From the NCBI GenBank assembly GCA_016931325.1, contig JAFGFC010000071.1, positions 11,379 through 75,378 on the forward strand: 64,000 bases of DNA, given 5' to 3'. Both the position numbers and the translations under genes were made by a program. Source of the DNA: Spirochaetota bacterium. Lineage in GTDB: Bacteria > Spirochaetota > JAHITG01 > JAFGFC01. Below the pieces are notes generated by a model. The model saw only the letters and a program-made list of their open reading frames with translations, made no database searches and was not told the origin of the DNA. Shown in pieces: positions 1 through 64,000 of this stretch (positions within the stretch are counted from its first letter, which is position 1; every line of letters begins with the position of its first letter).

Positions 1-414
1 AGCGATATCTCTCCTGGCGTGTCCGAAACTCATGCAGAGTTTTTCTTGATTCTGGATCAGTTCAAGGAGCCACTCTTCTGTGATCCTGATATCCCTGGCG
101 CCAAATCCGACAATAAAAGGCCTGATGGATTTTACTTTGCTGTCCACTTTAATTTGTAAAGCAGGCTTTGCTTTTTTAAAAAAGGGATAGCTGTAATCTT
201 TCAGTCCGAGGTATTGATTGATCTGCCGGGCCAATCCTGAACAGGTCCACAGGTCCGGACGGTTGGTATCGTTAAATTCAATTTTATAGATCCCATCTTC
301 CAATCCTTTTAATTCAGCCTTGGCGCATTCCAGTATTTTCTCCAGTCTGGATCCTGACAATTTTGTCAAGATCTGTTTATCAAAATCTTTTTTTATAATT
401 TCTATCTTGGGCAT
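1..414 (-). CDS. pheT: Phenylalanyl-tRNA synthetase beta subunit, archaeal type, N-terminal part (runs off the window edge)
   Basis: The minus-strand ATG at 414 lies 2 nt after the pheS stop and opens a frame to the window edge (MPKIEIIKKDFDKQILTKLSGSRLEKILECAKAELKGL...). This is the pheS-pheT gene order and N-terminus typical of archaeal-type PheRS beta. It is absent from the ORF track because it lacks an in-window stop. Confidence 0.55.
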   Translation of the reverse strand, partial: MPKIEIIKKDFDKQILTKLSGSRLEKILECAKAELKGLEDGIYKIEFNDTNRPDLWTCSGLARQINQYLGLKDYSYPFFKKAKPALQIKVDSKVKSIRPFIVGFGARDIRITEEWLLELIQNQEKLCMSFGHARRDIA

Positions 415-416
415 CT

Positions 417-1985
417 TTACATCACCATTCTTGACTGCCTCACAAAATCCAGATCCCGTGAGAACAGTTCTCTGATATCATTGATCCCCATGGCCATCAT
501 GGCCATCCTGTCAACACCCAACCCCCAGGCCAGGACAGGGACCCTGACACCCAGAGGAATCGTCAATTCCGGTCTGAAAATACCTGCCCCTCCCAGCTCG
601 TACCAGCCCAGTTTGGGATGCTTGATGTGCAGTTCAACCGAGGGTTCAGTAAAGGGGAAATAAGCCGGGGAAAATTTTATATCGTCCGCTCTGGCAATTT
701 CTCTGGCAAATAAAGTTAACAGCCCCAGGAGGGTCTTGAAATTAACTTCTCTACTCAACACGATCCCTTCCACCTGGAAAAAGTCAGCCAGATGAGTAGC
801 ATCCACCCTGTCGTATCGGAAACATCTGGCAATGGCAAAATATTTCCCCGGGATCTGTGGATGGGATGCCAGCATGCGGGCCGACAGAACAGTACCCTGA
901 CTGCGCAGTAAAAGCTGTTTGGCCTTGGTCCTGTCAAATTTATACCCCCATCCTTTTGAGCCGGTCTTTGCTCCATTCTCATGAGCCTGAGCCACACTGG
1001 TAAAATAAGGTTCTTCGATTTTTTTGGCCAGTCTGGGATCTTTGAGAAAATAGTTATCATGAATATCCCTGGCCGGATGAGTCTGGGGCATAAAAAGAGC
1101 ATCCATATTCCAGAATTCTGTTTCCACCAGACCTCCCCGCATTTCAGAAAAACCAAGGGCAATGAATTTATTCTTTAAAAAATGTAAAAACTCCCTGTAG
1201 GGATTCTTGCGGCCAATGATAATATGAGGAGCCGGCAGGTCAAGATTGTACCGTCTGAATTTCTTGTTCTGCCATTTCTTCTCCTTTAACATTTCAGGAC
1301 TTAGCTGCGATATCTCATCACCTGTCATTTTCTCTTTGTTAAGGATCTCTTTTATCTGTTTGCCTTTTTCTGTCATGATGTATGATACAATATCGGTCTC
1401 GTGTATTTTGAAACATTTCTTATAAAGAGAATAATCTTTCGCTTTTTCCAGACAGTTCTTCTGTTCAAGGGACAATTTTGATTCATCAAAAATTTCCGTA
1501 CTGTCTTCCGGCAAATGTTTCAGGGTTTCATAAAAATCATTATGATAAGAAATATCTTTTTTTTCATCCAGATAATAAGATCCCTCTTCCTCTAACAGCA
1601 GCCCGTCTTTTTTCATACTCCCGATGGTAGATCCTATATCTTCATTTTTATACTGCATTCCAAGTTCCTGCATCAGTTCAGCCGCTGTCGCTGATCTTCC
1701 GCCTTTTAACCGATCCATAATGTTTATGGCGGGGACAGGTTTTTCTTTGAATTCTTGGCCCTTTTCAGTTCTCCCAAATCGCTTGCAGGTTTTACGCCCG
1801 CTCTCTTTAATCAAACCTTTGGATAATAGCCAGTCCAGTCCTCTTCTGATCTGGCCCTCATTCAGGCCTGTTCTCAAAAGGAATTGAATATCAAAATTCT
1901 GATCGTCTGTTATCGCATTCAGTATCTTGATCTCAATAGGGTGCAGGGTATTTATGATATTACTTACCGACATGCATGACCTCAA
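417..1985 (-). CDS. pheS: Phenylalanyl-tRNA synthetase alpha subunit, archaeal/eukaryal type with N-terminal winged-helix extension
   Basis: The 522-aa length fits the archaeal type. The C-terminal class II catalytic core contains FRPELTIPLGVRVPVLAWGLGVDRMAMMAMG and the FPFTEPS motif. Confidence 0.85.
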   Translation of the reverse strand: MRSCMSVSNIINTLHPIEIKILNAITDDQNFDIQFLLRTGLNEGQIRRGLDWLLSKGLIKESGRKTCKRFGRTEKGQEFKEKPVPAINIMDRLKGGRSATAAELMQELGMQYKNEDIGSTIGSMKKDGLLLEEEGSYYLDEKKDISYHNDFYETLKHLPEDSTEIFDESKLSLEQKNCLEKAKDYSLYKKCFKIHETDIVSYIMTEKGKQIKEILNKEKMTGDEISQLSPEMLKEKKWQNKKFRRYNLDLPAPHIIIGRKNPYREFLHFLKNKFIALGFSEMRGGLVETEFWNMDALFMPQTHPARDIHDNYFLKDPRLAKKIEEPYFTSVAQAHENGAKTGSKGWGYKFDRTKAKQLLLRSQGTVLSARMLASHPQIPGKYFAIARCFRYDRVDATHLADFFQVEGIVLSREVNFKTLLGLLTLFAREIARADDIKFSPAYFPFTEPSVELHIKHPKLGWYELGGAGIFRPELTIPLGVRVPVLAWGLGVDRMAMMAMGINDIRELFSRDLDFVRQSRMVM

Positions 1986-2065
1986 TTAAAGTTATGACTT
2001 GTAAAATTATGAAAAATTAGCCTATTGTCAAGATATTTATTCGGTTATTTTAATTGGTTATCCAG

Positions 2066-2115
2066 TGTAGTCTTTTTTAACTTTTCCGGAGAGGAAAAGT
2101 TAAAAAAGACTACAC
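2066..2115 (-). terminator. Perfect 23-bp-stem hairpin between the stop of the giant signalling gene and the pheS promoter region; putative intrinsic terminator
   Basis: gtgtagtcttttttaacttttcc / ggaga loop / ggaaaagttaaaaaagactacac is a perfect inverted repeat. It sits directly downstream of the stop at 2181 on the minus strand. Confidence 0.45.
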
Positions 2116-2180
2116 CTCGAATTAAAATCACCTCAAGGGTGAGGGGGAAGAAGAAAAGAAAATCATGAAAGATATTTGAT

Positions 2181-5100
2181 CTATTTATGTTTCCGGCGGC
2201 TTCTGGTCTTTCGCTTAATGCGTGTCGGTCTCCTGATCCCCCTCTTCCCGAACACAAAAACACAGTTACGGCCTGATTCCTTGGCCTTGTATAGACTCTC
2301 ATCCGCTCGCTCGACAAACTCCAATCTGTTCTCCCCTTCCCCTAATTGCGCCACACCAATACTCAATGTCACATTTAACTCTTCAACCCTTTTCCCCACC
2401 CGGTAGCTCATCTTCAACCCTTCGGCCTCTTTACATAACTTGCCTGCCAGGTTTTCCGCTCCCTCCAGGTCTGTTTCCGGCATAATTACCACAAATTCAT
2501 CCCCTCCATACCGGGCCGCTATATCGCTTTTCCTTACATTCTCCTGGATCAGATCCGTCACCTCGATCAATACCAGATCTCCTGCCTGATGCCCGTAATC
2601 ATCATTGAACCTTTTAAAATGATCAATGTCGATGATCATGAGGCTCAATGCCTTGCCATACCTTAAGGCCTCATCAACGCTTTTTATCAGATAATTGTCA
2701 AAGAAAATCCGGTTGTAAAGTCCAGTCAGCCCGTCCGTGATCGCCCGCTGGTAAAGCCTTGCGTTCTCTATCGAGACTCCGGCCTGACCTGAGATAAGAT
2801 CAAGAACCATCAAATCCTCCTGGCTGAATAGCCCGGTCACCAGACGATTATCCAGATAGATCACACCCAGCATATTTCCACGCGCCATGATCGGCGCACA
2901 GAGAACGCTTTTTAGCCCGTACTTGACCACTGACGACTGCCCTTTCAGTACCGTGTCTGTACCCGCATCTTCCACAATAACCGGCTTTGTCTCTTTTTCC
3001 ACCTTCTCTATTATGCTCTGGCTGGAGATAAATGCTTCTCCCTTCAGCTGCCCCTTCTCCACATTCCTGACCACCCTGATTTCAAGCTCTTTCTTCTTCC
3101 CCCTCTCATCAGGATATAACAACAGTATGCCCCGCTCCGCTCCCACCAGTTCCATGGTCTTGTCCATGATCTTTTCCAACAGCTCGTCCAGGTTGAGTAT
3201 GGATGACAGATATCGGCTCGTGCCCAATACCGTGGTCATCCTCCGCTCCACCTTGAGCCGGTCCTGCGGGCTGACCTCCTCGGTTGCCTCTTTCTCTTCT
3301 TTGAGTCCCAGGGCCTGAGAGCATTCTTTGATATATTTTTTAGCTCCTATGGTTTTGAAAACAGTTAATGCTGTTTCCCGGTTTTTCATGGCTTCTTCTT
3401 TTTTCCCCATTATATCTAAAAAATTGCTGTATTCGTAATAACTTTTAGCCATTTCATATTGACGATATGTATTTTTTAAATGTTTTATACTTTTTTTAAA
3501 ACAATTTTCCGCTTTTGTCTTCTTCTTAATTAAAGCGTAGTATTTACCACATACTCTCCATGTAACACCGTAATGGGCTGGCCAGGCTTTTGTATGCTTG
3601 TGAGATTCTTTACAAATTTTTTTTATCTGTTTCATGTCTCTTTTTAACAAGATCTTATTTTTTGTCCTGGTATCTTCATTATAATATCTCATGATATAGG
3701 AATCAGCCAAATAAGGATACAGGTATACAATATAATCTTTAATAAAATTATTATTAAGATACAGCTCTTTAGCTCTTTCCAATAATTTTATTGCTTCCTG
3801 ATATTTACCCTCTTCATATTTTAAATATCCGTGTACAACGCTGGAAGAACAATATATAAACCAAACTTTGTTTTTTTTACTGACACTCAAAGCCTCTCTT
3901 CCTACTTTGTTCGCTATATCAAAATTTCCCATTTCTATATTAGCTAAAGATATATTGGCCAGTGCTGAACTTTCACCATATACATCTTTTAATCTTCTAC
4001 TGATTTCCAGGTATTGGGTTAAATAATTAACCCCTTTGGCATAATCAGACATTAATCTGTATAAAAGACCAAAACCCTGTATTATCATCCCTAATTCCCA
4101 CATATCCCCCATTCTTTCAAATTTTTCCTGTGCCAGAGTGAAAACCTCAATAGCTTTTGGATATTCTGCCTTCCAGCTATAGCCATATCCCATAAACTGG
4201 AGTGATTGAGCTAATCCCCATTCATCATTCAGTTCTTTCCTTAAAGCTATAGCTTTTTTATGATATTTTATGGATAATTTAAAAATAGGTATAGCCATTA
4301 ATAACGCAGCATATCCTCCAAAAGATATGCCTAATTCCTTTGATTTTCCTATCCTCGATTCTGATATATTTAACATCCTTAATACATTGCAGATAAATTT
4401 ACTAATATCACTTAAAATATACATCCAATTTAACGGGATATTGATCCAGACTATTTCTTTATCTTCTTCTTTGATATTTTTAATTCCCTTGCGTACAAAA
4501 ATAAATGGGAAAAGATTATGCAAAAGATGTGTAATAATTTCTTTTGTCAAAGAAATTATGATTTCTATTTTCTTTCGCGGAATTTTTTCTCCAATTAATA
4601 ATAATCCATTCGCTAAATTGTCCTCACATTTTTCCCAGTCCCCTTTTTTAAAATAAGCCGTTCCTATTTTCCGGTAAATACGGGCTTTTTCAACAGGTTT
4701 TTTCTTTAAATGCAAAAGTTCCCGACATAGATCTATCGCTTCATCATTCCTGCCAATCGTTAGATATACCGCTGATAAACCCTCTTTGGCTTGAATCCAC
4801 TCTTCTTTACCTTTCTTCCCTTTCTTTTCTAACAAGTCTATCCCTATCTGATAATATCTGATCGCATCTTCATTGGCATAGTTTACTTTCGCCTTTTCAG
4901 CTGCCGGGATGACATATTCCAAAGACTTTCGTTTATCTCCTCCTTCTGTATAATGATGTGCCAGCTCAAAGACCACACTCTCAATGTTTTTCTTATTTAA
5001 TTCTTCGATTGCTTTTGCTATTTTTAAATGAAGAGCCTGTCTTCTCTTCTTGCCGATCTTCTGATAAAAAGCATCCCGGATCTTGTCATGCACAAAGATC

Positions 5101-7103
5101 TTCTTCCCCCGTTCCAGACTTTCCTGGATCAGCTGCATGGATATGGCGTCATCCACTATCCTGACAACATCCTCCTTTGGCATCTCTACCAGAGGATACA
5201 GCAGATCGATCTCAAATTCCCTGCCGATAACAGATGACAGATAAAGTATTTCACTCTGCTTCTGGGTGAGATCCTCGATCCGTTTTAAAATAATATCGAT
5301 CATATTGGCTGATACCGGAATCCTGGCTATCCGTTTCCAGTCCGCATCCCAGTACCCTTCCTTCCATATCAGGCCTTTCTCTTCTACCAGTTCTCTCAAA
5401 ATACTTATGGCAAAAAAGGGATTTCCCCTACTTTTTCTCATCACATACCGGGTCAACTCATGGGCTTTGCTCTCCCGTTCACCCAAAAGTGAAGCCACCA
5501 TCCTGTTCATCCTGTCATAAGTAAATGATTTGATAATAATCTCTTCTAAAGCATAACCTCCTGTTTCAGCCTCATTTTTTACCCTGGTTAAACTGTGCTT
5601 TTCATCCACCTCATTATCACGAAAAGCTCCTATGATCAACAGGTTTGAATTTTTTACCTTCCCGGCGATCTCCTCAAGGAGCCTCAAGGTCCCTTCATCC
5701 GCCCATTGCAGATCATCGATATAGATCAGGCAGGCTGTAGTTTCCCCAACCAGATGACAGAAAAAATTGGATGCCACCATTAAAAATCTCTGGTTCTCAC
5801 GTTCCGGATCAAGTTTGACCAGCTGAGGTACTTCGCCCAATACTTCAGACATGTTCCCATTAAGCCGTATCACGATCTCTCCCAGATCCCCCAGAATATT
5901 TTTTATCCTCTTTATCTCTGTTTCTTTTTCTTTCTTCCCTAACCTTTCAAGATGTTTAATATACCCGTTAATCGTGTCCCGGAAAGGCTGATAGGGTGTC
6001 TTGTTCTCCTGGTCCAGACAACGGCCGCCAATGAAAAGCCCGTTCTCTTCATAACAGTAACTCCTCATCTCCTCCAAAAGACGGCTCTTGCCCACTCCCG
6101 GTTCTCCTCCTATCAAACAGACACTCCCCTGACCATCCCTGGCTTTATTAAAAAGCTTTTGCATCCTGGATACTTCTGCTTCCCTGCCCACAAGCCTGGT
6201 CTGATAACTGATCTTTACCTTCTGGTCCTTCTCCCCTATGATAAAACCCCTTTCCCCTTTCTGGAATCTTTGTACATCATATAAAAGCCCCTTGGCGCTC
6301 TGATACCGAAGCTCCGGTTCCTTGAACAACAGTTTCATCACCATCTCTTCCAGTTCACTCGATATCCCGGTCCGCACCTTGCCCGGCTTGGTCGGCATTA
6401 CAGCCACCTGCTGATGAAGCATCTTGCTGGTCTCTTTGGCCCTGAAAGGCAGTTCCCCGGTCAGCAATTGATAAAAGATAATACCCAGTGAATACAGATC
6501 ACTCCGTTCATCTATTCTTTTATTCACGATCCCCGTGGCTTCAGGCGACATGTATCCGAAGGTCCCGACCACTTCTTCCTCCCCTTTCAAATGACCCAGT
6601 TCCATGATAAAGGCCACGCCAAAATCTAAAAGTTTTGTCACATTTCCTTTGCCCTTTTTCACCAGCATAATATTGCCCGGTTTCAGGTCCCTGTGAAGTA
6701 TCCCCCGGCCATGTACATAATCCAGTGCCTCTGTCAGTTGTTTGATAATATCGATCGTTTCTTTTGTTCCAAAACTTTTCTGCTGCTCCAATTTCTCGGA
6801 CAGGCTCTGTCCGGGAATAGATTCCATGACAATGTAAGGAATATTTTTATATTCTCCGCTGGAATAGATCTTTACGATATTGGTATGGCTTAACTGGCTG
6901 ACCGCTTCGATCTCTCTTTTGAACCGGATCACATCTTCAATATAGGATGAGGTCACTCCCTGTTTGAGGAATTTTATGGCCACATCATGCTTTTTTTTTC
7001 TGTCCCTGGCCCGAAAAACAACACTCATTCCCCCTTCGCCGATCTGTTCAAGTATCTGGTATCTCGTATCAATTGTTGCGTTCTTTTTAAATTTCAGTTC
7101 CAT
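2181..7103 (-). CDS. Multidomain signalling protein: N-terminal Ser/Thr protein kinase, AAA/STAND-like NTPase, multiple TPR repeats, GAF domain, C-terminal GGDEF diguanylate cyclase, then a Lys/Arg-rich tail
   Basis: Kinase motifs GEGGMSVVFRA...AIK and HRDLKPGNIML...DFG. Walker A GGEPGVGKSRLLEE. A long TPR-like helical region. GAF-like ELLEKIMDKTMELVGAERGILLL. GGDEF motif RYGGDEFVVIM with an RKSD (RxxD) I-site 5 residues upstream. The tail reads RRPTRIKRKTRSRRKHK. Confidence 0.8.
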   Translation of the reverse strand: MELKFKKNATIDTRYQILEQIGEGGMSVVFRARDRKKKHDVAIKFLKQGVTSSYIEDVIRFKREIEAVSQLSHTNIVKIYSSGEYKNIPYIVMESIPGQSLSEKLEQQKSFGTKETIDIIKQLTEALDYVHGRGILHRDLKPGNIMLVKKGKGNVTKLLDFGVAFIMELGHLKGEEEVVGTFGYMSPEATGIVNKRIDERSDLYSLGIIFYQLLTGELPFRAKETSKMLHQQVAVMPTKPGKVRTGISSELEEMVMKLLFKEPELRYQSAKGLLYDVQRFQKGERGFIIGEKDQKVKISYQTRLVGREAEVSRMQKLFNKARDGQGSVCLIGGEPGVGKSRLLEEMRSYCYEENGLFIGGRCLDQENKTPYQPFRDTINGYIKHLERLGKKEKETEIKRIKNILGDLGEIVIRLNGNMSEVLGEVPQLVKLDPERENQRFLMVASNFFCHLVGETTACLIYIDDLQWADEGTLRLLEEIAGKVKNSNLLIIGAFRDNEVDEKHSLTRVKNEAETGGYALEEIIIKSFTYDRMNRMVASLLGERESKAHELTRYVMRKSRGNPFFAISILRELVEEKGLIWKEGYWDADWKRIARIPVSANMIDIILKRIEDLTQKQSEILYLSSVIGREFEIDLLYPLVEMPKEDVVRIVDDAISMQLIQESLERGKKIFVHDKIRDAFYQKIGKKRRQALHLKIAKAIEELNKKNIESVVFELAHHYTEGGDKRKSLEYVIPAAEKAKVNYANEDAIRYYQIGIDLLEKKGKKGKEEWIQAKEGLSAVYLTIGRNDEAIDLCRELLHLKKKPVEKARIYRKIGTAYFKKGDWEKCEDNLANGLLLIGEKIPRKKIEIIISLTKEIITHLLHNLFPFIFVRKGIKNIKEEDKEIVWINIPLNWMYILSDISKFICNVLRMLNISESRIGKSKELGISFGGYAALLMAIPIFKLSIKYHKKAIALRKELNDEWGLAQSLQFMGYGYSWKAEYPKAIEVFTLAQEKFERMGDMWELGMIIQGFGLLYRLMSDYAKGVNYLTQYLEISRRLKDVYGESSALANISLANIEMGNFDIANKVGREALSVSKKNKVWFIYCSSSVVHGYLKYEEGKYQEAIKLLERAKELYLNNNFIKDYIVYLYPYLADSYIMRYYNEDTRTKNKILLKRDMKQIKKICKESHKHTKAWPAHYGVTWRVCGKYYALIKKKTKAENCFKKSIKHLKNTYRQYEMAKSYYEYSNFLDIMGKKEEAMKNRETALTVFKTIGAKKYIKECSQALGLKEEKEATEEVSPQDRLKVERRMTTVLGTSRYLSSILNLDELLEKIMDKTMELVGAERGILLLYPDERGKKKELEIRVVRNVEKGQLKGEAFISSQSIIEKVEKETKPVIVEDAGTDTVLKGQSSVVKYGLKSVLCAPIMARGNMLGVIYLDNRLVTGLFSQEDLMVLDLISGQAGVSIENARLYQRAITDGLTGLYNRIFFDNYLIKSVDEALRYGKALSLMIIDIDHFKRFNDDYGHQAGDLVLIEVTDLIQENVRKSDIAARYGGDEFVVIMPETDLEGAENLAGKLCKEAEGLKMSYRVGKRVEELNVTLSIGVAQLGEGENRLEFVERADESLYKAKESGRNCVFVFGKRGIRRPTRIKRKTRSRRKHK

Positions 7104-7107
7104 AATT

Positions 7108-7878
7108 TCAATCGTTTTTCTTCTTTTTTCTTATCACTTTCCTGGCAAAAACAAGATAACCCGTATGGCCCACCATCCTGTCATCAGGCCTGATCCTCTG
7201 CGGATTAATCTTGTAATAACGCTGCAGAAATTCGAGTATTTCCAAACATCCAAATTTGTTATTGAAAGCACTCATCAGCTGGGATATTTGGTTGGTTGTA
7301 GGCACAATAATACCCAGCATACAGGATGGCTTTAATAGACTATAGACCAGGTCTATATAGCGCCAGGGTTCCTTTACATCCAGGAAAGCCGCATCGAAAT
7401 TTTTAAACCGGACACCTTCCTGGATATCTTTGTTGAATAATTTAACGTTGTTGTATAATTTGAAACTTTCCAGATTTTTCTTTGCCAGCTCGTAGAATTT
7501 TTTCTCTTTTTCAAATGAATAAATGTATCCTGAAGGTGCCACATGGGTGGCCATCACCATGGTCAAAGAACCGCTCCCGGTACCGCATTCAAATACCTTT
7601 GAACCGCTTTTAAGATCCAGCTTGTGTGAGATGTAAAAGGCTTCCTTGGGATAAACGATCTGCGTCTTTCTTTTCAATCCAAAAAGGAGAATATCTTCCA
7701 GAGTTGGTTTAAAGATAAAATGCTTCTTAAACTCAATACCATAAGGTTTGCCAATAACCTCTTTGAGTTTTATATTACCGGCCTTGGTGGAAAAATTTCT
7801 ATTCCTGTCGGCTTTAACGCAATATTTCCTGCCTTCTGAAAAGATAATAATATAATCATGCTCTTTGATCTTATCCAT
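7108..7878 (-). CDS. trmI: tRNA (adenine-N1)-methyltransferase, TrmI/Gcd14 family; start trimmed to the internal Met
   Basis: SAM-binding motif ECGTGSGSLTMVMA. The C-terminal ...RPDDRMVGHTGYLVFARK is typical of TrmI. The tracked ORF start at 7953 would overlap nadC by 83 nt; the ATG at 7878 (MDKIKEHDY...) leaves only an 8-nt overlap. Confidence 0.6.
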   Translation of the reverse strand: MDKIKEHDYIIIFSEGRKYCVKADRNRNFSTKAGNIKLKEVIGKPYGIEFKKHFIFKPTLEDILLFGLKRKTQIVYPKEAFYISHKLDLKSGSKVFECGTGSGSLTMVMATHVAPSGYIYSFEKEKKFYELAKKNLESFKLYNNVKLFNKDIQEGVRFKNFDAAFLDVKEPWRYIDLVYSLLKPSCMLGIIVPTTNQISQLMSAFNNKFGCLEILEFLQRYYKINPQRIRPDDRMVGHTGYLVFARKVIRKKKKND

Positions 7879-8740
7879 TTTTTCCTTTGATGAGCAGAGA
7901 AAAATCAGCTGAAGGGGCGGAGTGAGTAACAGCCCCGACAGAAATATAATCAACCCCCGTTTGCGCCATCTTCTTAATGTTCTTCAGGGTCACATTCCCT
8001 GATACCTCCAGTCTGGCCTTCCCTTTGTTCAAAAGGACAGCCTTTTTAATATCCCTTATTTTAAAATTATCCAGGAGAATGATAGGGACTCTGTTCTCCA
8101 GCGCTAACTGGAATTCCTTAAAATCTTTGACCTCAACCTCAAAAGGCTTTTTAAATTGTTTTATCTTTTCCAAAGCTTTATCAATCCCCCCAAGGGCAAA
8201 AATATGATTCTCCTTTATCAGGATCTCATCTTTAAGGTTGAACCGGTGATTCTTCCCACCGCCAATAAAAACAGCATATTTTTCCAGGGCACGTAGACCC
8301 GGTAAAGTCTTTCTTGTATCAAGAAGTATAACCCCGTATCGTTCTATCAGCGAAACCATTTTATGTGTGGTTGTGGCGATCCCTGATAAGCGTTTTAAAA
8401 AATTCAAGGCGACACGTTCCCCCTGCAGAATAGAGGCTGCTTTGCCCTTTATTCTCGCAATCGGTTGCCCTGACATGATCCTGTCACCGTCCTTTTTCAG
8501 GGCTGTTATCCTCAATGAACGATCAATCCTGTGAAAACAGTATGTGAAAATATCAAGACCACATACAATGATATTATCTTTTGACAGAACTTCAGCCTGA
8601 GCCTGTATCTTTTTACTGATCAATAACCGTGTTGTCAGATCCTGCAGACAGGCATCTTCTTTGAGAGCAATATCGACAGTAGCCTTATAGTCTATTTTAT
8701 ATTTTTTTCCGCTGATAATGGTACTGAGAATCTGGTGCAT
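7871..8740 (-). CDS. nadC: Nicotinate-nucleotide pyrophosphorylase (quinolinate phosphoribosyltransferase)
   Basis: DTRKTLPGLRALEKYAVFIGGGKNHRFNLKDEILIKENH matches the conserved NadC core. Confidence 0.85.
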   Translation of the reverse strand: MHQILSTIISGKKYKIDYKATVDIALKEDACLQDLTTRLLISKKIQAQAEVLSKDNIIVCGLDIFTYCFHRIDRSLRITALKKDGDRIMSGQPIARIKGKAASILQGERVALNFLKRLSGIATTTHKMVSLIERYGVILLDTRKTLPGLRALEKYAVFIGGGKNHRFNLKDEILIKENHIFALGGIDKALEKIKQFKKPFEVEVKDFKEFQLALENRVPIILLDNFKIRDIKKAVLLNKGKARLEVSGNVTLKNIKKMAQTGVDYISVGAVTHSAPSADFSLLIKGKNG

Positions 8741-8835
8741 AATTGCTCTAATATTAACAGCTTTTTATATAAAAATCAAATGGTTTTTAAAGCCGTAAAC
8801 TTAATATTTATTCCTTTTATACGATAATAAAATAA

Positions 8836-9843
8836 ATGGAAACAAAACGATGCAGCCTGTTTTTTCTTTACTTCCTGTGTTTACCGTGGATACTTTTTTC
8901 AGATACAAATTCTTCATCAACCAATATAAAAGAAAAATACACTAAAGAGACCATCCAATTCTGGGATAGAACTCTGCGTTTCGGCACCACACAGCAGAAA
9001 AAGGCTGTCCTTGAAACCATCAGAGATCAAAAGATCGAAGCCGCCCTGGATATAGTAAAGGACCATCTGGAAACAGAAAGGAACCTCACTGTGAAAAAGA
9101 TCATGATCGAGGCTCTGGTAACTTTAAAAGACAGATCATCCATCCCTTATCTGATCACGCTCTTAAAAGATAATTCCTTAACGAGGGATATCCATATTTT
9201 TGCCATGAATGCTCTGGGCCTTTTAAAATCTGAAAAATCCGGTGATGTTATTCTTAAATTTTTAGATTCGCCTGATATCCAACTGAAAGAGACCGCGTTG
9301 AGGGCTCTGGGTGGGATTCAATACAAACCGGCTACACCTGTTGTTATTAAAAAGCTAAAAGAAGAAGAGAATGAAAGGGTGAGAACAGAAATGATATTGA
9401 CCCTGGTCAATATCGAATCAGAAAAATCTCAGGACACCCTCATTTCCATTCTGACGAATGAGAACGAAAAATCACTTAACCGTCAATTTGCTGCTACCGG
9501 ATTAAGTCGCATAAAAAATGAAAGATCCTTTGCTATTTTATCACAATATATCGAGCGTACTGACACAGCGATAAAGGCCAGAATAACAGAGGCGTTAGGG
9601 ACCCTGGGGAATAAAAAAGCCGCCATGATCTTACAGGAATGCTTGAAAGATGATGATGATGTTATCCGGTATTATGCAGCTCTATCACTAGGAAAATTAA
9701 AGATAAAGGATGCCCTGGAGATATTAAAGTATAAAAAGGATTATGATCCTGAACTCAAGGTCAGAAAGGCATCTGAAAAAGCCATAAAACAAATTTCAGG
9801 GGAGTCAGATGAACATAAAGGACTCGGAAATACAAAAAACTAA
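8836..9843 (+). CDS. Secreted HEAT/PBS-lyase-type repeat protein
   Basis: N-terminal hydrophobic signal sequence. Repeated ~30-aa units of the form ...ALGxLGxxxAxxxLxxxLxDxDxxVRxxA... (e.g. DVIRYYAALSLGKLKIKDALEIL). Confidence 0.6.
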   Translation: METKRCSLFFLYFLCLPWILFSDTNSSSTNIKEKYTKETIQFWDRTLRFGTTQQKKAVLETIRDQKIEAALDIVKDHLETERNLTVKKIMIEALVTLKDRSSIPYLITLLKDNSLTRDIHIFAMNALGLLKSEKSGDVILKFLDSPDIQLKETALRALGGIQYKPATPVVIKKLKEEENERVRTEMILTLVNIESEKSQDTLISILTNENEKSLNRQFAATGLSRIKNERSFAILSQYIERTDTAIKARITEALGTLGNKKAAMILQECLKDDDDVIRYYAALSLGKLKIKDALEILKYKKDYDPELKVRKASEKAIKQISGESDEHKGLGNTKN

Positions 9844-10786
9844 AAAGATCCTGAAAGATTTTCATTCCACACTTGAAGAAGTTTCTTATTATTGCTCAAA
9901 GACCAACAAGATCTACAAAGCCTTTGGACTGTCCGTGATCAATTCCACGGCCATGGACAGGATCAAAGGGATGTGCGATGAGATACAGGGCAGGCTGAAG
10001 AAGGATTTCATCTTAAAAATCAAGATCGATAAAAATTACTATCATGATCTGAGAAATTTTATATTTACGGATATATCATTATTTATTAAACAATTTAATA
10101 ATTTTTTTAATAATATACTGATCCGTTTTAAAAAAAATTATTTTAGTAAAGAAGAATGGAAGACCGGTAATCCTCTCACACTTCTGGGCGCTACTTTTAC
10201 TTTTTTAAATATGCAATTTAAAAGTCTAAGCAATATTGTTAATCGTTTCTTTAATGTGGGTCTGAAGGAACATTACGAGCTCGAGGTCATTGATGATACA
10301 GATAAAATATGGGATACTAAAGATATGAAATTTGCCGAGTTCCCGAGCGATATCAATAAAATAAAAGTCTACGCCAGGAATATTATGGATACCTGTAGTT
10401 CAGACGAAATAAAAGAGAATGTGATACTGCAACTTCAGATCAGCGAATTTATCAAAAATGCCATCCGTCATGGCAATAAACTTGATCCTAATAAAAAGGT
10501 CAAAGTATGGCATAATATTAACAATGATTTTGTCAAATTGATCGTGCAGGATGAAGGTGAAGGATTTAAACAATTAGAAGAATGGAACGAATTTAATAAA
10601 CTGCGAAATAAATTTATACAGGAACAGGATTTAACAAATGTTCTCCTCTTTGCCGCCTATAAAACAACCGATAGCCAGGACAATGATGGCGGTAATTTTT
10701 TATTTTCAGCTTTGGAATATTGGGATAGCGGAGTTATTTTTAATCAAAAAAGAAACAAGATCGTCGTCATAAAATATTTCTATTGA
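9809..10786 (+). CDS. GHKL-type ATPase, RsbW/SpoIIAB-like anti-sigma-factor kinase family, with a ~130-aa N-terminal extension; paralog of 11109..11714
   Basis: N-box ISEFIKNAIRHGN; G1 box QDEGEGF; DGGNFLFSALEYWDSGVIFNQKRNKIVVIKYF. About 190 aa align with the convergent gene at 11109..11714. Confidence 0.5.
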   Translation: MNIKDSEIQKTKKILKDFHSTLEEVSYYCSKTNKIYKAFGLSVINSTAMDRIKGMCDEIQGRLKKDFILKIKIDKNYYHDLRNFIFTDISLFIKQFNNFFNNILIRFKKNYFSKEEWKTGNPLTLLGATFTFLNMQFKSLSNIVNRFFNVGLKEHYELEVIDDTDKIWDTKDMKFAEFPSDINKIKVYARNIMDTCSSDEIKENVILQLQISEFIKNAIRHGNKLDPNKKVKVWHNINNDFVKLIVQDEGEGFKQLEEWNEFNKLRNKFIQEQDLTNVLLFAAYKTTDSQDNDGGNFLFSALEYWDSGVIFNQKRNKIVVIKYFY

Positions 10787-10790
10787 ACGA

Positions 10791-11108
10791 TCAGACTTTT
10801 TTATAAAATTTAAAATATTGTCCGATCTTTGTAGCGGTAAACACTTCCAGAACATCTGAAGAAATAGACAGGATACCCAGTTCCCCGCCTTTTCCCTTTA
10901 AATCTTTCATGACATCCATCAGACATCCCAGACCGGAACTGTCAATATAATCGATCTTTTGAAAATCCACAATTATTTTTTTAAACCCCTGTTCGATACC
11001 GTTCTTTAATAATTTTTTTAATTCACCCACATTATTGATATCAATAGAAGTATTTTCTTCCTCGATCCTGACAATAAAAAGATGATCATTAATTTCTGCT
11101 TTAAACAT
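10791..11108 (-). CDS. STAS-domain anti-sigma-factor antagonist (SpoIIAA/RsbV-like)
   Basis: 105 aa. The DYIDSSGLGCL motif carries the conserved phosphorylatable Ser context of STAS antagonists. Confidence 0.7.
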   Translation of the reverse strand: MFKAEINDHLFIVRIEEENTSIDINNVGELKKLLKNGIEQGFKKIIVDFQKIDYIDSSGLGCLMDVMKDLKGKGGELGILSISSDVLEVFTATKIGQYFKFYKKV

Positions 11109-11714
11109 TTAATACTCCCCTTTTAATTCTTTATCAGTATAATATCTCAAGGCCACCACTTTGTTCTTTTTCTTATTATATATCATACCGCTATTCCAGA
11201 ATTCAATGGCAGCAAAAAGGGCATTACCGCCATCCAGCTCGCTGCTTTCCGAGGTTCTATAGGAAATAAATTTTAGCATTTCATCAAAATTATTTTCTAA
11301 AAAATATTTCGTCCTTTTTTCATTAAACTCATTCCACTGTTCCAGGGTTGTAAATCCTTCCCCTTGATCCTCAACAATGATGCGGGCGAACCTTTCCTTC
11401 GGTTTAAATTCCCACCAGGCCCTCACAACCTTACTTTCATCTTTCCTGTTCCCGTGTATAACAGCGTTCTTTATTAACTCTGATATCTGTTGTTCCAATA
11501 GATTCCCCATTTTAAATTCATTGGGAGCCTCAAAGGCAATAATCGTTGCATAGTTTCTGATCTGTCTATATCGACTGGGAAATTCCCGAAATCTCATTCC
11601 TTCCGTAGTAAAATAAGGGCTATATTCATTCACTTCTAATCTTCTGATCTTGGCCATAATGAATCCTGCAAAATACTCGTTAGACAGTTTAATCAATTCC
11701 CACTGGAATGTCAA
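11109..11714 (-). CDS. RsbW/SpoIIAB-like GHKL serine-protein kinase (anti-sigma regulatory factor)
   Basis: ISELIKNAVIHGN, EDQGEGF, DGGNALFAAIEFWNSGMIYNKKKNKVVALRYY. Sits immediately upstream of, and is co-directional with, the STAS gene. Confidence 0.6.
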   Translation of the reverse strand: MTFQWELIKLSNEYFAGFIMAKIRRLEVNEYSPYFTTEGMRFREFPSRYRQIRNYATIIAFEAPNEFKMGNLLEQQISELIKNAVIHGNRKDESKVVRAWWEFKPKERFARIIVEDQGEGFTTLEQWNEFNEKRTKYFLENNFDEMLKFISYRTSESSELDGGNALFAAIEFWNSGMIYNKKKNKVVALRYYTDKELKGEY

Positions 11715-11782
11715 GGATTTTATATTTGCTTTTTTAATTTCAAAGAGTATAATAGATAAAATTTTCTATATGGAGGTAACTA

Positions 11783-12084
11783 TGCCTGTTATGGACATAA
11801 GCCTTTTCCCTATCGGCACAAAATCAACATCCCTCAGTCCTTTTATTGCAGAATCGATCCGGTTTTTAAATAAAACGAAAAATGTGAAATACTCCTTGAC
11901 TCCCATGGGGACGATCATTGAAAGTTCTTCAGTAGACAAACTTTTAAAAATAGCCGGTGAAATGCACAAGAACATGCTGAAAAAAACAAACCGTGTCCTT
12001 ACCCATATCAAAATTGATGATAGAAAGGACAAGAAAATCACCATGGAATCAAAAATCAGATCAGTGGCAGAAAAGATCAAATAA
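11783..12084 (+). CDS. MTH1187/YkoF-family (DUF77) small protein; start trimmed to the ATG after GGAGG
   Basis: MPVMDISLFPIGTKSTSLSPFIAESIRFLNK...YSLTPMGTIIE has the family pattern. A GGAGGT RBS lies 6 nt upstream of the ATG at 11783. Confidence 0.55.
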
Positions 12085-12150
12085 AGTTATACTTGATTTA
12101 TAAATTTAAAATGTTATATATATCTGTAATTACAGATTGCCGATTGAAAA

Positions 12151-12981
12151 ATGAAACATATAAAAATAGTCACAGGGATTTTTTTATTTTTTTCTTATTC
12201 TTTATTCCTGCCAGCTCAATCTGTTGATGAGGATTATCCCTATATACCAACAGAAGAAACGAATAAACCCTTTATCATTCAAACCAATAAATCGATTTCC
12301 AAAGAAGAAAAATCCACTCTCAAAGTGAATGTCGGTTTTTTTTATCTGTTTTCCTCTGGCGGATTCAATCAACCTTATTCGGCTGACGTTCAGGGAGAAG
12401 AGATATACTATCGTATGCCGGTTAACAGTTTTAATGACTCACTTTATATCAGTATCGGCTTTGACTGGGATTTTTTAAAACAGTACAGGTCCAGACTGGG
12501 ATGGTCTTTGGAGTTGAACTTTGGCGGAAGTGGTGATTCTGAAGGGTCAGCTGACAAGATAGAATCTTCTACTGATCTGGGACTGGCCAAAGGAGGCGAA
12601 TTATATGCTAATTTTGCCGCTCACAGGATCACAGCCTATCTTAATATTTTCTCTTATCCTTATAAATTAAGCCTGCTCCATTTTTATACAGGATTAGGAG
12701 CCGGCCTGGGAATCGGGTGGTTCACCTATAATGAACTTGTGGAACAGGAGATCTCTGAATACGAACAGAATTTCAGGGCTACCTTTGTCAAACTGATACC
12801 CGGTTTCAAGATCTTTGCCGGATTTATCCTTGATTACAGCCTGTTTGATCTGTTTGAACCTTTCTTCCTGGAAATGGCCTATAAAATATCTCCCACCCCG
12901 AAGATGAAGCATGAGGATTTTGGGACGAGGATAGAATTTCAGACATCGGGATTTATGCTGGGTCTTGGCTTCCGTTATTAA
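12151..12981 (+). CDS. Hypothetical outer-membrane beta-barrel-like protein
   Basis: Signal peptide. Alternating amphipathic segments. C-terminal GFMLGLGFRY ends in an aromatic residue, as is typical of OMPs. Confidence 0.35.
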   Translation: MKHIKIVTGIFLFFSYSLFLPAQSVDEDYPYIPTEETNKPFIIQTNKSISKEEKSTLKVNVGFFYLFSSGGFNQPYSADVQGEEIYYRMPVNSFNDSLYISIGFDWDFLKQYRSRLGWSLELNFGGSGDSEGSADKIESSTDLGLAKGGELYANFAAHRITAYLNIFSYPYKLSLLHFYTGLGAGLGIGWFTYNELVEQEISEYEQNFRATFVKLIPGFKIFAGFILDYSLFDLFEPFFLEMAYKISPTPKMKHEDFGTRIEFQTSGFMLGLGFRY

Positions 12982-13017
12982 CGGGCTGTTGCCCCAATCA
13001 AAATTTTTACATATTAT

Positions 13018-13482
13018 CTATTTGGGCAACAGGCCGTTAAAAAAAAGGGCCATGACCACACCGTCTTCATTATTATTTTTATAATATTTATTCCTTATCA
13101 TAATAGGTTTAAAATTGAATTTTTTATACAGGCTTATGGCTTTCGCATTCGATACCCTTACTTCTAAAAAGATTGACTTTATTTTTAACTTTTTTAATTT
13201 CTTGAATATATATGATAAAAGTTCTTGGCCAAAACCCTGGCTTTGATATTCCATGTCAACAGCAAAATTAACAATATGGGCTTCGGGTATGATAACGTGC
13301 AGGACAATATATCCGATCAGTTTCCTTTTCAGGAAAATCCCGTAAGCGTAACCTGATTTTGACCTTATGCATGTTTGGAAGCTGTTCGATGTCCAGGTGG
13401 AGTGTGGAAATACTGAATATTCTATCTTTAAGATATCCGGCACATCACTTTCAATTAAGGCACGAACCCTGGTAGAGGTCAT
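13018..13482 (-). CDS. rimI: GNAT family N-acetyltransferase (RimI-like)
   Basis: Acetyl-CoA binding motif QSQGFGQELL. About 150 aa. Confidence 0.65.
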   Translation of the reverse strand: MTSTRVRALIESDVPDILKIEYSVFPHSTWTSNSFQTCIRSKSGYAYGIFLKRKLIGYIVLHVIIPEAHIVNFAVDMEYQSQGFGQELLSYIFKKLKKLKIKSIFLEVRVSNAKAISLYKKFNFKPIMIRNKYYKNNNEDGVVMALFFNGLLPK

Positions 13483-13500
13483 AAACTGATTATATCAAGT

Positions 13501-14223
13501 TTGAATAAAATGGCAAATAAAAAAGAATATATCATTATCATCCCTATCTATAATGAGGAACAGCATATCCTTACTGTCTGCCAGAAGATGAAAAAGATCA
13601 TCGATAAAAAAGTTATGGATATTCTGGTCATTAATGACGGTTCAACAGATAAAACACTTACCATCTTGAAAGGCATAAAAAATATCAATATATTATCTCA
13701 TAAGGTCAATCTGGGGTATGGGCAGTCTCTGATTAATGGTTTTCATTACGCTATAAAACGGAATTATAGATATATTATTACCATGGATTGTGACTGGCAG
13801 CATGACCCGGATCAGATCATGCATTTTGCTCAAGCGATCAGAGGTCATTGGGACATCATATCAGGAAGCCGTTATTTAACATTGTCTCCGGCTAAAAAAA
13901 AAGATGTTCCTCAAGATCGTTTTACAATTAATAAAAAAATAACTCGAAAGATAAATAAAATAACAGGCTTTCATCTTACAGATTCTTTTTGTGGATTCAA
14001 AGCCTACAAGGTCAATATATTGAAAAAGCTGGAACTGACAGAACCCGGCTATGGCATGCCTATCCAGTTATGGCTTGAAGCCGGCAAACACAATCTGAAA
14101 GTGAGAGAGATCCCTGTGGATCTGATCTATCTCGATTATTCCCGTAACTTTCATAATCGATTCACTCATGCCAAAGAACGATATAAATATTATCTTAGGA
14201 TACTCAAAGGAGGTAAGGAATAA
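13501..14223 (+). CDS. Family 2 glycosyltransferase, dolichyl/polyprenyl-phosphate sugar transferase (DPM1)-like
   Basis: IIIPIYNEEQHI...VINDGSTDKT shows the GT-A DxD-type signature. Confidence 0.75.
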   Translation: MNKMANKKEYIIIIPIYNEEQHILTVCQKMKKIIDKKVMDILVINDGSTDKTLTILKGIKNINILSHKVNLGYGQSLINGFHYAIKRNYRYIITMDCDWQHDPDQIMHFAQAIRGHWDIISGSRYLTLSPAKKKDVPQDRFTINKKITRKINKITGFHLTDSFCGFKAYKVNILKKLELTEPGYGMPIQLWLEAGKHNLKVREIPVDLIYLDYSRNFHNRFTHAKERYKYYLRILKGGKE

Positions 14224-14900
14224 TGAATATCATGATAATGGCCCCCCACCCTGATGATGCCGAATTGGCTATTGGCGGGACGATCGTCTCTCTTACTAAA
14301 AATAATAATATTTTTCTACTGGATATGACAAATGGTGAACCCACACCCCATGGCAGTATTGAAACAAGACTCAATGAAGCCAAAAAAGCAGCCAACATCC
14401 TGAATATAAAAAAAAGGATCACCCTTGATCTTCCGAATCGATATCTTCAGGACACGATAGAATACAGACAAGCCATCGCTGAAAAAATAAGAGAGTACAA
14501 ACCTGAAATATTGTTGATCCCTTATAAAATAGACGCTCATCCTGATCATATCGCTTCACATTATCTGGGATTGGCTTCGCGTTTTTATTCAAAATTTACT
14601 AAATCCAAAATGAAAGGAGAACCCTTTTACCCCTCGAAACTTTTTTTTTATTTTCCGAGCCACATGAGGATCAATATACATCCTACGTTTATTTATCCCG
14701 TCACGGAAAAAGAATTCCAGAAGAAGAGGCAGGCTATCAGAGCTTATCGGTCTCAATTCTTTTATGGGAAGAACAAACAGATCCCTGAGTTTATCGATAT
14801 TATCGGAAAATATTGGGGAAAGCTGATCTCATCTGATTACGGAGAGCCTTTTTATACGCCGGAGGTGATCGGCATAAAGGATATGGGTTGTATTGTATAA
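14223..14900 (+). CDS. PIG-L/LmbE-family N-acetylglucosaminyl deacetylase (BshB/MshB-like)
   Basis: MAPHPDDAELAIGGTI (HPDD motif) and HPDHIASH. The start overlaps the upstream stop (TAATG). A strong AGGAGGT RBS is present. Confidence 0.8.
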   Translation: MNIMIMAPHPDDAELAIGGTIVSLTKNNNIFLLDMTNGEPTPHGSIETRLNEAKKAANILNIKKRITLDLPNRYLQDTIEYRQAIAEKIREYKPEILLIPYKIDAHPDHIASHYLGLASRFYSKFTKSKMKGEPFYPSKLFFYFPSHMRINIHPTFIYPVTEKEFQKKRQAIRAYRSQFFYGKNKQIPEFIDIIGKYWGKLISSDYGEPFYTPEVIGIKDMGCIV

Positions 14901-16354
14901 AAATGGAAAGGGAACCGATTAAAAAAACCATTATTCAAAATCATCAGACCCGGAAAGAATTCTTCACACATCAAAAGACATGGGAAAAGATAAGAAAGCA
15001 ATTTTTCAAGGATTTGAAACTCGACCGGTTCGGCGCCGATGTTATAATCATCGCGACAGGTCATCAACCGCTTTTTTATTATCCCGGTATTATCTTTAAA
15101 AATTACTATACGCATAAAATTGCCGGTATGGCAAAAGGCATCCCGGTCAATTTTATCGTGGATACAGATGAAGCCATTGTTCAAATCGTTATACCCGGTA
15201 AAAATGAAAATATATTTTTCAAAAAATTAATGGAGCTGAAAAATCCCGATAAAAAAGCCTATTTTCATTTTAAACCTTCTCAAGAAGAGGTAAAACATTT
15301 TTTTATCCGTATTGAAAAAGAGATAAAAGGCCTTGATGATACCCGGACCAACAAGGCCTTCAGGGATTATTTTAAATCTTTCTTGGAACTTTTTAGTAAC
15401 AATCATGATTTTGTTGAGACAATCTCCTTTTTAAGAAGGCAATGGGAAAAATCCCTTCAATTTCCAGTTCTGGATATCAGAATATCCCGTCTATCCGATT
15501 CTATCGCCTTTGCCCAATTTATCTGGGAACTTGTAAAGGATATTGATCGCTTTACAGAAATATATAATGATGCAGTCCAAAAAGTGAAGAAAAACGAATA
15601 TCAGGCGGTAAAGTATCTGACCCGGGAGAATAATACCTTTGAACTCCCGTTCTGGTATATAGGAAAATCGCGTGAAGAGGTATTTTTAAAAAAGGAAATT
15701 GATCAGCTTTTAATCTTTACCCCCCTGGAAAACCTATTGACTCTATCCATGAAAGAGAACGATAATGTATCAATCCAGAAATTAAAAAGAATAAAACTTG
15801 TCCCTAAAGCTGTCACCCTTACCCTGATCTTACGCCTCTTCTTTGCTGATCTTTTTATTCACGGAACAGGAGGGCAGTTTTATGACAGGGTCACAGATGA
15901 GATCCTGATGAGATTCTATCATCTGAACACCTTGCCCTTTGCGATGGCCACAGGAAACATATATCTGCCTCTTTTTGAGGCCATGATGACACGAGAGAAA
16001 GAATATCGGGAAAAAAAAGATTTTTTAAAAGAATTGAAATATCATCCTGAAAAATATCTGACTGAAGATAAATCCAAAAAATATATATCCGAAAGAAAAG
16101 CATTAGCCAGACTTTTATCCTGTCAAAGCGATCCTGTACAAAGGAAATCAATACATGACAAACTGACCCGGCTTGGGGAACAGGCTACGCAAAGCCTCAA
16201 GGACAGGATCACTGACACAAAAAAGGAGATATCCCGGGCGGAAAATATTATAAAATTCAAAGATGTGTTCGCTGAGAGAAAGTACCCTTATTTCCTTTTT
16301 CCGGGATCATTTCCTTTTATTCAATATCTTGACAGAGGAAAATTGATTGTGTAA
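14888..16354 (+). CDS. BshC-like (DUF2317) putative cysteine-adding enzyme
   Basis: IIIATGHQPLFYYPG...THKIAGMAKGIPVNFIVDTDEA aligns with the B. subtilis BshC segment VVVAGQQAGLLTGPLYTIHK...GVPVIPVFWVAGEDHD as recalled from memory. Confidence 0.4.
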   Translation: MYCIKMEREPIKKTIIQNHQTRKEFFTHQKTWEKIRKQFFKDLKLDRFGADVIIIATGHQPLFYYPGIIFKNYYTHKIAGMAKGIPVNFIVDTDEAIVQIVIPGKNENIFFKKLMELKNPDKKAYFHFKPSQEEVKHFFIRIEKEIKGLDDTRTNKAFRDYFKSFLELFSNNHDFVETISFLRRQWEKSLQFPVLDIRISRLSDSIAFAQFIWELVKDIDRFTEIYNDAVQKVKKNEYQAVKYLTRENNTFELPFWYIGKSREEVFLKKEIDQLLIFTPLENLLTLSMKENDNVSIQKLKRIKLVPKAVTLTLILRLFFADLFIHGTGGQFYDRVTDEILMRFYHLNTLPFAMATGNIYLPLFEAMMTREKEYREKKDFLKELKYHPEKYLTEDKSKKYISERKALARLLSCQSDPVQRKSIHDKLTRLGEQATQSLKDRITDTKKEISRAENIIKFKDVFAERKYPYFLFPGSFPFIQYLDRGKLIV

Positions 16355-16385
16355 ATTGTAATATGACAAGGACAACAGGTTAAAA

Positions 16386-18035
16386 ATGAAAAACAAAGAA
16401 TTTTTAAGATCAAAAAGAAAGCATATCGCCCTTATTACCAATCATGGTTATGCCGGACCGAAACTACCACTGGGAGGAGCTCCCGATACAGGAGGCCAGA
16501 ATTTCTATGTCAATTCTCTGGCTGAAAGCATGGAGGAATTAGGTTATAAAGTTACAATATATGCCCGGGGGGGATTTCATTTTTTTAACTCCCAAAGGAT
16601 GAGAAAAGGCGAAGAATTCCTTTCTGACCATATACGCTATGTCTATATCCCCGGCGGAGGGAAAGAATTCATTCCCAAGGAAAAGATAGGATCGGTTTTG
16701 GATGAACAGACAGATTATCTTTACGATCATTTAAATAAAGAATCCGCCCTGTTGAAATGCAAACCCTATGACATGTTTTTATTCATCAACTCACATTATT
16801 GGGACGGGGCTATGCTTGCCGTCAAACTGATCGAAAGATGGCAGAATGACCTTTTATTTGATATTTTAGAAAAAAACAAATTTCATCCAAAGATCTTTTC
16901 ATATTATTACAGGAACAGGCACAGACTGTCCATAGCTCACGCCCCTGAAGCCTTTGCGGGAAGAATGCTTTTACAACTTTATCCTGATGATATAATCGAT
17001 TATAATGATCTAAAGATCGACAGCATCTATAACCTGAAATCATTTATTAAACAGAGTCAGAAAATCCCCCCTCATCTGAAAAATACATTTCTGGTGAACA
17101 AGATCGGATTATGGTATCTTCGCTCCAGTAATTATAAAAAAATATTACAATCAATCAATCGACATATTTGGACACCCCATTCAGTGGGTGAAATCAAGAT
17201 GAAAAACTACTGGGAAAAAGATCATGAATCAAAAAGAGAATTAAAATTCCTTGAAAGGATCGACCATGAATATTATATTGGCCATAAAACACCTTTTGTA
17301 GCCGCCACATCAGAAGAGATCGTCAAAAGCCTGGCCGACTTTTATGGCTATCCTCTCGAAAAGATCATGTTCTTCCCGCCCTGTATCGATGAAAAAAAGT
17401 TCAAGAAACGTACTAAAGAAGAATGTGAATTTATCTATCCTTATCTGGCCAGAGTGACAAGAATGAGACAAGTGAAGCTGTTGACGAAAAGGATTGTATT
17501 TGAAACCAGCCGCATGGATGAAACAAAAAGAAAGGATATCCTGATAAAGGCTTTCAGAAAGGTCATTAAAAAGGTCCCGGAAGCTATTTTGATCATCGGC
17601 GGGGGCCCAAAAAACCATGTTTTTCAAAAACTGGAAAGACTTATCAGAAGGTGGAATCTGACCAGATCAGTCTTTTTAACAGGATTTATCCCTCAAAAAG
17701 AAATGGAAGAGCTTTTCAGTATAGCTGACATTTTTGCAACAGCCTCTGAAATGGAAGGTTTTGGTATGACGGCTTTACAGGCAGCCGCCTGTTCAACTCC
17801 TATCATCAGTTCTAATCTGGTCCCCTTTTGTGTCTACTATTTAAAAGAAGATTGCCTTATTGTTAAAGAAGGGGATGCGGCTGGTTTTGCCCGGGAGATA
17901 ATCAGACTTTTAACTGATCCCTTCCTGTCAAAACAACTGGCAGAAAATTCTTACAGATCAGTCAACCAGTTTAACTGGAAAGAGAAAACCAAAGATATGA
18001 TCCTCTTTATGCAAAAACATCTTTCATCCGGTTAA
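16386..18035 (+). CDS. Family 4 glycosyltransferase, sucrose-phosphate-synthase-like (possible BshA/MshA analog)
   Basis: N-terminal [25 protein letters not shown] (the DTGGQ motif of SPS-like GT4). C-terminal [22 protein letters not shown] (GT-B EX7E region). Confidence 0.75.
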
Positions 18036-19161
18036 TAAAACTTCGGGGCGACGGATTGCGATTACTATCCATGGTCTGGGCTATTTCTTTTAAAAGTTGT
18101 TTCTGTCTGTTATTTATCTTTTTAGGTATATCGACTACCACCCTGACCATCTGATCTCCCTGTCTATAACCGTGAATATCAGGAAATCCAAGACCTTTAA
18201 GCCTGAAGATCTTTCCGCTTTCTGTCCCGGGAGGTATTTTCACCTTTACCTTTTTATTCTCAATTGTAGGGACCTCTATCTCTGTCCCCATAACCGCCTG
18301 TGGATAGGTGATCGATACCTCACAGTATACGTCATTATCTTCCCGGTCAAAGAATTTATGATGTTTAACTTGAACCACGATATATAGATCACCCGGGGAA
18401 CCGCCGTTTTTTCCGGCTTCCCCTTCGCCAGCCATCTTCAATTTCATGCCATGATCCACCCCGGGCGGGATGTTCACGGTAATAGTTCGCTCCTTTTTCG
18501 CAAGCCCACTGCCCCGGCATGTCTTACAGGGATGAGCATTGACCTGCCCCGTCCCCCCACATTTATAACAGGTGCTTGAAATACTGAAAAAGCCATGGGA
18601 TTGCCTTACCTGACCACTCCCTCCACATACCGAACATGTCGTTGTTGAATAACCTTTCTCTACACCTGATCCCGAGCATGTCTCACATTTTTCGTTCCGG
18701 GGAACATGAATCCTGACTTCCCTGCCCTTCACACTATCATCAAAATCAATAGTCAGGTCATATCGCAGATCATTTCCCCTGAATCCTCTGGTTCTTCCTT
18801 TCCTGCGTCCGGAGCCAAAAATATCAAAACCAAAAAAATCCTCGAAAATACTCCCCCCAAATCCCAGATCCCCAAAAATACTTTCAAAATCAACATTTCT
18901 AAAAATATCTTCATAGGAATAACGACTGTCGATCCCGGCGTGACCGAACTTATCATATTGGGCTCTTTTTTTTTCATCGGAAAGAACAGCATACGCTTCG
19001 GAAATTTCCTTGAATTTTGTTTCAAATTCCTTTTTTTTATTTTCAGGGGCCCGATCAGGATGATACTGCATGGCTAATTTCCTAAAGGCCTTTTTGATCT
19101 CATCCTGACTCACGCTTTTATTTACTCCCAGGATGTCATAATAATCACGTTTTGTTGACAT
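18007..19161 (-). CDS. dnaJ: Molecular chaperone DnaJ (Hsp40)
   Basis: J domain [32 protein letters not shown] Gly/Phe-rich region. Four CxxCxGxG zinc-finger repeats. Confidence 0.9.
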
Positions 19162-19780
19162 TCTCTCCCCCTTCTTTTAAATCCACCTGAATACTCCCAT
19201 TCTTTGCTTTTTCTTCCTTTTCCTCTTTTTTTACTGCAGGCTTCCCTACCTTTACTTTGGCAGGTCGTATTACTTTGGCACCCAAACAATAACCTTTTTC
19301 TAAAACCTCCAGCACCTGCTCGCTATTACATGACTCTGACTCCTCCACCATCAAGGCATCATGATATTGAGGATCAAAATCCTGATTTAAGGCCTGGATC
19401 TCCTGAAGACCACAGGATTGAAAAAGGTCTTTCAATCTCTTTAATATCATCTCCATGCCCCGGACAAACGTAACCATATTTTCATCCTTATTATTATAAT
19501 GATCAGGAGAAAGACCTCGTTCAAAGGCATCCATTATGGGGAGCATATCCTGTATCAGCTTTTCATTGGCATTTTTTACGATCTCTTCATTTTCTTTCAA
19601 CACCCGTTTTTTATAGTTGTCAAATTCCGCCTTGATCCTCTGGAGAAGATGTTTATACTCCTGTGCTTCGTGTTTCTTTTCATCCAGTTGTTGTTTTAAA
19701 AGGTTGAATTCTTCTTTTATTTTCCCTTTTAAATCTTTTTTCTTTTTATGATCATAATCCTTGTCATGCTTCAGACTCAT
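19145..19780 (-). CDS. grpE: Nucleotide exchange factor GrpE; start trimmed to Met16, downstream of the predicted promoter
   Basis: Coiled-coil N-terminus and the GrpE C-terminal core (...DALMVEESE...[23 protein letters not shown]). A GAGGT RBS precedes the ATG at 19780. The tracked start at 19825 falls inside the promoter spacer. Confidence 0.85.
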
Positions 19781-19814
19781 GAAAACCACTACCTCGCAAA
19801 AAATATGATATTCT

Positions 19815-19843
19815 CTATTTAACAACCATTTGGGGATATGTCA
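19815..19843 (-). promoter_or_regulatory. Sigma70-like promoter for grpE-dnaJ
   Basis: Minus strand reads TTGACA - 17 nt - TAAATA, with the -10 about 30 nt upstream of the grpE ATG. No CIRCE inverted repeat was seen. Confidence 0.45.
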
Positions 19844-19850
19844 AGATTTT

Positions 19851-19878
19851 ATTGACATATAATTTTAATTTAATATTA
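19851..19878 (+). promoter_or_regulatory. Sigma70-like promoter for argG, divergent from the grpE promoter
   Basis: TTGACA (19851-19856) - 16 nt - TATTAT (19873-19878). Confidence 0.4.
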
Positions 19879-19902
19879 TGCTATTTTAAACTACAGACTA
19901 AT

Positions 19903-19952
19903 CTAGTTCATAGTTTTAAAAGCCCAGAACTAAGAACGATGAACTATGAACC
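19903..19952 (+). promoter_or_regulatory. Operator-like array in the argG leader: two TAGTTNN heptads, an 8-bp spacer, four tandem NGAACNA heptads
   Basis: tagttca tagtttt aaaagccc agaacta agaacga tgaacta tgaaccg. Left and right halves are reverse complements (tagttca / tgaacta). Confidence 0.45.
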
Positions 19953-19976
19953 GATGTTGTTGATGGAGGAAATATT

Positions 19977-21176
19977 ATGGAAGGGATTAAGAAGATCGTG
20001 CTGGCTTATTCCGGCGGACTGGATACATCAGTTATTTTAAAATGGCTTCATTTGACCTACAAAGCCGAGATCATTGCCTATGTGGCTGATCTCGGCCAGA
20101 AAGAGGATTTTGAAGCCATTAAGAAAAAAGCTCTGCAAACAGGAGCCAGTAAGGTCTATATAGAGGACCTGAAAGAGGAATTCGTTAAGGATTATATATT
20201 TCCTGTGATAAAAGCTAATGCCATATACGAATCAAAATACCTTTTAGGGACTTCCATGGCCCGTCCGCTGATCGCGAAACGTCAGATCGAGATCGCTCAT
20301 AAAGAAAAAGCTCAGGCCGTGTCTCACGGCGCTACAGGCAAAGGGAATGATCAGGTGCGGTTCGAATTAACGTACATGGCACTGGATGATAAGATAAAGA
20401 TCATTGCCCCGTGGCGAGAATGGGACTTTAAAGGGAGAGACGACCTTGTTGAATTTGCCCGAAAACATGAAATACCCGTGCCTGTAACAAAAAAAAAGCC
20501 TTACAGCTCTGACCCTAATATATTCCATATCAGTTATGAAAGCGGCATCCTTGAAGACATCACTCAGGAAGGACCGGATGATATGTTCTCCATGACTCAG
20601 TCACCGGAAAAGGCCCCGAATAAAAGTGAATATATAAATATTGAATTTGAAAAAGGAGAACCTGTTGGGATCAACGGAAAAAAATTTCCTCCGGTTAAAC
20701 TTCTCCAGACCTTGAACTCGATGGCCGGAAAACATGGGGTTGGCCGTACTGATATGGTTGAAAACCGTCTGGTAGGAATTAAAAACAGAGGAGTATACGA
20801 AACACCGGGCGGAACAGTTCTTATTCAGGCTCATAAAGATCTGGAAGCCATTACTCTTGATAAAGACACTTTACATTTTAAAGAGATCGTGGCCCTTCGC
20901 TACAGCGAACTGGTCTATAATGGCCAGTGGTTCACTCCCTTGAGAAAAGCCCTTGATCAATTTATCGATGCCACACAAAAATATGTTACAGGAAGTGTCA
21001 GAGTAAAACTTTTTAAAGGTCACAGTTCCGTAGTAGGAAGACAATCGCCTTATTCTCTTTATAATCCTGATCTGGCTACTTTTGAGAAAGAAGAGGTCTA
21101 TGACCAGAAAGATGCCAAAGGGTTCATCAACCTTTTTGGATTACAGATGAAATACGGACATAAAGATCTTTCATAA
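19977..21176 (+). CDS. argG: Argininosuccinate synthase
   Basis: The PP-loop [13 protein letters not shown] and the conserved ArgG core (...[14 protein letters not shown]...). Confidence 0.9.
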
Positions 21177-21247
21177 TAAATTTATTATTTATTGATTTTT
21201 TTTATAAAGACTGTATATTTTATTCATCCGTTATAAAGGTTACACTG

Positions 21248-22180
21248 ATGATCAAAATCTACCGTACCTCAAATAAAGTAACAAAAGAAATTCAACGCAT
21301 GAAAAAAAACTGCTGGATCCAGGTCACGAAACCCACGGAAAAAGAGATCCATGGATTAAAAGATCAATTTAACATCCCGATTGAATTTATCCGGGACCCT
21401 CTCGACCCTCATGAACGAGCTCGAACAGAAAAAGAAGATAATATCACGCTGATCATTATACGTATCCCTAAAACCAGCAATGCAGATCCATTAATAAAAT
21501 ACGTTACCATCCCCCTTGGTATCATCCTTTTACCGGACAGGATCATAACCATATGTCTTTCAAAAATCGAATTTCTTGAGAATTTCGCAAACAATCTGAT
21601 CAAAAATTTTTCCACAAAAAAGCGAAGCCGTTTTGTTCTTCAGATCCTTCACAGGACCGCTATCACTTTTTTAAATTATTTAAAAGATATTAACCAGCAA
21701 ACGTCTCTAGTGGAAAAAGAACTGCATCAATCCATGCGTAATGAGGAATTGATCGAACTTTTATATATTGAAAAGTCCCTGGTTTATTTTACCACCTCGT
21801 TAAAATCTAACGAGTTTATGATGGAACGTTTGAATAACGCCAGGGTTATTACGATGTACGAAGATGATAAGGATCTTTTAGAAGATGTTATTATAGAGAA
21901 TAAACAGGCTATAGAGATGGCTAATATCTACAGTAATATTTTAAGCGGGATGATGGACGCTTTTGCCTCCGTCATCTCCAATAATTTGAATATTGTCATG
22001 AAATTTTTAACCTCGATAACGATTATCCTGATGATCCCTACGCTCGTCGCCAGTATCTACGGCATGAATATTCATTTGCCTTTACAAAATCTATCTGGCT
22101 CTTTTATTTATCTGATGATCATATCCTTTGGATTGTCAATCATTGTCGTCTTCATCTTTCTTAAGCGCAAAATATTCTAG
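21248..22180 (+). CDS. corA: Magnesium/cobalt transporter CorA
   Basis: Two C-terminal TM helices with YGMN (SIYGMNIHLP). Confidence 0.85.
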   Translation: MIKIYRTSNKVTKEIQRMKKNCWIQVTKPTEKEIHGLKDQFNIPIEFIRDPLDPHERARTEKEDNITLIIIRIPKTSNADPLIKYVTIPLGIILLPDRIITICLSKIEFLENFANNLIKNFSTKKRSRFVLQILHRTAITFLNYLKDINQQTSLVEKELHQSMRNEELIELLYIEKSLVYFTTSLKSNEFMMERLNNARVITMYEDDKDLLEDVIIENKQAIEMANIYSNILSGMMDAFASVISNNLNIVMKFLTSITIILMIPTLVASIYGMNIHLPLQNLSGSFIYLMIISFGLSIIVVFIFLKRKIF

Positions 22181-22186
22181 AAAAAT

Positions 22187-22234
22187 AAAAGCTTTCTTAT
22201 CTTTCCCTTACAGGATTAAGATAAGAAAGCTTTT
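22187..22234. terminator. Bidirectional intrinsic terminator between convergent corA and the RRM-protein gene
   Basis: aaaagctttcttatcttt / loop / aagataagaaagctttt: a 17-bp stem flanked by an A-run and a T-run. Confidence 0.7.
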
Positions 22235-22242
22235 AAATTGTT

Positions 22243-22494
22243 TTAATTGGTACGTTCTCTTGCTTCATTAACGCGCAAGGGTCGGCCTGAGAAATCCGAT
22301 CCATTCAATGCTTCAATGGCTTTTATAGCATCATCATCTTCCATCTCAACAAAGCCAAATCCGCGGGATCTTCCTGTGTGACGATCCGTAACAATTTTAG
22401 CTGACAGTACAGTACCGTGTTTTTCGAACAATTCTTTCAGATCATCTTCAGATGTCTGGAACGGAATGTTCCCTACGTAAATTTTCTTCGCCAT
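22243..22494 (-). CDS. RRM-type RNA-binding protein (glycine-rich Rbp-like)
   Basis: RNP2 KIYVGNIPF and RNP1 RGFGFVEM. Confidence 0.8.
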   Translation of the reverse strand: MAKKIYVGNIPFQTSEDDLKELFEKHGTVLSAKIVTDRHTGRSRGFGFVEMEDDDAIKAIEALNGSDFSGRPLRVNEARERTN

Positions 22495-22840
22495 TAATCG
22501 TTCCTCCTTAAATTTACTAGTTCTTTATTCATCTTTTGGATGAAATATTTGATTAAAAAGCCAAATTGATATAAAAAATGGTTAGCGTTCATGATTTAAA
22601 TATGATAATAAAAATACCCTGAGACATTCACCTGAAATTTCCTTGAAATAAAAGTCTATGGATGGAATCAATATAAAGGACGCAGAAAACAGGGAAGAAT
22701 TTTAAATCAAAAAAATAATTTACACAGATATACGAAACCAATTTAATACAACAGTTCAGGGAATTACTTTTTCCTGAGATCTCCTTTTCAAAATAATGAT
22801 TTAATTTATACTATATATTTTGATTTGTCAAATATTTTTT

Positions 22841-23269
22841 TCAAGCTATTTCAACCAGCTGAATATCAAAGACCAGATCTTTACCAGCCAGAGGATGATT
22901 GGCATCCAGGGTCACTTTATCCTTTTTAATATCAGTTATCCTGACAATGATAGCCCGTCCATTCTCCTGTGGGATCTGAAGCTGCTGTCCGACTTTTATG
23001 TTGATATCTTTGGGTAATCTCTCACGCTCGACTGTTGCCACCATATCATCGCGATGAGGGCCATAGGCTTCATCTTTCACAATGGTAATGGTTTTTGATT
23101 CATTGATTTCCATCCCGGAAACAGCTTTTTCAAAACCCGGGATAATGGTTCCATCGCCAATGATAAATTGTAAAGGTTCCTTATCTTTAGAACTGTCAAA
23201 TACCGTTCCATCATTGAATTTGCCGGTATAATGAACTTTTACCTTGTCTCCTTTTTTTGCTTTTGACAC
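22841..23269 (-). CDS. FKBP-type peptidyl-prolyl cis-trans isomerase (SlyD/FkpB-like)
   Basis: GDKVKVHYTGKFNDGTVFDSS...LQFIIGDGTIIPGFEKAVSGM. Confidence 0.8.
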   Translation of the reverse strand: MSKAKKGDKVKVHYTGKFNDGTVFDSSKDKEPLQFIIGDGTIIPGFEKAVSGMEINESKTITIVKDEAYGPHRDDMVATVERERLPKDINIKVGQQLQIPQENGRAIIVRITDIKKDKVTLDANHPLAGKDLVFDIQLVEIA

Positions 23270-23363
23270 AATAAATCTCCTTTCATTAATCTTAGCAGGA
23301 AGTCATAATATACACTTATTTAATTAAAAAGACAACAAAAATCCACTTTTTTTCATATTTACT

Positions 23364-24077
23364 CTAATATTCTGTGGGCTTTTGAACCAGGAAATCATCA
23401 AGATCTATGGCAAAAGGGGTTCCTGCATTCGTTGTACTGCCGTAGAATCCCGCTTGACCTGCCGTATAGGTGCCATCGACTTTGGAAATACTTTTGATCA
23501 AATTACCGTAGGCATTTTTCAAACACAAGCTCAACTGCAAATTATTATATTCAAATTCCAGAAAGTAAGTTATGTTGGTGGCCAGTTCAACAGATGAGGA
23601 TTGAATGACAGGCCCTTGAAATTGATTATCCATCCTTATGATGCTCATTATATTATTTGTTGAAATTCCGGCAGCATACCCCCTTCCGTTCACACCATCC
23701 ACCATATGCATCAGGCAAATATCACTCTTGCCTCTCTGTGTCGATTTAAATTTCATAATGACCCGAAACAGGATATTATTAAAACTCCTGTTCGTATAAT
23801 AGGCCAAAGCCCCATTGACCATGGTCACTATATTATTTGTAATTTTTATGACTGAATTGCTGGATGACAGGATAACTTTCCAATCATTTCCTAACGAGGC
23901 GTTGGTGGTATCCGCTCGATTAAAATTATCTGAAAAGATTGTTTCCCATTCCGTGGGGGTCGGATTATTGCCAATATAGTTAATCGCCTTTGGGTCCAGT
24001 GGATTATCACGTTTTCTTATACAATTTATAAGAATGAAAAATGATCCTATTATAATGTATATTAAATATTTTTTCAC
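23364..24077 (-). CDS. Hypothetical secreted lipoprotein (beta-sandwich/LamG-like fold possible)
   Basis: Lipoprotein-type signal ending ...LINC. No confident family assignment. Confidence 0.35.
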   Translation of the reverse strand: MKKYLIYIIIGSFFILINCIRKRDNPLDPKAINYIGNNPTPTEWETIFSDNFNRADTTNASLGNDWKVILSSSNSVIKITNNIVTMVNGALAYYTNRSFNNILFRVIMKFKSTQRGKSDICLMHMVDGVNGRGYAAGISTNNIMSIIRMDNQFQGPVIQSSSVELATNITYFLEFEYNNLQLSLCLKNAYGNLIKSISKVDGTYTAGQAGFYGSTTNAGTPFAIDLDDFLVQKPTEY

Positions 24078-24089
24078 TGTTTTTCTTTT

Positions 24090-24551
24090 TTAAAACCTTT
24101 GTTTAAAAGAGATCCCAAACGCTGTTCCCTTCAGGGCATAAAGATCAACATTCAGCCGACTTTCATTTTGCAGATCCTTCCCGGTTTCATCTTTCTTTTC
24201 GATAAAAAAACCGGCATCGATCATATTGAACACATGGAACATTATCGCCAGACTGATAGTATATTGACATGCCGTTAAAAGGTTTTTATAAGTATCCCAT
24301 TTATCATCAAATCCTTCCGTGGCTTTTCTGTAATTGGCATAGGCTCTGTCCTGAAGGCGATAGCTGATGACAAAACTGCTTAACAGGACAAGTTCAATAC
24401 CAGTATAGATCCTGCCTTTCTTTTCTTCTCCTGAATATCTTTGCCCCCACCCGGCCAGGAGAGATGATCTCCAGAACGCCTGGGAATCCCACCCATATAA
24501 AATAAAATGAAAACAAAAAATAAAAAGAATTACCAAAGCGATATATTTCAT
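24090..24551 (-). CDS. Hypothetical membrane protein (DUF5683-like GWGQxY motif)
   Basis: Signal/TM N-terminus. LLAGWGQRYSG resembles the PGxGQxY motif of DUF5683 proteins. Weak assignment. Confidence 0.3.
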   Translation of the reverse strand: MKYIALVILFIFCFHFILYGWDSQAFWRSSLLAGWGQRYSGEEKKGRIYTGIELVLLSSFVISYRLQDRAYANYRKATEGFDDKWDTYKNLLTACQYTISLAIMFHVFNMIDAGFFIEKKDETGKDLQNESRLNVDLYALKGTAFGISFKQRF

Positions 24552-24565
24552 TCTTATCCCCTTTA

Positions 24566-26302
24566 TTAAGATAGAATCGATTTTTCTATTTTCGCCCAGC
24601 TATCACGCAAGTTTACAATACGATTAAAAATCATCCTCCCGGATGACGTATCAGGATCCAGACAAAAATATCCCTGCCTTAAAAATTGAAATCGATCGCC
24701 AACTTGCGCGTTTTTCAAGGAAGGCTCTGCAAAACAGTCTTTGATGATCTCCATGGATCGTGGATTTAAATTGGATGTGAAATCAGATCCTTCCGGTAAA
24801 TTTTCTGGATCTTCTTTCAGAAAAAGATGGTCATACAGGTTGACCTGCACCTTTATGGCGTGTGCCGTGGAAACCCAGTGAAGGGTTCCCATCACCTTTC
24901 TGCCATCCTCTGTCCATCCTCCTTTTGATCGGGGATCATAGGTGCAATGCAGTTCAATGATATCGCCTGTTTTTTCATCTTTTACAATGCTTTCGCATCT
25001 TATATAATACGCATGTTTTAATCTCACTTCGCGGCCTATTGCCAGTCGAAAGAATTTTTTAGGGGGATCTTCCTTGAAATCCTCACGCTCAATATAGATC
25101 ACTTTGGAAAAAGGGATCGTTCTTTTCCCCATGGATTCATCTTCAGGATTATTGATCGCATCCAGTTCTTCCACCTTTTCATCCGGATAATTATCGATGA
25201 TAACTTTTAACGGCCGTAATACAACCATAACACGGTTAGCGGTTTTGTTCAGGTCTTCTCTCAAGCAGTGTTCTAAGAGAGCGATATCCACAACACTGTT
25301 GCTTTTGGCTACCCCGATCCTGTTACAAAAAACCTTTATCGATTCCGGAGTATAACCCCGTCGTCTCAACCCTGAAAGGGTCGGCATCCTGGGATCATCC
25401 CATCCCTTCACATGCCCTTCTGATACCAGATGCAAAAGCTTACGTTTGCTCAATACCGTGTACGTGATATTAAGACGGGCAAATTCGATCTGCCGGGGAT
25501 GAGCGGGGGTAGAAAGCTGATCCAAAAACCAGTCATATAAAGGTCGATGATCCTCAAATTCCAGAGTACAAAGAGAATGAGTGATACTCTCAATGGCATC
25601 AGAAAGGGGGTGGGCAAAATCATACATGGGATAGATACACCATTTATCGCCGGTTTTTGGATGAGAAGCCTTCAAGATCCGGTACATGGATGGATCACGC
25701 ATATTGATATTCCCGGATGCCATATCGATCCTGGCCCTGAGGACACAGGCTCCTTCTTCCATCTCGCCATTTCTCATTTTTTCTAAAAGAGACAGATTTT
25801 CTTCAACTGAACGGTTTCTGTATGGGCTATCTTTGCCCGCCTGTGTCAGTGTCCCTCTATACTCGCGGATCTCATCAGATGTCAGCGTATCAACATACGC
25901 CTTGCCTTTCTTCACCAGCTGAACGGCATAATCATATATCTTTTCAAAATAATCAGAGGCATAGTATTCATGATCATCCCAATCATACCCCAGCCACCTG
26001 ATATCTTTTTTAATGGCGTCTATATATTCCATCTCTTCTTTGGTGGGATTGGTGTCATCAAAACGCAAATGACATCGTCCCTTGAATTCTTCAGCAACGC
26101 TGAAATTAAGGACAATGGCTTTGGCATGTCCAATATGAAGATATCCATTGGGTTCCGGGGGGAACCGGGTTATGACCTGACCATTATTCTTATTCTGCTT
26201 CAGATCATTTCTGATGATCTCACGGATAAAATCTAATCCGGTCAGGTTCTCATCTTTCTTTGCAATGATATCAGTATTTTTCTTTTCCATTTTATTTGGC
26301 AC
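24566..26302 (-). CDS. glnS: Glutaminyl-tRNA synthetase
   Basis: [18 protein letters not shown] (HIGH motif), VLSKRKL (KMSKS variant), C-terminal anticodon-binding beta-barrels. Length 578 aa. Confidence 0.85.
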
Positions 26303-26358
26303 TTGACTTTGGGTATTTTAGTTTACCGGATTATGTATCAAATGTCAAGGCAAGACCA

Positions 26359-28026
26359 TTATTTTTTAACAACAAGCTTGAAAGTAGCCTTTATACTATC
26401 ACCTTCGATAATAACAAGATAAATACCGGCTCCGACTTTCATTCCCTCATCCCCCACCGTTCCATCCCATATCTGGCTGGTATTTTCAACATAGTACTGT
26501 TTATCAAAGGATTTAACCAGATTTCCTGAAAGATTGTAAATATTGATACTGGCCAGTCCACTCTGAGCCAAAAATATCCTGGTTATATCTCCTTTTGAAA
26601 GATCAATGTAATTTGGGTATACACCGGTTTTTAATGAAGAAAAAGCCCAGGGGGGATAATAAACAACATTGGAAGGCAGGGATGTTCCGGCTTTGTTTGT
26701 GGCAATAACCTTATACCAGTATAAATCATTCTCCTTGATACTTTTATCGTGAAAACTTGATACATTGCTGGCACTTGTTCCCAGGGGATAAAAATTTATA
26801 CCATCCGGACTCCGGAAGATCTTGAATCCCCCTTCGTTAATTGTATTATCCTGCCAGTTCAGGTTCACAGAGCCGGATAAAGGAGTAAGAGCAAGTAATG
26901 TCGGGGGATACGGATAAGGCGGCTGAAGATATTTTTCCAGAAAACAATAATTCGTTAAAAAATTGAGTGACTTGTAACCGAGTACATACACGAATCCCTG
27001 ATCATTAACCGCTGTTCCAAAGATATAATGGTCATGCCTGTGATAATCAATGATATTCCCCTGATTATCATATTTCAATGTCAGGCGACTGCCGTTCGTA
27101 TGACCTGTCACATAAAGAAAATTCCAATTATCCAAGGTGATATAAGTAGCCTCATCATCATGCCCTGAATCAAAATCCTTTGACCATATTACATTGCCGT
27201 TCGTTGAATATTTGATCGTATACCAGTCCTTGTTTATTCCATTATATCTATACCCTGTAACGTAAACATAACCGGAATTATCCAAACCTATATCAAAAGC
27301 CTCATCATGTCCTCCGCTGTCATACTGCTGGGTCCATATCGTATTGCCAGATGGATCATATTTGATGGTAAAATAATCCTTGTGTATCCCTGTATCTTTA
27401 ATACCTGTCACATAAATATTGCCGCTGTTATCCACAGCGACAGCACGGGATTCTTCATCTTTACTGATACCCTGATCAAAGGTCTGCGTCCAGATGGTGT
27501 TTCCATTCGTATGATATTTCAGTGTACAAAAATGTCGGTTCAATACAGCCGCAGGTCTGGTATAACCTGTGACATAAATATAACCAGAATTATGATAGGC
27601 TATATCCCAGGCTTCATCATGATTCCCTGCCGTATATCCTCTGATCCAGCCAATATTCCATAAAGGGTCATACTTAATGGTACGCATATTAAAGAGTATT
27701 CCATTCAGGATAAAACCGGCAATATATACATTACTGTGACTGTCAACAACGATCCCATGACAGAAATCGGTATCCCCGCTGTCATATTCCTCCATATGTT
27801 CAATGGTACTGTCAGGATTGATCTTCAGGGTCATAAAATTCGGATTGGAATTATTTTTATCCCCTACAATATAAACATTCCCGGATCGATCAAGCGTAAG
27901 GTCACGACCCCTGGCCGAATCAACGCCATTATAAGACTGTGTCCATACCAGGGCCCATTTACCTTGCAGGGGAACAGAGAAAAGGATCTGAAAAAAAAGG
28001 ATAAGAAAATAAAAATATTTCATCAT
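26359..28026 (-). CDS. Secreted beta-propeller (SBBP repeat) protein with FN3 domain and T9SS-type C-terminal sorting domain
   Basis: Signal peptide. Repeated YxxSGNxIWTQxYD units. FN3-like PPTLLALTPLSGSVNLNWQD...YWYKVIATNKAGTS. C-terminal ...GIYLVIIEGDSIKATFKLVVKK is typical of Por/T9SS CTDs. Confidence 0.65.
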   Translation of the reverse strand: MMKYFYFLILFFQILFSVPLQGKWALVWTQSYNGVDSARGRDLTLDRSGNVYIVGDKNNSNPNFMTLKINPDSTIEHMEEYDSGDTDFCHGIVVDSHSNVYIAGFILNGILFNMRTIKYDPLWNIGWIRGYTAGNHDEAWDIAYHNSGYIYVTGYTRPAAVLNRHFCTLKYHTNGNTIWTQTFDQGISKDEESRAVAVDNSGNIYVTGIKDTGIHKDYFTIKYDPSGNTIWTQQYDSGGHDEAFDIGLDNSGYVYVTGYRYNGINKDWYTIKYSTNGNVIWSKDFDSGHDDEATYITLDNWNFLYVTGHTNGSRLTLKYDNQGNIIDYHRHDHYIFGTAVNDQGFVYVLGYKSLNFLTNYCFLEKYLQPPYPYPPTLLALTPLSGSVNLNWQDNTINEGGFKIFRSPDGINFYPLGTSASNVSSFHDKSIKENDLYWYKVIATNKAGTSLPSNVVYYPPWAFSSLKTGVYPNYIDLSKGDITRIFLAQSGLASINIYNLSGNLVKSFDKQYYVENTSQIWDGTVGDEGMKVGAGIYLVIIEGDSIKATFKLVVKK

Positions 28027-29078
28027 CTCTGATCTATCATTTGTTGAATAATATCGATCACTTTCCTGGTATATTCCGGCGCCACAAGAATAGAGAAATG
28101 ATCGGCTCCCTTCAGTATAAATTGCCGGCTGTTTGAAGATAATCGGGTCATATCCTTTTGAAGGGTAAGCCAGATCTGTTTGAATTCTTCCTGAGTCATA
28201 TTATCCGGTAGCCCCACACCGGTATCAGCACTGATAACGACCAGGGGTATCTTTCCCAGAATGTTTTTTTTCTGCGCCTGAGAAGCTTTTTCCCTGCAGA
28301 GAAAATCTATCTCTCTTTTGGCCGTTCTCCAGTGTCTGGGATTTAACACCAGTCCCTGATAGGCTTTTTTATATCGTTCCGGCACGTCATCCGGTATCCC
28401 AAAAAAACGGCCGACCGGCCCTAAAAGGCCCAGTGAATAAAATATCTTTAATAATCCCGTTCCCGAAAGCCACGGCATGATCGCATACATCTGCATCTGC
28501 CTTTTTTTCAAGACCAGGGGAAATTCCATGGGTTCTTTGAGATCTGAGAACTGCACCGGATGAGCGGCATCTAAAAGCACGATCCCTTTTACAAGTGAGG
28601 GATACTTTTGCGCGAACATCCTTACATTAAATCCTCCCAGGGAATGACCTACGAGGATATATGGGCCTTTTACTCCGGCTTTCTTTAACAGGGTATACAA
28701 TTCGGATATGATCTGATCGCAGGTACGGTCCCCGGGGCAGTCATCGCTCCAGCCGTAACCCGCTCGATCATAAGAACAGACTTTTGTGGATCCGGATAAT
28801 CCCTTCTGGATCATGTACATGGAGAGGGCATTGCCTCCGATGCCGGCTTCCAGAATAACCGCCGGTTCACCTTTGCCCATACACCAGATATGCAGGTTGT
28901 GTTGGCCTATATGCACCAGTTTACCCGGCGGGGGATACTCTTTGAATATTCTGTTTGATTCGAAAGCCTGATATAAAATATTGATCAGCATCAGGGCTAT
29001 GATGATGATCAATATAATCAGCAGCCGTTTCAATATTTTTTTTATCTCACTTCGTTTCATCGTCTTCCTTTTTTTCAC
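28023..29078 (-). CDS. Alpha/beta hydrolase, membrane-anchored
   Basis: N-terminal TM helix. Nucleophile elbow GHSLGG. Confidence 0.7.
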   Translation of the reverse strand: MKKRKTMKRSEIKKILKRLLIILIIIIALMLINILYQAFESNRIFKEYPPPGKLVHIGQHNLHIWCMGKGEPAVILEAGIGGNALSMYMIQKGLSGSTKVCSYDRAGYGWSDDCPGDRTCDQIISELYTLLKKAGVKGPYILVGHSLGGFNVRMFAQKYPSLVKGIVLLDAAHPVQFSDLKEPMEFPLVLKKRQMQMYAIMPWLSGTGLLKIFYSLGLLGPVGRFFGIPDDVPERYKKAYQGLVLNPRHWRTAKREIDFLCREKASQAQKKNILGKIPLVVISADTGVGLPDNMTQEEFKQIWLTLQKDMTRLSSNSRQFILKGADHFSILVAPEYTRKVIDIIQQMIDQR

Positions 29079-29125
29079 CGGATATTCTGGATTGAAATTT
29101 TAAAAAAATGAAAAATACATTTCAG

Positions 29126-30052
29126 CTAATCGTAAGAATGACTATTTGCCAGTTGATCATAAGCAAATAAGACAATATTAACAAAAACCAGAACAAAAAA
29201 TCCTGCCACACCGGTTAATCCCACAGTCAGATCACTTCCCCCTTTTACGACCATGATAGCCAGCCCGGCTGTTCCATTCAATGATCCATGCAGAATACAG
29301 GTGGCGATAACAGACCTGGCTTTAATTCTGATATAACTGAACAAAGGACCTAAAAGAATACACCAGATGATCATCATTAAAACTCCGATCTGAGGATGTT
29401 CGGGATAATTATGACCCATAAGGATAACCGGAGCATGCCACAAACCCCAGATAAAACCTATTAAAAATGAGGATTTCCAGAAACTTAATGACTCGAATTC
29501 TTTCTGGAGGAATCCTCGCCACCCTATCTCTTCACCAAAGCTTATTACAGCATTGATGGTTATCGCGCCTACCATTCCCTGAATAAGAGCTAACCAGAAA
29601 GGATGGAGGGGGAGAGACTTTGTTTGAGCCATCGCCTTTTCCCATTCCTCAGGAGGAAGGATCATTTTTAACTTTGCCATTATGCCGGCCATTTCAGGTG
29701 AAAATTCAATCCCGGGAAAAAGCAGACTGACCCCTAAGGTGGCAAACGCTAAGAAAGGAGGAATAAGCCAGGCCATAAGGAAAAAGAAATTCAATTTAAA
29801 AGAAATACCTAACGGTATTTTAATAGGTTCTTTATAGACAAGCTTTTGAACAATAAAAACGGAAATCATAGGCATGAACATATACAGGGTGCCCATGATC
29901 GCCGCATTGGGCATGGTCCATTTTCCACCGCCGAGATAATAAAGGCCAATTAAAATAAAACTGAGCAGATAGGTCAAACCTGTAAAAATTAATATTTTTT
30001 TCTTATTCACTGGTGATCCTTTGTAACAAAAATATCCTGAAATAAATCCCAA
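29126..30052 (-). CDS. CPBP-family (CAAX/Abi) intramembrane metalloprotease
   Basis: Polytopic. Motif 1 EEIGWRGFL and motif 2 FIWGLWH. Confidence 0.7.
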   Translation of the reverse strand: MGFISGYFCYKGSPVNKKKILIFTGLTYLLSFILIGLYYLGGGKWTMPNAAIMGTLYMFMPMISVFIVQKLVYKEPIKIPLGISFKLNFFFLMAWLIPPFLAFATLGVSLLFPGIEFSPEMAGIMAKLKMILPPEEWEKAMAQTKSLPLHPFWLALIQGMVGAITINAVISFGEEIGWRGFLQKEFESLSFWKSSFLIGFIWGLWHAPVILMGHNYPEHPQIGVLMMIIWCILLGPLFSYIRIKARSVIATCILHGSLNGTAGLAIMVVKGGSDLTVGLTGVAGFFVLVFVNIVLFAYDQLANSHSYD

Positions 30053-30053
30053 G

Positions 30054-30518
30054 TCAAGGAAAGATATTTTGGGGCGTGACCATCCATTTCACGGACCAAT
30101 CCTCTTCTTTTCTTTCCAGGGCTACCATGCAACCCATCTGGAAGGATATTATCTTTTTTTTATCATCCTGACATAAAAGCAGGGCGATCATCTTTTCCAG
30201 ATAGGGCAAATGCCCCACAATGAGAAGGTCCTGGTCCATTTGCCTGATCTTCTCAAACCACCCGGATGGATCGTCCATGGGAGCCAGACCCTGTTCTTCG
30301 GATACACCGTCTTCCGGATGTAGCTTTTCTGCCAGGATCAGGGCGGTCTGTTTGGCCCTCAGTTTTGTGCTGTGAATGATCTTATCGATTGAAAGATCCA
30401 ACCTTGAAACATAACTGGCTACTCCGGTTATCTCTTCAATGCCCTGATCTGAAAGCGGCCTTTCAGGATCTTCTTCCTTGCTTTTGGCTGAAGCATGTTG
30501 AACTAAATATAACATCAT
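30054..30518 (-). CDS. sixA: Histidine phosphatase family protein (SixA-like phosphohistidine phosphatase)
   Basis: LYLVQHASAK (RHG-type motif with Q) and LLIVGHLP. Confidence 0.6.
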   Translation of the reverse strand: MMLYLVQHASAKSKEEDPERPLSDQGIEEITGVASYVSRLDLSIDKIIHSTKLRAKQTALILAEKLHPEDGVSEEQGLAPMDDPSGWFEKIRQMDQDLLIVGHLPYLEKMIALLLCQDDKKKIISFQMGCMVALERKEEDWSVKWMVTPQNIFP

Positions 30519-30631
30519 AAACGGTTATTCCTCCTGTTCATACAGGAATCATTTCAATTCTTCACGAAACAAAAACACTGTAAAATAAAATTATGTATTA
30601 AAGCAAGGAACGGGTCGATACAATATTTTCC

Positions 30632-32137
30632 TCAGGGCTTTGTGGTATGAAATTTTTTCCGGTCCTTCTTGCAGATGATCTGGGCCACACCCCGGCCTGA
30701 TCGCATGGCATTGGGAACACCCCCGCCTGTCTCGATCCAGTGACCGGCCATATAGAAATCTTTGAGCCCGGGCAGATATTTCTTCATGGCCAGAGGCCCC
30801 ATCTTCCCTGTTATAAGCCAGCCTTCAAAGGCACCCTTCCAGTTATTGGTATTTTCAATCACCGTAACAGGTGTTGTAACATCGATAACCTCAACATGTT
30901 TCTTGATGTTACCCAGCCTCTTCTCCAGTATATCAATTAACGCTTTGGCGATCCTTTCTTTCTCACCAATATATTTTTCAGGGTCATTTTTTCTCAGTTC
31001 AACCCAGTACTGATAATGATAGGTAGGGATGATACCTTCGATCACGGTCTTGCCTTCAGGCGCCAGCGTGGGATCAAAGTGATAGATACGGAACCACATT
31101 TCCGTCGCTGTTGTGTCATCATCGATCACCAGGCCTTGATCCAGAATAAATACAATAGAATGAAAATCAAAATCCAACTTTCTTTTGATACCAAAAGACA
31201 CCTGAAGATGAGCCGGAAAAGTGGCACCATCCTTATAATGTTTTTTTATTTTATGATTGGTATATTTGCCTTCGAGCATCTCAAATATGGTATAATATCC
31301 ATCAGCCGCAGAAACCACGATATCAGACTGATGAAGTGTCCCGTCTGCCAGAACGATCCCTCCGGCTTTGTTATGTTCTGTTATGACTTTTGTCGCTTTT
31401 GAACTGTAATGAATCTTCCCTCCCAGCTGAAGATAACGCCCGGTAAGTCGATCCGTAATTAATTGTGAACCGCCTATGGGGTAACCCGCTCCCTTTTTAT
31501 GCATCCAGGCCAGATTGAAGATCATAAATAATATCGACATATCTGTCATGAACATCCATTCAAAGGTCTTTTTTAAAAGCCTGTTTTTACACTTTAAAGC
31601 CCATTTTCTTGCTGACAATCTCTGCCACAGGTAAAAATCAAACAGGTAGGGGAAAAAATCGAACATAAACCTGAGTCCATCCCGGAGATTAAAGATCTCG
31701 ATGGGTTTACTCAAGGGGAGTTTGAAACGGGCATATTTTCTTATAGCGCGGGTAAATTTCATGATGATCTTTTTATCAGAAGGGGCTTTGGTGAGCATCT
31801 CTTTCTCTAACCTTTCCGCATCCGTGAAAATACTGATGTATTTACCGTCTCTATCCTGGATACGCATGAATTCCTCATGGTCCACAAATTGAATATTCTT
31901 CATTTCGATCAATTCTTCCCAAAGATCATATAACTCAACTGTGGGGGAGGAGCCGACAAGCCAGTGGAGGCAACCGTCAAAGGTATAATCCTGCCTTTTC
32001 CAGGAGCGGCACAACCCCCCGGGGAGATGGCTCATCTCAAATATTTCTGTATCATAGCCGTTCATTTGCAGATAACATCCGGCAGATAACCCGGCTATTC
32101 CCGCCCCGATAATAATAACTTTTTTTCGCATAAACAT
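30632..32137 (-). CDS. FAD/NAD(P)-dependent oxidoreductase, phytoene-desaturase (CrtI/CrtD)-like family
   Basis: N-terminal dinucleotide fold KVIIIGAGIAGLSAGCYL...EIFE...PGG. About 500 aa. Confidence 0.7.
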   Translation of the reverse strand: MFMRKKVIIIGAGIAGLSAGCYLQMNGYDTEIFEMSHLPGGLCRSWKRQDYTFDGCLHWLVGSSPTVELYDLWEELIEMKNIQFVDHEEFMRIQDRDGKYISIFTDAERLEKEMLTKAPSDKKIIMKFTRAIRKYARFKLPLSKPIEIFNLRDGLRFMFDFFPYLFDFYLWQRLSARKWALKCKNRLLKKTFEWMFMTDMSILFMIFNLAWMHKKGAGYPIGGSQLITDRLTGRYLQLGGKIHYSSKATKVITEHNKAGGIVLADGTLHQSDIVVSAADGYYTIFEMLEGKYTNHKIKKHYKDGATFPAHLQVSFGIKRKLDFDFHSIVFILDQGLVIDDDTTATEMWFRIYHFDPTLAPEGKTVIEGIIPTYHYQYWVELRKNDPEKYIGEKERIAKALIDILEKRLGNIKKHVEVIDVTTPVTVIENTNNWKGAFEGWLITGKMGPLAMKKYLPGLKDFYMAGHWIETGGGVPNAMRSGRGVAQIICKKDRKKFHTTKP

Positions 32138-32155
32138 AAAGGTTTTACCCTGAAA

Positions 32156-32329
32156 TTAAGGATTATAGTCTATTTTTTCACTCTTGATAAAGGTATTACA
32201 GACCTCGCAATGATAACTGCGAATGATCACTTTTTTCTTTTTCCCTTTTACCTTTTTTTCCCTTTCTTCTTCGGAAGAGCGCAGGTTCTGTTCTTTTTGA
32301 CATTTCGGGCAATAATCCATTTTTTAACA
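32156..32329 (-). CDS. Small 57-aa zinc-ribbon protein (not in the ORF track)
   Basis: MDYCPKCQKEQNLRSSEEEREKKVKGKKKKVIIRSYHCEVCNTFIKSEKIDYNP carries two CxxC pairs. Sits 19 nt upstream of, and is co-directional with, the CrtI-like gene. Confidence 0.35.
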
Positions 32330-32395
32330 CCTCTATCCCTGAAGACTCTGAACAATTTATTATGCATAAGGAAGAAAATCAAGTCATATCAAAAT

Positions 32396-32818
32396 TTACT
32401 TTATATCAACCAGATCGATCCATCCTTTTTCTTCTTTCACCAGGAAAACAGCCTCATTCTTTTTATACCTGTCTCTTTTCAAAGTAGCAAAATCACCCTG
32501 ACCCCTCGGATATTCCGTATAATGAATAACGGTATTACCCTTGATAAAGACCAGCAGGCAGATATCATCTCGATAATGTATCCCGGTGGCTTTCGCATCC
32601 TGCCAGATAAAGCCAAGCGCCTGTGAGATCTTTTCATCAGATGTATAAGGAGGAAAGATAAATACTCTATCCCATGAAAAATCGGTAAGGGTTTCGAATT
32701 TGATGACGTGAGGGGTTTCTTCATGTATCTTTTTTATTAAATTGGCTTTAAATCGATCCTGCCTGGCGCAATGTGTTAATGAAAGAACCAACAATATGAA
32801 AAGTATAGAATTCTTCAT
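32396..32818 (-). CDS. Hypothetical lipoprotein
   Basis: Signal peptide with lipobox LSLTHC. No family assignment. Confidence 0.4.
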   Translation of the reverse strand: MKNSILFILLVLSLTHCARQDRFKANLIKKIHEETPHVIKFETLTDFSWDRVFIFPPYTSDEKISQALGFIWQDAKATGIHYRDDICLLVFIKGNTVIHYTEYPRGQGDFATLKRDRYKKNEAVFLVKEEKGWIDLVDIK

Positions 32819-32866
32819 AAGGATAAGATAAAGCTAATCAGAAAAAAGTCAACTATAAAACGGTTT

Positions 32867-34843
32867 CTATCTGTATGCTTTGTATAATTTTTTCTGGATT
32901 CGATTTAGCATATTATGTATCTCATCAATATCAAATGGCTTTGATAAAAAACCCCAGGCGCCCATTTTTTTGATCTTGTCAATATCTGTTTCCGGCTGAC
33001 CTGACATGACGACGATCTTCAGATCAGGCTTAATCCTTTTTAATTCCCTCAAGAGGTCTTCGCCCTTTATATCAGGCATTAAAAGATCGATAAATATCAG
33101 ATCAATTTTACTTCCCCTTGCAAAAGAGAGGGCTTGTTGACCTGAAGTGGCAACAAATACAGATTGTAATTTTTCTTTCATCAGATAGCGTTTTAAGAAA
33201 TCGGTTATAGCTTTTTCATCATCGATAATAAGGACATTCAATCCCTTGAGGTCATCGTTTCCAATAAAGAATTTTTTTCGTGTCCCTTTCACTGTGGTTC
33301 TGATCCGGGAAACAGGTAGAGTAACGATCACTTCTGTCCCTTTGCCTTTCTCGCTTTCCACATGGATAGTCCCATGATGATTCATTATAATGATGTATGA
33401 CACGGAAAGCCCCAGGCCTGTTCCTTTTATTCCATGCCTGTCTCTGGCATGGGCACCTTTGGTGGTAAAGAAGGGATTAAAAATATTTTTTCTGGTTTCC
33501 TCATCCATCCCGATCCCGTTATCCCTGATCTCAATCCGGACAAGGTCTTCCGAATCACTTATGGAAACTGTGATCATACCTTTGCCTTGCGGTTTGATGG
33601 CCTGCCGGGCGTTTAAAAGAATATTTAATAAGACCTGACCGATCTGCCCGCAATCGACATGGACTTGTTGTTTCTGGGTGTATTTTCTGATCACCTCAAT
33701 ATTCTCATACTTGAAAAAGTCCTTCTGCAGTCGAAGGACTTCGTCCATAACCTGGCTGATATCACAAACTTCTCTTTTTGGTTCCCTGGGCCTGGAAAAG
33801 GTCATCATATTCTCAACGATTTCAGACCCTCTCTTCGTCTGTCTTTCAATTGTAGAAAGGTCCTTGAACAGTTCTGAATTTTCCTCGATCGATAATTTCG
33901 AAAGTTGTACAGTTCCCTGAATGATAGCCAGAATATTATTAAATTCATGGGCCACACCGGCAGCCAGTTGTCCCACAGCCGCAAACTTTTCCGCATGAAC
34001 GAGCTGATCCTGCAGGATTTTTCGTTGTGTTATATCTGTGGCAATACAGGTTATACCGACGGTGACAGGATAGATCCTCACTTCATAATACCCTTTTCTC
34101 CCATCCGGAAAAACTAACTCATCCTCAATGACACGCTCCCTGCGGTTCTTCATAACATACCGATAGGCTTCGAAAAAAACAGAATTCTCTATTTCCGGAA
34201 AAAGATCCGTCAATTTAATACCGATCAACTTTTTTCTGGATATCTGAAGCATTCTGACGGCCGCCTCATTCACCAGCACATATCGCCATTGTCTGTCGAA
34301 AACATAAACTCCATCTGAAATGGATTCCACCAGAAGTCTGTACTTTTCTTCACTCTCTTTTAACAGCTCTTCAGATTGTTTTCGCTGAGTTATATCCTCT
34401 CCTGAACTCAATGTGCTTGTTACTCTGCCTTGATCATCCCTCAAAACAGTATTATGCCATAGAATGATCCTTTCCTCGCCTTGTTTTGTCAGGACAGGAT
34501 TTTCATAATACTCTGCTGGTTCTATCTGACCTTTAATGAGTTTATTAAAAACTCTTTTAGTATTTCCACTTGACTTTTTTGGAAGAAAATAATTAAACCA
34601 ATTTTTTCCAATGATTTCTTCTTCCTTATATCCCAGGATCTGACAGCCTTTTTTATTTATTAAAGAAACTTTGCCATCGCGATCGAGAACAACAAATATA
34701 ACACCAGCCACATCAAGATATTGCTGGGCTTTTTTTGCCTGGCTTATTATCTGTTCTTTTTCTTTTTTCTTCTTTGTTAATGTTTCCATATTGATTCTGT
34801 CATGAGTTATGTTAGATTCAAGTCCCCCTGACATAAAAATCAC
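32867..34843 (-). CDS. Hybrid sensor histidine kinase: two PAS domains, HisKA, HATPase_c, C-terminal receiver
   Basis: H-box AAGVAHEFNNIL. GHKL boxes (...RDNGIGMDEE..., GTGLGLSV). Receiver LIIDDEKAITDFLKRYL...DLIFIDLLMPDIKG. Confidence 0.8.
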   Translation of the reverse strand: MIFMSGGLESNITHDRINMETLTKKKKEKEQIISQAKKAQQYLDVAGVIFVVLDRDGKVSLINKKGCQILGYKEEEIIGKNWFNYFLPKKSSGNTKRVFNKLIKGQIEPAEYYENPVLTKQGEERIILWHNTVLRDDQGRVTSTLSSGEDITQRKQSEELLKESEEKYRLLVESISDGVYVFDRQWRYVLVNEAAVRMLQISRKKLIGIKLTDLFPEIENSVFFEAYRYVMKNRRERVIEDELVFPDGRKGYYEVRIYPVTVGITCIATDITQRKILQDQLVHAEKFAAVGQLAAGVAHEFNNILAIIQGTVQLSKLSIEENSELFKDLSTIERQTKRGSEIVENMMTFSRPREPKREVCDISQVMDEVLRLQKDFFKYENIEVIRKYTQKQQVHVDCGQIGQVLLNILLNARQAIKPQGKGMITVSISDSEDLVRIEIRDNGIGMDEETRKNIFNPFFTTKGAHARDRHGIKGTGLGLSVSYIIIMNHHGTIHVESEKGKGTEVIVTLPVSRIRTTVKGTRKKFFIGNDDLKGLNVLIIDDEKAITDFLKRYLMKEKLQSVFVATSGQQALSFARGSKIDLIFIDLLMPDIKGEDLLRELKRIKPDLKIVVMSGQPETDIDKIKKMGAWGFLSKPFDIDEIHNMLNRIQKKLYKAYR

Positions 34844-34942
34844 GGCTATTTGATAATATAAATCTTTATTGAAATGTCAATTTTAATTTCCATTTACATA
34901 AGTATTGACATTCCCCTCTATTTGCCTTAAATTATCCTCTGT

Positions 34943-37372
34943 ATGAAAACAATAAAGGAAAAACTGGATCAGATCTTTACATTGCCCAATATAGAGAAAG
35001 TGACACTGGTTTCCCTTTCCGTCTATTCCCTGTTCCTGGGCCTCTTATTGGGGTTCATGGTGGTGTCTCTACAGAACCTGACCGGTATCAAGGAGTTGGA
35101 GGACTACAGGCCGGCTACGGTGACAAAGATCTATGATAATGAAGGCCGACTGATCTCCGAATACTTTGAGGAACAGCGTGAAATCGTTTCGTTAAAAGAA
35201 ATACCAGAGCTCTTAACCAAAGCTTTAGTGGCTGTGGAAGATCAGAAATTCTATCAACATAAAGGTATCCACTTCCAGGGTATTGTCCGTGCTTTTGTGG
35301 TCAATATGCTTGCCGGATATATAAAGGAAGGAGGGAGCACCATAACTCAGCAGTTGTCCAAGATCCTTTTTACCACACGAAAAAAAAGTATCTTTCGCAA
35401 GTTGAAAGAAGCCTGGCTGGCTTTCCAGATCGAAAAATTATATACAAAAGAAGAGATCATCGAATTCTATCTGAATCAGGTCTATTTCGGACACGGGGCT
35501 TATGGTGTTGAAGCCGCTTCCCGTTTCTATTTTAATAAGCGTGTATCCGATCTGAATGTGGCAGAATGCGCCCTTCTGGCAGCCCTTCCTGCGGCTCCAA
35601 ATAAATATTCTCCTATCAAGGATCCTGAAACTTCGCAGCAACGTCATAAAAAAGTATTGAACCATATGGTGGAAAGCGGCATTATAGATGAAGAACAGGC
35701 TCAATCGGACTATTATGATTTCTGGATCAATTATCAGGGTAAGATCGTAGCCCCTAATTCGTCTTTCTGGAAGATCAGGGTTGATAATGCTCCTCATTTT
35801 ACCGAGCATGTTCGCCGGATAATGGAAAAACGCTTTGGTGAAAAGATCCTTTATACCGAAGGAATGCGTATCTATACGACACTGAATCTTGATATGCAGA
35901 AAGCCGCGCAGGAAACTTTATGGAAACGCCTCCAGGCCCACAATAACAGATATTATACCCGTATCGAGCAGGTCAATAAAAATTTTGACAAGAATTTTGC
36001 AGACTTGATCTCCCTGATGGGTTTGATCCTTGACAACAAAAAGATCGCTAATTTAAGTACCCATAAAGAATTGAATCGGTTTAATTATTATTTTTCAAAA
36101 GAATCGCTGGAACAATTTGATCTGGCTTCACTTATCTTCGGGCTGGATGATATTCATCGGTTGTTCCGGATCTATCGAACAACGAGATCACAGAAAGTGG
36201 TTCAGGATAAAGTCGAAGGGGCGATCATATCCATTGAACCCTATTCAGGTTATATTAAAGCCATGGTTGGAGGAAGCGAATTCACTCCTGAAAATCAGTA
36301 TAACCGGGCTGTACAGTCTTACAGACAGCCTGGTTCAGCTTTTAAACCTTTTGTTTATATGGCAGCACTTGATACCGGTCGGTTTACCCCTGCTACGACT
36401 TTTACTGACTCACCTGTGGTTTATTTTGACGGGGAAGGCAAAGAATGGATCCCTAACAATTATACAGGCCAGTACTATGGACTGGTAACATTGAGAAAAG
36501 CATTGCAAAAGTCCATTAACATTATCTCCGTTATGCTGGCTGACCAGGTGGAAATCGATAATGTAAGAGAGCTGGCCGCCAAAATGCTGCATATTTATGA
36601 TTATCATGAGATGAAGAAAAATCTGCCTGATGATCTTTCCCTGGCTCTGGGCACCGCAACCGTAACTCCTTTGCAAATGGCCAATGCCTTTGCTATCATA
36701 GCCAATAAAGGGCGTGACGTTATCCCTATTTCCATAAAATACATCAAGGACAGAAACAATAATGTTCTTGTTGATATGCAAAAAGAACTAGCCCGAAAAC
36801 CCCGCAGGCAGATCATCACACCTCAGGTGGCTTTTCTTATAACCGATATGATGAAAAGTGTGCTTAAACCGGGAGGGACCGCCTGGGGAGCCGCTATTGA
36901 AACTGATTTCTGGTTGCCAGCAGCCGGAAAGACCGGCACGACCGACAACTGGAGGGATGCCTGGTTTGCGGGATTTACAGAAAAACTGGCCTCGGTGGTT
37001 TGGGTAGGATTTGATAATTATAGCCGTTCCCTTGGCCTGGGAGAAGAAGGCGGCAAGGTAGCGGCCCCTATCTGGTGCGAATATATGAAAAAAGCCATGA
37101 GGAATTATTACCTGAGTGATTTTGAAGTCCCCCCGGGGATCACCAAAGTGGATATTTGTTTAAGATCAGGCAAATTGGTCTCAAATGATTGCAAAGAACG
37201 CGGTGTTGAATATTTTATTGAAGGGAGCGAACCCTCTCAGGAATGCACCAGTTGTAAAGAAGGATATAAACAGTTTGAATTTGATGAAGAAAAAGTGGAA
37301 AAGATCCTTGACGAAAAGAGAAAAAAACTGAAAGATAAAATATTTAAAGATAAATTCAGGCTCAAGCTTTGA
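34943..37372 (+). CDS. mrcA: Class A penicillin-binding protein 1A (transglycosylase plus transpeptidase)
   Basis: N-terminal TM. GT51 motifs (EDQKFYQHKGI, GGSTITQQL). Transpeptidase SxxK (GSAFKPF), SxN, KTGTT. Confidence 0.85.
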   Translation: MKTIKEKLDQIFTLPNIEKVTLVSLSVYSLFLGLLLGFMVVSLQNLTGIKELEDYRPATVTKIYDNEGRLISEYFEEQREIVSLKEIPELLTKALVAVEDQKFYQHKGIHFQGIVRAFVVNMLAGYIKEGGSTITQQLSKILFTTRKKSIFRKLKEAWLAFQIEKLYTKEEIIEFYLNQVYFGHGAYGVEAASRFYFNKRVSDLNVAECALLAALPAAPNKYSPIKDPETSQQRHKKVLNHMVESGIIDEEQAQSDYYDFWINYQGKIVAPNSSFWKIRVDNAPHFTEHVRRIMEKRFGEKILYTEGMRIYTTLNLDMQKAAQETLWKRLQAHNNRYYTRIEQVNKNFDKNFADLISLMGLILDNKKIANLSTHKELNRFNYYFSKESLEQFDLASLIFGLDDIHRLFRIYRTTRSQKVVQDKVEGAIISIEPYSGYIKAMVGGSEFTPENQYNRAVQSYRQPGSAFKPFVYMAALDTGRFTPATTFTDSPVVYFDGEGKEWIPNNYTGQYYGLVTLRKALQKSINIISVMLADQVEIDNVRELAAKMLHIYDYHEMKKNLPDDLSLALGTATVTPLQMANAFAIIANKGRDVIPISIKYIKDRNNNVLVDMQKELARKPRRQIITPQVAFLITDMMKSVLKPGGTAWGAAIETDFWLPAAGKTGTTDNWRDAWFAGFTEKLASVVWVGFDNYSRSLGLGEEGGKVAAPIWCEYMKKAMRNYYLSDFEVPPGITKVDICLRSGKLVSNDCKERGVEYFIEGSEPSQECTSCKEGYKQFEFDEEKVEKILDEKRKKLKDKIFKDKFRLKL

Positions 37373-37522
37373 CGGATCGTTACTTGAATGTATTTTAAAT
37401 GAATAGTTAAATAAACAATCCGTCAGTTCGAAGTTCTAGGTTCGAAGTTCAAATCTTCTGCCTTGCAATTCGACACTCTGGAATTTCTAAGACCCCTAGA
37501 AATTGCCAAGCAATTCCAAGGG
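37371..37522 (+). repeat. Structured intergenic element, copy 3: long hairpin, four GTTCNAN heptads, nested GGAATT/AATTCC hairpins
   Basis: gacggatcgtt...aacaatccgtc is an 11-bp stem with a 32-nt loop. Heptads agttcga agttcta ggttcga agttcaa (37425-37452). Outer stem ccttgcaatt/aattccaagg encloses ggaatttcta/tagaaattgcc. Confidence 0.5.
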
Positions 37523-37545
37523 ATGCGTCAGGATCAATAAAACTT

Positions 37546-38061
37546 ATGAAATACAGTGAAAATACATTAGAAGAAAAAGCCATAGAACAGGCCCTGGGTC
37601 TCATAGCCACAGCTATCAAGACATCGCCTAAATCAAGAGGATTGAATGCTTTAAAAGTCATCGCTCTTACGGATAAGGAAAAGAACAAACTGGCCAAAAA
37701 AATGAGCACCATTAACAAGCATCCTTTTCCAAGAGATTCTAAAAATATCGAGAAGGCTGATGCCATTATCCTGATCGGGATGAAAACCATGCATATGGGA
37801 CTGAATTGCGGCATGTGCGGTTATAAGGACTGTGCTGACAGTCAGGGGAAAAAAGGTCATTGCATTTTTAATACGATCGATCTGGGAATTGCTCTGGGTT
37901 CAGCTGTATCTACCATTTCTGATCTAAAGATCGATTCCCGTATCATGTATTCAGCCGGTATGACTGCCAGGGATATGGGCCTGTTTCCAAAAGAATATCG
38001 TATTGTAATGGGTATCCCCCTTTCTATTTCGCAGAAGAATATTTTTTTTGACAGAAAATAA
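37546..38061 (+). CDS. DUF2148-like ferredoxin-domain protein (COG4739-type)
   Basis: GLNCGMCGYKDC Cys cluster. About 170 aa. Family assignment is from memory. Confidence 0.45.
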   Translation: MKYSENTLEEKAIEQALGLIATAIKTSPKSRGLNALKVIALTDKEKNKLAKKMSTINKHPFPRDSKNIEKADAIILIGMKTMHMGLNCGMCGYKDCADSQGKKGHCIFNTIDLGIALGSAVSTISDLKIDSRIMYSAGMTARDMGLFPKEYRIVMGIPLSISQKNIFFDRK

Positions 38062-38066
38062 TAAAT

Positions 38067-38157
38067 TAGTTTATAGTTCTTGGTTTATTTTCATCAAACA
38101 ACGTTACAAACTGTTAATTAAAATTTCCCTAAACTAAGAACTACGAACGACGAACTA
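38067..38157 (+). promoter_or_regulatory. Second operator-like heptad array: two TAGTTNN heptads, then, 49 nt downstream, tandem NGAACNA heptads just upstream of the 38172 gene
   Basis: tagttta tagttct (38067-38080), then aaaacta agaacta cgaacga cgaacta (38130-38157). Same motif family as at argG. Confidence 0.4.
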
Positions 38158-38171
38158 AAAACCAAGTTATT

Positions 38172-38507
38172 ATGATCGAACAATACGAATTTGGAAAGAT
38201 CGTTATCCATGGAAAAACCTACACCAGTGATATCATTATCCTTCCTGACAATACCATCATATCCTGGTGGAGAAACACCGGGCATAATGTTATCAATGAA
38301 GACCTTGAAATTGTATATCATGCCAAACCAAACGTCCTTGTGCTCGGTTGCGGAGCGTATGGTGTCATGCGGGTCTCAAATGAGGTGAAGACATACTGCG
38401 ATGAGAACCGCATTAAGTTGATCATGGAAAAATCAAAAAAGGCTGTGGAATTATTTAATGCCGAAAAATCCATGTCAAAGGCTGCCGGATTTCATCTTAC
38501 GTGTTAA
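38172..38507 (+). CDS. Mth938-like domain (DUF498) protein
   Basis: About 110 aa. The GKTYTSDIIILPDNTIISWW...VLVLGCGAYG pattern resembles the Mth938/NDUFAF3-like fold family. Confidence 0.4.
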   Translation: MIEQYEFGKIVIHGKTYTSDIIILPDNTIISWWRNTGHNVINEDLEIVYHAKPNVLVLGCGAYGVMRVSNEVKTYCDENRIKLIMEKSKKAVELFNAEKSMSKAAGFHLTC

Positions 38508-38568
38508 TTAAAGACGGTGTATGATAATCAATTTAGAATAACATCATTATTTTTCAAGGAGTAGTATT

Positions 38569-39123
38569 GTGAGTGTTAAAAGTGATAAATGGATCAAAAA
38601 AATGTCGATCAATCATAAAATGATCGAGCCATTTGAAGAAAAGCAGGTCAGAAAAGATGTTATATCCTTTGGATTGTCTTCTTATGGATATGATATCAGG
38701 GTTTCGGACGAATTCAGGGTATTCAAGAATCAATCACCCGACCTTTTGATCGATCCCAAGAATCCCAGTGACTCATTTATAACAATAAAAGATAAATTCT
38801 GTATCATACCCCCGCACAGCTTCGTTTTGACCCAGACCGTGGAATACTTCAGGATCCCCCGAAATATCATTACTCTGTGTGTGGGAAAATCAACCTACGC
38901 AAGGTGTGGCATCCTGGTAAATGTAACTCCCTTCGAACCTGAGTGGGAAGGACATGCGACCCTGGCTATCTCTAATATTACCCCGCTGCCGGCCAAAATC
39001 TATGCCAATGAAGGTATCGCACAGGTTTTGTTCTTTGAAAGCGATGAGATCTGTCAAATCTCTTATAAGGATAAAAAAGGAAAGTATCAAAAACAGACCA
39101 GGATCACTCCCGCAAAGTTATAA
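38569..39123 (+). CDS. dcd: dCTP deaminase
   Basis: 184 aa. dUTPase-like trimer fold motifs [31 protein letters not shown]. Confidence 0.85.
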
Positions 39124-39140
39124 ATGATTTGATAAAAAAA

Positions 39141-39168
39141 GGCAGCCCTTTGGGCTGCCTTTTTTTAT
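39141..39168. terminator. Bidirectional intrinsic terminator after dcd
   Basis: aaaaaaa ggcagccc ttt gggctgcc tttttttat: a GC-rich 8-bp stem with a U-tract. Confidence 0.75.
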
Positions 39169-40088
39169 TTCACTTCCGGTTTCAATTCCACGTTGGGTGG
39201 ACTGATGTCAACGGTAACAGCCTGTCTTATTTCATCTGACGTATTTCCTACATTATCAATCGCTTTGGCCACGATCGTATGATCTCCTTCCGTCTCAAAA
39301 GAGATAGGAGATTCATAAACGACAAATTCACCTCCGTCAAGGGAAACAAGTATCCTGGCAATACCTGATTCAGTATCTGAAGCCTCGATAGTGTACTGGA
39401 AGCTCTTGGGGGCATAATTACGATTATTCTTCTGATAAAAGCTTCCACTCGGTATTATCTTTACCATGGGTTTTACATTATCAACAAAAAATGATAATGT
39501 TTTTTCCACAGCTGTATTTCCTACAAAATCTGTCGCTTTAAATTTAATTGTCTCATCCCCGGCTTTCCCGATAGTGATAGGGGTCTTATAAGGTTGGTAT
39601 TTAGAGGCTCCCAGGGTGTATTCAATGCTTTTCACGCCTGAAAGCGCATCCGAGGCCACAATTGAAAATTTGGCTGCCAGGGGAGCGTACAATTTATTAT
39701 TGGCTGAATAGAGCTTGAAATCCGGAGACAGAGAAACATCAGGGGGAGTATTATCAATAACGACAGGATAGGCTATTGTGGTTGACTGGTTGCCGACATT
39801 ATCTATCGAATAATAATAGATCGTATGGGGCCCTTCTTCCGGAATGGAAAGGGGTTTTTGATATTCAATAAAGTCTCCCTTGTCTACTTTGAACAATATT
39901 GACTTGACTTCCGAGATCGTATCTTTACTGGCTATGGAAAATTTAGCCGACGAGGTGGCGTAATCCACTTTCCCATCATTATAAATGATTGAATCGACCG
40001 GTGGAGCCGGCTGACCCTTTTGCGCCAGTATTGACTGACTGAAAGCAAGCAATAAAATAAACATAAAAAGTATTATTTTACTTTTCAT
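39165..40088 (-). CDS. Secreted protein with three tandem Ig-like (Big_3/OmpL47-type) repeats
   Basis: Signal peptide. Three ~90-aa repeats, each ending ...DN(T/V)(P/K)P(D/M/N)V... and each containing S(G/E)(V/I)(K/A)S(I/L). Confidence 0.5.
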   Translation of the reverse strand: MKSKIILFMFILLLAFSQSILAQKGQPAPPVDSIIYNDGKVDYATSSAKFSIASKDTISEVKSILFKVDKGDFIEYQKPLSIPEEGPHTIYYYSIDNVGNQSTTIAYPVVIDNTPPDVSLSPDFKLYSANNKLYAPLAAKFSIVASDALSGVKSIEYTLGASKYQPYKTPITIGKAGDETIKFKATDFVGNTAVEKTLSFFVDNVKPMVKIIPSGSFYQKNNRNYAPKSFQYTIEASDTESGIARILVSLDGGEFVVYESPISFETEGDHTIVAKAIDNVGNTSDEIRQAVTVDISPPNVELKPEVK

Positions 40089-40108
40089 ATCTTCCCTCCT
40101 CTTTGTAA

Positions 40109-40126
40109 CCGAGCCTTTAGGCTCGG
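40109..40126. repeat. REP-like palindrome CCGAGCC-TTTA-GGCTCGG, copy 1
   Basis: Perfect 7-bp GC-rich stem. The same element recurs at 46259, 61090 and, degenerate, at 51414. Confidence 0.5.
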
Positions 40127-40141
40127 AAAATATATATCCTT

Positions 40142-41224
40142 TTATTCATCTATGAACTTTTTTTTGAGATCCTCATCTTCAGACAATTCCTCAACGATCT
40201 TTTTGATCTCCTGCTCTCTGGATTTATCCATAACCAGAAGAGCATTTTTACTTTTCACTATAATAAGATTATTAACGCCCAGGGTAACCACCAGGTCACC
40301 GTCACTTACAATAATAGAATTTTTTGTATCCTGTCCTTTCCATAATGATTTTATAATATTTCGATCAGGATCAACACCTGTCACTCTTTCCAAAGCGGTC
40401 CAGGAACCAACATCATCCCAGGTGAATCTGGATTTCAAACACAGGACATTATCCGCATGTTCCATGACCCCATAGTCAATGGATATCCTTGGCAGAGCGT
40501 GGAAAACGTCATGAACAGCCCTGTCTTCTTCGTCCGTGTCCATAACATCCTGAATCTGCATTAATCCCTCAAAAAGTTCCTTCATATGCTTTTCGATCGC
40601 TTCCATAATGGAAGGTATAGTCCATATGAACATACCGCTGTTCCATACAAAATTTCCTTTTTCATTATACATTTTAGCGGTTGCATAATCAGGTTTCTCT
40701 TTAAAGCTTTTAACCTCATAAGCAGGGGTATCATAAGTATCATTGATGATCTCTCCCAGTTCTATATGACCATACCCTGTCGAGATCCTTGTCGGCTGTA
40801 TCCCAAAGGTGATAAGACACCCTGTCTCTTTGGCGATCCTGGAGGCGTTGAAAAGGTCCTTTTGGAAGAGATCCTTCTCTTTTATTGTATGATCAGCCGG
40901 GAGAACAGCCACCACAGACCCGGGAGATCTTTTGTTCACCATGGTAACAGCGAAACCTATGGCTGCGGCCGTATCTTTTGGCATGGGTTCAATGATAAAA
41001 TTTTCATCGGGAAAATCTTTTATAATCGCTTTTATGGGAGGGACAAGATCTTTTCTTGTGGAGATAAAAATATCTTCTGTTTTTACCAGCCCTTCCAGCC
41101 TTTCGATGGTCTCTTCCAGCATGGTCTTTGAACTGACAATAGGTAAAAGCTGTTTTGGCTTTGTAAGACGGCTAAAAGGCCAGAATCTCTCCCCCTTTCC
41201 GCCGGCCAGAATGATAATCTTCAT
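40142..41224 (-). CDS. Mannose-1-phosphate guanylyltransferase-like sugar nucleotidyltransferase
   Basis: MKIIILAGGKGERFWPFSRLTKPKQLL is the G-x-G-T-R-hmm NTP-transferase N-terminus. 360 aa with no cupin domain. Confidence 0.7.
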   Translation of the reverse strand: MKIIILAGGKGERFWPFSRLTKPKQLLPIVSSKTMLEETIERLEGLVKTEDIFISTRKDLVPPIKAIIKDFPDENFIIEPMPKDTAAAIGFAVTMVNKRSPGSVVAVLPADHTIKEKDLFQKDLFNASRIAKETGCLITFGIQPTRISTGYGHIELGEIINDTYDTPAYEVKSFKEKPDYATAKMYNEKGNFVWNSGMFIWTIPSIMEAIEKHMKELFEGLMQIQDVMDTDEEDRAVHDVFHALPRISIDYGVMEHADNVLCLKSRFTWDDVGSWTALERVTGVDPDRNIIKSLWKGQDTKNSIIVSDGDLVVTLGVNNLIIVKSKNALLVMDKSREQEIKKIVEELSEDEDLKKKFIDE

Positions 41225-41231
41225 TTTGTCC

Positions 41232-41432
41232 TTAATTTCTTATATCTTTTCTTCTTTTTTTCTCTAATTTTCTGCGCGCTTTATTTTCTTTGTCTCTTTT
41301 TAACTTGGAAGGCTTAATATAGAACATGTGTTCTTTGGCTTTGGCTGTGATCCCTTCTTTTTCAACAAGCTTGTTAAACCTTCTTAAAGCATCATCCAGA
41401 GTTTCTCTTTCGCGTATGTTCACTCTTACCAT
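41232..41432 (-). CDS. rpsU: 30S ribosomal protein S21
   Basis: MVRVNIRERETLDDALRRFNKLVEKEGI...FYIKPSKLKR fits the S21 pattern V.V.ENE..D.ALRRFK...EK.G...FYEKP. Confidence 0.7.
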   Translation of the reverse strand: MVRVNIRERETLDDALRRFNKLVEKEGITAKAKEHMFYIKPSKLKRDKENKARRKLEKKRRKDIRN

Positions 41433-41485
41433 TTATTTTTCACAACCTTTTTTGTAAAAAATTTTGGAATAATTTATCATTTTTA

Positions 41486-41908
41486 TTATAAAGTTTCAAG
41501 TTTTTCTTTAAAATAAACCCTGAAAAAATCAACGATCTGATGACCATTAAAAGTAGGGATACATTCATAATCAATGACAGGATAGAACTCTTTGTTAAAT
41601 TCCAGGTCCTGTTGGGACAGGCCATTTAAATATTTTTCAATGCCTTCATATTTCCCTCTGATGAACTTGCGTCGGATCTCATCATTGGGCAGCTTGTTGA
41701 CATAGGATTTGATCCGCCCCAGTCTTTCCTCTAACATTTTACCGGCCTGTTCATACTGCCCCGCATCAAATTTCTCTCTTATTTCATCCGGCAGAGATTG
41801 CCTGAAATTGTTCAATCTTTTAGTCAGCCTGTTTTTTAAAGAGTCCCCACAGGCCAGCAAAGATAAAATAACAGAACCGACAATAACAATCATTATCTTT
41901 CTTTTCAT
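41486..41908 (-). CDS. Hypothetical lipoprotein
   Basis: Signal peptide with lipobox LLACG. Confidence 0.4.
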   Translation of the reverse strand: MKRKIMIVIVGSVILSLLACGDSLKNRLTKRLNNFRQSLPDEIREKFDAGQYEQAGKMLEERLGRIKSYVNKLPNDEIRRKFIRGKYEGIEKYLNGLSQQDLEFNKEFYPVIDYECIPTFNGHQIVDFFRVYFKEKLETL

Positions 41909-42903
41909 TGTTTTCCCCCGTTCGTTTGACTGACCGGCATTGTTTTGTCTTCTTTCTCGATCATGGTCAATTCAACCATATTTTTCTTCAGATCATCAAT
42001 AATCATTTTATCAATACTGAAGATCAGATCGTTATCCGTCCATTTAGCATAATATACACCCTCATTTTTTACTTCATTGCCCACGGTTAATGTATAAGAC
42101 CTGTCTGCCTTCAATCTGATCGTTATCGGCGGGAACAGCAAGGAAGTCTGAGCCAGGCTTACTTTCAACGGACCGTCATAATACTTTCTGGCTTTGAGCT
42201 CAGAAAGGGGTAATAGAATACGTGTCACCTGTTCTTCCTTCAGGTTTGTTTTAATAACGGGTTTTGTGAGGCGCCATGGTCCCTCTTCTCTTTGAAGACG
42301 GTATCTGGTCTTATCCAGGCTCAGATCTATTTCTTTCACATCTGTCACTTTTACCTTGAAGATATCCTTATCGCGGAAATAAAAGACATCCTTATCGATA
42401 ATGGATTCTGTAAAATTCTCAAGAATGACAAGCCTGGGATCATTCTCCAATTTGGCGTAAAAACCGCTGAAATCAGGATTCTGGTTCCCTATGGAAAGCC
42501 TGTACATCTTCTGATTCTTGCCCTTTCCGGTAAAAACGTTCAGGATCAGTTTCGGTTTATCCAGTCCATACACTGCCAGATCAGGCAAGTTTTCACCTAC
42601 CACTTTCTCAATGATCAGGTCTTTTATATCAGAAATGTAAGCATCAACATCTATTTTTGAAGCTGAAAGCACACGGGGTTTGCTGATCCTCCAATCATTT
42701 ATCATTCGTTCCACTTCAATAATACTGTCATTTTTTATGATTTCGAATTTATTCACATCGGCAAGAACAAATTGAAATATCCTGTCTTTTTCTTCTTCAT
42801 CAGGCTTCCTTGGCAATTCGACAATAATAAAATAGGCCAGAAGAACGACCAAAATCCCGAGTGTGATAAAAAGTTTTCTTGTATTTATCTTCTTCGCCAC
42901 CAT
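41905..42903 (-). CDS. DUF4340-like membrane-anchored protein (downstream partner of gldG-like genes)
   Basis: N-terminal TM. Its position right after the GldG-like gene matches the conserved gldA-gldF-gldG-DUF4340 arrangement, assigned from memory. Confidence 0.4.
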   Translation of the reverse strand: MVAKKINTRKLFITLGILVVLLAYFIIVELPRKPDEEEKDRIFQFVLADVNKFEIIKNDSIIEVERMINDWRISKPRVLSASKIDVDAYISDIKDLIIEKVVGENLPDLAVYGLDKPKLILNVFTGKGKNQKMYRLSIGNQNPDFSGFYAKLENDPRLVILENFTESIIDKDVFYFRDKDIFKVKVTDVKEIDLSLDKTRYRLQREEGPWRLTKPVIKTNLKEEQVTRILLPLSELKARKYYDGPLKVSLAQTSLLFPPITIRLKADRSYTLTVGNEVKNEGVYYAKWTDNDLIFSIDKMIIDDLKKNMVELTMIEKEDKTMPVSQTNGGKQ

Positions 42904-44507
42904 ATAAATACCCCTGCAAAAATAACCAATGCCGGCAATATAAAAACACAGGTATAGAGAATAAAATTTATCTTTTGCTGAGTCAGCATGATCTCTCTTA
43001 TCTGGGGAGTTTTACTCCTTATACCGATCAATTCCTCCTTTCCGGCCACCCAGTTTATCGCGTTAAGGAGAAAATCCAGATTCCCGTAGGATGAGATACT
43101 GTAATTGGAGGCAAAATCAGAATCTCCGATCACAACCAGCCTGATATCTTTGTTATTGTCAAGTTTTTTTTCAAGAGCCACCATGATGGTTATCGGCCCT
43201 TTTTTATCCGAGCCGGGATTAAACTTGAGCTCCTTTGGCCTGGACTCACTCTCAACCCAGCTCTCATCTGAAGTCCTGGCAATAGGTTGAATATCAACTC
43301 CTTGCGGTTTTTTATCCAGTATTTCAACTGGCGTCACCGTGGGAAAAAATGTGGCAAATTTAAGTTTTTCGGTTATTTTATGAAAGCTGTATTCAGTAAT
43401 AAGCGGAATAATAGGTTGGAACCAGTAAGAACTCTTCGGATCAACGACAAACTTATTGGATGTTCTGATCCCCCATTTATTTAAAAGAGGATTAAAATCG
43501 GCTTTGACGAACGGTTCCAGAAGGATCAACAGATGGCCACCCTCATCCAGATATTTATCCAGGATCTCAAATTCTCTGGGACTATAGTTCTTCTGCGGCG
43601 CCCCTATAATGAGAACATCACAATCAGACGGGACCTTGCCCAGGGACGGCAGATAGACCTTGTCGATAATATAATTTTCATCGGCTATCTTTATTTTTGT
43701 TGTTGACCATCCTGTTTTTTCATCATCCTCAAGGTCCACTTCCCCATGGCCTGAGGAAAAATAGATCTTTTTCTTGGACTTCGTCACCCGTAAAATAGCG
43801 CTGGAGATATCTTTTTCTATGTTCTCTTTCAATAAGAGCTGAGGCTGCACACGACCGCCTACCTGCCTGTAATCAAACTTTAATACATCAACTTCTTCCT
43901 TTAACCCATTACAGAGGATGATGACACTCCCGAAAAGCCTCTGCCCTCCGTAAGGCAGGCCAATGCTCCTGACATTATATTCTTTCGCCATCTGGGGTTT
44001 GCGGTCAGGATCAACGATCTCCAGTTCGATCTGAGAAGAGCGGGCTTTGTACTCTTTTAAAAGATCTTCAACTGTGCTGATCATCGATACTTCACTTCGG
44101 AAAAAGATCATTTTAATTTTCTTTTCTGATTTCTTGATCTCTTTTAATAAATTGATCGTATGATCAGACAGCGTAAAACGGCCTTCCGAGGTCAGATCTG
44201 TTCTAAAGAACCGTTTGCTGGCAATAAGGTTTACAACGACAAGGATACCCAGAATGATAAGGATATAAGATATTTTTTGCGTGAAAACATCCCACTGAAA
44301 TTCTTTTAAGAACTTTTTTACCTGCTCAAGATGGAAAAAGAATAAAAATCCCACACCCACAAGCCCCAGGCCAAGCAGAATGAATCCGACCAGGTTATTA
44401 TCAGCAATAAGGATCCATGACAACCCGATAAAAAGAAAGATCAGGGTCATGACAATGATAATTCTTTCAAATTCTATATTCTTTAACTTTTCCATGCTAA
44501 GCCTCAT
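42885..44507 (-). CDS. GldG-like ABC-transporter auxiliary component
   Basis: 540 aa. N-terminal TM helices, a large extracytoplasmic domain and a C-terminal TM (ILYTCVFILPALVIFAGVFIWWRRR). Confidence 0.55.
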   Translation of the reverse strand: MRLSMEKLKNIEFERIIIVMTLIFLFIGLSWILIADNNLVGFILLGLGLVGVGFLFFFHLEQVKKFLKEFQWDVFTQKISYILIILGILVVVNLIASKRFFRTDLTSEGRFTLSDHTINLLKEIKKSEKKIKMIFFRSEVSMISTVEDLLKEYKARSSQIELEIVDPDRKPQMAKEYNVRSIGLPYGGQRLFGSVIILCNGLKEEVDVLKFDYRQVGGRVQPQLLLKENIEKDISSAILRVTKSKKKIYFSSGHGEVDLEDDEKTGWSTTKIKIADENYIIDKVYLPSLGKVPSDCDVLIIGAPQKNYSPREFEILDKYLDEGGHLLILLEPFVKADFNPLLNKWGIRTSNKFVVDPKSSYWFQPIIPLITEYSFHKITEKLKFATFFPTVTPVEILDKKPQGVDIQPIARTSDESWVESESRPKELKFNPGSDKKGPITIMVALEKKLDNNKDIRLVVIGDSDFASNYSISSYGNLDFLLNAINWVAGKEELIGIRSKTPQIREIMLTQQKINFILYTCVFILPALVIFAGVFIWWRRR

Positions 44508-45223
44508 TTCACGGTTTCTCTTGATTCCAAAAGCCTCACGGATAAAAACAGGTTAAATCCGATAACGGTCAGATAAAATATAACATGCTTGCTGTCAATG
44601 ATCCCTTTGGTAAAATCTTCAAAATGCTTTAAAAAAGATAAATATTGTAATATATCCTGCATAGGCCGGCCAAAATAATTACCGATCCAGCCTATAATCC
44701 AGAAAACAAGAAGAGCGATAAGCGTCAGTATCCCTGAAACGATCTGATTTTTTGTGGTCAAAGAAAGCAAGATACCAATGGCGATATAAGCTGATTCAAG
44801 AAGAATAAAACCAATATAACCTGTTATGATCGGTCCGATGTCAGGACGGCCGAAGATGAACAGAATGATCAGATAATACAAAGTAAAACTGGTATAGATA
44901 AGAAATAAAAGCAGGGCTCCGAAAAATTTGCCAAGGATGATCTGGGTTTCAGTTATGGGGGAAGTTAATAACAATTCAATGGTGCCTGTCTTTTTTTCTT
45001 CTGAAAAAAGCCTCATAGTTATGAACGGGGTCAATAAAAAAGCTAAAAATCCCATAAAATTAAGGAAAAAAGGCATTACTCTGGCTGCATCCCTTACTTC
45101 AAATACATAGATATAGAAATAATACCCTCCAACAAAAAGGAAGACAAAGAGCACCACATAGGCCACAAACGAGGCAAAATAATGATTTATTTCCTTCTTT
45201 ATAATCGATAAAATATTATTCAT
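44504..45223 (-). CDS. ABC-2 type transporter permease (GldF-like)
   Basis: Six predicted TM helices. Translationally coupled to the flanking genes. Confidence 0.6.
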   Translation of the reverse strand: MNNILSIIKKEINHYFASFVAYVVLFVFLFVGGYYFYIYVFEVRDAARVMPFFLNFMGFLAFLLTPFITMRLFSEEKKTGTIELLLTSPITETQIILGKFFGALLLFLIYTSFTLYYLIILFIFGRPDIGPIITGYIGFILLESAYIAIGILLSLTTKNQIVSGILTLIALLVFWIIGWIGNYFGRPMQDILQYLSFLKHFEDFTKGIIDSKHVIFYLTVIGFNLFLSVRLLESRETVK

Positions 45224-45239
45224 GACCTTTCCTTATCCC

Positions 45240-46175
45240 TTACTTTTCCTTCGTTAATCTGGCAAAGACCTCTTCCAGAGACAGGGTCATTTTAGCCAGT
45301 TCCAGAAGAGAAAACCCGCCTTTGACGATCTTTGAGGCGATATCTTTTCTCATGTCCTTGCCTTTTTCCGAGATCACCATGATCTCATTTTCATCATTTT
45401 GCCTGTTTAACAGCTTGACATCAACCACACCATTTATTTTGATCAAGACCTCTTTGATCTTTTCAAAATCTCCTGCCGCGATGAGGCGGTTTTTCTGACC
45501 GCTTTCCATATCCTGTAACAGCTTTTCCTGGGTATCAACCGCTACCAGTTTTCCTTCACTGATAATAATGACACGGTCACAAACCGCGCTGACTTCCTGT
45601 AAAATATGAGTACTGAGAATGATTGTATGATCTTTGCCCAGCTCTTTTATCAGTTTTCTTATCTGAAGTATTTGATTGGGATCCAGCCCCACCGTCGGTT
45701 CATCAAGGATCAATACCTTGGGATTCCCGATAAGGGCCTGAGCCAGTCCGACCCTCTGCCTGTAACCTTTGGAAAGGGTATTGATCAGATTATTATGCAG
45801 TTTTTTTTCAATTCCGACCCGCGAGAGTACCTCAAGAATATGCTTTTCCTTTTCTTCTTTTTGTATTCCCCTGAGATCAGCAAAAAATCCAAGATAGGAA
45901 AAAACAGGCATATCCAGGTAAAGCGGAACATTTTCAGGCATATATCCGATCAAAGTCTTTGCTTTTACGGGATCTTCCATAACATTGATACCCCCGACCG
46001 TGACTTCTCCCTTTGTCGGATAGAGGTATCCTGAGATCACCCTCATGGTGGTAGTCTTGCCGGCGGCATTAGGGCCCAAAAACCCTACGATCTCGCCTTT
46101 TTCAACATTGAAACTAATGCCATCGACAGCTTTGGTAGTTCTAAAATATTTAACCAGATTTTTTACTGTTATCAA
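45240..46175 (-). CDS. ABC transporter ATP-binding protein (GldA-like)
   Basis: Walker A GPNAAGKTT, signature LSKGYRQRVGLAQAL, Walker B LILDEPTVGLD. Confidence 0.85.
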   Translation of the reverse strand: MITVKNLVKYFRTTKAVDGISFNVEKGEIVGFLGPNAAGKTTTMRVISGYLYPTKGEVTVGGINVMEDPVKAKTLIGYMPENVPLYLDMPVFSYLGFFADLRGIQKEEKEKHILEVLSRVGIEKKLHNNLINTLSKGYRQRVGLAQALIGNPKVLILDEPTVGLDPNQILQIRKLIKELGKDHTIILSTHILQEVSAVCDRVIIISEGKLVAVDTQEKLLQDMESGQKNRLIAAGDFEKIKEVLIKINGVVDVKLLNRQNDENEIMVISEKGKDMRKDIASKIVKGGFSLLELAKMTLSLEEVFARLTKEK

Positions 46176-46258
46176 TTGACGTCCTCATGTATAATGAATT
46201 GTATAATTTAACAACAAAAAAGAGAATGTCAAGCCTATTTTTCGTTCATGGTTCATAG

Positions 46259-46306
46259 CCGAGCCTTCAGGCTCGGGGATTATAATTTCCGAACCTTAAG
46301 GTTCGG
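46259..46306. repeat. Two adjacent short palindromes in the divergent promoter region: CCGAGCC-TTCA-GGCTCGG (REP-like copy 2) and CCGAACC-TTAA-GGTTCGG
   Basis: Both are perfect 7-bp stems with 4-nt loops, 12 nt apart. Confidence 0.5.
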
Positions 46307-46350
46307 CTTTTAGATTGACATTCCTGAAGATGAGTGATATATTATAAATA

Positions 46351-47007
46351 ATGAGAATATTCATTATCTTTTTAACCCTGTTGCTTGTTTTATCAAACGC
46401 GGGAAAAGCAGCGCCTGAATCACCCAATCGGTTTATCATCCTTGGCGGAATTATTGGAGGCATTGAACTGATACATGGGATCGTTCAGATCTTTTCGGAT
46501 GATGAAGAAACCATTAATACCAATTTATCCCAGGAGGAAAAAAAAGAGATAAATGATCTCTTAAAACCTTCTGATCTGTTAGATATTCTGAAAAAAAAAG
46601 ACTCGGAAATAAGCTCTTCCGTCTCAAATCTTACGGCACAAGAAAAAACCTCCCTCACGACCAATACCAATATCACAGTAAAAAATGAAAAAGAATCAAA
46701 ACCTGTGCCTGAGGAAGTTGATGTTATCCCAACCGAAGAAGATGAATATTTTACCTTTAAGATAACCAGTTTAACCTATAAAACCATAAAAAAATACAAA
46801 AAAGGGGCTGTAGACTATTATGAAGTGGGAGTGGCTTATTTTAATGCTGACAAGAAAAAGAAGGCCCGGGAGTACCTTTTGCACACCGTCGCCATTAACG
46901 TGAGGAAGGATGAAGCCATTGATTTTCTCATCCATAACTATGCCATGACCCGTCAGGAAATAATGAAAGAGAAGAAAAAATATATAAAATTAAAAGATAA
47001 AGATTGA
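46351..47007 (+). CDS. Hypothetical secreted protein
   Basis: Signal peptide MRIFIIFLTLLLVLSNAGKAA. A TTGACA-17-TATATT promoter ends 7 nt before the ATG, so the transcript may be leaderless. Confidence 0.4.
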   Translation: MRIFIIFLTLLLVLSNAGKAAPESPNRFIILGGIIGGIELIHGIVQIFSDDEETINTNLSQEEKKEINDLLKPSDLLDILKKKDSEISSSVSNLTAQEKTSLTTNTNITVKNEKESKPVPEEVDVIPTEEDEYFTFKITSLTYKTIKKYKKGAVDYYEVGVAYFNADKKKKAREYLLHTVAINVRKDEAIDFLIHNYAMTRQEIMKEKKKYIKLKDKD

Positions 47008-47149
47008 ATGGTTCCAGGCTTCAGGAGCCTCTTCCCCTATTATTTGCCATCCATGAACTATTATTTTAAAAAGGGGCAAAAAGTACCTGGCATCGCTGGC
47101 CCAAGATTAAACTTGACATCCATTAAAAAACATGTAAATTAGGTTAATT

Positions 47150-48127
47150 ATGGTGGAAATAAGCGGTCAGCTAACATTTGATGACAGTCCACTGATATTA
47201 AAATTCAATACGGCCGTAGATTATATACGAAATGGTGAATTTAACAAGGCATTGGAAAATATGGAAGACATTTTAAACACAAGTCCTGATTTTCCCGGGC
47301 TGCTGGAAGGGATCAAGAGCGTGAAATTCTGGCAGAACCGATGGCTCAAGGTTATGAGGACTCAACCGGGAAAAGAACAGTCTGATCTTTTACTTGATGA
47401 GTGGGCTCAATACGAGAAATACTGGAACTCTTTTCCTTCTCATTCGGAAAAGATCCTTATCACCATTAAAAATTTGATCTATAAAAAAATCATTAAAAAT
47501 CTGATCGCCGCTTTTAAAAATTCAGAGGTTCCCAATGTCACCATCCTGATCAAGATGGGAATGATCTTTTTAGAAATAGATGAATATATTAAAGCCATTG
47601 AGACTCTGGAATATGCCCGTATGTTCAAGAAAAAGGATTCCCATATTCTGGGTCTTTTAGCTGAAGCCTACGCAAGGCAGGGGAATATTCAAAAAGCGAA
47701 ATCTCTTTTCAGAGAAGCCTTTTTATATAACCCCCTGGAAGTTGATCTGGGTGTTATAAGATCAGAAATGATAACAGATATAACCAAACAGATACAAGAA
47801 CAGAAGGTCGACCCTAAACTGCTTGGGGAATGGATACCGGTTTACGGGACAGTCATGAATGTTTTTAACATTAAAAGGGAATTATCGATTGAGGAAATCA
47901 ACAAGCTGGCCACTGAAGCCGAAGAGATGGAAAAAGACTTTTATAATGAAAAATTTAACCATGAAACGATCCTGCCGAAACTTATCAACCGTTACCTCTG
48001 GATCATCGATTACTACGTCTTCCAATCTCCCAACAAAGAATATACTAGAATATATATGAACAAACTGAAAGAAGTTCATCCGCAGATCTACGAACGTTAT
48101 TTCAGCTTGATCAATTTAAAGAACTAA
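47150..48127 (+). CDS. Hypothetical cytoplasmic TPR-like helical protein
   Basis: No signal peptide. A TPR-like segment (...YIKAIETLEYARMFKKKDSHILGLLAEAYARQGNIQKAKSLFREAF). Confidence 0.4.
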   Translation: MVEISGQLTFDDSPLILKFNTAVDYIRNGEFNKALENMEDILNTSPDFPGLLEGIKSVKFWQNRWLKVMRTQPGKEQSDLLLDEWAQYEKYWNSFPSHSEKILITIKNLIYKKIIKNLIAAFKNSEVPNVTILIKMGMIFLEIDEYIKAIETLEYARMFKKKDSHILGLLAEAYARQGNIQKAKSLFREAFLYNPLEVDLGVIRSEMITDITKQIQEQKVDPKLLGEWIPVYGTVMNVFNIKRELSIEEINKLATEAEEMEKDFYNEKFNHETILPKLINRYLWIIDYYVFQSPNKEYTRIYMNKLKEVHPQIYERYFSLINLKN

Positions 48128-48155
48128 ATACCAAATCTACAAAAAGGGGAAAGAA

Positions 48156-50387
48156 ATGTCACAACAAGAAATCCTAAAAAGTATAGAAGATTTACTTAAT
48201 GAGGAAAAATGGAGCAAATTCCAGTTAAGCGAGTATAATGTTAAAAAATTCAAAACCATAGATAAAACTCTTTCTAAAGTAAAAGGCGACGATCTTGTCG
48301 ACAGTGTTATCAAGATCAGTAAAGAGTATCTCGATAAAAACGAACTTAATATTGTCGCCAAATATATGCTTTCTGTATTGAGCTTTGATAAGGATAAAGA
48401 GTTATTCTATTCCGGATTTGAAAAGATCATAGATAATTTTAAAGAAAGGGAGAAATGGGGTATTGTGGAACATCTATGCCGGAAAATGCTTGATCTGGAA
48501 GAAAATGAGTTCGGATTAAAATGCCTCATCGAAAGCCTTCGATTTTTAAATAAATCGTCCGAGATCATTGAGATCCAGAAAAAACTGCTCAAACTCAATC
48601 CTGAAGACGCCTCGACCTGCCTTTCCATTGCTAAATTCAATGAACAGGAAAAAAACAACAAGGAGGCGATCCATTACTACAAGCAGGCCATACGGGTCTT
48701 TATCAATCAGAAAAACACAAAAATGGTCGAAGATATTTGGTTAAAGCTTGTGGAAATGGTAGAGGCTAAAGAGGCTAATTTTTTCCTTGAAATGGAAAAT
48801 CCATTAAAATCTAATTTTTCAGCTGAATTCATTTCCACACTCTTCAGTATCCTGTTACCAAAATTAGTCAAGATAAAGGAATATGATTTTTCCATAGACA
48901 TATTAAAAAAAATGCTGGATTATTCTCCCAAGAACAGGGAATATAGAGATAAATTAATAGAAGTCTACTCTGCCAAGTACAAAGGTCACTCTCAGCTGGA
49001 AGAACTTCTCAAGTCCTCCGGATTAAAAATGTGGTGGAAGGATGTTAACCAGGCTGTCTCGTTATTTGATAAACAGATCAAATTTGATGTGGGGGTCTTT
49101 GTTGACCATCACAGCTGGGGTACAGGAAAAATAATCAATATTACAAAAGATCAGATTGAAGTGGATTTTCCTGAAAATCCGGAACACAGAATGTCATTTG
49201 ATATGGCTCTTAATACGCTCCAGATCCTGGCGCCTGACCATGTGAAAGTAAAAAAAAGATACGAGCCGGATAAAATAAAAGAGATCGCCTTGAAAAAACC
49301 GGTCACATTTATAGAAATGACCGTTAAAAGTACTCCTGAACTGGAAATTTCCCTGGATGATCTGAAAGATGATATCGCCAAAGGCATTATCCCCTCAAAA
49401 GACTGGATGAAATGGTGGAATAAAGCCAAGAAAGAGTTGAAAACCACATCCAATTTTAAGTTTATTGATGCTGAAAAGAAAATTAAATATATTGAAAGTG
49501 AAAGCTCTTTTGGAGAAATCATTCTGAATAATTTTAATAAATCTGAGGATTTCTTTGAAAAGATCAAAATTGCCTATGAATTGATCGAAAACGATATACA
49601 CAGGAAAGTAGACCTCAAGCTCTATCAACAGATCGCTGACTGGTTTATCCAGACACTGAACACAAATCTCAAAGCTCAACCCGAGTTATCTTATATATCC
49701 CTTATTGTTATACACAAGCTGGGGCAGGCCTATTCGAAGATCTCTACAAAAAAGTTGAATGTTAGCGCCCAGGACATTATTAATTCAGCCTCGAGTATAC
49801 CTGATCTTTTTAAACGTATTGATATCGTCGAATATCAGAAAATCCTTATTCAGGATATTGTTAAATACAGGGATGATTTTAACGATATCCTCTACAAGAT
49901 CATGCTTACTGAATCCAGCAAGATGTTCGATACGATCCTTGATGTTTTTATTCATAAAGGGAAACAGGACATTATTGAAAAGATCATCAATGAAGCCATC
50001 GATAATTACAGGAACTATCCTGAATTGTTCCTGTGGGTGGCCAAAAGCACCCTGACGGATGAATGGAAGGATAAATTAAAAGAAAAGATGGATGAATATA
50101 AATTCAAGATCTATGAAAGCACCTTTTTCCTTTTATCCTTTTTAGGCCGACAGATCAAAAACAAAGCCAATGCTGAAAACAATACGAAATTGCAGAAACA
50201 GATCATAAGACTGTTATTTGATAAGAACACCAATCTGTACCTTAATTACATTAAAGATTGTGCTAATAACAATAAAGATGTTTCATCAATCCTGCAACTT
50301 TTCCGTGAAAACGAGTATATCCCGACGAAACACAGAGAAAATATTATCGGTGAATTGCGCAGTATTGAAAAACCTATCATAGCCTGA
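48156..50387 (+). CDS. Hypothetical 743-aa cytoplasmic protein with a Tudor-like VxHxxFGxGxV segment
   Basis: VDHHSWGTGKIINITKDQIEV resembles the DUF3553/UvrD-C-terminal-like small beta-barrel motif. The rest is alpha-helical/TPR-like. Confidence 0.4.
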   Translation: MSQQEILKSIEDLLNEEKWSKFQLSEYNVKKFKTIDKTLSKVKGDDLVDSVIKISKEYLDKNELNIVAKYMLSVLSFDKDKELFYSGFEKIIDNFKEREKWGIVEHLCRKMLDLEENEFGLKCLIESLRFLNKSSEIIEIQKKLLKLNPEDASTCLSIAKFNEQEKNNKEAIHYYKQAIRVFINQKNTKMVEDIWLKLVEMVEAKEANFFLEMENPLKSNFSAEFISTLFSILLPKLVKIKEYDFSIDILKKMLDYSPKNREYRDKLIEVYSAKYKGHSQLEELLKSSGLKMWWKDVNQAVSLFDKQIKFDVGVFVDHHSWGTGKIINITKDQIEVDFPENPEHRMSFDMALNTLQILAPDHVKVKKRYEPDKIKEIALKKPVTFIEMTVKSTPELEISLDDLKDDIAKGIIPSKDWMKWWNKAKKELKTTSNFKFIDAEKKIKYIESESSFGEIILNNFNKSEDFFEKIKIAYELIENDIHRKVDLKLYQQIADWFIQTLNTNLKAQPELSYISLIVIHKLGQAYSKISTKKLNVSAQDIINSASSIPDLFKRIDIVEYQKILIQDIVKYRDDFNDILYKIMLTESSKMFDTILDVFIHKGKQDIIEKIINEAIDNYRNYPELFLWVAKSTLTDEWKDKLKEKMDEYKFKIYESTFFLLSFLGRQIKNKANAENNTKLQKQIIRLLFDKNTNLYLNYIKDCANNNKDVSSILQLFRENEYIPTKHRENIIGELRSIEKPIIA

Positions 50388-50529
50388 AACAGAATTGTAA
50401 TACCATTTATTTATTTTATTGAAATAAATCGATTGAAACTTGACATTCTATTTAAAAATATTTTTTTAGTTTATTACTTGATCGTTCATAAATCTTTATA
50501 AAACAGAAACGGTTTGCCAGGAGGACAGA

Positions 50530-51099
50530 ATGGGAAATTTTATTGAAATCAGATGGCATGGTCGAGGTGGTCAGGGTGCTAAATCAGCTTCACAGATCAT
50601 TGCTGAATCTCTCTTTGCATTGGGTAAATTTGCTCAATCCTTCCCGGAGTATGGTGCCGAAAGAGCCGGTGCTCCCATGAGAGCGTTTAACCGGATCGAT
50701 GAAAAACCCATCACGCTTTATGCCCCGGTGGAGAATCCTGATATTGTTATTGTTATCGACCCTACCCTTTTATCAGCCATTGATGTTTCTGACGGGCTGA
50801 AAAAAGACGGGATCCTTCTGATCAATTCCAAGGATGACCCGAAAAAAATAAAAACAAAATTCGATTTTAAAGATTTCAAAGTTTATACTGTTCCCGCCAG
50901 CACCATCGCGGTTGAGGAGATAGGAAGAGATATGCCCAATACTCCGATGCTGGGGGCTCTTTCAAAAATATCCAGCATTATCAAATTAAAGGACCTTGAA
51001 GAAAAGTTCAAAGAACATTTTACTGAAAAACTGGGGGAACTGATGGTAGGAAAGAATATCAAGGCTATGGCCAGGGGATTTAAGGAGGTAAAGGAATGA
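50530..51099 (+). CDS. porG: 2-oxoacid:ferredoxin oxidoreductase, gamma subunit
   Basis: IRWHGRGGQGAKSASQIIAE. Confidence 0.8.
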   Translation: MGNFIEIRWHGRGGQGAKSASQIIAESLFALGKFAQSFPEYGAERAGAPMRAFNRIDEKPITLYAPVENPDIVIVIDPTLLSAIDVSDGLKKDGILLINSKDDPKKIKTKFDFKDFKVYTVPASTIAVEEIGRDMPNTPMLGALSKISSIIKLKDLEEKFKEHFTEKLGELMVGKNIKAMARGFKEVKE

Positions 51100-51392
51100 A
51101 ATCAAAACTAAAAGGTTATAAAGAGATCCCTATTGGCGGATTGATATTAGACGCAGGAAATGCCAAAACTTATAAAACCGGCGGATGGCGATCTAAACGG
51201 CCGATCCTTGATAAAAGCAATTGTATTAACTGTTATTTTTGCTGGTTCTATTGTCCTGACAATTCAGTAGATGTAAAGGACAAAGATGTAAAAGGTTTTA
51301 AACTTGACTATTGTAAGGGTTGTGGCATTTGTGCCGTTGTATGTCCTAAGAAATGTATCAAGATGGAAGACGAAGACAAATTCGAAGAATAA
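51096..51392 (+). CDS. porD: 2-oxoacid:ferredoxin oxidoreductase, delta subunit (two 4Fe-4S clusters)
   Basis: CINCYFCWFYCP and CKGCGICAVVCP. Confidence 0.8.
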   Translation: MKSKLKGYKEIPIGGLILDAGNAKTYKTGGWRSKRPILDKSNCINCYFCWFYCPDNSVDVKDKDVKGFKLDYCKGCGICAVVCPKKCIKMEDEDKFEE

Positions 51393-51471
51393 GGGATTTC
51401 GAACTTAACAGGCCCGAGCCTAAAGGCCCGGCTACTATGTTCGGCTATTACAAAATGGAGGTAATTATAAA

Positions 51472-52638
51472 ATGGGTAAAAGATTAGCCTTAACCGGTGA
51501 TATGGCTGCTGCCGAGTCCATGCGCCAGATAAATCCGGATGTTGTCGCGGCTTATCCGATCACGCCACAAACAGAGATCATGATGACTTTTTCTCAGTTC
51601 GTGGCCGATGGTCTTGTCGATACCGAGCTCGTCAGAGTGGATAGCGAACACTCGGCTATGAGCGCCTGCGTTGGATCCGCGGCCGCTGGAGCCAGGACCA
51701 TGACAGCGACAGCCGCTAATGGACTGGCTCTCATGCATGAAGTTGTATATATTGCCGCTTCCACAAGATTACCCATTGTTATGCCGGTCGTCAACAGAGC
51801 GCTTTCAGCGCCGATCAACATCCACTGCGATCATTCTGATACCATGGCTGAAAGAGATTCCGGCTGGATACAGATCTTTTCACAGGACCCGCAGGAAGTA
51901 TACGATCATATCCTTCTGGCTCTGAAACTTTCCGAACATCCTGATGTTCTTTTACCCACCATGGTCAATCAGGACGGTTTTATCACCTCACATGGTGTTG
52001 AACCCGTTGAGATCCTTGATGACAGTGTTGTAAAAACATGGATCGGCGATTATAAACCAAAACACACATTGCTGGATTTTGAAAATCCTATTACAGTAGG
52101 GCCTCTGGATCTTTACGATTATTATTTTGAACATAAACGGCAACAGGTCGATGCGATCGATAATGCTTTCAAGATATATCCTCAGGTGGCTAAAGAGTTA
52201 TCTAAATTGACCAAGCGGGAATATCCCATGATCGAACAATACAATATTGAAAAGGCTGATCATGTAATCGTTACCATGGCCTCTGCGGCCGGAACAACAA
52301 GATATGTTGTGGATCAGTTAACGGAAAAGGGGGAGAAAGTAGGGCTTTTAAAGATAAGGCTTTTCAGGCCATTTCCCGCAGACCAGATCGTGAATATTTT
52401 AAAAGGCAAAAAGTCAGTTGCGGTATTGGATCGCAGCGCTTCTTTTGGAAGTTTTCCTCCTCTGGCAGAGGAGATAAGAAATGCTCTTTATGATGAAAAG
52501 ACAAAGCCGCCTGTTTATTCTTTTGTTTTTGGTCTTGGGGGAAGAGACCTTTTACCCTCTCATGTCGAACATGTCTTTAAAGGACTGGCAAAGGGCAGTT
52601 TCAATACCAAAACTATAGAATATCTTGGTGTCAGATAG
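51472..52638 (+). CDS. porA: 2-oxoacid:ferredoxin oxidoreductase, alpha subunit
   Basis: ALTGDMAAAESMRQINPDVVAAYPITPQTE is a typical PorA N-terminus. Confidence 0.8.
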   Translation: MGKRLALTGDMAAAESMRQINPDVVAAYPITPQTEIMMTFSQFVADGLVDTELVRVDSEHSAMSACVGSAAAGARTMTATAANGLALMHEVVYIAASTRLPIVMPVVNRALSAPINIHCDHSDTMAERDSGWIQIFSQDPQEVYDHILLALKLSEHPDVLLPTMVNQDGFITSHGVEPVEILDDSVVKTWIGDYKPKHTLLDFENPITVGPLDLYDYYFEHKRQQVDAIDNAFKIYPQVAKELSKLTKREYPMIEQYNIEKADHVIVTMASAAGTTRYVVDQLTEKGEKVGLLKIRLFRPFPADQIVNILKGKKSVAVLDRSASFGSFPPLAEEIRNALYDEKTKPPVYSFVFGLGGRDLLPSHVEHVFKGLAKGSFNTKTIEYLGVR

Positions 52639-52647
52639 GAGGAAAAA

Positions 52648-53571
52648 ATGGCTTTTATTTTAAAAGAACTTTTAGATAAACCTGAAAAATTGACTTCAGG
52701 TCACAGATTATGTCCCGGGTGCGGCGCGCCGATTTTAGCAAAATGGATCATGATGGCCACCGATTTTCCTCTTGTTGTGGCTAACGCCACAGGATGCCTT
52801 GAGGTTTCCACGACCATCTATCCCTATACGGCATGGAATACTCCATGGATACATAATGCTTTTGAAAATGCCGCTGCCACGATTGCCGGAGTTGAGTCGG
52901 CTTATAAATCACTTTCACGCCAGGGCAAGATAAAGAAAAAGGTAAAATTCATCGCCTTTGGCGGTGACGGCGGTACTTATGATATAGGGATCCAGGCCCT
53001 TTCAGGCGCTCTGGAAAGAGGCCATGATATGGTCTATATCTGCTATGATAATGAAGGATATATGAATACGGGGGCCCAGCGCAGTGGCGCCACACCCAAA
53101 GGAGCCAGCACAACAACTGAACCGGCTGGAAAAGTGAGCTATGGCAAGAAAATGAGGCATAAAGATCTTACAGCCATTGCCGCGGCTCATCATATCCCTT
53201 ATGCGGCTCAGGCGGCTCTTTCTAACTGGCAGGACCTTATGAAAAAAGCCAAAAAAGCGATTGAAGTTGATGGCCCGGCTTTTTTAAATATCCTTTCACC
53301 CTGTGTCCGGTTCTGGCGTATTCCTGATGACCAGACCATAGAAATTTCAAAATTAGCGGTCGAAACCAATTTCTGGCCTCTTTTTGAGATCGATAACGGG
53401 AAGTGGATCCTTAATTACAAACCCAGAGAACGAAAGCCAATTATGGATTGGATCAAGGTCCAGGGCAGATACAAGCATCTTTTACAGGAAAAGAATAAAC
53501 CGGTTATTGAAGAGATCCAGAAAGAGATTGATGAGTACTTTCACTGGCTGGAAAAAAGATGCAGCGACTGA
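52648..53571 (+). CDS. porB: 2-oxoacid:ferredoxin oxidoreductase, beta subunit (TPP-binding)
   Basis: CPGCGAPIL and the TPP motif GDGGTYDIG. Confidence 0.8.
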   Translation: MAFILKELLDKPEKLTSGHRLCPGCGAPILAKWIMMATDFPLVVANATGCLEVSTTIYPYTAWNTPWIHNAFENAAATIAGVESAYKSLSRQGKIKKKVKFIAFGGDGGTYDIGIQALSGALERGHDMVYICYDNEGYMNTGAQRSGATPKGASTTTEPAGKVSYGKKMRHKDLTAIAAAHHIPYAAQAALSNWQDLMKKAKKAIEVDGPAFLNILSPCVRFWRIPDDQTIEISKLAVETNFWPLFEIDNGKWILNYKPRERKPIMDWIKVQGRYKHLLQEKNKPVIEEIQKEIDEYFHWLEKRCSD

Positions 53572-53694
53572 ATTTAAAGGATTCGAGGATGACAGATGGG
53601 CTTTTCTAATCCCGCAAATGCCCTTTAGATCTTTCACCAAATATAGGCTCGCTAAGTGTGGTTACATTAAGAACTGCTAAAAACAGGATGAATT

Positions 53695-54858
53695 ATGGAT
53701 ATAAAATATTCTACCAAAATAACAAAATTGCCTCCTTATCTTTTCGCTGAAATCGATCGTCTGAAGGCGGAAGTAAGAGCCAAAGGGAAAAAAATACTGA
53801 GTTTGGGGATTGGTGACCCGGATCTGCCCACTCCAAGAATTATTGTACAGTCTTTAAAAGAAACTGTGACCCATTCCGAGTACCATCATTATCCTTCTTA
53901 TGAAGGAAGACTGGATCTTCGCCAACAGATCGCTAAATGGTTCAAAAAAAGATTTAAAGTCTCTTTTGACCCTGACAGGGAGATCCTTTCCCTGATCGGT
54001 ACAAAAGAGGGGATCGGTCATTTCCCTTTTGCTTTTCTAGAACAAAACGATCTGGTTTTAGTGCCTGATCCGGCTTACCCTGTATATCGCTCTGGTACCA
54101 TTTTTGCCGAAGGTGAGCCTTATTATATGCCCCTTTTAGAAGAAAACGACTTTTTACCTGATCTTGCCAGGATCCCGCACGATATCAGAAATAAAGCTAA
54201 AATAATGTTTATCAATTATCCTAATAACCCCACTTCTGCCATGGCTACCGAAGATTTTTTTAAACAGGCCATCGATTTTTCCGAAAAATATAATATTATC
54301 CTTGCCCATGATGCCGCCTACAGTGAATTATTTTTTGAAAAACCTCCTCTGTCTATTTTCCAGATCCCGGGAGCGAAAGATATCGCTATTGAATTCCATT
54401 CGCTCTCCAAAACATTTAATATGACAGGCTGGCGTATTGGCTTTGCGGTAGGTCAGGAAAAACTGATTCAAGGCCTGGCAAAGATCAAGAACAACCTTGA
54501 CTCTGGTATTTTTGAACCTATCCAGCTGGCCGCGATAACCGCTCTGCAGAATTACGATACGATCTGTGAAGAGAATCGAAATATTTACAAACGCCGTCGC
54601 GACGAAGCCTGCCGATATCTTGATGAATTGGGATGGAAATATAAAAAGCCTTCAGGCACTTTTTATTTATGGGTTAATTGCCTTGCCGGCTATAGCTCTA
54701 AAAGTATGGCCCAGAAATTGTTAGAGGAAGAAGGTATCGTTGTTACTCCGGGAGTGGGATTTGGCCCATCCGGTGAGGGTTATATCAGAATGGCCCTTAC
54801 CGTGGACGAACAGATCCTGGAACAGGTATTTCATAAGATAAAAAAAATTAAATGGTAA
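53695..54858 (+). CDS. Class I/II PLP-dependent aminotransferase, LL-diaminopimelate aminotransferase (DapL)-like
   Basis: LPPYLFAEIDRLKAEVRAKGKKILSLGIGDPDLPTP at the N-terminus. SLSKTFNMTGWRIG carries the PLP lysine. Confidence 0.55.
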   Translation: MDIKYSTKITKLPPYLFAEIDRLKAEVRAKGKKILSLGIGDPDLPTPRIIVQSLKETVTHSEYHHYPSYEGRLDLRQQIAKWFKKRFKVSFDPDREILSLIGTKEGIGHFPFAFLEQNDLVLVPDPAYPVYRSGTIFAEGEPYYMPLLEENDFLPDLARIPHDIRNKAKIMFINYPNNPTSAMATEDFFKQAIDFSEKYNIILAHDAAYSELFFEKPPLSIFQIPGAKDIAIEFHSLSKTFNMTGWRIGFAVGQEKLIQGLAKIKNNLDSGIFEPIQLAAITALQNYDTICEENRNIYKRRRDEACRYLDELGWKYKKPSGTFYLWVNCLAGYSSKSMAQKLLEEEGIVVTPGVGFGPSGEGYIRMALTVDEQILEQVFHKIKKIKW

Positions 54859-55373
54859 AAAAGGCTTTAGATAAATATCATACCGTCTATCTTTCTCTGG
54901 GAAGCAATATCGGGGACAGGGAAAAAAATATAATCAATGCTCTCCGTCTGCTAAAGATCAAGGGTATCCCTATCACAAAGATGTCTTCTCTTTATGAAAG
55001 TGAACCGGTGGGGATCGAAGATCAGCCCTGGTTCTATAATATGGTGATAAAAATTTCCTCATCTTTACAACCGGATAAAATTTTAAAGATCGTTAAGGAT
55101 ATAGAAGCCGAGATTGGCAGAATGTGGACAACAAAATGGGGTCCCCGTGTCATTGATATCGATATCCTGTTCTATGAAGATCAAATAGTGAATATGGAAA
55201 ATCTTGTTATTCCTCATAAAGAATTCCATAACCGGGACTTTGTGCTGGTCCCTATGGTGGAAATAGAGCCGGATTTTATTCATCCTGTTTTGAAAAAGAG
55301 CATTGAGGATATACTGGAATCTCCCCGTAAAAGAAAGAAAGTAATATGGGTTAAATTTTTAGGAGCCGTTTAA
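54852..55373 (+). CDS. folK: 2-amino-4-hydroxy-6-hydroxymethyldihydropteridine pyrophosphokinase
   Basis: VYLSLGSNIGDRE...ESEPVG...WGPRVIDIDILFYED. Confidence 0.8.
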   Translation: MVKKALDKYHTVYLSLGSNIGDREKNIINALRLLKIKGIPITKMSSLYESEPVGIEDQPWFYNMVIKISSSLQPDKILKIVKDIEAEIGRMWTTKWGPRVIDIDILFYEDQIVNMENLVIPHKEFHNRDFVLVPMVEIEPDFIHPVLKKSIEDILESPRKRKKVIWVKFLGAV

Positions 55374-56198
55374 ATGAAATATATCAATTATCTTTTAAAG
55401 AAAAAACAGAAAAAAGAACAGATCACGGCTTTGACCGCCTATGATCATATAACAGCCCGGATCCTGGAAGAGGCCGGTATTGATATCATTCTCGTGGGTG
55501 ATTCCTATGGAATGGTAAAATTGGGTTTTGATAATACCCTCCCGGTGACCATGGAACAGATGCTCACGATTACCAAAGCGGTATCAACAGGGGTGAAGGA
55601 TTCTATCATTATTGCAGATATGCCATTTCTCTCCTTTCATACAAACACCTCTGATGCGATAAAAAATGCCGGGTTGTTCCTGAAAGAAACAAAAGCGCAG
55701 GGAGTCAAGATCGAATCACATAAAGGGAATCTTGACCTGATCGGCCGCGTGATCAAAGCTGATATCCCCGTGATGGGTCATCTAGGACTCGTGCCTCAAT
55801 CGATTTACAGGCTTGGCGGATATAAAACACAGGGGAAAACAGCAGAAGAAGCTCTGACCTTGATCTCTATGGCCAGGCAACTTGAAGATCTGGGATGTTT
55901 TGCCATCATCCTGGAGGGTGTTGCCAGTGAAGTAACTCAAAAGATCGCAGAGGCGCTCCGGATCCCGATTATCGGCATCGGCTCAGGACCCTGTGATGGA
56001 CAGATTCTCGTTCTGGATGATCTCTTGGGGTGTAATCCCGATATCAATTTAAAGCATGCGAAAAAATATGCAAATTTATTTCAGATTACAAAACAGGCTG
56101 TCGTAAATTATAAAAAGGATATTGTATCAGGGAAATTCCCTGATAAAACTCATTATGACCGCATGAATAAAGATGAATTAAATAAATTACAGTCATAG
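55374..56198 (+). CDS. panB: 3-methyl-2-oxobutanoate hydroxymethyltransferase
   Basis: ITALTAYDHITARILEEAGIDIILVGDSYGMV...GFDNTLPVTMEQM. Confidence 0.85.
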   Translation: MKYINYLLKKKQKKEQITALTAYDHITARILEEAGIDIILVGDSYGMVKLGFDNTLPVTMEQMLTITKAVSTGVKDSIIIADMPFLSFHTNTSDAIKNAGLFLKETKAQGVKIESHKGNLDLIGRVIKADIPVMGHLGLVPQSIYRLGGYKTQGKTAEEALTLISMARQLEDLGCFAIILEGVASEVTQKIAEALRIPIIGIGSGPCDGQILVLDDLLGCNPDINLKHAKKYANLFQITKQAVVNYKKDIVSGKFPDKTHYDRMNKDELNKLQS

Positions 56199-56241
56199 AT
56201 CGTATGCTGTAATATTACATACTTATTTTTAGGAGAATTTT

Positions 56242-57459
56242 ATGTTACCACTTTATATCGGGATAGGGGTTGTCATTGTTGGTTTTATCGGGTTTATCAT
56301 AGAAAGGTTCATAAGAAGAGAAAAACGATGGAAGATCCAAATCAAATTAATGGCCCAGAGACAGGATTACGCGGGAGCCATCGATCTGACCAAACGCCTG
56401 ATCAATCTCAGGCCCAATAAAGTGGACTATTATCTTCTTCTGGCTGATCTGTATGAAAGGAATAAAATGAAGGCTTCCGCTCTTGAAGTCTATCAGAACA
56501 TGATCAAAAACAAGATATTTTCCAATAAATGCCGTGAACATAATATCAGAGAAAAGATCGCCATCATCAATATAGAAGACAAAAAGATCATTGAGGCTTT
56601 TAAAGAATTATACATTATCTTCCGGACCCATTCCCAATCATCCTATGCTCTGGCCCTCCTGGGCCGGATCTATGGCTCACAGATGAAATATGATAAAGCC
56701 AGGGACTATCTTACCAAGGCCATCACTCTGTCTCCTCATATAGCCGAATTTCACTATCAGATGGGTCTGCTATGGCTTGATACAGGAGACCTGACTCGTG
56801 CCATAGAAGAGCTGGAAAAATCCATGACCCAGGATCCCAACCATGTGAAAGCACAATATTTTCTGGCTCTCTGCTACCGCCAGAGAGGATTACAGGAAAA
56901 AGCGAAAACACTTTTTGAGAGACTGAATATAACCAATCTTAACAATCTTCCCAATAATATTACTCAGATCGGGATCATGGCCCAGAATATGCCAAAATTC
57001 AATATCGATGAAATAGCCAAAAGCCTGGATGAAGAATTAAGTGGTATGAAAAAAGACGGCCGGGTGAAAGTGAAGGATGTTGATGAACTCTTGGATTCCG
57101 GAATAGATGTATTTCATGAGACGGCTGTTTCTGTGATCCTGAAAATGGGGTATACAATAAAGGATGAGATAAGGAATCGCCTGATCGATCCCAATACGGA
57201 AATCGATTTTATTACCATCGCTAAAAAATACCAGGATGAACCACAGCCGCCTTTATGTTTCATCCAGTTTAACAAGGTCCGTTCGGAAGTCGGCACTATC
57301 CCTTTTGCCGATTTTATTTCAAAAATGAAAGATGCGCGGGCCAGGTCCGGAATATTCATCACCACGTCTTCTTTTTCAAGCCAGATCCATGAAAAGATCA
57401 CAAAGGAGAATTTAAGGATCACCCTGATCGACCGAACTAAACTCAACCGTTATCTTTAG
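56242..57459 (+). CDS. Membrane-anchored TPR-repeat protein with a C-terminal Mrr-like (PD-(D/E)xK) restriction-endonuclease domain
   Basis: N-terminal TM LPLYIGIGVVIVGFIGFII. About 6 TPR units. The C-terminus ...VILKMGYTIKDE...DPNTEIDFIT...CFIQFNKV...SGIFITTSSFSSQIHEKITKENLRITLIDRTKL matches the Mrr_cat pattern (GY, D..iD, vQcK, iTTs.Fs, LiDg..L). Confidence 0.55.
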   Translation: MLPLYIGIGVVIVGFIGFIIERFIRREKRWKIQIKLMAQRQDYAGAIDLTKRLINLRPNKVDYYLLLADLYERNKMKASALEVYQNMIKNKIFSNKCREHNIREKIAIINIEDKKIIEAFKELYIIFRTHSQSSYALALLGRIYGSQMKYDKARDYLTKAITLSPHIAEFHYQMGLLWLDTGDLTRAIEELEKSMTQDPNHVKAQYFLALCYRQRGLQEKAKTLFERLNITNLNNLPNNITQIGIMAQNMPKFNIDEIAKSLDEELSGMKKDGRVKVKDVDELLDSGIDVFHETAVSVILKMGYTIKDEIRNRLIDPNTEIDFITIAKKYQDEPQPPLCFIQFNKVRSEVGTIPFADFISKMKDARARSGIFITTSSFSSQIHEKITKENLRITLIDRTKLNRYL

Positions 57460-58610
57460 TCTTCCAGCAGGGATGCCCTTTTTATGCTGTTGCTTCCAAA
57501 TCTCTCTCTAATTGAATCAACTGATCTTTCAACCTTTGCCAATTTTTTATTCTGAAAAAGGCTCAACTGCTCTTCACCCGGGTCAAATCCGCTTGATCCT
57601 ACGCCTAAAAGCCTGACAGGACGCAGGGAAATCGTTGAAAAAAGGTTCAATACGGTTTTATATATCTTGGCGCTGAGATCAGTAGCCTCGCTTAAGGTGA
57701 TCTGTCTGGTAATTGTTTTAAAATCAAAGTATTTCACCTTTAATTTTATGGTCCTGGCTTTTAATTTATGGTTCCGCAAACGCCGGGCCACCTGATCACT
57801 CAGAGACAATAAGATCTTATTAATAGTCTCTCCATCCGTAATATCATGATCCAGAGTGGTCTCATTGCTGATGGATTTTTCTTCCTGCCGGGAAGCCGGA
57901 ATCACCACCGAATCATCTATTCCCCTGGCCATCTTGAAAATATGCTCACCATATATACCGAAATATCTGACAAGATGCTCTCTGGACAATCTTTTCAGAT
58001 CTTTTACTAATATAACACCCTGTTGATGAAAAATTTCAGCGGTTTTCGGTCCCAGCCCCGGCAGGACTTCCACCTTGAGATTATCCAGAAAACTCTCCAC
58101 TTCCGATTTCTTCAAAAGAAAAAGACCATCGGGTTTTTTGAAATTAGAGGCTATTTTAGCTAAAAGTTTATTCGGCGCTATCCCGATCGAACAGGTCAAT
58201 AGAAATTCATCCTTAATCCTTTGCTTGATCATTCTGGCGATCTTGGTGGCGTTATGGAATAGAAGAAGAGACCCTGTGACATCCAGATAGGCTTCGTCAA
58301 TACTGCTTGGTTCCACCAGGGGGGTAAAAGAACAAAAGACATCCATTATTTTTTCGGATACTTCCGTATATCGGTTGAATCGACCCTGAACAAGGATTAG
58401 ATGAGGACATTTTTTCATAGCGGTTCTCACAGGCATGGCAGAATGAACACCGAATTTTCTGGCTTCATAACTGGAGGTTGATACGACACCCCTTTGATCT
58501 GTTCGTCCGCAAACGGCAATGGGTTTTCCTCTGTATTCGGGAAAATCTCTCTGCTCCACAGCCGCATAAAAGGCATCCATGTCGATGTGGAGAATATTTT
58601 CCTGTTGCAT
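57456..58610 (-). CDS. dinB: DNA polymerase IV (Y-family); start trimmed to Met11
   Basis: MQQENILHIDMDAFYAAVEQRD is the canonical DinB N-terminus. The palm, thumb and little-finger regions are all present. Confidence 0.85.
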   Translation of the reverse strand: MQQENILHIDMDAFYAAVEQRDFPEYRGKPIAVCGRTDQRGVVSTSSYEARKFGVHSAMPVRTAMKKCPHLILVQGRFNRYTEVSEKIMDVFCSFTPLVEPSSIDEAYLDVTGSLLLFHNATKIARMIKQRIKDEFLLTCSIGIAPNKLLAKIASNFKKPDGLFLLKKSEVESFLDNLKVEVLPGLGPKTAEIFHQQGVILVKDLKRLSREHLVRYFGIYGEHIFKMARGIDDSVVIPASRQEEKSISNETTLDHDITDGETINKILLSLSDQVARRLRNHKLKARTIKLKVKYFDFKTITRQITLSEATDLSAKIYKTVLNLFSTISLRPVRLLGVGSSGFDPGEEQLSLFQNKKLAKVERSVDSIRERFGSNSIKRASLLED

Positions 58611-58661
58611 ATTACGAATTAAATAGCTTTGAGAAAGCAAGTCAACTCTTTTTAGATTCTC

Positions 58662-59058
58662 GTTCGAGGTTCGACGTGCGACGTCAACGCACAGGAAGTG
58701 CGTTGGGTCAAATCGGCCTGGAAGGCTGAGATTTGACCACGAAGTTCGATGAACAGGATGGTCATCGGATCGGCTCAGTTCCCCTGCAATTCATGGAATT
58801 GCGGGGATTAAATCCCGGAAATAGCCCTGCCATTTCAAGGGACGTAGCATTTCCAGGGTAAAGTCCTTGGAATTGCTACGCAATTCCTAAGGAGTCTTAA
58901 TCCTCGGAATTTCTCGGAGAAATTCCAGAGGGATGAATTGCAGGGGAGAGGATTCGACACTCCTACATCCTGCCCCTAGAAATTTTTTATCGAAAAATTT
59001 CAGGGGTATAGTCCCTGGAATTGTACTTTGGACAATTCCTAGGGATAGGTCGTCGAAC
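58662..59058 (+). repeat. Structured intergenic element, copy 1: GTTCGAN heptads, conserved hairpin module, then five tandem GGAATT/AATTCC-type hairpins, bounded by inverted CGTTCGACG-like ends
   Basis: Left end gttcgag gttcgac gtgcgac. Hairpins caacgcac-aggaa-gtgcgttg and cccctgcaatt-catgg-aattgcgggg. Further hairpins at 58868-58892, 58904-58924, 58975-59006 and 59015-59046. Right end ggtcgtcgaacg. The module is homologous to 62672..62818. Confidence 0.55.
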
Positions 59059-59115
59059 GTATTATTGCTTGACTTTGTTAAAGATTATACTATCTTGAAA
59101 AATCTTTAAATAGAG

Positions 59116-60192
59116 GTGATGGAAATGGTGTTCGATAAGGAAACCCAGAGGAAAGTCATCATGGGTGTAGCGATCTTACTGGCTATTGCTTTCATTGCGC
59201 TGGTCTATTTTGAATGGGGAAAAGGGGGAGCTGCTTCTTCAGGAACTTTTGAAGTAGCCAGAGTCAATGGCCACTCTATATATATTCAAGAATTCAGGAA
59301 CCTGTTTGAACAGGTAAAAGAAATGAATCGTGAAAGAGTGGATGATGACAAGACAGGGCAGGTTAATAAAGAATTAATGATACAGACCCTTTACAGTCTG
59401 GTCCAGCGATATCTGATCCTTCAGGAAGCCGATAGGGCTGATGTCGGTGTCAGCGAGAATGAAACCTTCAGGAATGTTATCAGGAGACGTGAATTTCAGA
59501 CAGAAAGCGGGCAGTTCAATGAATTTCTCTATCGTCGACTTCCTTCATCTTTTAAAAAGAAACTCGAAACGGATACGCGTGAAGGATTAATAGAACAACT
59601 TTTTCTTATGAGACTTCTCGATTCAGTAAAAATATCAGATCTGGACCTGAGACTATATTTTCAGCAGAAGAATACAAAATGCAGAGTACGATTCGTCTAT
59701 TTAAAAGTACCTGAAGGGGGAGGCGATAAAAATCTGCTGGGAATGGATGAAAACAGGGTAAAGATCGAGAAAGCCATTGATCGATTTATTAAAATGGCGA
59801 AACAGAGTAATTTTGACACGGCCGCCAACGCGCTGGGACTGGAGGTGAAGGCTACAGACTATTTTTCATTTTTCGGACCCATCAATAAACCGGGAAGTGA
59901 TAACAGATGGACAGACCTGGAAGTACAGGGGACCTATCAGGAAGCCTTTAAACTCAAACCATTCCAGGTTAGTGATAAGATATCCACACCAAACGGTTAT
60001 ATCGCGATCCAGCTGATAGGCAGAATGAATCCGAACTGGAATACCTTCTATAAGGATCTGCCAAAATTAAAAGCCGAACTGGAAGGCCTAAGGCGTAATT
60101 ATATCAGACAGCAATGGTATATCACCGTAGTACAAAGATCCAAGATCCGGAATAATCTCAACAAGCTTTTAGGTGAAGATTCGGGAACCTAA
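59116..60192 (+). CDS. Membrane-anchored SurA-N-terminal-domain/PpiD-like periplasmic chaperone candidate
   Basis: N-terminal TM anchor, then ARVNGHSIYIQEFRN, typical of the SurA/PpiD N-domain. No clear PPIase signature. The start may be the ATG at 59125. Confidence 0.35.
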   Translation: MMEMVFDKETQRKVIMGVAILLAIAFIALVYFEWGKGGAASSGTFEVARVNGHSIYIQEFRNLFEQVKEMNRERVDDDKTGQVNKELMIQTLYSLVQRYLILQEADRADVGVSENETFRNVIRRREFQTESGQFNEFLYRRLPSSFKKKLETDTREGLIEQLFLMRLLDSVKISDLDLRLYFQQKNTKCRVRFVYLKVPEGGGDKNLLGMDENRVKIEKAIDRFIKMAKQSNFDTAANALGLEVKATDYFSFFGPINKPGSDNRWTDLEVQGTYQEAFKLKPFQVSDKISTPNGYIAIQLIGRMNPNWNTFYKDLPKLKAELEGLRRNYIRQQWYITVVQRSKIRNNLNKLLGEDSGT

Positions 60193-60225
60193 AAAAAGTA
60201 TTTTAAACATTCTCTTTTTTTGTTG

Positions 60226-60794
60226 TTACGGAACAATCATTGTATCATCAAAAGTAATTGTTATATTGACAGTGTGACCCTGGTTAATATTTATTGGATC
60301 ACCATTATTAGCCACTTGATTATTATACGCCTCAAGAGGATCTCCTGAATCAGGGCCATTGGACATTCCTGTGCCGTTCCCATCAAAGAAAGCACCGGCA
60401 TAACATGGATTAAAAAGAATATTGGTAAACGTAAATGTATAACCATTATTTGATGTGGAGGCATCCGCATTAAGATTATTGCATTGCGCCTCAATGACAT
60501 TAGAAGCATTTGAGGTCAGATCATCAGTATTACATACTCTTACTCCAATCATGTGAGTTCCATTAACAACTCCCCGTTGGAATTACCCGTATAATTGATA
60601 GTAATTTTTAGTGTTCTTTTTGTTGATGCAGGCGGTTCTTCAGGCGGGGTAGGGGTTAAAAGATCATCTTTTTCGTCACTGCAGGCGACCGAAAATAGAA
60701 AAATAGCAACAAGGAACAGATTGAATAAAATATATAATGTTCGGTTAATCATAAAAATTTCCCTCCTTGTATTAAAATTGGTTATTATAGACAT
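60226..60794 (-). pseudogene. Lipoprotein gene split into two overlapping ORFs by a frameshift within a G4 (minus-strand) homopolymer
   Basis: ORF 60549..60794 encodes a lipoprotein signal (LFSVAC) plus 50 aa. ORF 60226..60552 continues in the -1 frame with no signal peptide of its own. The frames can only be joined within 60556..60585, where the plus-strand cccc tract (60572-60575) lies. One extra G would give ...TGNSNGGVVNGTHMIGVRV... Confidence 0.45.
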
Positions 60795-60858
60795 AAATTA
60801 CTCTGTAAAAGTTGTCAAGCGCTATATTATGATTTCTTTTTTAAATGTTGCCTTTTAC

Positions 60859-60887
60859 TTGACGCCCCCTATTAAAAATATTATATT
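60859..60887 (+). promoter_or_regulatory. Sigma70-like promoter for the tRNA-Ser operon
   Basis: TTGACG - 17 nt - TATATT, ending 7 nt before the tRNA 5' end. Confidence 0.45.
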
Positions 60888-60893
60888 ACACGC

Positions 60894-60979
60894 GGAGAGA
60901 TGGCCGAGCGGACGAAGGCGGCGGTCTTGAAAACCGCTGATGGTTATGCCATCCGGGGGTTCGAATCCCTCTCTCTCCG
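60894..60979 (+). tRNA. tRNA-Ser (anticodon UGA), class II with long variable arm
   Basis: Acceptor GGAGAGA/TCTCTCC. Anticodon stem GCGGT/ACCGC with loop CTTGAAA. Variable arm GATGG-TTAT-GCCATC. T-loop GGTTCGAATCC. No encoded CCA. Confidence 0.85.
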
Positions 60980-60984
60980 TATGG

Positions 60985-61073
60985 GGAGAGGTGCTGGAGT
61001 GGACGATCAGGGCTGCCTGCTAAGCAGTTGTAGGGGTTAAACTCTACCGAGGGTTCGAATCCCTCCCTCTCCG
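60985..61073 (+). tRNA. tRNA-Ser (anticodon GCU), class II
   Basis: Acceptor GGAGAGG/CCTCTCC. Anticodon loop CTGCTAA. Long variable arm GTAG...CTAC. T-loop GGTTCGAATCC. Confidence 0.85.
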
Positions 61074-61089
61074 CATATAATGACTGTAG

Positions 61090-61107
61090 CCGAGCCTTCA
61101 GGCTCGG
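61090..61107. repeat. REP-like palindrome CCGAGCC-TTCA-GGCTCGG, copy 3
   Basis: Identical to the copy at 46259..46276, including the flanking TAG...AAA context. Confidence 0.5.
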
Positions 61108-61124
61108 AAAGTAAGGTAAATATT

Positions 61125-61388
61125 ATGAAACAGGAAATTAAAAATATCAGTGTAGAGTCAGTTTTCAGGATCATTTTTTTTATTACCCTGGTCATCACCG
61201 GATTTTTCAGCCTGCTCAATATTATTGTATCATTATTTACAGGACAATTATTAATGGCCCTGTTGATCTTTGCTGTCGGAGCCCCTTTGATCGCTCTTAT
61301 GGAAGGCGCCCTGGCCGCTCTGTTTATTTTTATTTATAACGCTTTTGCTAAAAAATTCGGTGGATTCATCATTGACCTTGGAAATTAA
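61125..61388 (+). CDS. Small hypothetical membrane protein (two TM helices); start trimmed to the ATG after the palindrome
   Basis: MKQEIKNISVESVFRIIFFITLVITGFFSLLNIIVSLFTGQLLMALLIFAVGAPLIALMEG... The tracked upstream extension would read through the REP-like hairpin. Confidence 0.4.
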   Translation: MKQEIKNISVESVFRIIFFITLVITGFFSLLNIIVSLFTGQLLMALLIFAVGAPLIALMEGALAALFIFIYNAFAKKFGGFIIDLGN

Positions 61389-61390
61389 TT

Positions 61391-61464
61391 GTGCCCATAG
61401 TTCAATTGGATAGAACGCTGGATTGCGGTTCCAGTGGTTAGAGGTTCAAGTCCTCTTGGGCACG
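61391..61464 (+). tRNA. tRNA-Arg (anticodon reads GCG)
   Basis: 74 nt. Acceptor GTGCCCA/TGGGCAC. D-stem GTTC/GAAC. Anticodon stem CTGGA/TCCAG with loop TTGCGGT. T-loop GGTTCAAGTCC. No G3:U70, so not Ala. Confidence 0.75.
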
Positions 61465-61467
61465 CAT

Positions 61468-62667
61468 ATGATCTACAAGTTACAATCTTTAGCCGGTCTT
61501 GTGCTTATTCTGGGACTGGCTTTCCTTCTCTCTACTAATAAAAAATCAATAAAACTGCGTGTTGTTGTATGGGGATTCGCTCTTCAGCTGATCCTGGCCT
61601 TAATTATTCTCAGAACCGATATCGGTTTTTTAATATTTGAGGGGGCCAAAAAAGCGGTGGGTGCCGTTATTAATTACAGCGACAAAGGGGCTGCTTTTGT
61701 TTTTGGAAATCTTGTCTATGATCAGGCTATAGGAGCGGTGATCGCTTTCAGGGTGCTTCCTATCATTATTTTTGTCTCGGCCCTGATGGGTATCCTTTCT
61801 TTTTTTGGTATTATCCAGTTCTTTGTAAAATTGATGGCCCGGCTTATGCAGAGAACCATGAAAATATCCGGAGCGGAATCATTAGGGGCCGCTATGCTTA
61901 TCTTCATGGGCATTGAAAGCAGCACAGGTCTGAAAGAGTATATTAGAAAAATGACCAGATCCGAAATATTTGTTTATATGAGCGCCTTCATGAGCACGAT
62001 CGCCACAAGTGTTATGGCTACTTATGTCAGCTTTGGGGCTCAGGCCGGTCATTTACTGGCAGCCTCTATTATGAGCGCTCCGGCAGCCGTAGCCATCGCC
62101 AAGATCATGATACCTGAAACAGAAAAACCGGACACTCTGGGAAGCAGTAAATTAAAATTAGAAACCAAGCCGTCTAACATCATTGAATCAATGGCTGATG
62201 GCGCTTCAACCGGTGCACACCTGGCTATTCAGATCGGGGCCATGCTTTTAGCGTTTATGGGTATCATCTATCTGATCAATGGCCTGTTAAATTATGCGGG
62301 ATTATCCATGGATAAGATCTTCAGCTATATTTTCTATCCTTTTGCTCTGGCTTTAGGTGTACCCGTAAAAGACGCGTCAGTCGTAGCCTCATTGTTAGGT
62401 ACAAAGACCGTATTTAATGAATTTTTGGCCTATATGAAGCTTCAGCCCCTGATCCAGTCACACGCCATTTCCGCCCGATCTATTGTTATCTCAACTTATG
62501 CCTTATGTGGTTTTGCCAATTTTGGAAGTATTGCGATTCTCATAGGGGGGCTGGCCGGTATCGCCCCGGAGAAAAAAAACATGATTGCTTCCCTGGGGAT
62601 CAAATCTCTGATTGCCGGTACTCTGGCTTCTTTCATGACAGCTATCATTGCGGGGTGGTTGATTTAA
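61468..62667 (+). CDS. nupC: Concentrative nucleoside transporter, NupC family; start trimmed to the ATG just after the tRNA
   Basis: MIYKLQSLAGLVLILGLAFLLS...LRVVVWGFALQLILALIIL is a typical CNT N-terminus. Polytopic, about 400 aa. Confidence 0.75.
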   Translation: MIYKLQSLAGLVLILGLAFLLSTNKKSIKLRVVVWGFALQLILALIILRTDIGFLIFEGAKKAVGAVINYSDKGAAFVFGNLVYDQAIGAVIAFRVLPIIIFVSALMGILSFFGIIQFFVKLMARLMQRTMKISGAESLGAAMLIFMGIESSTGLKEYIRKMTRSEIFVYMSAFMSTIATSVMATYVSFGAQAGHLLAASIMSAPAAVAIAKIMIPETEKPDTLGSSKLKLETKPSNIIESMADGASTGAHLAIQIGAMLLAFMGIIYLINGLLNYAGLSMDKIFSYIFYPFALALGVPVKDASVVASLLGTKTVFNEFLAYMKLQPLIQSHAISARSIVISTYALCGFANFGSIAILIGGLAGIAPEKKNMIASLGIKSLIAGTLASFMTAIIAGWLI

Positions 62668-62671
62668 TATG

Positions 62672-62818
62672 GTTCGACGCGCGACGTTCGAGGTTCGAAG
62701 TTCGACACACAGGAAGTGTGTCGGGTCGAATCCCTCCCCTGCAATTTGGAAAATTGCGGGGATCAAATCCCGGAAATGCTTCGCATTTCACAGGACATGG
62801 ATGGTTGGGATTCGACCA
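62672..62818 (+). repeat. Structured intergenic element, copy 2 (compact): five GTTCGAN heptads followed by a multi-stem module
   Basis: Heptads gttcgac gcgcgac gttcgag gttcgaa gttcgac. Hairpin cgacacac-aggaa-gtgtgtcg. Outer stem gggtcgaatccc/gggattcgacc encloses cccctgcaatt-tggaa-aattgcgggg and gaaatgc-ttc-gcatttc. Confidence 0.55.
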
Positions 62819-62871
62819 CTTTGTTTAATGATATAAGCAATTAACTATCTTTTATCTTATGGATAATAAAA

Positions 62872-64000
62872 ATGAAAGTATCTTTTATTAAATATAAATT
62901 TTTTCTTTATAGTATAATCGTGTTTATTATCTTCTCTTGCGGGAAAAGATCAATAGACGAAGTTGAACCCAATAATTCCAGAGCCCAATCACAAACCGTT
63001 ACCTTCCCTCTTTATCTGAAAGGATCCATAGAGAACTATGATAAGGATGTCTTTAAATTCATCAATCTTGAGGAAAATTATAATATCCAGATCGAATTAG
63101 AAACAGATGATATCAATCTGTTAAAATTATCACTCTTTCATCAGGATAATATGATCAAATCTGTTTCTCTCTCTGAAGGAGAGATAACCAATCGAGAAAA
63201 TCTTTTAATTATCAAGAACGTGTATCTCGAAAAAGGTATTTATCTCATCCAGATCGAACAGAAAGGTAACAACCCTGAAAAAACCCCTTATTTGTTAAGC
63301 CTTATAAAAAATATCCATGAAGAAGATGAAGAGATGGAACCCAATGACAGGATGGATCATGCTAATTTAATTGATATGGAAAAGGGTTATATTAAGGGAT
63401 ACTTTTCGCCGGGTTTTGAATCCCCTGATACGGGTCCGGAATGTGACTGGTTCAGGTTTTCCGTATCTGAGGCAAGTAATTTGCTGTCATTTGAATTGAC
63501 CGGAGTTCCTGGCATTGATCCTGTTATTGAATTATATAATGAACTCGGCATAATGATCAAAAGGATCGATAGCTTTGGATGGGATGAACCGGAAATCTTG
63601 AAAAATTTCGGCCTGGTAACAACGGGAGAATATTATTTCAAGATCTATTCTAAATCCAGGGGGCAGAAAAATAATTCTATCCCCTATCAATTCTATATCA
63701 GGCTGGACCGTTTCAACCCTGAATTTGAATTCGAGCCCAATGACAGCCTAAACAAGGCCAACCCGTTGATCGATTCCATAAAAGGGTACATTAATCCTGC
63801 CGGTGACACAGACTGGTTCAGTTTTTCGATTGAAGAAAACCGCTCTCTTTTAAATCTGACGGTCACACCGTTAAGTGATGTTGACCTGTTAATAAAGATC
63901 TATAATTCCATCGGCGAAATTTTCTTTCAATTGAATTCCGGTGAAAAAAATGAATCAGAAATTTTCCCGGACCTGTATATTGAAAAAGGGAAATATTTCC
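62872..64000 (+). CDS. Lipoprotein with three tandem pre-peptidase C-terminal (PPC)-like domains; runs off the window end
   Basis: Signal peptide with lipobox FSCG. Three repeats each begin E(V/M/F)EPN(N/D) and carry a D(T/C)DWF(R/S)F core. The frame is open to the window end. Confidence 0.5.
   Translation, partial: MKVSFIKYKFFLYSIIVFIIFSCGKRSIDEVEPNNSRAQSQTVTFPLYLKGSIENYDKDVFKFINLEENYNIQIELETDDINLLKLSLFHQDNMIKSVSLSEGEITNRENLLIIKNVYLEKGIYLIQIEQKGNNPEKTPYLLSLIKNIHEEDEEMEPNDRMDHANLIDMEKGYIKGYFSPGFESPDTGPECDWFRFSVSEASNLLSFELTGVPGIDPVIELYNELGIMIKRIDSFGWDEPEILKNFGLVTTGEYYFKIYSKSRGQKNNSIPYQFYIRLDRFNPEFEFEPNDSLNKANPLIDSIKGYINPAGDTDWFSFSIEENRSLLNLTVTPLSDVDLLIKIYNSIGEIFFQLNSGEKNESEIFPDLYIEKGKYF

Follow-up and report, generated by a model that had tools for sequence, protein, structure and literature searches.

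Partner-switching modules are among the most widespread signalling devices of bacteria. In the Bacillus systems SpoIIAA/SpoIIAB and RsbV/RsbW, the PP2C phosphatases are SpoIIE and RsbU/RsbP, and the kinases hold sigma-F and sigma-B, respectively. The sigma-B cascade of B. subtilis has two paralogous small GHKL serine kinases, RsbT and RsbW, which act on separate substrates (RsbS/RsbR and RsbV), with the activation of RsbU as the output of RsbT. Other partner switches have an output other than a sigma factor, like Pseudomonas SiaABCD, where SiaA (PP2C) and SiaD (diguanylate cyclase) are co-operonic with SiaB and SiaC, Vibrio SypE/SypA, and Bordetella BtrU/V/W. The RsbU/RsbW/RsbV1/RsbV2 core of Chlamydia trachomatis has no dedicated sigma factor at the locus, its components are duplicated, and its target is debated (PMC4552016, PMC8256260). 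Spirochaetes are not mentioned in the STAS review (PMC8256260), and a full-text literature search found no published study of the spirochaete PP2C-STAS-kinase family, a rearranged member of which is described here.

Organization of the locus

We analyzed a 64-kb stretch of DNA from an uncultivated spirochaete (the window) and confirmed all four open reading frames at the coordinates given in a preliminary description of the locus, which consists of two convergent gene pairs with the following features.

8836..9843, plus strand: predicted exported HEAT-repeat (PBS-lyase-like) protein, 335 aa (HEAT_2, HEAT_PBS), first gene of the HEAT-long-GHKL operon
9809-10786, plus strand: long GHKL gene, 325 aa, SpoIIAB/RsbW-like paralog
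9809..10288, plus strand: N-terminal four-helix-bundle domain of the long GHKL protein (about aa 1-160), from the AF2 model
10289..10786, plus strand: SpoIIAB/RsbW-like GHKL (Bergerat-fold) domain of the long paralog (invariant motifs, Foldseek)
10791..11108, minus strand: STAS-domain anti-sigma-antagonist-type protein, 105 aa (Pfam STAS, TIGR00377), second gene of the kinase-STAS operon
11109..11657, minus strand: short RsbW-like GHKL kinase, 182 aa (N, G1, and G2 boxes; AGGA plus ATG at 11657)
11686..11714, minus strand: candidate sigma-70-like promoter of the kinase-STAS operon, TTGACA-17-TAAACT (consensus match)

The STAS and long GHKL genes converge with their stop codons 4 nt apart and no terminator between them, terminator-like sites being at chance level in the region. 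No RNA element or TPP riboswitch was found in positions 8000-13000. An anti-phage defence system was considered and rejected, as PADLOC did not match either the GHKL proteins or the STAS protein, and its HEAT matches were all generic.

Like SpoIIAA/SpoIIAB and RsbV/RsbW, the locus has a single-domain STAS protein with a DSSG motif adjoining a small GHKL kinase with N, G1, and G2 boxes, and in most of its spirochaete relatives a SpoIIE-type PP2C shares the operon. Unlike them, it has no sigma factor in the operon or in the 64 kb and no PP2C nearby, the kinase gene precedes the STAS gene, and the sequences are only distantly similar, the kinases scoring under the Pfam and NCBIfam thresholds. The absence of a sigma factor at the locus and the duplication of a component are shared with the Chlamydia Rsb core, but there the STAS protein is duplicated (one kinase, two STAS proteins), while here it is the kinase, with one STAS protein; Chlamydia RsbU is a membrane receptor phosphatase, whereas no phosphatase was found in the 64 kb. 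RsbT and RsbW likewise are two paralogous GHKL kinases in one pathway, as proposed here, but both are short and each has its own STAS substrate, while the window has one STAS gene and one of its paralogs carries a 160-aa bundle. Taken alone, the locus is a rearranged RsbV/RsbW-type phospho-switch and brings no new principle.

(i) The STAS protein and the short kinase. The STAS protein scores well above the cutoffs of both Pfam STAS PF01740 (67.5 bits; cutoff, 22.6) and TIGR00377 (64.5 bits; cutoff, 53.45), in agreement with its initial assignment as the antagonist of an RsbV/RsbW-type pair. Its Y-I-D-S-S-G-L-G segment is invariant, and D56-S57-S58-G59 is the predicted phospho-acceptor serine motif. 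A 0-nt gap separates the short kinase gene from the STAS start codon, so translational coupling of the STAS gene to that of the small RsbW/SpoIIAB-like serine kinase is predicted. The short kinase had been described as 201 aa long, which corresponds to the mechanical open reading frame (11109-11714); the gene actually starts at 11657 and codes for 182 aa. The TTG at 11714 is not a start codon but the first bases of the TTGACA -35 box, and the AGGA-N6-ATG at 11657 agrees with the start of the NCBI protein, a 182-aa "ATP-binding protein" from a Spirochaetes MAG that is 100% identical to the short kinase. The candidate promoter matches 10 of 12 consensus positions about 22 nt 5' of the AGGA-ATG, but it is a consensus match only. 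The region shows no enrichment of promoter-like sites.

(ii) Class assignment of the two GHKL paralogs. The long and short GHKL proteins share 42% identity over 166 aa (E value, 5e-48), far above chance, which bears out the proposal of a second, paralogous protein convergent on the plus strand. The shared region and the extension are about 166 aa and about 150 to 160 aa long, respectively, rather than the approximately 190 and 130 aa first estimated. Both paralogs contain the Bergerat boxes (N-box ExxxNAxxHG, G1 DxGxG, and the G2 glycine motif), but the DEGEGF form of the G1 box, initially attributed to both, is found only in the long form, the short one having DQGEGF. Across 21 to 22 homologues of the long form, E213, N217, H221-G-N, D248xGxG252, and D293-G-G are invariant, as are the N, G1, and G2 boxes of the short kinase in an alignment of 22 family members. 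As the ATP-binding motifs are invariant in both groups, both paralogs are probably active kinases.

The profile check suggested for the module thus gave a clear result for the STAS protein but not for the kinases, which fall below the gathering cutoff of PF13581 HATPase_c_2 (27.4 bits), with 23.7 bits for the long form (E value, 5e-5) and 25.0 bits for the short one (E value, 2e-5). Their scores against TIGR01925 spIIAB are 31 and 28 bits, respectively, for a cutoff of 135. We therefore consider both proteins divergent relatives outside the curated equivalogs, and their assignment rests on the motifs, on the homologues that pass (PF13581 is precomputed on many close homologues of both proteins), and on the match to the SpoIIAB fold. 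When the AF2 model of the long form (pLDDT, 82.6) was compared by Foldseek, SpoIIAB structures ranked first (1l0o, 1til, and 1tid; probability, 1.0; target TM, 0.69 to 0.73; E value, 9e-5), followed by RsbW (6m37 and 6m36). Only the long form was modelled, and the short form is linked to the modelled domain by the 42% identity.

(iii) The N-terminal domain of the long form. The start of the long gene is backed by full-length homologues of 320 to 330 aa. In the AF2 model, the extension folds as four helices (3-28, 43-68, 75-111, and 122-150; pLDDT, 85; pTM, 0.79). The novelty claimed for it stands at the sequence level: a search of 1.84 billion representative proteins turned up only 10 relatives, all of them with the bundle joined to this same GHKL domain, and PDB sequences gave no hit in a profile search. 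Structurally, a Foldseek search of the PDB with the isolated domain gave no match with an E value below 0.07 and only generic four-helix bundles at 0.08 or higher.

The domain order, helices and then GHKL, is also that of a soluble histidine kinase, with the bundle as DHp and "YYHDLRN" as the H-box. The H79-D-L-R-N of the window protein does resemble the HisKA H-box, and there are weak Foldseek matches to HK853 and KinB. However, H79 is unique to this protein, the other 20 homologues having K, R, E, N, or A there, and across the aligned homologues the domain has no conserved His or Cys at all. There is also no HisKA Pfam match, and the GHKL domain is nearest to SpoIIAB/RsbW instead of the histidine kinase catalytic domains. 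The alignment rules this reading out, and we give it practically no credence.

The same order, an N-terminal four-helix bundle and then a GHKL serine kinase domain, is found in the mitochondrial-type PDK/BCKDK kinases. They match the whole long-form model with an E value of about 1e-3 but an overall rmsd of 17 to 18 Å, and the isolated bundle with a query TM of 0.44 to 0.46 and an E value of about 1. The latter match lacks significance, there is no sequence similarity, and the GHKL domain of the window protein is nearer to SpoIIAB; the likeness may be no more than an architectural analogy.

(iv) The HEAT-repeat protein. The 8836-9843 product matches HEAT_2 (126 bits) and HEAT_PBS (66 bits), and its N terminus has K/R plus a 15-residue hydrophobic segment that resembles a signal peptide. 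The same feature, with A-x-A-like cleavage sites, is present in five of five aligned orthologues. These data, together with the 35-nt overlap with the long GHKL gene, are consistent with the secreted, overlapping HEAT-repeat gene of the preliminary description, and the two genes are predicted to be co-transcribed. A direct complex between both products is unlikely, as export is predicted for the HEAT protein, whereas neither a signal peptide nor a membrane segment is present in the long GHKL protein.

Conservation of the cluster in related genomes

The HEAT gene is the steady partner of the long form. It lies directly 5' in 10 of about 17 long-form loci (the window, L003, L004, L005, L006, L011, L092, L094, L095, and L096), slightly ahead of the STAS pair, which is found at 8 or 9 of them. 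The divergent long form of L109 is overlapped at its start by a 308-aa protein, which was considered as HEAT-like and rejected as unrelated (hhalign probability, 0.1).

The two halves are genuinely linked. The four-gene cluster recurs at seven or more separate loci whose surroundings differ (the window; L003, on the same contig as L010; L006, the same as L093; L011; L092; L094; and L096; partially in L097), and the neighboring genes fall into three or more distinct sets. Synteny inside one clade can, however, come from common descent and not from function, and the two operons could instead be independent modules placed back to back. One would be an ordinary RsbW/RsbV-type kinase-STAS pair, with its sigma factor and PP2C encoded elsewhere, and the other a HEAT-long-GHKL pair with a non-STAS target. 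The separated arrangements would fit such a scenario. In about half of its loci, the long form lacks an adjoining STAS or short kinase gene (L004, L005, L007, L008, L098, L100, L101, and L109), so it may act independently of that pair; L004 and L005 keep the HEAT gene, and in L007, L008, L098, L100, and L109 the long form is alone, as is the kinase-STAS pair in L009 and L012. The age of the long form would fit as well, because in a neighbor-joining tree the split between long and short forms precedes the diversification of the short family, with the long form about 44% identical to all short forms, which makes it an ancient paralog and not a local duplicate.

Nevertheless, we find two independent modules less likely. 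The convergent order of the four genes is kept down to about 47 to 50% protein identity, with both flanks changed, and the convergent genes meet end to end or overlap at their stop codons (spacing of -4 to +24 nt in six of seven loci). Both checkable MAGs with separated pairs retain the two of them (L005 plus L012 in JAQTRT01 and L008 plus L009 in CAYQNP01). Besides, in L090 a divergent long form fills the kinase slot of a SpoIIE (PP2C)-STAS-GHKL operon, the only case other than that of the convergent neighbor where the long form adjoins a STAS gene. From these gene arrangements, we infer that both kinases use the one STAS protein.

The spirochaete family and its possible output

The short kinase belongs to a family with more than 1,000 members in Spirochaetota, with conserved motifs of its own (NLLEQQxSE, WNxFN, and EYWxxG) and an ATP lid longer than that of SpoIIAB/RsbW. 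The usual operon, GAF-PP2C followed by STAS and kinase, accounts for 45 of the 69 genome loci, and a PP2C is close by in a further 9, which identifies the family as a three-part partner-switch core. The window and the clade L009-L012 have the reverse order, kinase before STAS, and no PP2C within 6 kb, so the peculiarity of the locus is the absent PP2C together with the inverted gene order. Among the loci of the long form, L004 has a REC-SpoIIE gene two genes away.

A six-frame translation of the 64-kb window was free of sigma-70-type and SpoIIE-type PP2C genes; 10791-11108 proved to be its sole STAS gene, and this GHKL family is represented by the two paralogs alone. The lack of a sigma factor and PP2C first described for the window is thus confirmed, but the lack of an obvious output domain is not, as a 1,640-aa protein with a GGDEF domain (2181-7103) is encoded 1.7 kb upstream. 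This gene is on the other strand, with two housekeeping genes between, and is missing from the syntenic L003 and L006. The resemblance to SiaB/SiaC suggested before, like that to SypE/SypA and BtrU/V/W, holds in concept, as a kinase/antagonist/PP2C switch with an output other than a sigma factor. It does not extend to the components, as neither a PP2C nor a diguanylate cyclase gene is adjacent and the antagonist is a classical STAS protein.

As for the target, a canonical anti-sigma role could apply to the short GHKL protein and perhaps to its long paralog, with sequestration of an alternative sigma factor encoded elsewhere (for example, sigma-28 or ECF), an output that would be compatible with either a shared STAS protein or two modules. 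SpoIIAB and RsbW are the nearest relatives by sequence and structure, and the score of the STAS protein exceeds the cutoff of the anti-sigma-antagonist model TIGR00377. Beyond the window, however, a sigma-70-type gene occurs within 6 kb in only 2 of approximately 170 fetched family loci, both more than 3 kb from the kinase (these two genes were the positive control of the sigma probes). The absence of a sigma factor is therefore the rule across the spirochaete family and not peculiar to the window. Several STAS/RsbW-like switches are also known to have non-sigma outputs (PMC8256260), and we regard sigma sequestration as possible but as falling short of probable.

Proposed mechanism

We lean, with modest confidence, toward a lineage-specific rearrangement of the spirochaete PP2C-STAS-GHKL core, in which one STAS protein serves two kinases and the PP2C is encoded elsewhere. 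The short kinase would phosphorylate the STAS serine, and the unphosphorylated STAS protein would bind and neutralise the short kinase. The STAS protein would be reset by the distant PP2C, probably of the GAF- or REC-SpoIIE type as in the relatives. The long form could be a second STAS-directed kinase or a binding partner, with the four-helix bundle as its own dimerisation or target-docking surface, so that a single STAS pool would be split between two GHKL proteins, making a branched switch. The targets held or modified by the free kinases, either a sigma factor or not, would be encoded outside the locus. The co-transcription of the HEAT gene with the long form suggests an output connected to the cell envelope, which would be the weakest step of this proposal.

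The family, found in Treponema among other spirochaetes, is large and highly conserved, and no sigma factor lies beside it. The locus can be seen as a natural variant of it, in which the kinase has been duplicated to give a long form with its own four-helix domain, and the phosphatase is no longer part of the cluster. Should the one STAS protein indeed serve both kinases, the locus would be an uncomplicated example of a branched switch of one antagonist and two kinases, and the four-helix domain would provide a handle on what the spirochaete family controls.

A bolder reading, which we consider improbable, takes the HEAT-long-GHKL pair as an undescribed unit, where a kinase derived from RsbW but built like PDK/BCKDK competes with the short kinase for the STAS protein and is coupled to the envelope. 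If so, the switch would work by changing kinases and not partners alone, tied to an envelope or periplasmic function through the HEAT protein. It could possibly feed cyclic-nucleotide signalling, given the GGDEF, EAL, PilZ, MshEN, and cyclase genes that recur nearby.

Gene content of the module

The ORF listing confirmed five genes between 8836 and 12084 of the window.

Genes of the module, in window coordinates
8836-9843, plus strand: 335-aa protein with HEAT_2/HEAT_PBS repeats (domain search, 126 bits)
9809-10786, plus strand: long form, a 325-aa GHKL protein whose gene overlaps the HEAT gene by 35 nt (HATPase_c_2, E 5e-5, 23.7 bits)
10791-11108, minus strand: 105-aa STAS protein of the anti-sigma-antagonist type (Pfam, 67.5 bits; TIGR00377, 64.5 bits)
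11109-11714 as the mechanical ORF, minus strand: short kinase, a GHKL protein whose gene abuts the STAS gene (HATPase_c_2, E 2e-5, 25.0 bits)
start at 11782, not 11650, plus strand: thiamine-binding protein of the MTH1187 type, its start preceded by GGAGG

The scores of the STAS protein exceed both the Pfam and the TIGR00377 cut-offs, but the two GHKL proteins match HATPase_c_2 only weakly, below its cut-off of 27.4 bits, with the SpoIIAB and RsbW equivalogs as the next best models for both. Judged by these profiles, the three proteins are recognisable members of the RsbW-like and STAS superfamilies, the GHKL pair being too divergent for the curated cut-offs. The preliminary description had a secreted HEAT-repeat gene overlapped by the 325-aa paralog, which holds, with export as a prediction, and a 201-aa kinase, of which the GHKL type stands (42% identity to the long form over 166 aa, E 5e-48) but the length does not. 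The best database match of the short kinase, an NCBI protein of a "Spirochaetes bacterium" MAG, has 182 aa, the mechanical TTG start (11714) opens the -35 hexamer of a promoter-like TTGACA-17-TAAACT, and an AGGA-N6-ATG at 11657 marks the true start, so we take the protein to be 182 aa long. The divergent spacer between this gene and the thiamine-binding gene is 124 bp (11657-11790 region) and has no Rfam match and no TPP riboswitch.

Structure and ancestry of the long form

The long form is rare. Only about 20 full-length homologues were found in a collection of 5.8 billion proteins, and a search of 1.84 billion proteins with a profile built on residues 1-160 recovered only 10 cluster representatives, all of them of about 315 to 326 aa or fragments, which points to a single architecture. 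In the AF2 model (pLDDT 82.6, pTM 0.71) four long helices precede the alpha/beta GHKL domain, for which SpoIIAB (target TM 0.73) and RsbW are the nearest structures in Foldseek. Whole-length matches to BCKDK and PDK have an rmsd of 17-18 Å and, as far as the model goes, appear to reflect merely the shared order of bundle and GHKL domain. Modelled alone (pLDDT 85), the N-terminal domain matched only generic four-helix bundles in Foldseek (E >= 0.08), and a PDB sequence search gave no relatives. The novelty claimed initially for this extension is upheld at the sequence level, but its length is about 150-160 aa rather than about 130.

In the homologue alignment no His or Cys of the N-terminal domain is conserved, and the positions that do persist are mainly hydrophobic, besides an NPxTL turn and a helix end of the form LxNxxNxxFxxGF, a pattern that argues for a role in protein-protein contact or dimerisation rather than for a cofactor site. 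A histidine-kinase model was ruled out and rejected, as homologues do not share the H-box-like "YYHDLRN". Since its ATP-binding motifs never vary among them, the long form probably works as an ATPase or kinase. In a neighbour-joining tree built on the shared domain, all short forms, including those of the window clade (the window and its nearest relatives), fall in one clade with the long forms outside. Identity is about 44% between the long forms and any short form, against 53% between short forms of the window clade and the other short forms; from topology and identities together, the paralogy is old.

Genomic linkage of the long form

We recovered about 17 distinct long-form loci, with L010 lying on the same contig as L003, L093 on that of L006, and L099 being a near-identical form of L098.

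Arrangements at long-form loci (L numbers denote genome loci of relatives)
HEAT > long, convergent with STAS < short kinase: window, L003, L006, L011, L092, L094, L096
Convergent arrangement, contig ending before the HEAT position: L097
HEAT > long, other neighbours: L004 (REC-SpoIIE two genes downstream, followed by a Ser/Thr kinase), L005 (GAF-GGDEF, convergent)
HEAT > long, contig too short to judge further neighbours: L095
Long form alone: L007, L008, L098, L100, L109
MASE6-GGDEF-EAL > long: L101
SpoIIE > STAS > long: L090

The spacing from HEAT gene to long form is -35 to +3 nt, with an 11-nt gap in L005 by the database gene call, and this overlap or near-abutment indicates one operon. 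In six of seven loci the distance between the stop codons of the convergent long-form and STAS genes is -4 to +24 nt, against 368 nt in L003; in the window it is 4 nt (10784-10793), and the stops are similarly close in L006, L092, L094, L096 and L097. No terminator was found between the two genes, so that with abutting stops the transcripts of the two operons must overlap at their 3' ends.

The genes flanking the cluster change: the window and L003, and probably L092, have nadC and GCD14, L006 has genes for a beta-lactamase-fold and an MptE-like protein, and L094 has yet another set. Two MAGs carry both parts on separate contigs: JAQTRT01 has a HEAT-long contig (L005) and a kinase > STAS pair (L012), and CAYQNP01 has a long-form contig (L008) and a kinase > STAS pair (L009). 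Recurrent clustering amid changed flanks and this co-occurrence in split MAGs support, but do not prove, a functional tie of the long form with the STAS/short-kinase pair. Two independent modules that are merely adjacent would fit the five loci where the long form stands alone, and we regard this reading as the less likely one beside the repeated convergent arrangement.

All five HEAT orthologues aligned begin with one or two basic residues, a hydrophobic stretch of 13-20 residues, an A-x-A-like site and a Thr/Asn/Ser-rich stretch, which we read, by eye and hydrophobicity only, as a putative Sec signal peptide. By hydrophobicity the long form has no signal-peptide-like segment, and the mature HEAT protein would therefore be unlikely to bind the cytoplasmic long form directly.

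In L109, a 308-aa protein without a Pfam match (288-1211, plus strand) runs 20 nt into the start of a divergent long-form gene. It occupies the usual position of the HEAT gene, and hhalign ruled out a HEAT-like identity.

The short-kinase family and its missing sigma factor

Homologues of the short kinase number more than 1000, nearly all of them proteins of about 180 aa encoded by Spirochaetota (Treponema phagedenis and Spirochaeta africana among them), with invariant or nearly invariant motifs (N-box NLLEQQxSExIKNxxxHGN, G1 VEDxGxGF, WNxFN in the lid, DGGN and EYWxxG). The T. phagedenis homologue is part of a GAF-SpoIIE > STAS > kinase operon. We took 80 genome loci and annotated them with HMMs built for this work, which called the kinase ORF in 69. 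The order was PP2C (SpoIIE-type phosphatase) > STAS > kinase in 45 of the 69, STAS > kinase with the PP2C elsewhere in the locus in 9, and STAS > kinase with no PP2C in the locus, several being short contigs, in 7; other arrangements accounted for 4. The remaining 4 (L009-L012), the nearest relatives of the window, have kinase > STAS and no PP2C within 6 kb. Inverted gene order and a missing phosphatase are the peculiarities of the window clade.

The absence of a sigma factor and a PP2C from the window, as first described, was borne out over the six-frame translation of the whole 64 kb. SpoIIE seeds from relatives found no PP2C, newly built STAS and family-GHKL HMMs found nothing beyond the STAS gene and the two paralogs, and three sigma-factor probes, which detected two sigma genes in other loci as a positive control, found no sigma-70-type gene. 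A Pfam scan of window proteins not assignable by eye gave no sigma, PP2C, STAS or GHKL-family domain. The missing sigma factor is, however, not specific to this locus: a sigma-70-type gene lies within 6 kb in only 2 of about 170 loci, both times more than 3 kb from the kinase, which makes its absence a trait of the whole family. Recurrent neighbours in sampled loci (DUF1577-PilZ, glycosyltransferase, TPR proteins, ABC-F, MshEN and HEAT-adenylate cyclase) are none of them sigma-related. An output through a sigma factor encoded elsewhere would keep to the SpoIIAB and RsbW likeness, and given this rarity we hold it possible but rather doubtful.

A search for PP2C or GGDEF partners nearby yielded a GGDEF domain but no PP2C. 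This sole nearby signalling output domain ends a 1640-aa Pkinase-AAA_16-TPR-GAF-GGDEF protein (2181-7103, minus strand; Pfam scan), 1.7 kb from the module, with nadC and a GCD14-type methyltransferase in between, and the protein is absent from the syntenic loci L003 and L006.

By inspection of sampled loci, cyclic-nucleotide genes recur beside family members.

Cyclic-nucleotide genes, in locus coordinates
L005, 10981-12342: GAF-GGDEF
L101, 4070-5854: MASE6-GGDEF-EAL
L013, 6575-7801: DUF1577-PilZ
L012, 4987-5799: MshEN
L006, 10111-11346: cNMP-binding
L077, 6691-9765: cytoplasmic HEAT-adenylate cyclase, directly 3' of a PP2C > STAS > kinase operon

Proposed mechanism and precedents

Domain identities, catalytic and phospho-acceptor motifs, operon structures, the family-wide SpoIIE association and the conserved clustering form the observed base of the mechanism. 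By analogy with SpoIIAA/SpoIIAB and RsbV/RsbW, the short kinase would phosphorylate Ser57 or Ser58 of the STAS protein, a PP2C encoded elsewhere would regenerate the unphosphorylated form, and this form would bind the kinase and release its cargo. The long form may be a second STAS-directed kinase or partner, as the clustering and the SpoIIE > STAS > long order of L090 suggest, with one STAS pool common to two GHKL proteins and the four-helix bundle as a separate docking or dimerisation surface. We lean, with modest confidence, towards such a branched switch, a question orthogonal to whether the output is a sigma factor.

Duplicated components have precedents in the partner switches of Chlamydia, Bacillus and Streptomyces. 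In Bacillus the kinases are duplicated, as RsbT and RsbW, and RsbW-like kinases are numerous in Streptomyces. The Chlamydia switch has two RsbV proteins (PMC4552016, PMC8256260), and partner switches with non-sigma outputs are already known (PMC8256260). Full-text searches found no study of the spirochaete PP2C-STAS-kinase family, which itself appears to be undescribed, as do the rare long form, whose four-helix domain is private to it, the operon that joins it to a predicted exported HEAT protein, and the combination of a single STAS protein and two kinases.

Deposited names and neighbouring genes

Three loci are typical spirochaete PP2C-STAS-kinase contigs deposited under other names, namely "Candidatus Methylomirabilis sp." (L010), "Methanomassiliicoccales archaeon" (L038) and "Borreliella garinii" (L087, a sulfidic-cave MAG), and are probably mis-binned or mislabelled MAGs.

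Just 3' of the thiamine-binding gene, a 276-aa protein (12151-12981, plus strand) without a Pfam or NCBIfam match has a signal-peptide-like N-terminus and ends in Phe-Arg-Tyr; our guess is an outer-membrane beta-barrel. Farther on (13501-16354, plus strand) lie consecutively what we take by eye to be a family-2 glycosyltransferase, a PIG-L-type deacetylase and a 488-aa protein, a row that presumably resembles a biosynthesis cluster for a low-molecular-weight, bacillithiol-like thiol.

What the first reader, a model, noticed from the sequence alone, without database searches (positions are those of the whole stretch)
13501..18035. Four-gene GT2 / PIG-L deacetylase / BshC-like / SPS-like GT4 operon: candidate low-molecular-weight thiol or glycoconjugate pathway
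The operon is tightly coupled (TAATG overlap, 13-nt overlap, 31-nt gap). It encodes a DPM1-like GT2, an LmbE/PIG-L deacetylase with the HPDD motif, a protein whose N-terminal region aligns with the BshC segment containing GQQ and IHK, and a GT4 with the DTGGQ motif of sucrose-phosphate-synthase-like enzymes. GT4 plus PIG-L deacetylase plus a Cys-adding enzyme is the logic of bacillithiol (BshA/B/C) and mycothiol (MshA/B/C) synthesis. Here the GT4 is SPS-like rather than BshA-like, and there is an additional polyprenyl-phosphate-type GT2. The product could therefore be a variant thiol or a lipid-linked glycoconjugate.
Basis: partly seen in the sequence, partly recalled or inferred. Interest (0 to 1): 0.65.

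Follow-up and report, generated by a model that had tools for sequence, protein, structure and literature searches.

The report
BshC-like ligase operon, unknown product
This Spirochaete operon holds a widely conserved but unannotated gene trio (a sugar transferase, a bacillithiol-type deacetylase and a protein predicted to fold like the bacillithiol cysteine-adding enzyme BshC), which may make a protective small thiol in bacterial groups where none is known.

Summary
The family calls hold for three of them: a DPMS/ArnC/PpgS-type GT2, a PIG-L/LmbE deacetylase closest to BshB1, and a GT4 of the MshA/BshA/SPS group.

The 488-aa protein (X) hits no BshC model. Pfam, NCBIfam and HMMER with all filters off give at most 5 bits. 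A confident AlphaFold model (pLDDT 95) nevertheless matches B. subtilis BshC (4WBD) over its full length as by far the best PDB hit (Foldseek E 4.6e-14).

X defines a large family annotated only as "hypothetical", with 4,170 clusters at 50% identity. It occurs in at least 579 species genomes of Planctomycetota, Spirochaetes, Armatimonadota, Coriobacteriia-type Actinomycetota, Nitrospirae and Nitrospinota.

In 72 of 81 loci that could be assessed, the GT2 sits directly upstream of X. In 54 a PIG-L also does, and three of these tested from other phyla pass NCBI's BshB1 cutoff. The GT4 is a lineage-specific addition.

Best reading: HexNAc transfer, then N-deacetylation, then ATP-dependent ligation of an amino acid (probably Cys), following bacillithiol/mycothiol logic. 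The GT2 type also fits a lipid-linked amino-sugar pathway. The product is unknown.

The parts
13510..14223 (+). GT2 glycosyltransferase, 237 aa from ATG 13510 (the longest ORF starts at TTG 13501). It is of the DPMS/ArnC/GtrB/PpgS type and has no transmembrane segment.
   Evidence: Sequence families: PF00535 at 2.8e-23. Best NCBIfam hit is PpgS at 87 bits, far below its cutoff of 370.

Solved structures by sequence: PfDPMS 6e-11 and ArnC 8e-11.

Motifs: DCDWQH matches the DPMS DADLQH motif. R124 and R140 align with the acceptor-phosphate ligands Arg117 and Arg131, N144 aligns with Ser135, and G185 with Lys178.

Structure: AF2 pLDDT 92. Foldseek gives ArnC 3.4e-14, DPMS TMq 0.78 and GtrB, with GpgS close behind at 6.5e-11.

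Other: maximum KD19 hydropathy is 0.74. It lies directly upstream of X in 72 of 81 loci.
14223..14900 (+). PIG-L/LmbE zinc N-deacetylase of BshB1 type, 225 aa.
   Evidence: Sequence families: PF02585 at 8e-23. NCBIfam BshB1 TIGR04001 scores 152.8 bits over the full length, below the cutoff of 182.5. The next best model, BshB2, scores 24 bits.

Solved structures by sequence: Thermus TT1542 7e-33, B. subtilis BshB1 5e-24 and B. cereus 2IXD 3e-23.

Motifs: AHPDD and HPDH metal motifs are present.

Counterparts next to X in three other phyla score 188-208 bits, above the cutoff.
14903..16354 (+). Protein X, 483 aa from ATG 14903 (488 aa from TTG 14888). It is a member of an unannotated family with a predicted BshC-like fold: a class-I aminoacyl-tRNA-synthetase-like Rossmann core plus a C-terminal helical domain. 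It is the proposed ATP-dependent ligase.
   Evidence: Sequence models: no Pfam or NCBIfam hit.

Structure: AF2 pLDDT 95, pTM 0.89. Foldseek against the PDB gives 4WBD BshC at E 4.6e-14, probability 1.00, TM 0.59/0.54 over 544 columns. The next hit is class I LysRS at 1e-5.

Profile comparison: hhalign is collinear but not significant. It aligns TGHQP with GGQQA, VDxD with EDHD, and FIHGxGGxxYD with FIAGPGExxYW.

Family size: 4,170 clusters at 50% identity with E<=1e-3, and at least 579 species genomes.

Invariant residues: H59, G67, N227, P254, W256, A308, R316, F323, H325, G326, Y332 and R464.
16386..18035 (+). GT4 glycosyltransferase, 549 aa, of the MshA/BshA/sucrose-phosphate-synthase group. 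It is a lineage-specific fourth gene of the operon.
   Evidence: Sequence families: PF00534 at 7.9e-31. NCBIfam gives MshA 92, BshA 81 and SPS 79 bits, all far below their cutoffs.

Solved structures by sequence: SPS Tll1590 1e-18, BshA 6e-14, MshA 8e-14, and SPS 2R60 for the N-terminal domain.

Context: an orthologue (2e-230) follows X only in L007. A different GT4 precedes PIG-L-X in L005, overlapping PIG-L by 4 nt.

Best explanation
The functional unit is a conserved three-gene module, to which this Spirochaete lineage has added a GT4.

Step 1 (inferred from family). The GT2 transfers an N-acetylhexosamine from a UDP-sugar to an anionic, probably phosphate-bearing acceptor.

Step 2 (family shown, substrate inferred). 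The BshB1-type zinc deacetylase removes the N-acetyl group and exposes the 2-amine.

Step 3 (BshC-like fold predicted; chemistry inferred). X uses ATP to activate an amino acid, most likely L-cysteine, and ligates it to that amine. X has a BshC-like, class-I-aminoacyl-tRNA-synthetase-like fold.

The product would be an N-aminoacyl-glucosamine conjugate of the bacillithiol/mycothiol type. That makes it a candidate low-molecular-weight thiol for lineages that have none assigned.

The MshA/SPS-like GT4 either supplies an alternative first glycosylation, as a GT4 may do in the Leptospirales locus L005, or adds a second sugar.
For: 1. X matches BshC far better than any other solved structure. Three motif blocks line up in the same order in both families.

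2. The adjacent deacetylase is BshB1-like. Counterparts from Leptospirales, Armatimonadota and Coriobacteriia pass NCBI's BshB1 equivalog cutoff at 188, 208 and 206 bits against 182.5.

3. Gene order is conserved across phyla. Of 81 assessable loci, 50 are GT2-PIG-L-X, 22 are GT2-X and 4 are PIG-L-X. Overlapping stop and start codons are common.

4. Context points to thiol and redox biology:
- An OsmC-like gene lies directly upstream of the GT2 in 32 Actinomycetota-type loci, often with a 4-nt overlap. It scores 109.5 bits against the OsmC cutoff of 138. OsmC proteins are Cys-based peroxidases (general knowledge).
- A GNAT acetyltransferase follows X in 5 Planctomycetota loci, as MshD follows MshC in mycothiol logic.

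5. The window context is housekeeping genes (rimI, dnaJ, grpE, argG, aaRS genes), not a polysaccharide locus.

6. Distribution looks complementary to known thiol pathways:
- Planctomycetes and Spirochaetes are stated to have no documented or predicted low-molecular-weight thiol (PMC6282198).
- A 2025 BshA/B/C survey does not name the X-rich phyla in the passages read (bioRxiv 10.1101/2025.07.06.663066).
Against: - X fails all BshC sequence models, and hhalign probability is only 1-7%. Homology rests on a predicted fold.
- Even the BshC reaction has never been reconstituted in vitro (PMC5790435), so 'cysteine ligase' is itself an inference.
- The GT2 belongs to the polyprenyl-phosphate glycosyltransferase clade. 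It keeps that clade's DxDxQH motif and two of the three acceptor-phosphate ligands of PfDPMS. The products of that clade are activated lipid-linked donors, not stable cofactors.
- GT2s about 50% identical occur without X, and a GT2-PIG-L pair without X occurs in Atribacteria.
- Planctomycetota loci lack PIG-L within 6 kb.
- No thiol-specific partner such as a bacilliredoxin or a disulfide reductase was seen near the locus.
- The OsmC and GNAT links each come from a single lineage.
Confidence: 0.5

Rival explanations
1. Lipid-linked amino-sugar pathway. The GT2 makes polyprenyl-phosphate-HexNAc at the inner face of the membrane. The PIG-L enzyme deacetylates it, as ArnD, NaxD and LgmC do after ArnC, FlmF2 and LgmA, or as PIG-L does on GlcNAc-PI. 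X then N-acylates or aminoacylates the lipid-linked HexN. The product is flipped and transferred to an envelope polymer by a transferase encoded elsewhere.
For: - The best sequence and structure relatives of the GT2 are all polyprenyl-phosphate glycosyltransferases. By NCBIfam these are PpgS, AglJ, PgfS, ArnC and dolichyl-P hexose transferase. By PDB they are DPMS, ArnC and GtrB.
- The DxDxQH motif and the equivalents of Arg117 and Arg131 are invariant in the family.
- A PfDPMS variant lacking its transmembrane domain is still membrane-targeted and active (PMC5526996), so the absence of TM helices here is not an objection.
- GT2 and GT2-PIG-L occur without X, as expected for a general lipid-sugar donor with optional tailoring.
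Against: - No flippase, GT-C transferase or polysaccharide gene is conserved next to the module in any lineage.
- The module occurs in both diderm and monoderm lineages (taxa; envelope types from general knowledge).
- The deacetylase is closest to the BshB1 enzymes that act on soluble substrates, not to lipid-acting deacetylases.
- GpgS, which uses a soluble acceptor, is nearly as good a structural match for the GT2 at TMq 0.71-0.76.
- The OsmC and GNAT neighbours fit a cytoplasmic thiol better.
Confidence: 0.28
2. Genuine bacillithiol synthesis. X is simply a very divergent BshC orthologue, the PIG-L is BshB1, and the product is bacillithiol itself, with GlcNAc-malate made by the GT2, the GT4 or a BshA encoded elsewhere.
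For: - PIG-L neighbours of X pass the BshB1 equivalog cutoff.
- X has the BshC fold.
- The window GT4 and the L005 GT4 both show weak BshA and MshA similarity.
Against: - No BshA-level GT4 is present. The BshA model scores 81 and 66 bits against a cutoff of 274.
- The constant partner is an inverting GT2 (the GT2 family is described as inverting in PMC5526996). It would give a beta or phospho linkage, whereas bacillithiol is the alpha-glycoside (PMC5790435).
- X shares no detectable sequence signal with BshC. It has invariant His where BshC has Gln and Ala.
- BSH gene surveys do not report these phyla.
Confidence: 0.1
3. X is not a ligase in a common pathway with its neighbours. It could be, for example, a regulatory or scaffolding partner of the GT2, or a nucleotide-binding protein of unrelated function, with the resemblance to thiol pathways being coincidental.
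For: - No catalytic activity is known even for BshC.
- X occurs alone in anammox-type loci.
- The GT2 occurs alone elsewhere.
Against: - Adjacency with the GT2 and PIG-L, with overlapping reading frames, recurs in many phyla.
- Invariant polar residues (H59, N227, R316, H325, Y332, R464) cluster in motifs that map onto the Rossmann-core motifs of BshC. This is typical of an active site.
Confidence: 0.07

Closest known systems
Bacillithiol biosynthesis (BshA GT4, BshB1/B2 LmbE deacetylase, BshC; B. subtilis, PDB 4WBD for BshC)
   Same: - The three-step logic is the same: GlcNAc transfer, N-deacetylation, then addition to the amine.
- The deacetylase is BshB1-like, and above the BshB1 cutoff in relatives.
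- X has the BshC fold with a C-terminal helical domain.
- Three motifs are collinear between the families.
   Different: - X is undetectable with BshC HMMs.
- X has TGHQP and FIHG where BshC has GGQQ and FIAG.
- The constant glycosyltransferase is a DPMS-type GT2, not a retaining GT4 like BshA.
- The host phyla are different.
- The aglycone is unknown.
Mycothiol biosynthesis (MshA GT4, MshB LmbE deacetylase, MshC CysRS-like ligase, MshD GNAT)
   Same: - The same logic applies, including a class-I-aaRS-like ligase.
- The window GT4's best NCBIfam hit is MshA at 92 bits.
- A GNAT follows X in 5 Planctomycetota loci, recalling MshD.
   Different: - X is not a CysRS paralogue.
- All MshA, MshB and MshD model scores are far below their cutoffs.
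- In the passage read, mycothiol genes are reported only in Actinobacteria (PMC6282198).
Polyprenyl-phosphate amino-sugar pathways (ArnC/ArnD; Francisella FlmF2/NaxD; Bordetella LgmA/LgmC; mycobacterial PpgS). The pathway details are recalled from general knowledge, not tested here.
   Same: - The GT2 is closest to ArnC, DPMS, GtrB and PpgS.
- A glycosyltransferase followed by a deacylase acting on an N-acyl amino sugar is the same pairing.
   Different: - The deacylases in those systems belong to other families (ArnD and NaxD/YdjC types), not to LmbE.
- Those systems sit with flippases and GT-C transferases, which are absent here.
- None of them contains a BshC-like protein.
Other systems that transfer a GlcNAc, deacetylate it and then N-acylate it: Nod factor NodC/NodB/NodA, the teicoplanin GlcNAc deacetylase plus acyltransferase, and GPI PIG-A/PIG-L. 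These are recalled from general knowledge.
   Same: The chemical logic recurs. PIG-L/LmbE enzymes can act on lipid-linked or aglycone-linked GlcNAc.
   Different: The enzyme families for the first and third steps are different, and no homology to X is involved.

Membership tests
BshC (Pfam PF10079 + PF24850; NCBIfam BshC equivalog) | A significant match to the family's sequence models | tested here: not met
   - No hit for X at E<=0.1.
- None of 43 family members hits PF10079 or PF24850 at E<=10.
- With HMMER --max, the X profile against 120 BshC sequences, and the reverse search, give at most 5 bits.
- True BshC proteins carry both Pfam domains.
BshC (Pfam PF10079 + PF24850; NCBIfam BshC equivalog) | BshC fold: a Rossmann-like, class-I-aaRS-like core plus a C-terminal coiled-coil domain | tested here: met
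   The AF2 model (pLDDT 95) matches 4WBD at E 4.6e-14, probability 1.00, TM 0.59/0.54 over 544 columns. The next hit is class I LysRS at 1e-5. This compares a predicted structure with a solved one.
BshC (Pfam PF10079 + PF24850; NCBIfam BshC equivalog) | Conserved core motifs (GGQQ..GP.Y..HK; EDHD; FIAGPGE..YW) | tested here: inconclusive
   Equivalent blocks exist in the same order (TGHQP..PG...K; VDxD; FIHGxGGxxYD). Key residues differ, and hhalign probability is only 1.4-6.9%.
BshC (Pfam PF10079 + PF24850; NCBIfam BshC equivalog) | Genomic association with bshA and bshB | tested here: inconclusive
   A BshB1-type gene lies directly upstream in 54 of 81 loci. No BshA-level GT4 was found next to X. 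Whole genomes could not be searched.
BshC (Pfam PF10079 + PF24850; NCBIfam BshC equivalog) | Required for bacillithiol synthesis, with GlcN-malate accumulating in the mutant | not testable with these tools
   This needs genetics and thiol analysis.
BshB1 (NCBIfam TIGR04001 equivalog) | Score above the curated cutoff of 182.5 bits | tested here: not met
   The window protein scores 152.8 bits over its full length. Its counterparts next to X in L005, L003 and L010 score 188, 208 and 205.6 bits and do pass.
PIG-L/LmbE zinc deacetylases (PF02585) | Pfam match and the metal-binding AHPDD...HxDH motifs | tested here: met
   PF02585 scores 81.8 bits against a cutoff of 28.2. APHPDDAE and DAHPDH are present in the sequence. 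The zinc ligands of BshB are given as His12, Asp15 and His113 in PMC5790435.
Polyprenyl-phosphate GT2 (DPMS/GtrB/ArnC/PpgS type) | GT-A fold with the DxDxQH motif and acceptor-phosphate ligands (PfDPMS Arg117, Arg131, Ser135) | tested here: met
   - DCDWQH aligns with DADLQH.
- R124 aligns with Arg117 and R140 with Arg131.
- Ser135 is replaced by an invariant Asn, and Lys178 by Gly.
- Foldseek gives ArnC 3.4e-14 and DPMS TMq 0.78.
Polyprenyl-phosphate GT2 (DPMS/GtrB/ArnC/PpgS type) | Membrane anchoring (TM helices or a membrane partner) and use of a polyprenyl-phosphate acceptor | tested here: inconclusive
   - There is no TM segment (maximum KD19 hydropathy 0.74).
- The helices at the IFH1 and IFH2 positions are polar, with net charge +5 each.
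- No small membrane partner is encoded nearby.
- All NCBIfam equivalog scores are far below their cutoffs.
- Acceptor use cannot be tested in silico.
BshA / MshA / sucrose-phosphate synthase GT4 equivalogs | Score above the curated cutoffs (273.7 / 462.5 / 576 bits) | tested here: not met
   The window GT4 scores 81.2, 92.1 and 78.6 bits respectively. Only superfamily-level membership (PF00534) is met.

The most novel reading that the evidence does not exclude
X is the amino-acid-adding (cysteine-adding) enzyme of a previously unrecognised low-molecular-weight thiol, or a related N-aminoacyl-glucosamine cofactor. This compound would be built on a GT2-made, beta- or phospho-linked aglycone rather than on malate or inositol. 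It would be widespread in Planctomycetota (including anammox bacteria), Spirochaetes, Armatimonadota, Coriobacteriia-type Actinomycetota, Nitrospirae and Nitrospinota, lineages for which no redox-buffer thiol has been assigned.
Probability: 0.35. Interest if true: 0.9.

Novelty: new variant of a known kind. Interest (0 to 1): 0.72.

Why it matters
Which small thiol buffers the cytoplasm of Planctomycetes, Spirochaetes and several other major phyla is an openly stated gap (PMC6282198). This locus supplies a concrete and testable candidate: a three-gene module that includes a large, unmodelled protein family whose only structural relative is BshC.

Because X is so divergent, comparing it with BshC could also help with a second open problem. 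The BshC reaction has never been reconstituted (PMC5790435).

If instead the lipid-linked reading is right, the module would define a new tailoring step for polyprenyl-phosphate amino sugars, namely aminoacylation. Either way, thousands of "hypothetical proteins" would gain a function.

Tried and rejected
- **Direct BshC membership.** Pfam and NCBIfam on X, Pfam on 43 family members at E<=10, phmmer and a profile against the PDB, and unfiltered HMMER in both directions were all negative.
- **hhalign against a single BshC sequence** gave nothing. Against BshC alignments it gave collinear but non-significant alignments. The BshC alignment contained only Bacillaceae (at least 45% identity), because the search lists only the best 120 hits. 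More diverse BshC sequences could not be fetched.
- **The search for related loci with the 43-sequence alignment failed** because it had no stretch conserved enough. A 28-sequence subset worked.
- **Literature searches** for 'BshC-like', BshC with Planctomycetes, bacillithiol with Leptospira, anammox and related terms, and novel thiols found no description of this family.
- **Hydropathy and amphipathicity of the GT2 helices** did not separate a membrane-interface enzyme from a soluble one. ArnC's equivalent helix is also polar.
- **A scan of about half the window's other genes** found housekeeping functions and no thiol-specific partners.
- **The idea that the GT4 is the BshA equivalent of the family** was rejected, because the SPS-like GT4 is found next to X only in the closest relative.

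Full report
**Observation.** The window carries four same-strand ORFs at 13501-14223, 14223-14900, 14888-16354 and 16386-18035.
- The 13-nt overlap between genes 2 and 3 holds only for the TTG start at 14888. The NCBI gene model (483 aa) and the homologues begin at the ATG at 14903, 2 nt after the stop of gene 2.
- No terminator-like site on the + strand lies inside the cluster.
- The contig belongs to a MAG labelled 'Spirochaetes bacterium'. GC content is about 38% and unremarkable relative to the flanks.

**Family calls for genes 1, 2 and 4.**
- Gene 1 is a GT2 (PF00535, 2.8e-23). Its best curated relatives are all polyprenyl-phosphate glycosyltransferases: PpgS, AglJ, PgfS, dolichyl-P hexose transferase and ArnC. 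All score far below the equivalog cutoffs.
- Gene 2 is a PIG-L/LmbE deacetylase (8e-23). It aligns over the full length of NCBI's BshB1 model at 152.8 bits, against a cutoff of 182.5, and the next model scores only 24 bits. Its closest solved relatives are Thermus TT1542, B. subtilis BshB1 and B. cereus BC1534.
- Gene 4 is a GT4 with comparable sub-threshold hits to MshA, BshA and sucrose-phosphate synthase. The N-terminal DTGGQ motif is real.

**Gene 3 (X).** X has no hit in Pfam or NCBIfam, and none in the PDB by sequence or by profile.
- None of 43 family members touches the BshC models, even at E<=10.
- Unfiltered HMMER between an X profile and 120 true BshC sequences gives at most 5 bits in either direction.
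- However, an AlphaFold2 model built on a 43-sequence alignment is very confident (pLDDT 95, pTM 0.89).
- Its best PDB match by a wide margin is B. subtilis BshC, 4WBD: Foldseek E 4.6e-14, probability 1.00, TM 0.59/0.54 over 544 columns at 11% identity. Class I lysyl-tRNA synthetase follows at 1e-5, then other class I synthetases.
- I checked that my recalled BshC sequence is exactly the 4WBD chain, then collected BshC homologues and aligned them.
- Profile-profile comparison is not significant (probability 1.4-6.9%) but is collinear over up to 440 columns. It places TGHQP opposite GGQQA, VDxD opposite EDHD, and FIHGxGGxxYD opposite FIAGPGExxYW.
The 'IHK' match was to a non-conserved THK. The family's conserved lysine, K71, is the residue that aligns with BshC K105.
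- X is best described as a separate family of the BshC fold, not as a BshC.

**Size and spread of the X family.**
- A profile search of 1.84 billion representatives found 4,170 clusters at 50% identity with E<=1e-3, and 2,752 with E<=1e-30.
The 80 listed are from Planctomycetota (including Brocadia and Scalindua), Spirochaetes, Armatimonadota, Coriobacteriia-type Actinomycetota, Nitrospirae and Nitrospinota, and nearly all are MAGs. A separate contig look-up added a Limnochordales MAG.
- Nearly every name given by a source is 'hypothetical protein'. The single exception is a JGI label, 'uncharacterized protein YhfF'.

**Gene neighbourhood.** I called ORFs in 84 distinct loci and searched them with profiles built from the window proteins. 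Of these, 81 held enough upstream sequence to assess.

| Arrangement | Loci |
|---|---|
| GT2-PIG-L-X | 50 |
| GT2-X (all Planctomycetota-type) | 22 |
| PIG-L-X (Leptospiraceae-type) | 4 |
| X without either partner (mostly anammox and other Planctomycetota) | 5 |

- Reading frames often overlap by 4 nt.
- The PIG-L genes next to X in Leptospirales, Armatimonadota and Coriobacteriia loci score 188, 208 and 206 bits on the BshB1 model, above the curated cutoff.
- The SPS-like GT4 follows X only in L007. That is the closest relative, with X 44% identical, and it also shares the flanking rimI, dnaJ, grpE and argG genes.
- A different GT4 precedes PIG-L-X in L005, overlapping PIG-L by 4 nt.

**Other neighbours.**
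- An OsmC-family gene lies directly upstream of the GT2 in 32 Actinomycetota-type loci, often overlapping it by 4 nt. It scores 109.5 bits against a cutoff of 138. OsmC proteins are Cys-based peroxidases (general knowledge).
- In five Planctomycetota loci, a roughly 450-aa GNAT (Acetyltransf_9) follows X within 34-129 nt. This recalls MshD in mycothiol synthesis.
- Each of these links comes from a single lineage, so each counts as roughly one observation.
- No flippase, GT-C transferase or polysaccharide gene is conserved near the module.
- The window itself is housekeeping: PheRS, a GlxRS, QPRTase, rimI, dnaJ/grpE and argG.

**What the GT2 says.**
- Aligned to P. furiosus DPMS, it keeps the signature DxDxQH motif (DCDWQH).
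- It also keeps equivalents of two of the three residues that bind the acceptor phosphate, R124 for Arg117 and R140 for Arg131. An invariant Asn replaces Ser135 and Gly replaces Lys178.
- Its AF2 model (pLDDT 92) matches ArnC (3.4e-14), DPMS (TMq 0.78) and GtrB best. The soluble-acceptor enzyme GpgS is close behind at 6.5e-11, TMq 0.71-0.76.
- It has no transmembrane segment, and the two helices at the interface-helix positions are polar and strongly basic. ArnC's equivalent helix is also polar.
- A DPMS variant lacking its transmembrane domain still works at the membrane (PMC5526996). Solubility therefore remains undecided.
- GT2s about 50% identical occur alone (L088, L089) or with only PIG-L (Atribacteria, L087).
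- This is the main evidence for the rival reading. In that reading the module makes a polyprenyl-phosphate-HexN that X then N-acylates, by analogy with ArnC/ArnD and related systems.

**Interpretation.** Both readings share one chemical logic: HexNAc transfer, N-deacetylation, then ligation to the freed amine by a BshC-fold enzyme.

I favour a soluble bacillithiol/mycothiol-type product with cysteine as the added residue (confidence about 0.5 for the pathway logic with X as ligase, and about 0.35 for a thiol specifically). The reasons are:
- the BshB1-level similarity of the deacetylase;
- the BshC fold of X;
- the OsmC and GNAT neighbours;
- the housekeeping context;
- the distribution. Hiras et al. 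state that Planctomycetes and Spirochaetes have no documented or predicted low-molecular-weight thiol (PMC6282198). A 2025 survey lists bacillithiol-pathway phyla that do not include the X-rich ones.

The steps that are shown are gene order and its conservation, and the family of each protein. The BshC-like fold of X rests on a confident prediction compared with the solved BshC structure. The steps that are inferred are the sugar, the acceptor, ATP use and the amino acid.

The BshC reaction itself has never been reconstituted (PMC5790435). That weakens the analogy, but it also makes a divergent relative useful.

**Verdict.** The cluster is a new variant of the known glycosyltransferase, LmbE-deacetylase, ligase scheme. 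It is built around a large unannotated BshC-fold family and a DPMS-type GT2. The product is unknown, and the decisive tests are listed separately.

Noticed in passing
window 9809-11714: A partner-switching-like set lies just upstream of the operon region. It comprises two proteins with anti-sigma-type HATPase_c_2 kinase domains (9809-10786 on +, 11109-11714 on -) and a 105-aa STAS-like ORF (10791-11108 on -).
   Followed up: no
window 2181-7103 (-): A single 1,640-aa ORF that was not examined.
   Followed up: no
window 18007-18035: The 3' end of the GT4 gene overlaps the convergent dnaJ gene by 29 nt. No terminator-like site was found between them.
   Followed up: partly
L009-L086, Actinomycetota-type loci (e.g. 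L012:5843-6307): An OsmC-family gene lies directly upstream of GT2-PIG-L-X in 32 loci, often with a 4-nt overlap. OsmC proteins are Cys-based peroxidases.
   Followed up: partly
L030, L034, L045, L071, L076 (e.g. L076:9497-10876): In Planctomycetota, a roughly 450-aa GNAT (Acetyltransf_9) follows X within 34-129 nt, and a rhomboid-family gene follows that in some loci. This recalls MshD in mycothiol synthesis.
   Followed up: partly
L019:4992-5966, also L029 and L065: In Leptospiraceae-type loci, a TIGR02757-family protein of unknown function (149 bits, above its cutoff of 139) sits directly upstream of PIG-L-X, after a large ORF that resembles (by eye, not tested) the Pfam-annotated SpoIIE gene of L005.
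   Followed up: no
L087:6001-7424 (Atribacteria): A GT2 49% identical to the window's is paired with a PIG-L gene, with no X gene beside it. GT2s about 50% identical stand alone in L088 (next to a mannose-6-phosphate isomerase gene) and in L089.
   Followed up: partly
L033, L035 (anammox Planctomycetota): X occurs directly after mutS, with neither the GT2 nor PIG-L within 6 kb.
   Followed up: no
window 14888-16354, protein residues 59 and 325: The X family has two invariant histidines, in TGHQP and in FIHG. hhalign places these opposite BshC's GGQQA and FIAG, where BshC has Gln and Ala. They could be ATP or metal ligands, and they may mean that X uses more canonical adenylation chemistry than BshC.
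   Followed up: no

Follow-up and report, generated by a model that had tools for sequence, protein, structure and literature searches.

The leader of argG in this Spirochaetota bacterium carries a series of seven-nucleotide units with a GAAC or GTTC core, arranged in two opposed groups. An earlier note on this DNA had taken them for either a binding array for a dedicated regulator or an RNA-level repeat within the leader, and the question raised by the locus is which of these it is, and whether it has to do with arginine at all. The analysis covered the window (the whole stretch of DNA presented here, 64,000 nucleotides) and one further contig, which together make up about 67 kb of the genome of one strain, as well as the argG loci of relatives and heptad arrays in other bacteria.

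The array and its predicted hairpin

The ORF at 19977-21176 encodes argininosuccinate synthase ArgG (Pfam PF00764 plus PF20979), with corA next downstream and grpE-dnaJ divergent on the opposite strand. The features of its leader are the following:

19852..19879, + strand: predicted argG promoter, TTGACA-16-TATTAT, sigma-70-type, 11 of 12 consensus matches
19904..19919, + strand: 5' arm, TAGTTCATAGTTTT, containing two GTTY heptads, GTTCATA (19906-19912) and GTTTTAA (19913-19919)
19906..19951, + strand: predicted stem-loop, 19906-19916 pairing with 19941-19951 (11 bp) around a 24-nt loop
19920..19926, + strand: degenerate in-register heptad AAGCCCA, in the hairpin loop and unpaired in the predicted fold
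19927..19954, + strand: 3' arm, four tandem GAAC heptads, GAACTAA GAACGAT GAACTAT GAACCGA
19966..19979, + strand: Shine-Dalgarno sequence (SD) GGAGG at 19966-19970 and argG ATG at 19977-19979

The leader reads as the earlier note had described it, with the coordinates one base off: tagttca lies at 19904-19910, tagtttt at 19911-19917, agaacta at 19926-19932, agaacga at 19933-19939, tgaacta at 19940-19946 and tgaaccg at 19947-19953, and tagttca is indeed the reverse complement of tgaacta. The description of two heptads opposed to four with a 7-bp period also stands, but the '8-bp spacer' between them does not, as it corresponds to one degenerate in-register heptad plus a change of parsing frame. 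The array is thus better written as seven heptads in a single 7-nt register from 19906 to 19954 (GTTCATA GTTTTAA AAGCCCA GAACTAA GAACGAT GAACTAT GAACCGA), with the core positions occupied by GTTC at 19906, GTTT at 19913, AAGC at 19920 and GAAC at 19927, 19934, 19941 and 19948. As had been claimed, it is placed between the argG -10 box and the ribosome-binding site (promoter at 19852-19879, SD at 19966-19970). The predicted promoter would start transcription at approximately 19886, giving a 5'UTR of about 90 nt in which the array spans from about +20 to +68; since it is downstream of a predicted promoter that is conserved, the whole element is expected to be transcribed. Its unit composition was unchanged in an independent Logan assembly of the same sample (L081, 6.6 kb), which displayed the same four GAAC units. 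Upstream of the array, a perfect 9-bp inverted repeat, ATATGTCAA-N7-TTGACATAT, extends from 19836 to 19860 across both divergent -35 hexamers (those of grpE and argG) and is conserved in the relative L082; it may represent two back-to-back promoters or a shared operator.

In the predicted fold, the opposed heptads pair as the arms of a hairpin, and of the two options in the earlier note the RNA-level repeat is the one that fits best. The segment GTTCATAGTT (19906-19915) pairs without a mismatch with AACTATGAAC (19942-19951), and this complementarity reaches the variable spacer positions (ATA/TAT). When a 59-nt segment was folded, the hairpin had an energy of -11.8 kcal/mol (z = -3.55) and none of 200 shuffles was as stable; the entire 105-nt leader was no more stable than its shuffles (z = -0.56). 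Weaker alternative registers of pairing exist for the stem because its 3' arm is repetitive, and the first two GAAC heptads sit in the 24-nt loop, single-stranded in the predicted fold. The stem ends 14 nt 5' of the SD and leaves both SD and AUG open; in the ensemble, the SD bases stay about 90% unpaired, which speaks against SD sequestration by the hairpin, and no intrinsic terminator or attenuator was found after it. Folding was also compared between strands as a test of RNA versus DNA, and none of the six heptad elements (6/6) displayed any asymmetry. Both strands fold equally well and, therefore, the folds do not favour an RNA over a DNA role.

Related heptad loci in the same organism

The heptad pattern is not restricted to argG. 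The string GAACNNNGAACNNNGAAC (GAAC-N3-GAAC-N3-GAAC) yielded six matches at four loci of the window, as compared to 0.00 in 100 dinucleotide shuffles, and GAAC-GAAC and GTTC-GTTC pairs were enriched at a spacing of 3 only, with an echo at 10. Tandem Repeats Finder, used as a motif-blind control for period-7 arrays of at least three copies, detected such arrays at about 19927, 37425, 38132, 58661 and 62672, all with the GAAC/GTTC core, and the remaining ones in the window were two low-complexity T-rich runs. All six heptad loci are intergenic, and intergenic DNA makes up about 8% of the window (p ~2e-7), a non-random placement that counts for a real element. The argG heptad array is more than chance. 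The other loci in the window are these:

37426..37452, + strand: GTTCGAA GTTCTAG GTTCGAA GTTCAAA, at the 5' edge of a hairpin-rich intergenic element
38067..38162, + strand: sibling copy between the DUF2148 and DUF498 genes, with 5' arm TAGTTTATAGTTCTTGGTTT, a loop of about 42 nt and 3' arm AAACTAA GAACTAC GAACGAC GAACTAA AAAC
46244..46257, + strand: GTTCATG GTTCATA, a two-unit copy in a divergent intergenic region, followed by two GC-rich hairpins
58662..58682, + strand: GTTCGAG GTTCGAC GTGCGAC, at the 5' edge of a multi-hairpin element of about 400 nt
62672..62706, + strand: GTTCGAC GCGCGAC GTTCGAG GTTCGAA GTTCGAC, at the 5' edge of a hairpin-rich element after nupC

The copy upstream of the DUF498 gene, which has no SD, ends 10 nt before the ATG at 38172 and has a predicted stem of 18 bp. 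Its relationship with the argG copy is also seen in the 14-mer TAGTTYATAGTTYT, whose exact matches are only at the two 5' arms (19904 and 38067). A third copy was found upstream of gyrA in a 3.4 kb contig (L211) of SRR13394437, the sequencing run that also yielded the window's ArgG; this contig was reached through the GyrA of the closest relative and its homologue P0125, labelled 'MAG: Spirochaetes bacterium'. It reads GTTCAAC GTTCATC GTTTGTC GTTTAAT, a 10-nt loop, and AAACGAC GAACGAT GAACGAA GAACGAA AAAC, and folds into a 24-bp stem (-34.4 kcal/mol, z = -8.65) whose complementarity extends, as at argG, to the variable spacer positions (GTC/GAC and ATC/GAT). Hence, a common design of GTTY heptads, loop and GAAC heptads precedes three genes (argG, the DUF498 gene and gyrA), and the pairing of variable spacer positions indicates that the arms are not simply two independent arrays built on a core motif. 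The edge of the gyrA contig (positions 1-135) resembles the 3' end of a tRNA gene, with a T-arm-like GGTTCGAATCC, and the 24-bp heptad hairpin comes directly after it; ARAGORN calls no tRNA there, as the contig breaks off within the gene.

The GTTCGAN heptads at the edges of structured intergenic elements, which the earlier note had connected with the argG units, do have the same core and period. These arrays (37426, 58662 and 62672) mostly come without a complementary GAAC arm, and for those at 37426 and 62672 there is none nearby. It follows that hairpin formation alone cannot explain why the GAAC/GTTC core has been kept, and a sequence-specific binder acting on RNA or DNA is possible.

Relatives and other bacteria

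The source lineage is sparsely sampled: the best ArgG identity was 66% among GTDB species representatives and 76% in a collection of 5.8 billion proteins. The contig with the 76% ArgG (L082) displayed the same dnaJ-grpE<>argG-corA synteny, and two others (L089 and L090) carried an ArgG of 75% identity. The promoter core TTATTGACWTAYAAT...TATAWT could be aligned and is conserved across the window and these three relatives, and the leaders 3' of the -10 box (about 115 nt in L082 and about 30 nt in L089 and L090) are unrelated. No heptads were found in these three argG leaders, nor any period-7 array of at least three copies in about 50 kb from the same relatives, and a GAAC array upstream of argG was present in none of 80 more distant argG loci (0/80). 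That the orthologous leaders lack the array speaks against a conserved argG operator. The earlier note had named two signs that would speak against its proposal, a random distribution of the motif with respect to gene starts and its absence from the argG leaders of relatives; the second is what we found, and the first is not, all six loci being intergenic.

Metagenome contigs were scanned with an exact pattern of four GAAC[G/T]AN units, and the likeness of the matches to the argG units is by construction because the search fixed the GAAC arm. Among the matches listed, many were long perfect satellites, some of them beside telomere-like repeats, and several were prokaryotic contigs with an argG-like design beside a start codon (L147, L141, L133, L148, L153 and L189). 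In L147, for instance, four GTTC units, a loop and four GAAC units are followed by 8 nt, AGGAGG and the ATG of zwf. The genes downstream of the listed elements (glcD-like, zwf, phosphoribosyltransferase, serS, Fe-S proteins, dapB) disclosed no functional theme. With respect to the nearest start, and with crude gene calls, 24 of the listed metagenomic matches had GAAC on the sense strand versus 19 with GTTC, and the elements made of inverted pairs read alike on both strands. In L141 (2560-3200), two consecutive intercistronic gaps of an Fe-S oxidoreductase operon are nearly filled by GTTCATG GTTNTTA GTT plus AAACTAT (GAACTAT)n; these copies end 4 nt before the next ATG and there is no SD.

As an unbiased control, we took 80 argG loci (L001-L080, 512 kb of unrelated genomes) and recorded period-7 arrays of at least three copies. 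There were 39, with lineage-specific units (GGAGATT or CGGGGAT, for example), and 13 of the 35 that were not of low complexity had an inverted partner array within 250 nt. The window carries about 9 arrays per 100 kb, a density similar to the roughly 8 per 100 kb of this background. Seven arrays at six of the 80 loci were within 250 nt of argG, which by a rough estimate is not above expectation because the arrays are intergenic; an enrichment specific to argG was accordingly not found across these loci. The unit GGAGATT/AATCTCC was common to several Chloroflexi contigs of the control. Among the arrays upstream of argG were a hairpin of three GTAGCCA, loop and three TGGCTAC ending 14 nt before the argG SD (L005, 2913-2965), GTAAAAC-type units facing four TTTTACG (L045, 2740-2805), and a direct array of five YYTCACG units, TTTCACG TCTCACG CCTCACG TTTCACG CCTCACG, running into the SD (L066, 2926-2958).

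Nature of the argG array

The known regulators with comparable sites did not account for the array. The ARG box is an 18-bp imperfect palindrome, usually in tandem and overlapping the promoters of arg genes. A search for the ArgR/AhrC site (TNTGAATWWWWATTCANW, at most three mismatches) gave no match in 19783-19976 and 56 in the window, with 57 expected by chance, in agreement with the earlier statement that the argG array is not a canonical ARG box. It had likewise been set apart from the Cheo/LexA box (GAAC-N4-GTTC), and rightly so, as the argG units are direct repeats with N3 spacing. The sole perfect palindrome of the Cheo/LexA type in the window, GAACATGTGTTC at 41322-41333, lies inside rpsU (ribosomal protein S21, 41232-41432, - strand) and most likely represents chance. 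Rfam searches with gathering thresholds and by E-value returned only noise in the window, the leader (E up to 10), the element at 58.6 kb and 15 metagenomic heptad loci; with no Rfam match, no terminator and the SD about 90% unpaired, a known cis-regulatory RNA (riboswitch, T-box or attenuator) was rejected.

Extragenic repeats offer a closer parallel. The argG-type elements are imperfect palindromes, extragenic, multicopy and not conserved at orthologous sites in relatives, and they share with REP/BIME and cyanobacterial STRR sequences an extragenic, multicopy and species-specific occurrence and a palindromic or tandem build. REP/BIME and STRR are frequently found in untranslated regions or in the gaps between cistrons and act on mRNA in a generic way. 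Classical REPs lack a heptad build and are tied to RAYT (Y1) transposases. The STRR of Calothrix consists of three tandem heptamers (as cited in PMC4692102), and the same 2015 work stated that no detailed literature on heptameric repeats existed at that time.

A close likeness is also seen with the TAACTGA heptamer repeats of marine Beggiatoaceae and some Cyanobacteria and Bacteroidetes (MacGregor 2015, PMC4679880). One Beggiatoaceae genome carries 169 sets, mostly just 5' of the start codons of unrelated genes and often in place of an SD; S1, Csp or CsrA binding has been proposed for them, and CspB binds one heptamer per monomer (PMC4679880). Like those sets, which have 2-6 units, the argG-type arrays are tandem heptamers, intergenic, dispersed near the starts of unrelated genes (argG, DUF498, gyrA), sometimes with the SD missing, and lineage-specific, and GAACTAA agrees with TAACTGA at 5 of 7 positions. 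In contrast, the units here (GAAC[T/G]AN) are of another sequence, heterogeneous within one array and paired with an upstream GTTY arm into predicted hairpins, whereas TAACTGA arrays are predicted to be unstructured, with one inverted case reported (PMC4679880). A strong bias of orientation towards the downstream start codon is a further mark of the TAACTGA type; the listed metagenomic GAAC arrays split 24 to 19 by crude gene calls. Geobacter metallireducens has a 'class 3' of five tandem MTYCTGA heptads in eight pairs, one of them between proB and proA, and a GGACCGG family of four heptads; the paired sites are absent from the sister species and were annotated, without experiments, as putative sites for a global regulator or for IHF/HU (PMC2700814). 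By their published description, these also are species-specific, multicopy and intergenic, with 4-5 tandem heptads in pairs and amino-acid biosynthesis genes among the neighbours, although with a different unit sequence. Finally, upstream of hmw1A in Haemophilus influenzae, the transcribed repeat (ATCTTTC)n supplies one arm of a hairpin in the 5'UTR, which RNase III cuts, with an effect on expression (PMC12721329). The argG array resembles it in being a heptamer array within a transcribed 5'UTR that forms a hairpin arm, but hmw1A has at least 11 repeats, perfect and phase-variable, which face a G-rich arm without repeats, and its target is a surface adhesin. A literature search for the heptad strings themselves gave nothing relevant. 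Arrays of this kind are, in summary, already known but poorly understood, and the argG family is a new instance.

We believe that the most plausible explanation, to which we assign a probability of about 0.6, is that the argG array belongs, as one of its copies, to a dispersed and lineage-specific family of heptad-built hairpins and is not an arginine-responsive operator, and that any effect on argG is generic and post-transcriptional, possibly nil. The proposal in the earlier note of a binding array for a dedicated argG or arginine regulator is not supported: the identical architecture precedes the DUF498 gene and gyrA, the argG leaders of the closest relatives lack it despite a conserved promoter, and analogous hairpins elsewhere precede unrelated housekeeping genes. 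The argG leader of this Spirochaetota MAG is fast-evolving, and a copy of the hairpin would have arisen in it or landed there. Once transcribed, the stem-loop could alter the stability of argG mRNA or serve as a target for a double-strand RNase, by analogy with the Haemophilus hmw leader, and its effect could equally be nil, as for many elements of the REP/SSR type. If it has a function, this is more likely that of an RNA-level stem-loop in the 5'UTR than that of a DNA operator. For argG itself the consequence is small: the array gives no grounds for postulating a new arginine regulator, and no regulon should be annotated on the strength of it. More generally, heptanucleotide arrays in intergenic DNA are common, differ between lineages, frequently stand just ahead of start codons and are little understood, and the large share of them that come as inverted hairpin pairs in the samples covered here provides a testable handle: such pairs may be cleaved by a double-strand RNase, be melted by a protein with a 7-nt footprint, or do nothing.

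A different hypothesis, which we regard as unlikely, is that a single-strand RNA-binding protein covering about 7 nt per monomer would sit on the GAAC or GUUY heptads and tune translation, the candidates being a cold-shock protein, S1 or the RRM protein encoded at 22243-22494. It would agree with the position of the GAAC heptads 10-25 nt before the start codon in both window copies, with the lack of an SD in the DUF498 gene, with two of the four argG GAAC units being single-stranded in the loop, and with the TAACTGA precedent of repeats just 5' of starts, often instead of an SD, and of one heptamer per CspB monomer. On the other hand, half of the heptads are locked in the stem, the elements are symmetric and give the same reading on either strand, and no orientation bias was apparent among the listed metagenomic GAAC arrays (24 versus 19, from crude gene calls). 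The RRM gene (22243-22494, - strand), 1 kb downstream of argG-corA, encodes an 83-aa protein with RRM_1 as its single domain, and the region upstream of it (22495-22840) is unusually long (346 nt) and AT-rich; the protein is a candidate single-strand RNA binder that nothing links to the heptads.

A broader version of the RNA-level reading is rather improbable in our opinion. Hairpins with arms of tandem heptads would constitute an unrecognised and widespread architecture of post-transcriptional control, in which a protein occupying 7 nt per monomer (a cold-shock-domain protein on the U-rich GUUY arm, for example) would bind cooperatively and melt the stem. The GTTY/GAAC version would then define a small global housekeeping regulon (argG, gyrA, the DUF498 operon and others), and the 13 of 35 inverted pairs found elsewhere would be analogous.

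We also consider it improbable that the array acts as DNA, that is, that an omega-like ribbon-helix-helix (RHH) protein or a global nucleoid-type one polymerises on its 7-bp units as double-stranded DNA and blocks argG transcription from about +20 to +68. Such operators have precedents in omega of pSM19035, an RHH protein that binds WATCACW heptad arrays in either orientation (PMC9499535, PMC2441792), and in the putative global regulator sites of G. metallireducens (PMC2700814). As in the omega operator/parS arrays, the argG units are contiguous, of exact 7-bp period and in both orientations (seven in register, two one way and four the other) with an invariant 4-bp core, and the existence of GTTC arrays without a partner arm and the equal folding of both strands would also agree with a DNA site. 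However, omega sites are contiguous, loopless and at plasmid promoters, whereas the arms of the argG-type elements are separated by loops of varying length (10, 24 and 42 nt), pair over more than the core and belong to the transcribed region, 3' of the -10 box and not over the promoter. Moreover, the orthologous leaders are without the array, the target genes are unrelated, WATCACW heptads were not enriched in the window and none was near argG, and no DNA-binding regulator, RHH proteins included, appeared among the approximately 40 window ORFs scanned against Pfam. Very improbable, lastly, is a phase-variable SSR in which slippage alters the number of heptads and switches argG expression: heptanucleotides are the most abundant class of long SSR in many bacteria (Mrazek 2007, as cited in PMC4679880) and the hmw1A 5'UTR heptamer controls expression (PMC12721329), but the four argG units are mutually different, which disfavours slippage, the independent assembly of the same sample has the identical array, and a biosynthetic housekeeping gene is an unlikely target.

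Some minor observations concern the structured elements beside the GTTC arrays of the window. The element of about 400 nt in the intergenic region that separates dinB from a surA-like gene (58650-59070) has a minimum free energy of -189 kcal/mol (z = -10.6) and is a series of CCnnGGAATTnn-loop-nnAATTCCnnGG hairpins with no Rfam match; related hairpin modules occur after nupC (62707-62830) and after PBP1A (37452-37530). Just after GTTCATG GTTCATA, between divergent genes, the GC-rich hairpins CCGAGCC-TTCA-GGCTCGG and CCGAACC-TTAA-GGTTCGG, followed by TTTT, occupy 46259-46312. The third tRNA of the window (61391-61464) overlaps the listed TTG start (61423) of the nupC-like ORF, whose true start is probably further downstream.

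Follow-up and report, generated by a model that had tools for sequence, protein, structure and literature searches.

The gene for PBP1A (mrcA) and the downstream DUF2148 gene are separated by a spacer of 173 bp (37373–37545; the initial annotation gave 174 bp) within the 64-kb stretch of DNA that we analysed, referred to here as the window. A long hairpin on the + strand (37370–37425) begins at the PBP1A stop codon, with a left arm TGACGGATCGTT (37370–37381, TGA stop included) that pairs with AACAATCCGTCA (37414–37425). It has 11 pairs, one C/A mismatch and an A+T-rich loop of 32 nt, much as had been described, and its predicted energy is -14.3 kcal/mol (z = -2.9), with 3 of 200 shuffled sequences folding equally well. 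The hairpin has no counterpart at either of two related loci (58661–59060 and 62671–62817), is unique within the window, and yields a single 10-nt match to the window's other intergenic DNA, which is at chance level (E = 0.18); like the remainder of the spacer it is lineage-specific. Four RGTTCNA heptads (AGTTCGA, AGTTCTA, GGTTCGA and AGTTCAA; 37425–37452, + strand), also present as previously reported, constitute the left end of the repeat, and GGAATT-type palindromes (37459–37524) lie 3' of them. These palindromes include a degenerate unit on the + strand (37461–37491), recognised by a weak profile match (E about 0.6–1.1), and a well-preserved REP-like unit on the - strand (37492–37524), identified with a leave-one-out profile and aligned with 19 other units, whose hairpin CCCTAGAAATTGC-CAA-GCAATTCCAAGGG has arms at 37494–37506 and 37510–37522. 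A Shine-Dalgarno-like AGGA within 37530–37548 (+ strand), 12 nt 5' of the DUF2148 ATG at 37546, is unpaired in the predicted fold.

The palindromes were originally described as a nested pair of hairpins. Pairing of 37461–37470 with 37512–37521 around 37480–37489/37496–37506 is the minimum-energy fold of 37453–37530 alone (-14.2 kcal/mol), but an alternative wins when the full spacer is folded, in which the heptads pair with 37470–37490 and a separate hairpin forms at 37494–37522. All of the arms in the spacer belong to one family, and the exact pairing is therefore ambiguous. This 37.4-kb copy folds modestly better than shuffled sequences, with z = -2.5 as compared with -5 to -12 for the other two. 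A terminator scan of 37373–37545 gave no site and no T-run 3' of any stem, which gives no support to the proposed role as a terminator for mrcA, and the promoter-like matches in the spacer number 4, versus 3.2 expected from shuffles, and include a weak one (TTGACG-16-TATTTT, 9/12) at 37369–37396.

The largest copy, of about 400 nt (58661–59060, + strand), is flanked by dinB (- strand) and a SurA-like gene (+ strand). Its components are heptads (58661–58681), a hairpin with an AGGAA loop (58685–58705), a further hairpin (58706–58738) and units at 58779–58809 (-), 58811–58843 (+), 58862–58894 (+), 58899–58933 (+), 58971–59007 (-) and 59010–59047 (+), and it terminates in CGTCGAACG, which is inverted relative to its heptads; CGTTCGA and TCGAACG form an inverted pair of 7–9 nt. 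A promoter-like TTGAGA-18-TAGATT ends 3 nt 5' of the heptads at 58661. The compact copy (62671–62817, + strand) begins 4 nt past the stop codon of a nucleoside-transporter gene and consists of heptads (62671–62705), an AGGAA-loop hairpin (62703–62723), and an 11-bp closing stem inside the heptads (62723–62734/62807–62817) that encloses a doublet of units at 62734–62763 (-) and 62766–62796 (+); its end carries a T-rich tail, with a terminator-like stem and CTTTGTTT at 62802–62818. Between the two copies the AGGAA loop is kept by way of two compensatory stem changes. Both fold strongly relative to shuffles (z = -11.3 and -12.1 for 58661–59060, -4.9 and -8.0 for 62671–62817), and at all three loci the two strands fold equally well, as expected for DNA palindromes. 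The 37.4-kb copy is the smallest and most degenerate of the three. It lacks the AGGAA-loop hairpin, the closing stem and the standard inverted doublet, its unit order is reversed with respect to that doublet, and one of its units is degenerate (E about 0.8). The spacer thus does not have the architecture of the loci at 58662 and 62672 that the initial annotation ascribed to it, and there is no shared overall fold.

The likeness between the loci goes beyond the shared architecture with diverged sequence that had been supposed. The spacer has 19 10-mer positions in common with the other two loci (shuffle mean 0.42, maximum 6; 0 of 2000 shuffles reach 19), and the other intergenic regions of the window have 0–6. 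A profile built from the 8 palindromic units of the other two loci finds 37493–37521 with E = 2.2e-4, its sole significant match outside them, and the three-heptad pattern GTTCNANGTTCNANGTTCNA, with at most one mismatch, occurs in the window only at 37426/37433, 58662 and 62686, always on the + strand (4 matches at 3 loci, as against 0.02 expected from shuffles). Pairwise matches between the loci are individually short (11–18 nt, E-values 0.003–0.8). At least five short exact matches link the spacer with the 58.6-kb locus; the unit at 37492–37524 has exact matches of 13 nt to 58865–58877 and 12 nt to 58973–58984, and the degenerate unit includes ATTCGACACTC, identical to 58952–58962. With the compact copy, the heptad array is 94% identical over 18 nt (62686–62703), and the segment ATTCGACACTCTGGAATTT of the degenerate unit (37467–37485) is alike by eye at 15 of 19 positions to 62699–62717, the last heptad with the left arm and loop of the AGGAA hairpin. 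The spacer is a sequence relative of 58661–59060 and 62671–62817, and its description as a third copy of a heptad-plus-hairpin element holds. The 10 palindromic units in the window are confined to these three intergenic loci, with none inside genes.

The heptads number four at 37425–37452, three at 58661–58681 and five at 62671–62705, so that each array is a heptameric simple repeat, and in all three copies they lie at the left end and read towards the downstream gene. This uniform direction is not predicted by purely selfish insertion, and three cases prove nothing. The distance from the heptads to the start codon is 93, about 455 and about 155–170 nt, and the sequence in between holds from 1 to 6 units. 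A literature search with the heptad strings themselves found no paper. As a possible cross-phylum motif, GTTCGAN arrays were sought in viral contigs and form at least 80 stretches, with non-uniform orientation relative to genes; the idea was dropped, as two permuted control heptads are about as frequent (40 and 72), and a special function is therefore not needed to account for heptad arrays. Heptad arrays per se are a common class of bacterial simple repeat: of all long simple repeats in prokaryotes, heptameric tandem ones are over-represented the most, and they are mostly intergenic (PMC4679880, PMC4692102). The fusion of a heptad array to palindromic units is unusual, and rests on three cases. 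Relatives have units without heptads, a point against the mosaic reading proposed below.

The units are imperfect palindromes of 31–38 nt whose foot is CCC/GGG and whose core is GRAAT/ATTYC, with a one-base bulge at a fixed position. An alignment of 20 units yields one common hairpin with this bulge and double compensatory changes at 6 of the 12 stem pairs, and the unit hairpins are therefore maintained through compensatory changes. Eight inverted doublets with halves 1–2 nt apart are found in the window (58779–58843, 58971–59047 and 62734–62796) and in contigs L221, L226 and L228. Flanks 5' of the TCCC of the units are TATAG, TTAAG, TAAAG, TTAAA and similar. The same unit family, free of heptads, occurs in other uncultured bacteria, with probable Omnitrophota contigs among the carriers, and the units are located between housekeeping genes. 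The end hairpin is identical in contigs L214 and L228 and encloses a different number of units in each, indicating mosaics with conserved ends. Rfam searches returned tRNAs only for the whole window at the gathering threshold, and chance-level matches only when the three loci were scanned by E-value. A CsrB-like sponge RNA was considered and set aside, its basis being GGA-rich loops and a chance-level Rfam match (E = 3.7). A 13-nt identity to the T-arm of tRNA-Ser was also seen; the Rfam scan gives no tRNA-like score, and a tRNA-derived origin is set aside.

At the same gene junction in three syntenic relatives, the distance from the PBP1A stop to the DUF2148 start is 12 nt (L002, 71% amino acid identity), 10 nt (L087, 68%) and 27 nt (L083, 62%), and about 60 kb of DNA from these relatives contains neither heptads nor units. 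This comparison shows the spacer to be an insertion relative to the ancestral, tightly linked PBP1A–DUF2148 pair. It also speaks against the suggestion that the element is a conserved 3'-UTR structure or a 5' leader of the DUF2148 gene, as just 10–27 nt separate the genes in the relatives. Two further contigs (L085 and L086) were rejected as empty sites because the ORF lying upstream in them does not encode PBP1A.

The ends of the three copies are not marked by any convincing terminal inverted repeat or target-site duplication, and the 37.4-kb copy has no terminal inverted repeat. Candidate direct repeats at the three loci are at chance level, among them a 9-nt repeat (ATSCGTCAG) flanking 37426–37522, which by our own estimate is expected by chance and was discarded as a target-site duplication. 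Among the ORFs of the window and four metagenome contigs, no transposase of the RAYT or IS200/IS605 type lies near any unit. Further copies were sought by scanning metagenomes with the 22-mer AATTGCGGGGATNAAATCCCGG and viral sequences with two hairpin patterns (0 matches each), and by a protein search with the translated element for spurious ORF calls, which gave no candidates; a genome-contig search for copies in the same organism gave one distant relative only, and the proteins of the window led only to short Logan contigs from the same sample. A high genome-wide copy number is an extrapolation from three loci in 64 kb. A Logan contig breaks inside the palindromic unit, which is no more than a hint of many copies.

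The spacer is probably a non-coding, non-autonomous mosaic repeat of the REP/BIME type, inserted where two genes of an operon meet and transcribed with them as a structured spacer. On this reading it belongs to a new family of an ordinary type of bacterial repeat, and is not a conserved regulator. Hairpins with a fixed bulge, compensatory changes, the usual inverted doublets and occurrence without heptads together point to REP/REPIN-like units in BIME-like mosaics. Two types of module would make up the element, an RGTTCNA array at the left end (+ strand) and one or more 31–38-nt palindromic units, and what the 37.4-kb copy keeps is the heptads, a vestige of the module that follows them, and two units, one good and one degenerate. 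The element may have spread as hairpins of single-stranded DNA that were mobilised in trans by the product of a transposase gene elsewhere in the genome, in the way that RAYTs move REPINs, or alternatively by recombination between copies. Since the spacer has no terminator and at most a weak promoter-like match, it is likely to be transcribed together with both genes. The stem-loops would then be at most a passive structured spacer that uncouples translation of the two cistrons, and could shield the mrcA 3' end from exonucleases, by analogy with REPs, which have been described as giving such protection and are known to stabilise upstream mRNA. Explained as a repeat insertion, the odd structured spacer calls for no annotation as a riboswitch, leader or terminator, whether of mrcA or of the DUF2148 gene. 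A REP/REPIN-like family with a clear consensus, fixed bulge and inverted doublets is thereby documented in poorly studied uncultured lineages; it could be used in a whole-genome census to seek its transposase, and is a possible marker of strain-level variation.

A stronger version of this reading, which we regard as doubtful, is that heptads and units together make a single composite, non-autonomous element, with the heptad array as a functional end, and that the unit family spans phyla. The heptads might then be a site that the mobilising enzyme recognises or creates, or else a platform for a heptad-reading protein with a polar effect on the downstream gene. If this were true, a unit family common to a Spirochaetes-labelled MAG and Omnitrophota-like contigs would represent an undescribed REPIN-like system with its own transposase.

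Alternatively, the loci could be a cis-regulatory module in which the heptads are a protein platform and the hairpins tune access to it, with the DUF2148, SurA-like and other downstream genes forming a small regulon. Conceivable heptad readers are an omega-type ribbon-helix-helix repressor acting on DNA, or a cold-shock-domain, S1 or CsrA-type protein acting on mRNA. The compensated AGGAA-loop hairpin 3' of the heptads fits this explanation, as do the many GGA motifs in or at predicted loops, with the faint chance-level CsrB match noted above, and TAACTGA heptamers upstream of start codons are a published analogue for which RNA-binding regulators have been suggested (PMC4679880). We nevertheless consider a regulon unlikely, because the heptad-to-start distance varies widely with 1 to 6 units intervening, the spacer is missing from the same junction in three relatives, the AGGAA hairpin is not part of the 37.4-kb copy, no functional link between the downstream genes is evident, and viral contigs contain the permuted control heptads about as often as GTTCGAN. 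Very unlikely in our view is that the spacer was selected as a terminator or 3'-end stabiliser of mrcA, splitting a former operon, with a DUF2148 promoter inside it. The first stem begins at the stop codon itself, a weak promoter-like match is present, the 62.7-kb copy ends in a terminator-like stem with its T-rich tail, and REPs in general stabilise upstream mRNA; however, the absence of any T-run or scan site in the spacer argues against termination, the promoter-like matches are at shuffle expectation, and at 58.6 kb another copy of the repeat occupies a divergent promoter region, a place in which a terminator would make no sense.

We find it highly improbable that the three loci are genes for a structured small-RNA family with heptads at the 5' end, and not DNA-level repeats. 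The very strong folds of the two larger copies (z = -11; z = -5 to -8), the promoter-like sequence just before the heptads at 58661 and the compensatory stem changes would suit such genes, but the folds of the two strands are equally good, the copies vary about fourfold in length and module content, a single locus can hold units in both orientations, there is no Rfam match, the 37.4-kb copy folds only slightly better than shuffles, and insertion between two operon genes is typical of repeats and not of RNA genes. Hardly credible is that the three loci resemble each other through chance among A+T-rich palindromes, which the initial annotation had named as the outcome that would count against it, or through an assembly artefact. 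Single matches are indeed short, but the 10-mer sharing, the leave-one-out profile and the heptad matches are all far above chance, and in an independent Logan assembly of SRR13394437 two overlapping contigs match the spacer at every base.

The arrays have precedents among intergenic heptamers such as TAACTGA (Beggiatoaceae, cyanobacteria), GGGAATC (Xanthomonas), GGGGAYT (Nostoc) and the Calothrix STRR, whose function is unknown (PMC4679880, PMC4692102). As in those families, the copies here are head-to-tail, 3–5 in number, recurrent at several intergenic loci and near the end of the upstream ORF (4 and 52 nt). Unlike TAACTGA, GGGAATC and GGGGAYT, the unit here is RGTTCNA with a self-complementary core (TTCGAA/TCGA), and there are only three arrays, each fused to palindromic units, a fusion that is unreported for the known heptamer families. 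The operators of the omega repressor of plasmid pSM19035 are arrays of WATCACW heptads, and these share the contiguous 7-bp units, which operate as an array on double-stranded DNA and so show that a 7-bp period is readable by a protein. The parallel is an analogy only: the heptad sequence differs, the setting of the present arrays is chromosomal and intercistronic, and they have no ribbon-helix-helix gene in their vicinity. Modular mosaic repeats are known in the pneumococcal BOX elements (boxA-boxB(n)-boxC) and the Neisseria intergenic mosaic elements, which likewise combine conserved end modules with variable internal ones and are non-coding, intergenic and strongly structured. They have no sequence similarity to the repeat described here, the modules of which are hairpin units and a 7-nt array, known from sequence alone.

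The closest resemblance is to REPs and their derivatives, where a REPIN is by definition a pair of inverted REPs that RAYTs mobilise (PMC3337134, PMC3116915). Like the REPs, REPINs and BIMEs of Enterobacteria and Pseudomonas, the units are 31–38-nt imperfect palindromes with a G+C-rich foot and a conserved bulge, and they are usually arranged as inverted pairs 1–2 nt apart, in clusters with both orientations. They are extragenic, between or after housekeeping genes, their hairpins are preserved by compensatory changes, and the locus is present or absent between related genomes. The differences are that no RAYT is seen beside the units (in the window and four metagenome contigs), the two halves of a doublet lie much closer together than those of Pseudomonas REPINs, a heptad array and other hairpins form the end modules of the clusters, and the hosts are an uncultured Spirochaetes-labelled MAG and probable Omnitrophota contigs. 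As REPs, the units are short imperfect palindromes (about 20–40 nt) conserved as hairpins, and 58661–59060 is a BIME-like mosaic with six units (-,+,+,+,-,+) together with heptads, AGGAA hairpin and ATTCGACACTC. The 5' GTAG-type tetranucleotide of REPs is not seen, the flank of the units being WNAG/ATCC. A separate hairpin family in the window begins with GTAG, ATAG or GTAA.

The class A penicillin-binding protein gene (PBP1A; 34943-37372, + strand, with Transgly and Transpeptidase domains) and the gene for a DUF2148 ferredoxin-domain protein (37546-38061, + strand; identical to NCBI entry JW827_04625) are separated by a 173 bp spacer (37373-37545) with no ORFs beyond 25–28 aa, in a window of 39.7% G+C. 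A check of the sequence found all of the features noted there in the initial annotation. The first hairpin is formed by pairing of 37370-37381, which includes the TGA stop codon, with 37414-37425 (11 pairs, 1 mismatch, 32 nt loop; -14.3 kcal/mol, z=-2.9), and the four heptads AGTTCGA, AGTTCTA, GGTTCGA and AGTTCAA occupy 37425-37452. A three-heptad pattern allowing up to one mismatch is matched in the window only at 37426/37433, 58662 and 62686, all on the + strand, with 0.02 matches expected from shuffles. The nested hairpin pair described behind the heptads is the minimum-energy fold of the isolated segment 37453-37530 (-14.2 kcal/mol), but in the full spacer another fold wins, in which 37470-37490 is the partner of the heptads and 37494-37522 folds into a hairpin of its own (CCCTAGAAATTGC-CAA-GCAATTCCAAGGG); several pairings are nearly equivalent because all of the arms have the common core GRAATT/AATTYC. 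The predicted fold leaves the AGGA ahead of the DUF2148 start unpaired. Taken whole, the spacer has only a modest folding advantage over shuffles, the same for either strand (z=-2.5 and -2.5).

The proposal that this is a third copy of an element also present at about 58.6 kb and 62.7 kb is borne out at the sequence level. When all intergenic regions of the window were compared with each other, seven of the nine spacer matches with E<1 fell in 58641-59115 and 62668-62860, the other two being single chance-level 10-mers (E 0.78). The matches to the two loci comprise 18 nt at 94%, exact stretches of 13, 13 and 12 nt, and ATTCGACACTC. The spacer has 19 10-mer positions in common with the two loci (shuffle mean 0.42, maximum 6, none of 2000 reaching 19), and the window's other intergenic regions have 0–6. 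A leave-one-out profile made only from the palindromic units at 58.6 kb and 62.7 kb (n=8) finds 37493-37521 (E=2.2e-4) as its sole significant match outside both loci in the 64 kb, and within the window units and heptads are confined to the same three loci. The spacer is reproduced exactly in the independent Logan assembly of SRR13394437, on two contigs overlapping by 24 nt inside the unit (the first ends at 37509 and the second begins at 37486), and is therefore not an artefact of the MAG assembly.

In the orientation given by the profile, each unit is an imperfect palindrome of 31–38 nt with the foot (T)CCC(C)...GGG(G), the core GRAAT...ATTYC and, in the 3' arm, one additional base whose position is constant. 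The hairpin is conserved: one structure fits 20 units, drawn from four metagenome contigs as well as the window, with double compensatory changes in 6 of the 12 stem pairs. Inverted doublets with 1–2 nt between units are the normal arrangement (n=8). The 62.7-kb locus runs from five heptads to an 8-bp hairpin with the loop AGGAA, a closing stem of 11 bp (62723-62734 with 62807-62817) round one doublet, and a T-rich tail (folding z=-4.9 and -8.0). The 58.6-kb locus extends over 400 nt and holds six units, with both orientations represented (z=-11.3 and -12.1), and its AGGAA hairpin is two compensatory pair changes apart from that at 62.7 kb. The spacer holds the most reduced of the three copies: it keeps the heptads, a segment (37467-37485) resembling the last heptad and the left half of the AGGAA hairpin (15/19 by eye), a degenerate unit (37461-37491, E ~0.8) and a good unit on the - strand (37492-37524), in an order that is the reverse of the usual doublet. 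Nothing at the other two loci corresponds to its first hairpin (37370-37425).

The same junction was compared in relatives, the closest of which has a DUF2148 protein of 71% identity. Three contigs keep the PBP1A-DUF2148 order, with 12, 10 and 27 nt from stop to start (L002, L087 and L083, at 71%, 68% and 62% aa identity respectively); L085 and L086 were left out as the upstream gene differs. No heptads or units occur in ~60 kb of the relatives' DNA (26–32% G+C). From these sequence comparisons, we therefore take the 173-nt spacer to be a lineage-specific insertion into an operon-like junction. That the spacer is a conserved leader of the DUF2148 gene or a conserved 3' structure is rejected, since it is missing from this junction in all three relatives. 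A role as terminator, also suggested initially, is not supported, as no T-run lies behind any stem in the spacer. The only promoter-like match, TTGACG-16-TATTTT (9/12), does not exceed the shuffle expectation, and Rfam gives no family at the gathering threshold, with E-value scans returning chance-level matches only.

Most likely, the spacer represents one copy of a mosaic, non-autonomous repeat of the REP/BIME type; the repeat would then be a new family within an already known kind of bacterial repeat. Against this reading, only three loci are seen and the element has no defined ends, no transposase was found beside units in the window or the four metagenome contigs, the units lack the GTAG signature that marks classical REPs, and the heptads' constant placement and strand are not accounted for. 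A REP/BIME-type repeat might have spread as hairpin DNA via a trans-acting transposase, as REPINs are mobilised in trans by RAYTs (PMC3337134, PMC3116915); alternatively, copies might have recombined with one another. The spacer would be co-transcribed with the PBP1A and DUF2148 genes. By analogy with REPs, which can uncouple cistrons and protect upstream 3' ends, its stems may at most do the same here.

The units also occur in other organisms. Scanning metagenomes with the spacer's own hairpin pattern gave 38 stretches, mostly singletons, close to the ~30 expected from the pattern's information content under an assumed collection size. Real clusters are present in four contigs (L214, L221, L226 and L228), one of which has a doublet junction, CAGGGGTATAGTCCC, identical to the window's. 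All four lack heptads, and their neighbours are housekeeping genes, e.g. Thi4, 5-FTHF cyclo-ligase, MscS and Band 7, with no adjoining transposase seen. L214 and L228, which differ in G+C, have in common an identical 20-nt stretch of an end hairpin, ATAGGCGCTTCGCGCACTAT (464-483 and 10725-10744 respectively), and a second hairpin, GRAAACTTTCAGTTTCC, the two lying around three and two units respectively. Having the same ends and differing unit numbers, these are therefore mosaics with conserved ends; the end hairpins were not found in the window. The best named relatives of the L228 UppP are in Candidatus Omnitrophota (62–65% identity), weakly suggesting that the unit family is probably not limited to one lineage.

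Arrays of GTTCGAN are found in at least 80 viral-contig stretches, several on some contigs. Because two permuted control heptads are similarly found (40 and 72 stretches) and the arrays on the contigs inspected do not all face the same way relative to genes, this abundance is no evidence for a special shared function. That fits published work: among long simple repeats, those with a heptameric unit are the most over-represented in many prokaryotic genomes, and they are mainly intergenic and without known function, such as TAACTGA in Beggiatoaceae, GGGAATC in Xanthomonas and GGGGAYT in Nostoc (PMC4679880, PMC4692102). A literature search found no paper containing GTTCGAN array strings. On the viral contig IMGVR_UViG_3300012347_000612 (40 kb, ~60% G+C; L006, L018, L024, L039, L073, L080), more than 15 GTTCGAY arrays, often in divergent pairs round 30-nt pyrimidine-rich spacers and adjoining gene starts, look like a phage-wide operator or promoter-associated repeat. 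In the phage contig stretch L040 (6140-6369; similar in L041, L067 and L082; 43–50% G+C), (TCGAACC)3 lies 7 nt before a start codon lacking a Shine-Dalgarno motif; upstream of the array is a near-consensus TTGACA-17-TAATAT promoter, which overlaps with a GGAATAT...ATATTCC hairpin.

GGTTCGA, one of the heptad units, is the universal core of the tRNA T-arm. In the 62.7-kb element, TCGAATCCCTCCC (62726-62738) is identical to 61055-61067 within tRNA-Ser(GCT), 1.7 kb upstream, where it belongs to the T-arm and the 3' side of the acceptor; Rfam gives the element no tRNA-like score. As listed, with a TTG start, the nucleoside-transporter ORF 61423-62667 begins inside tRNA-Arg(GCG) (61391-61465) and shares ~43 nt with the 3' part of this tRNA gene; the true start of the ORF is probably further downstream. 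A 96-nt tRNA-Arg(TCG) called by ARAGORN at 40972-41067, within a 360-aa ORF (40142-41224, - strand), is probably a false positive, as it has no confirmation from Rfam. A second, unrelated hairpin family, (G/A)TA(G/A)CCGRGCC-TTYA-GGCTCGG, preceded by GTAG, ATAG or GTAA and with no T-run behind it, occurs at 40104-40132, 46254-46282 (with an adjoining hairpin at 46288-46306), 51413-51434 (reverse strand) and 61085-61113, and resembles a classical GTAG-type REP. A 60-nt segment occurs four times at 27099-27620 (spaced 150–162 nt, 62–72% identity) within a 555-aa ORF (26359-28026, - strand), whose predicted product is internally repetitive. A 51-nt near-perfect palindrome (90%) lies at 2065-2115, in the 195-nt gap between the - strand genes 417-1985 and 2181-7103.
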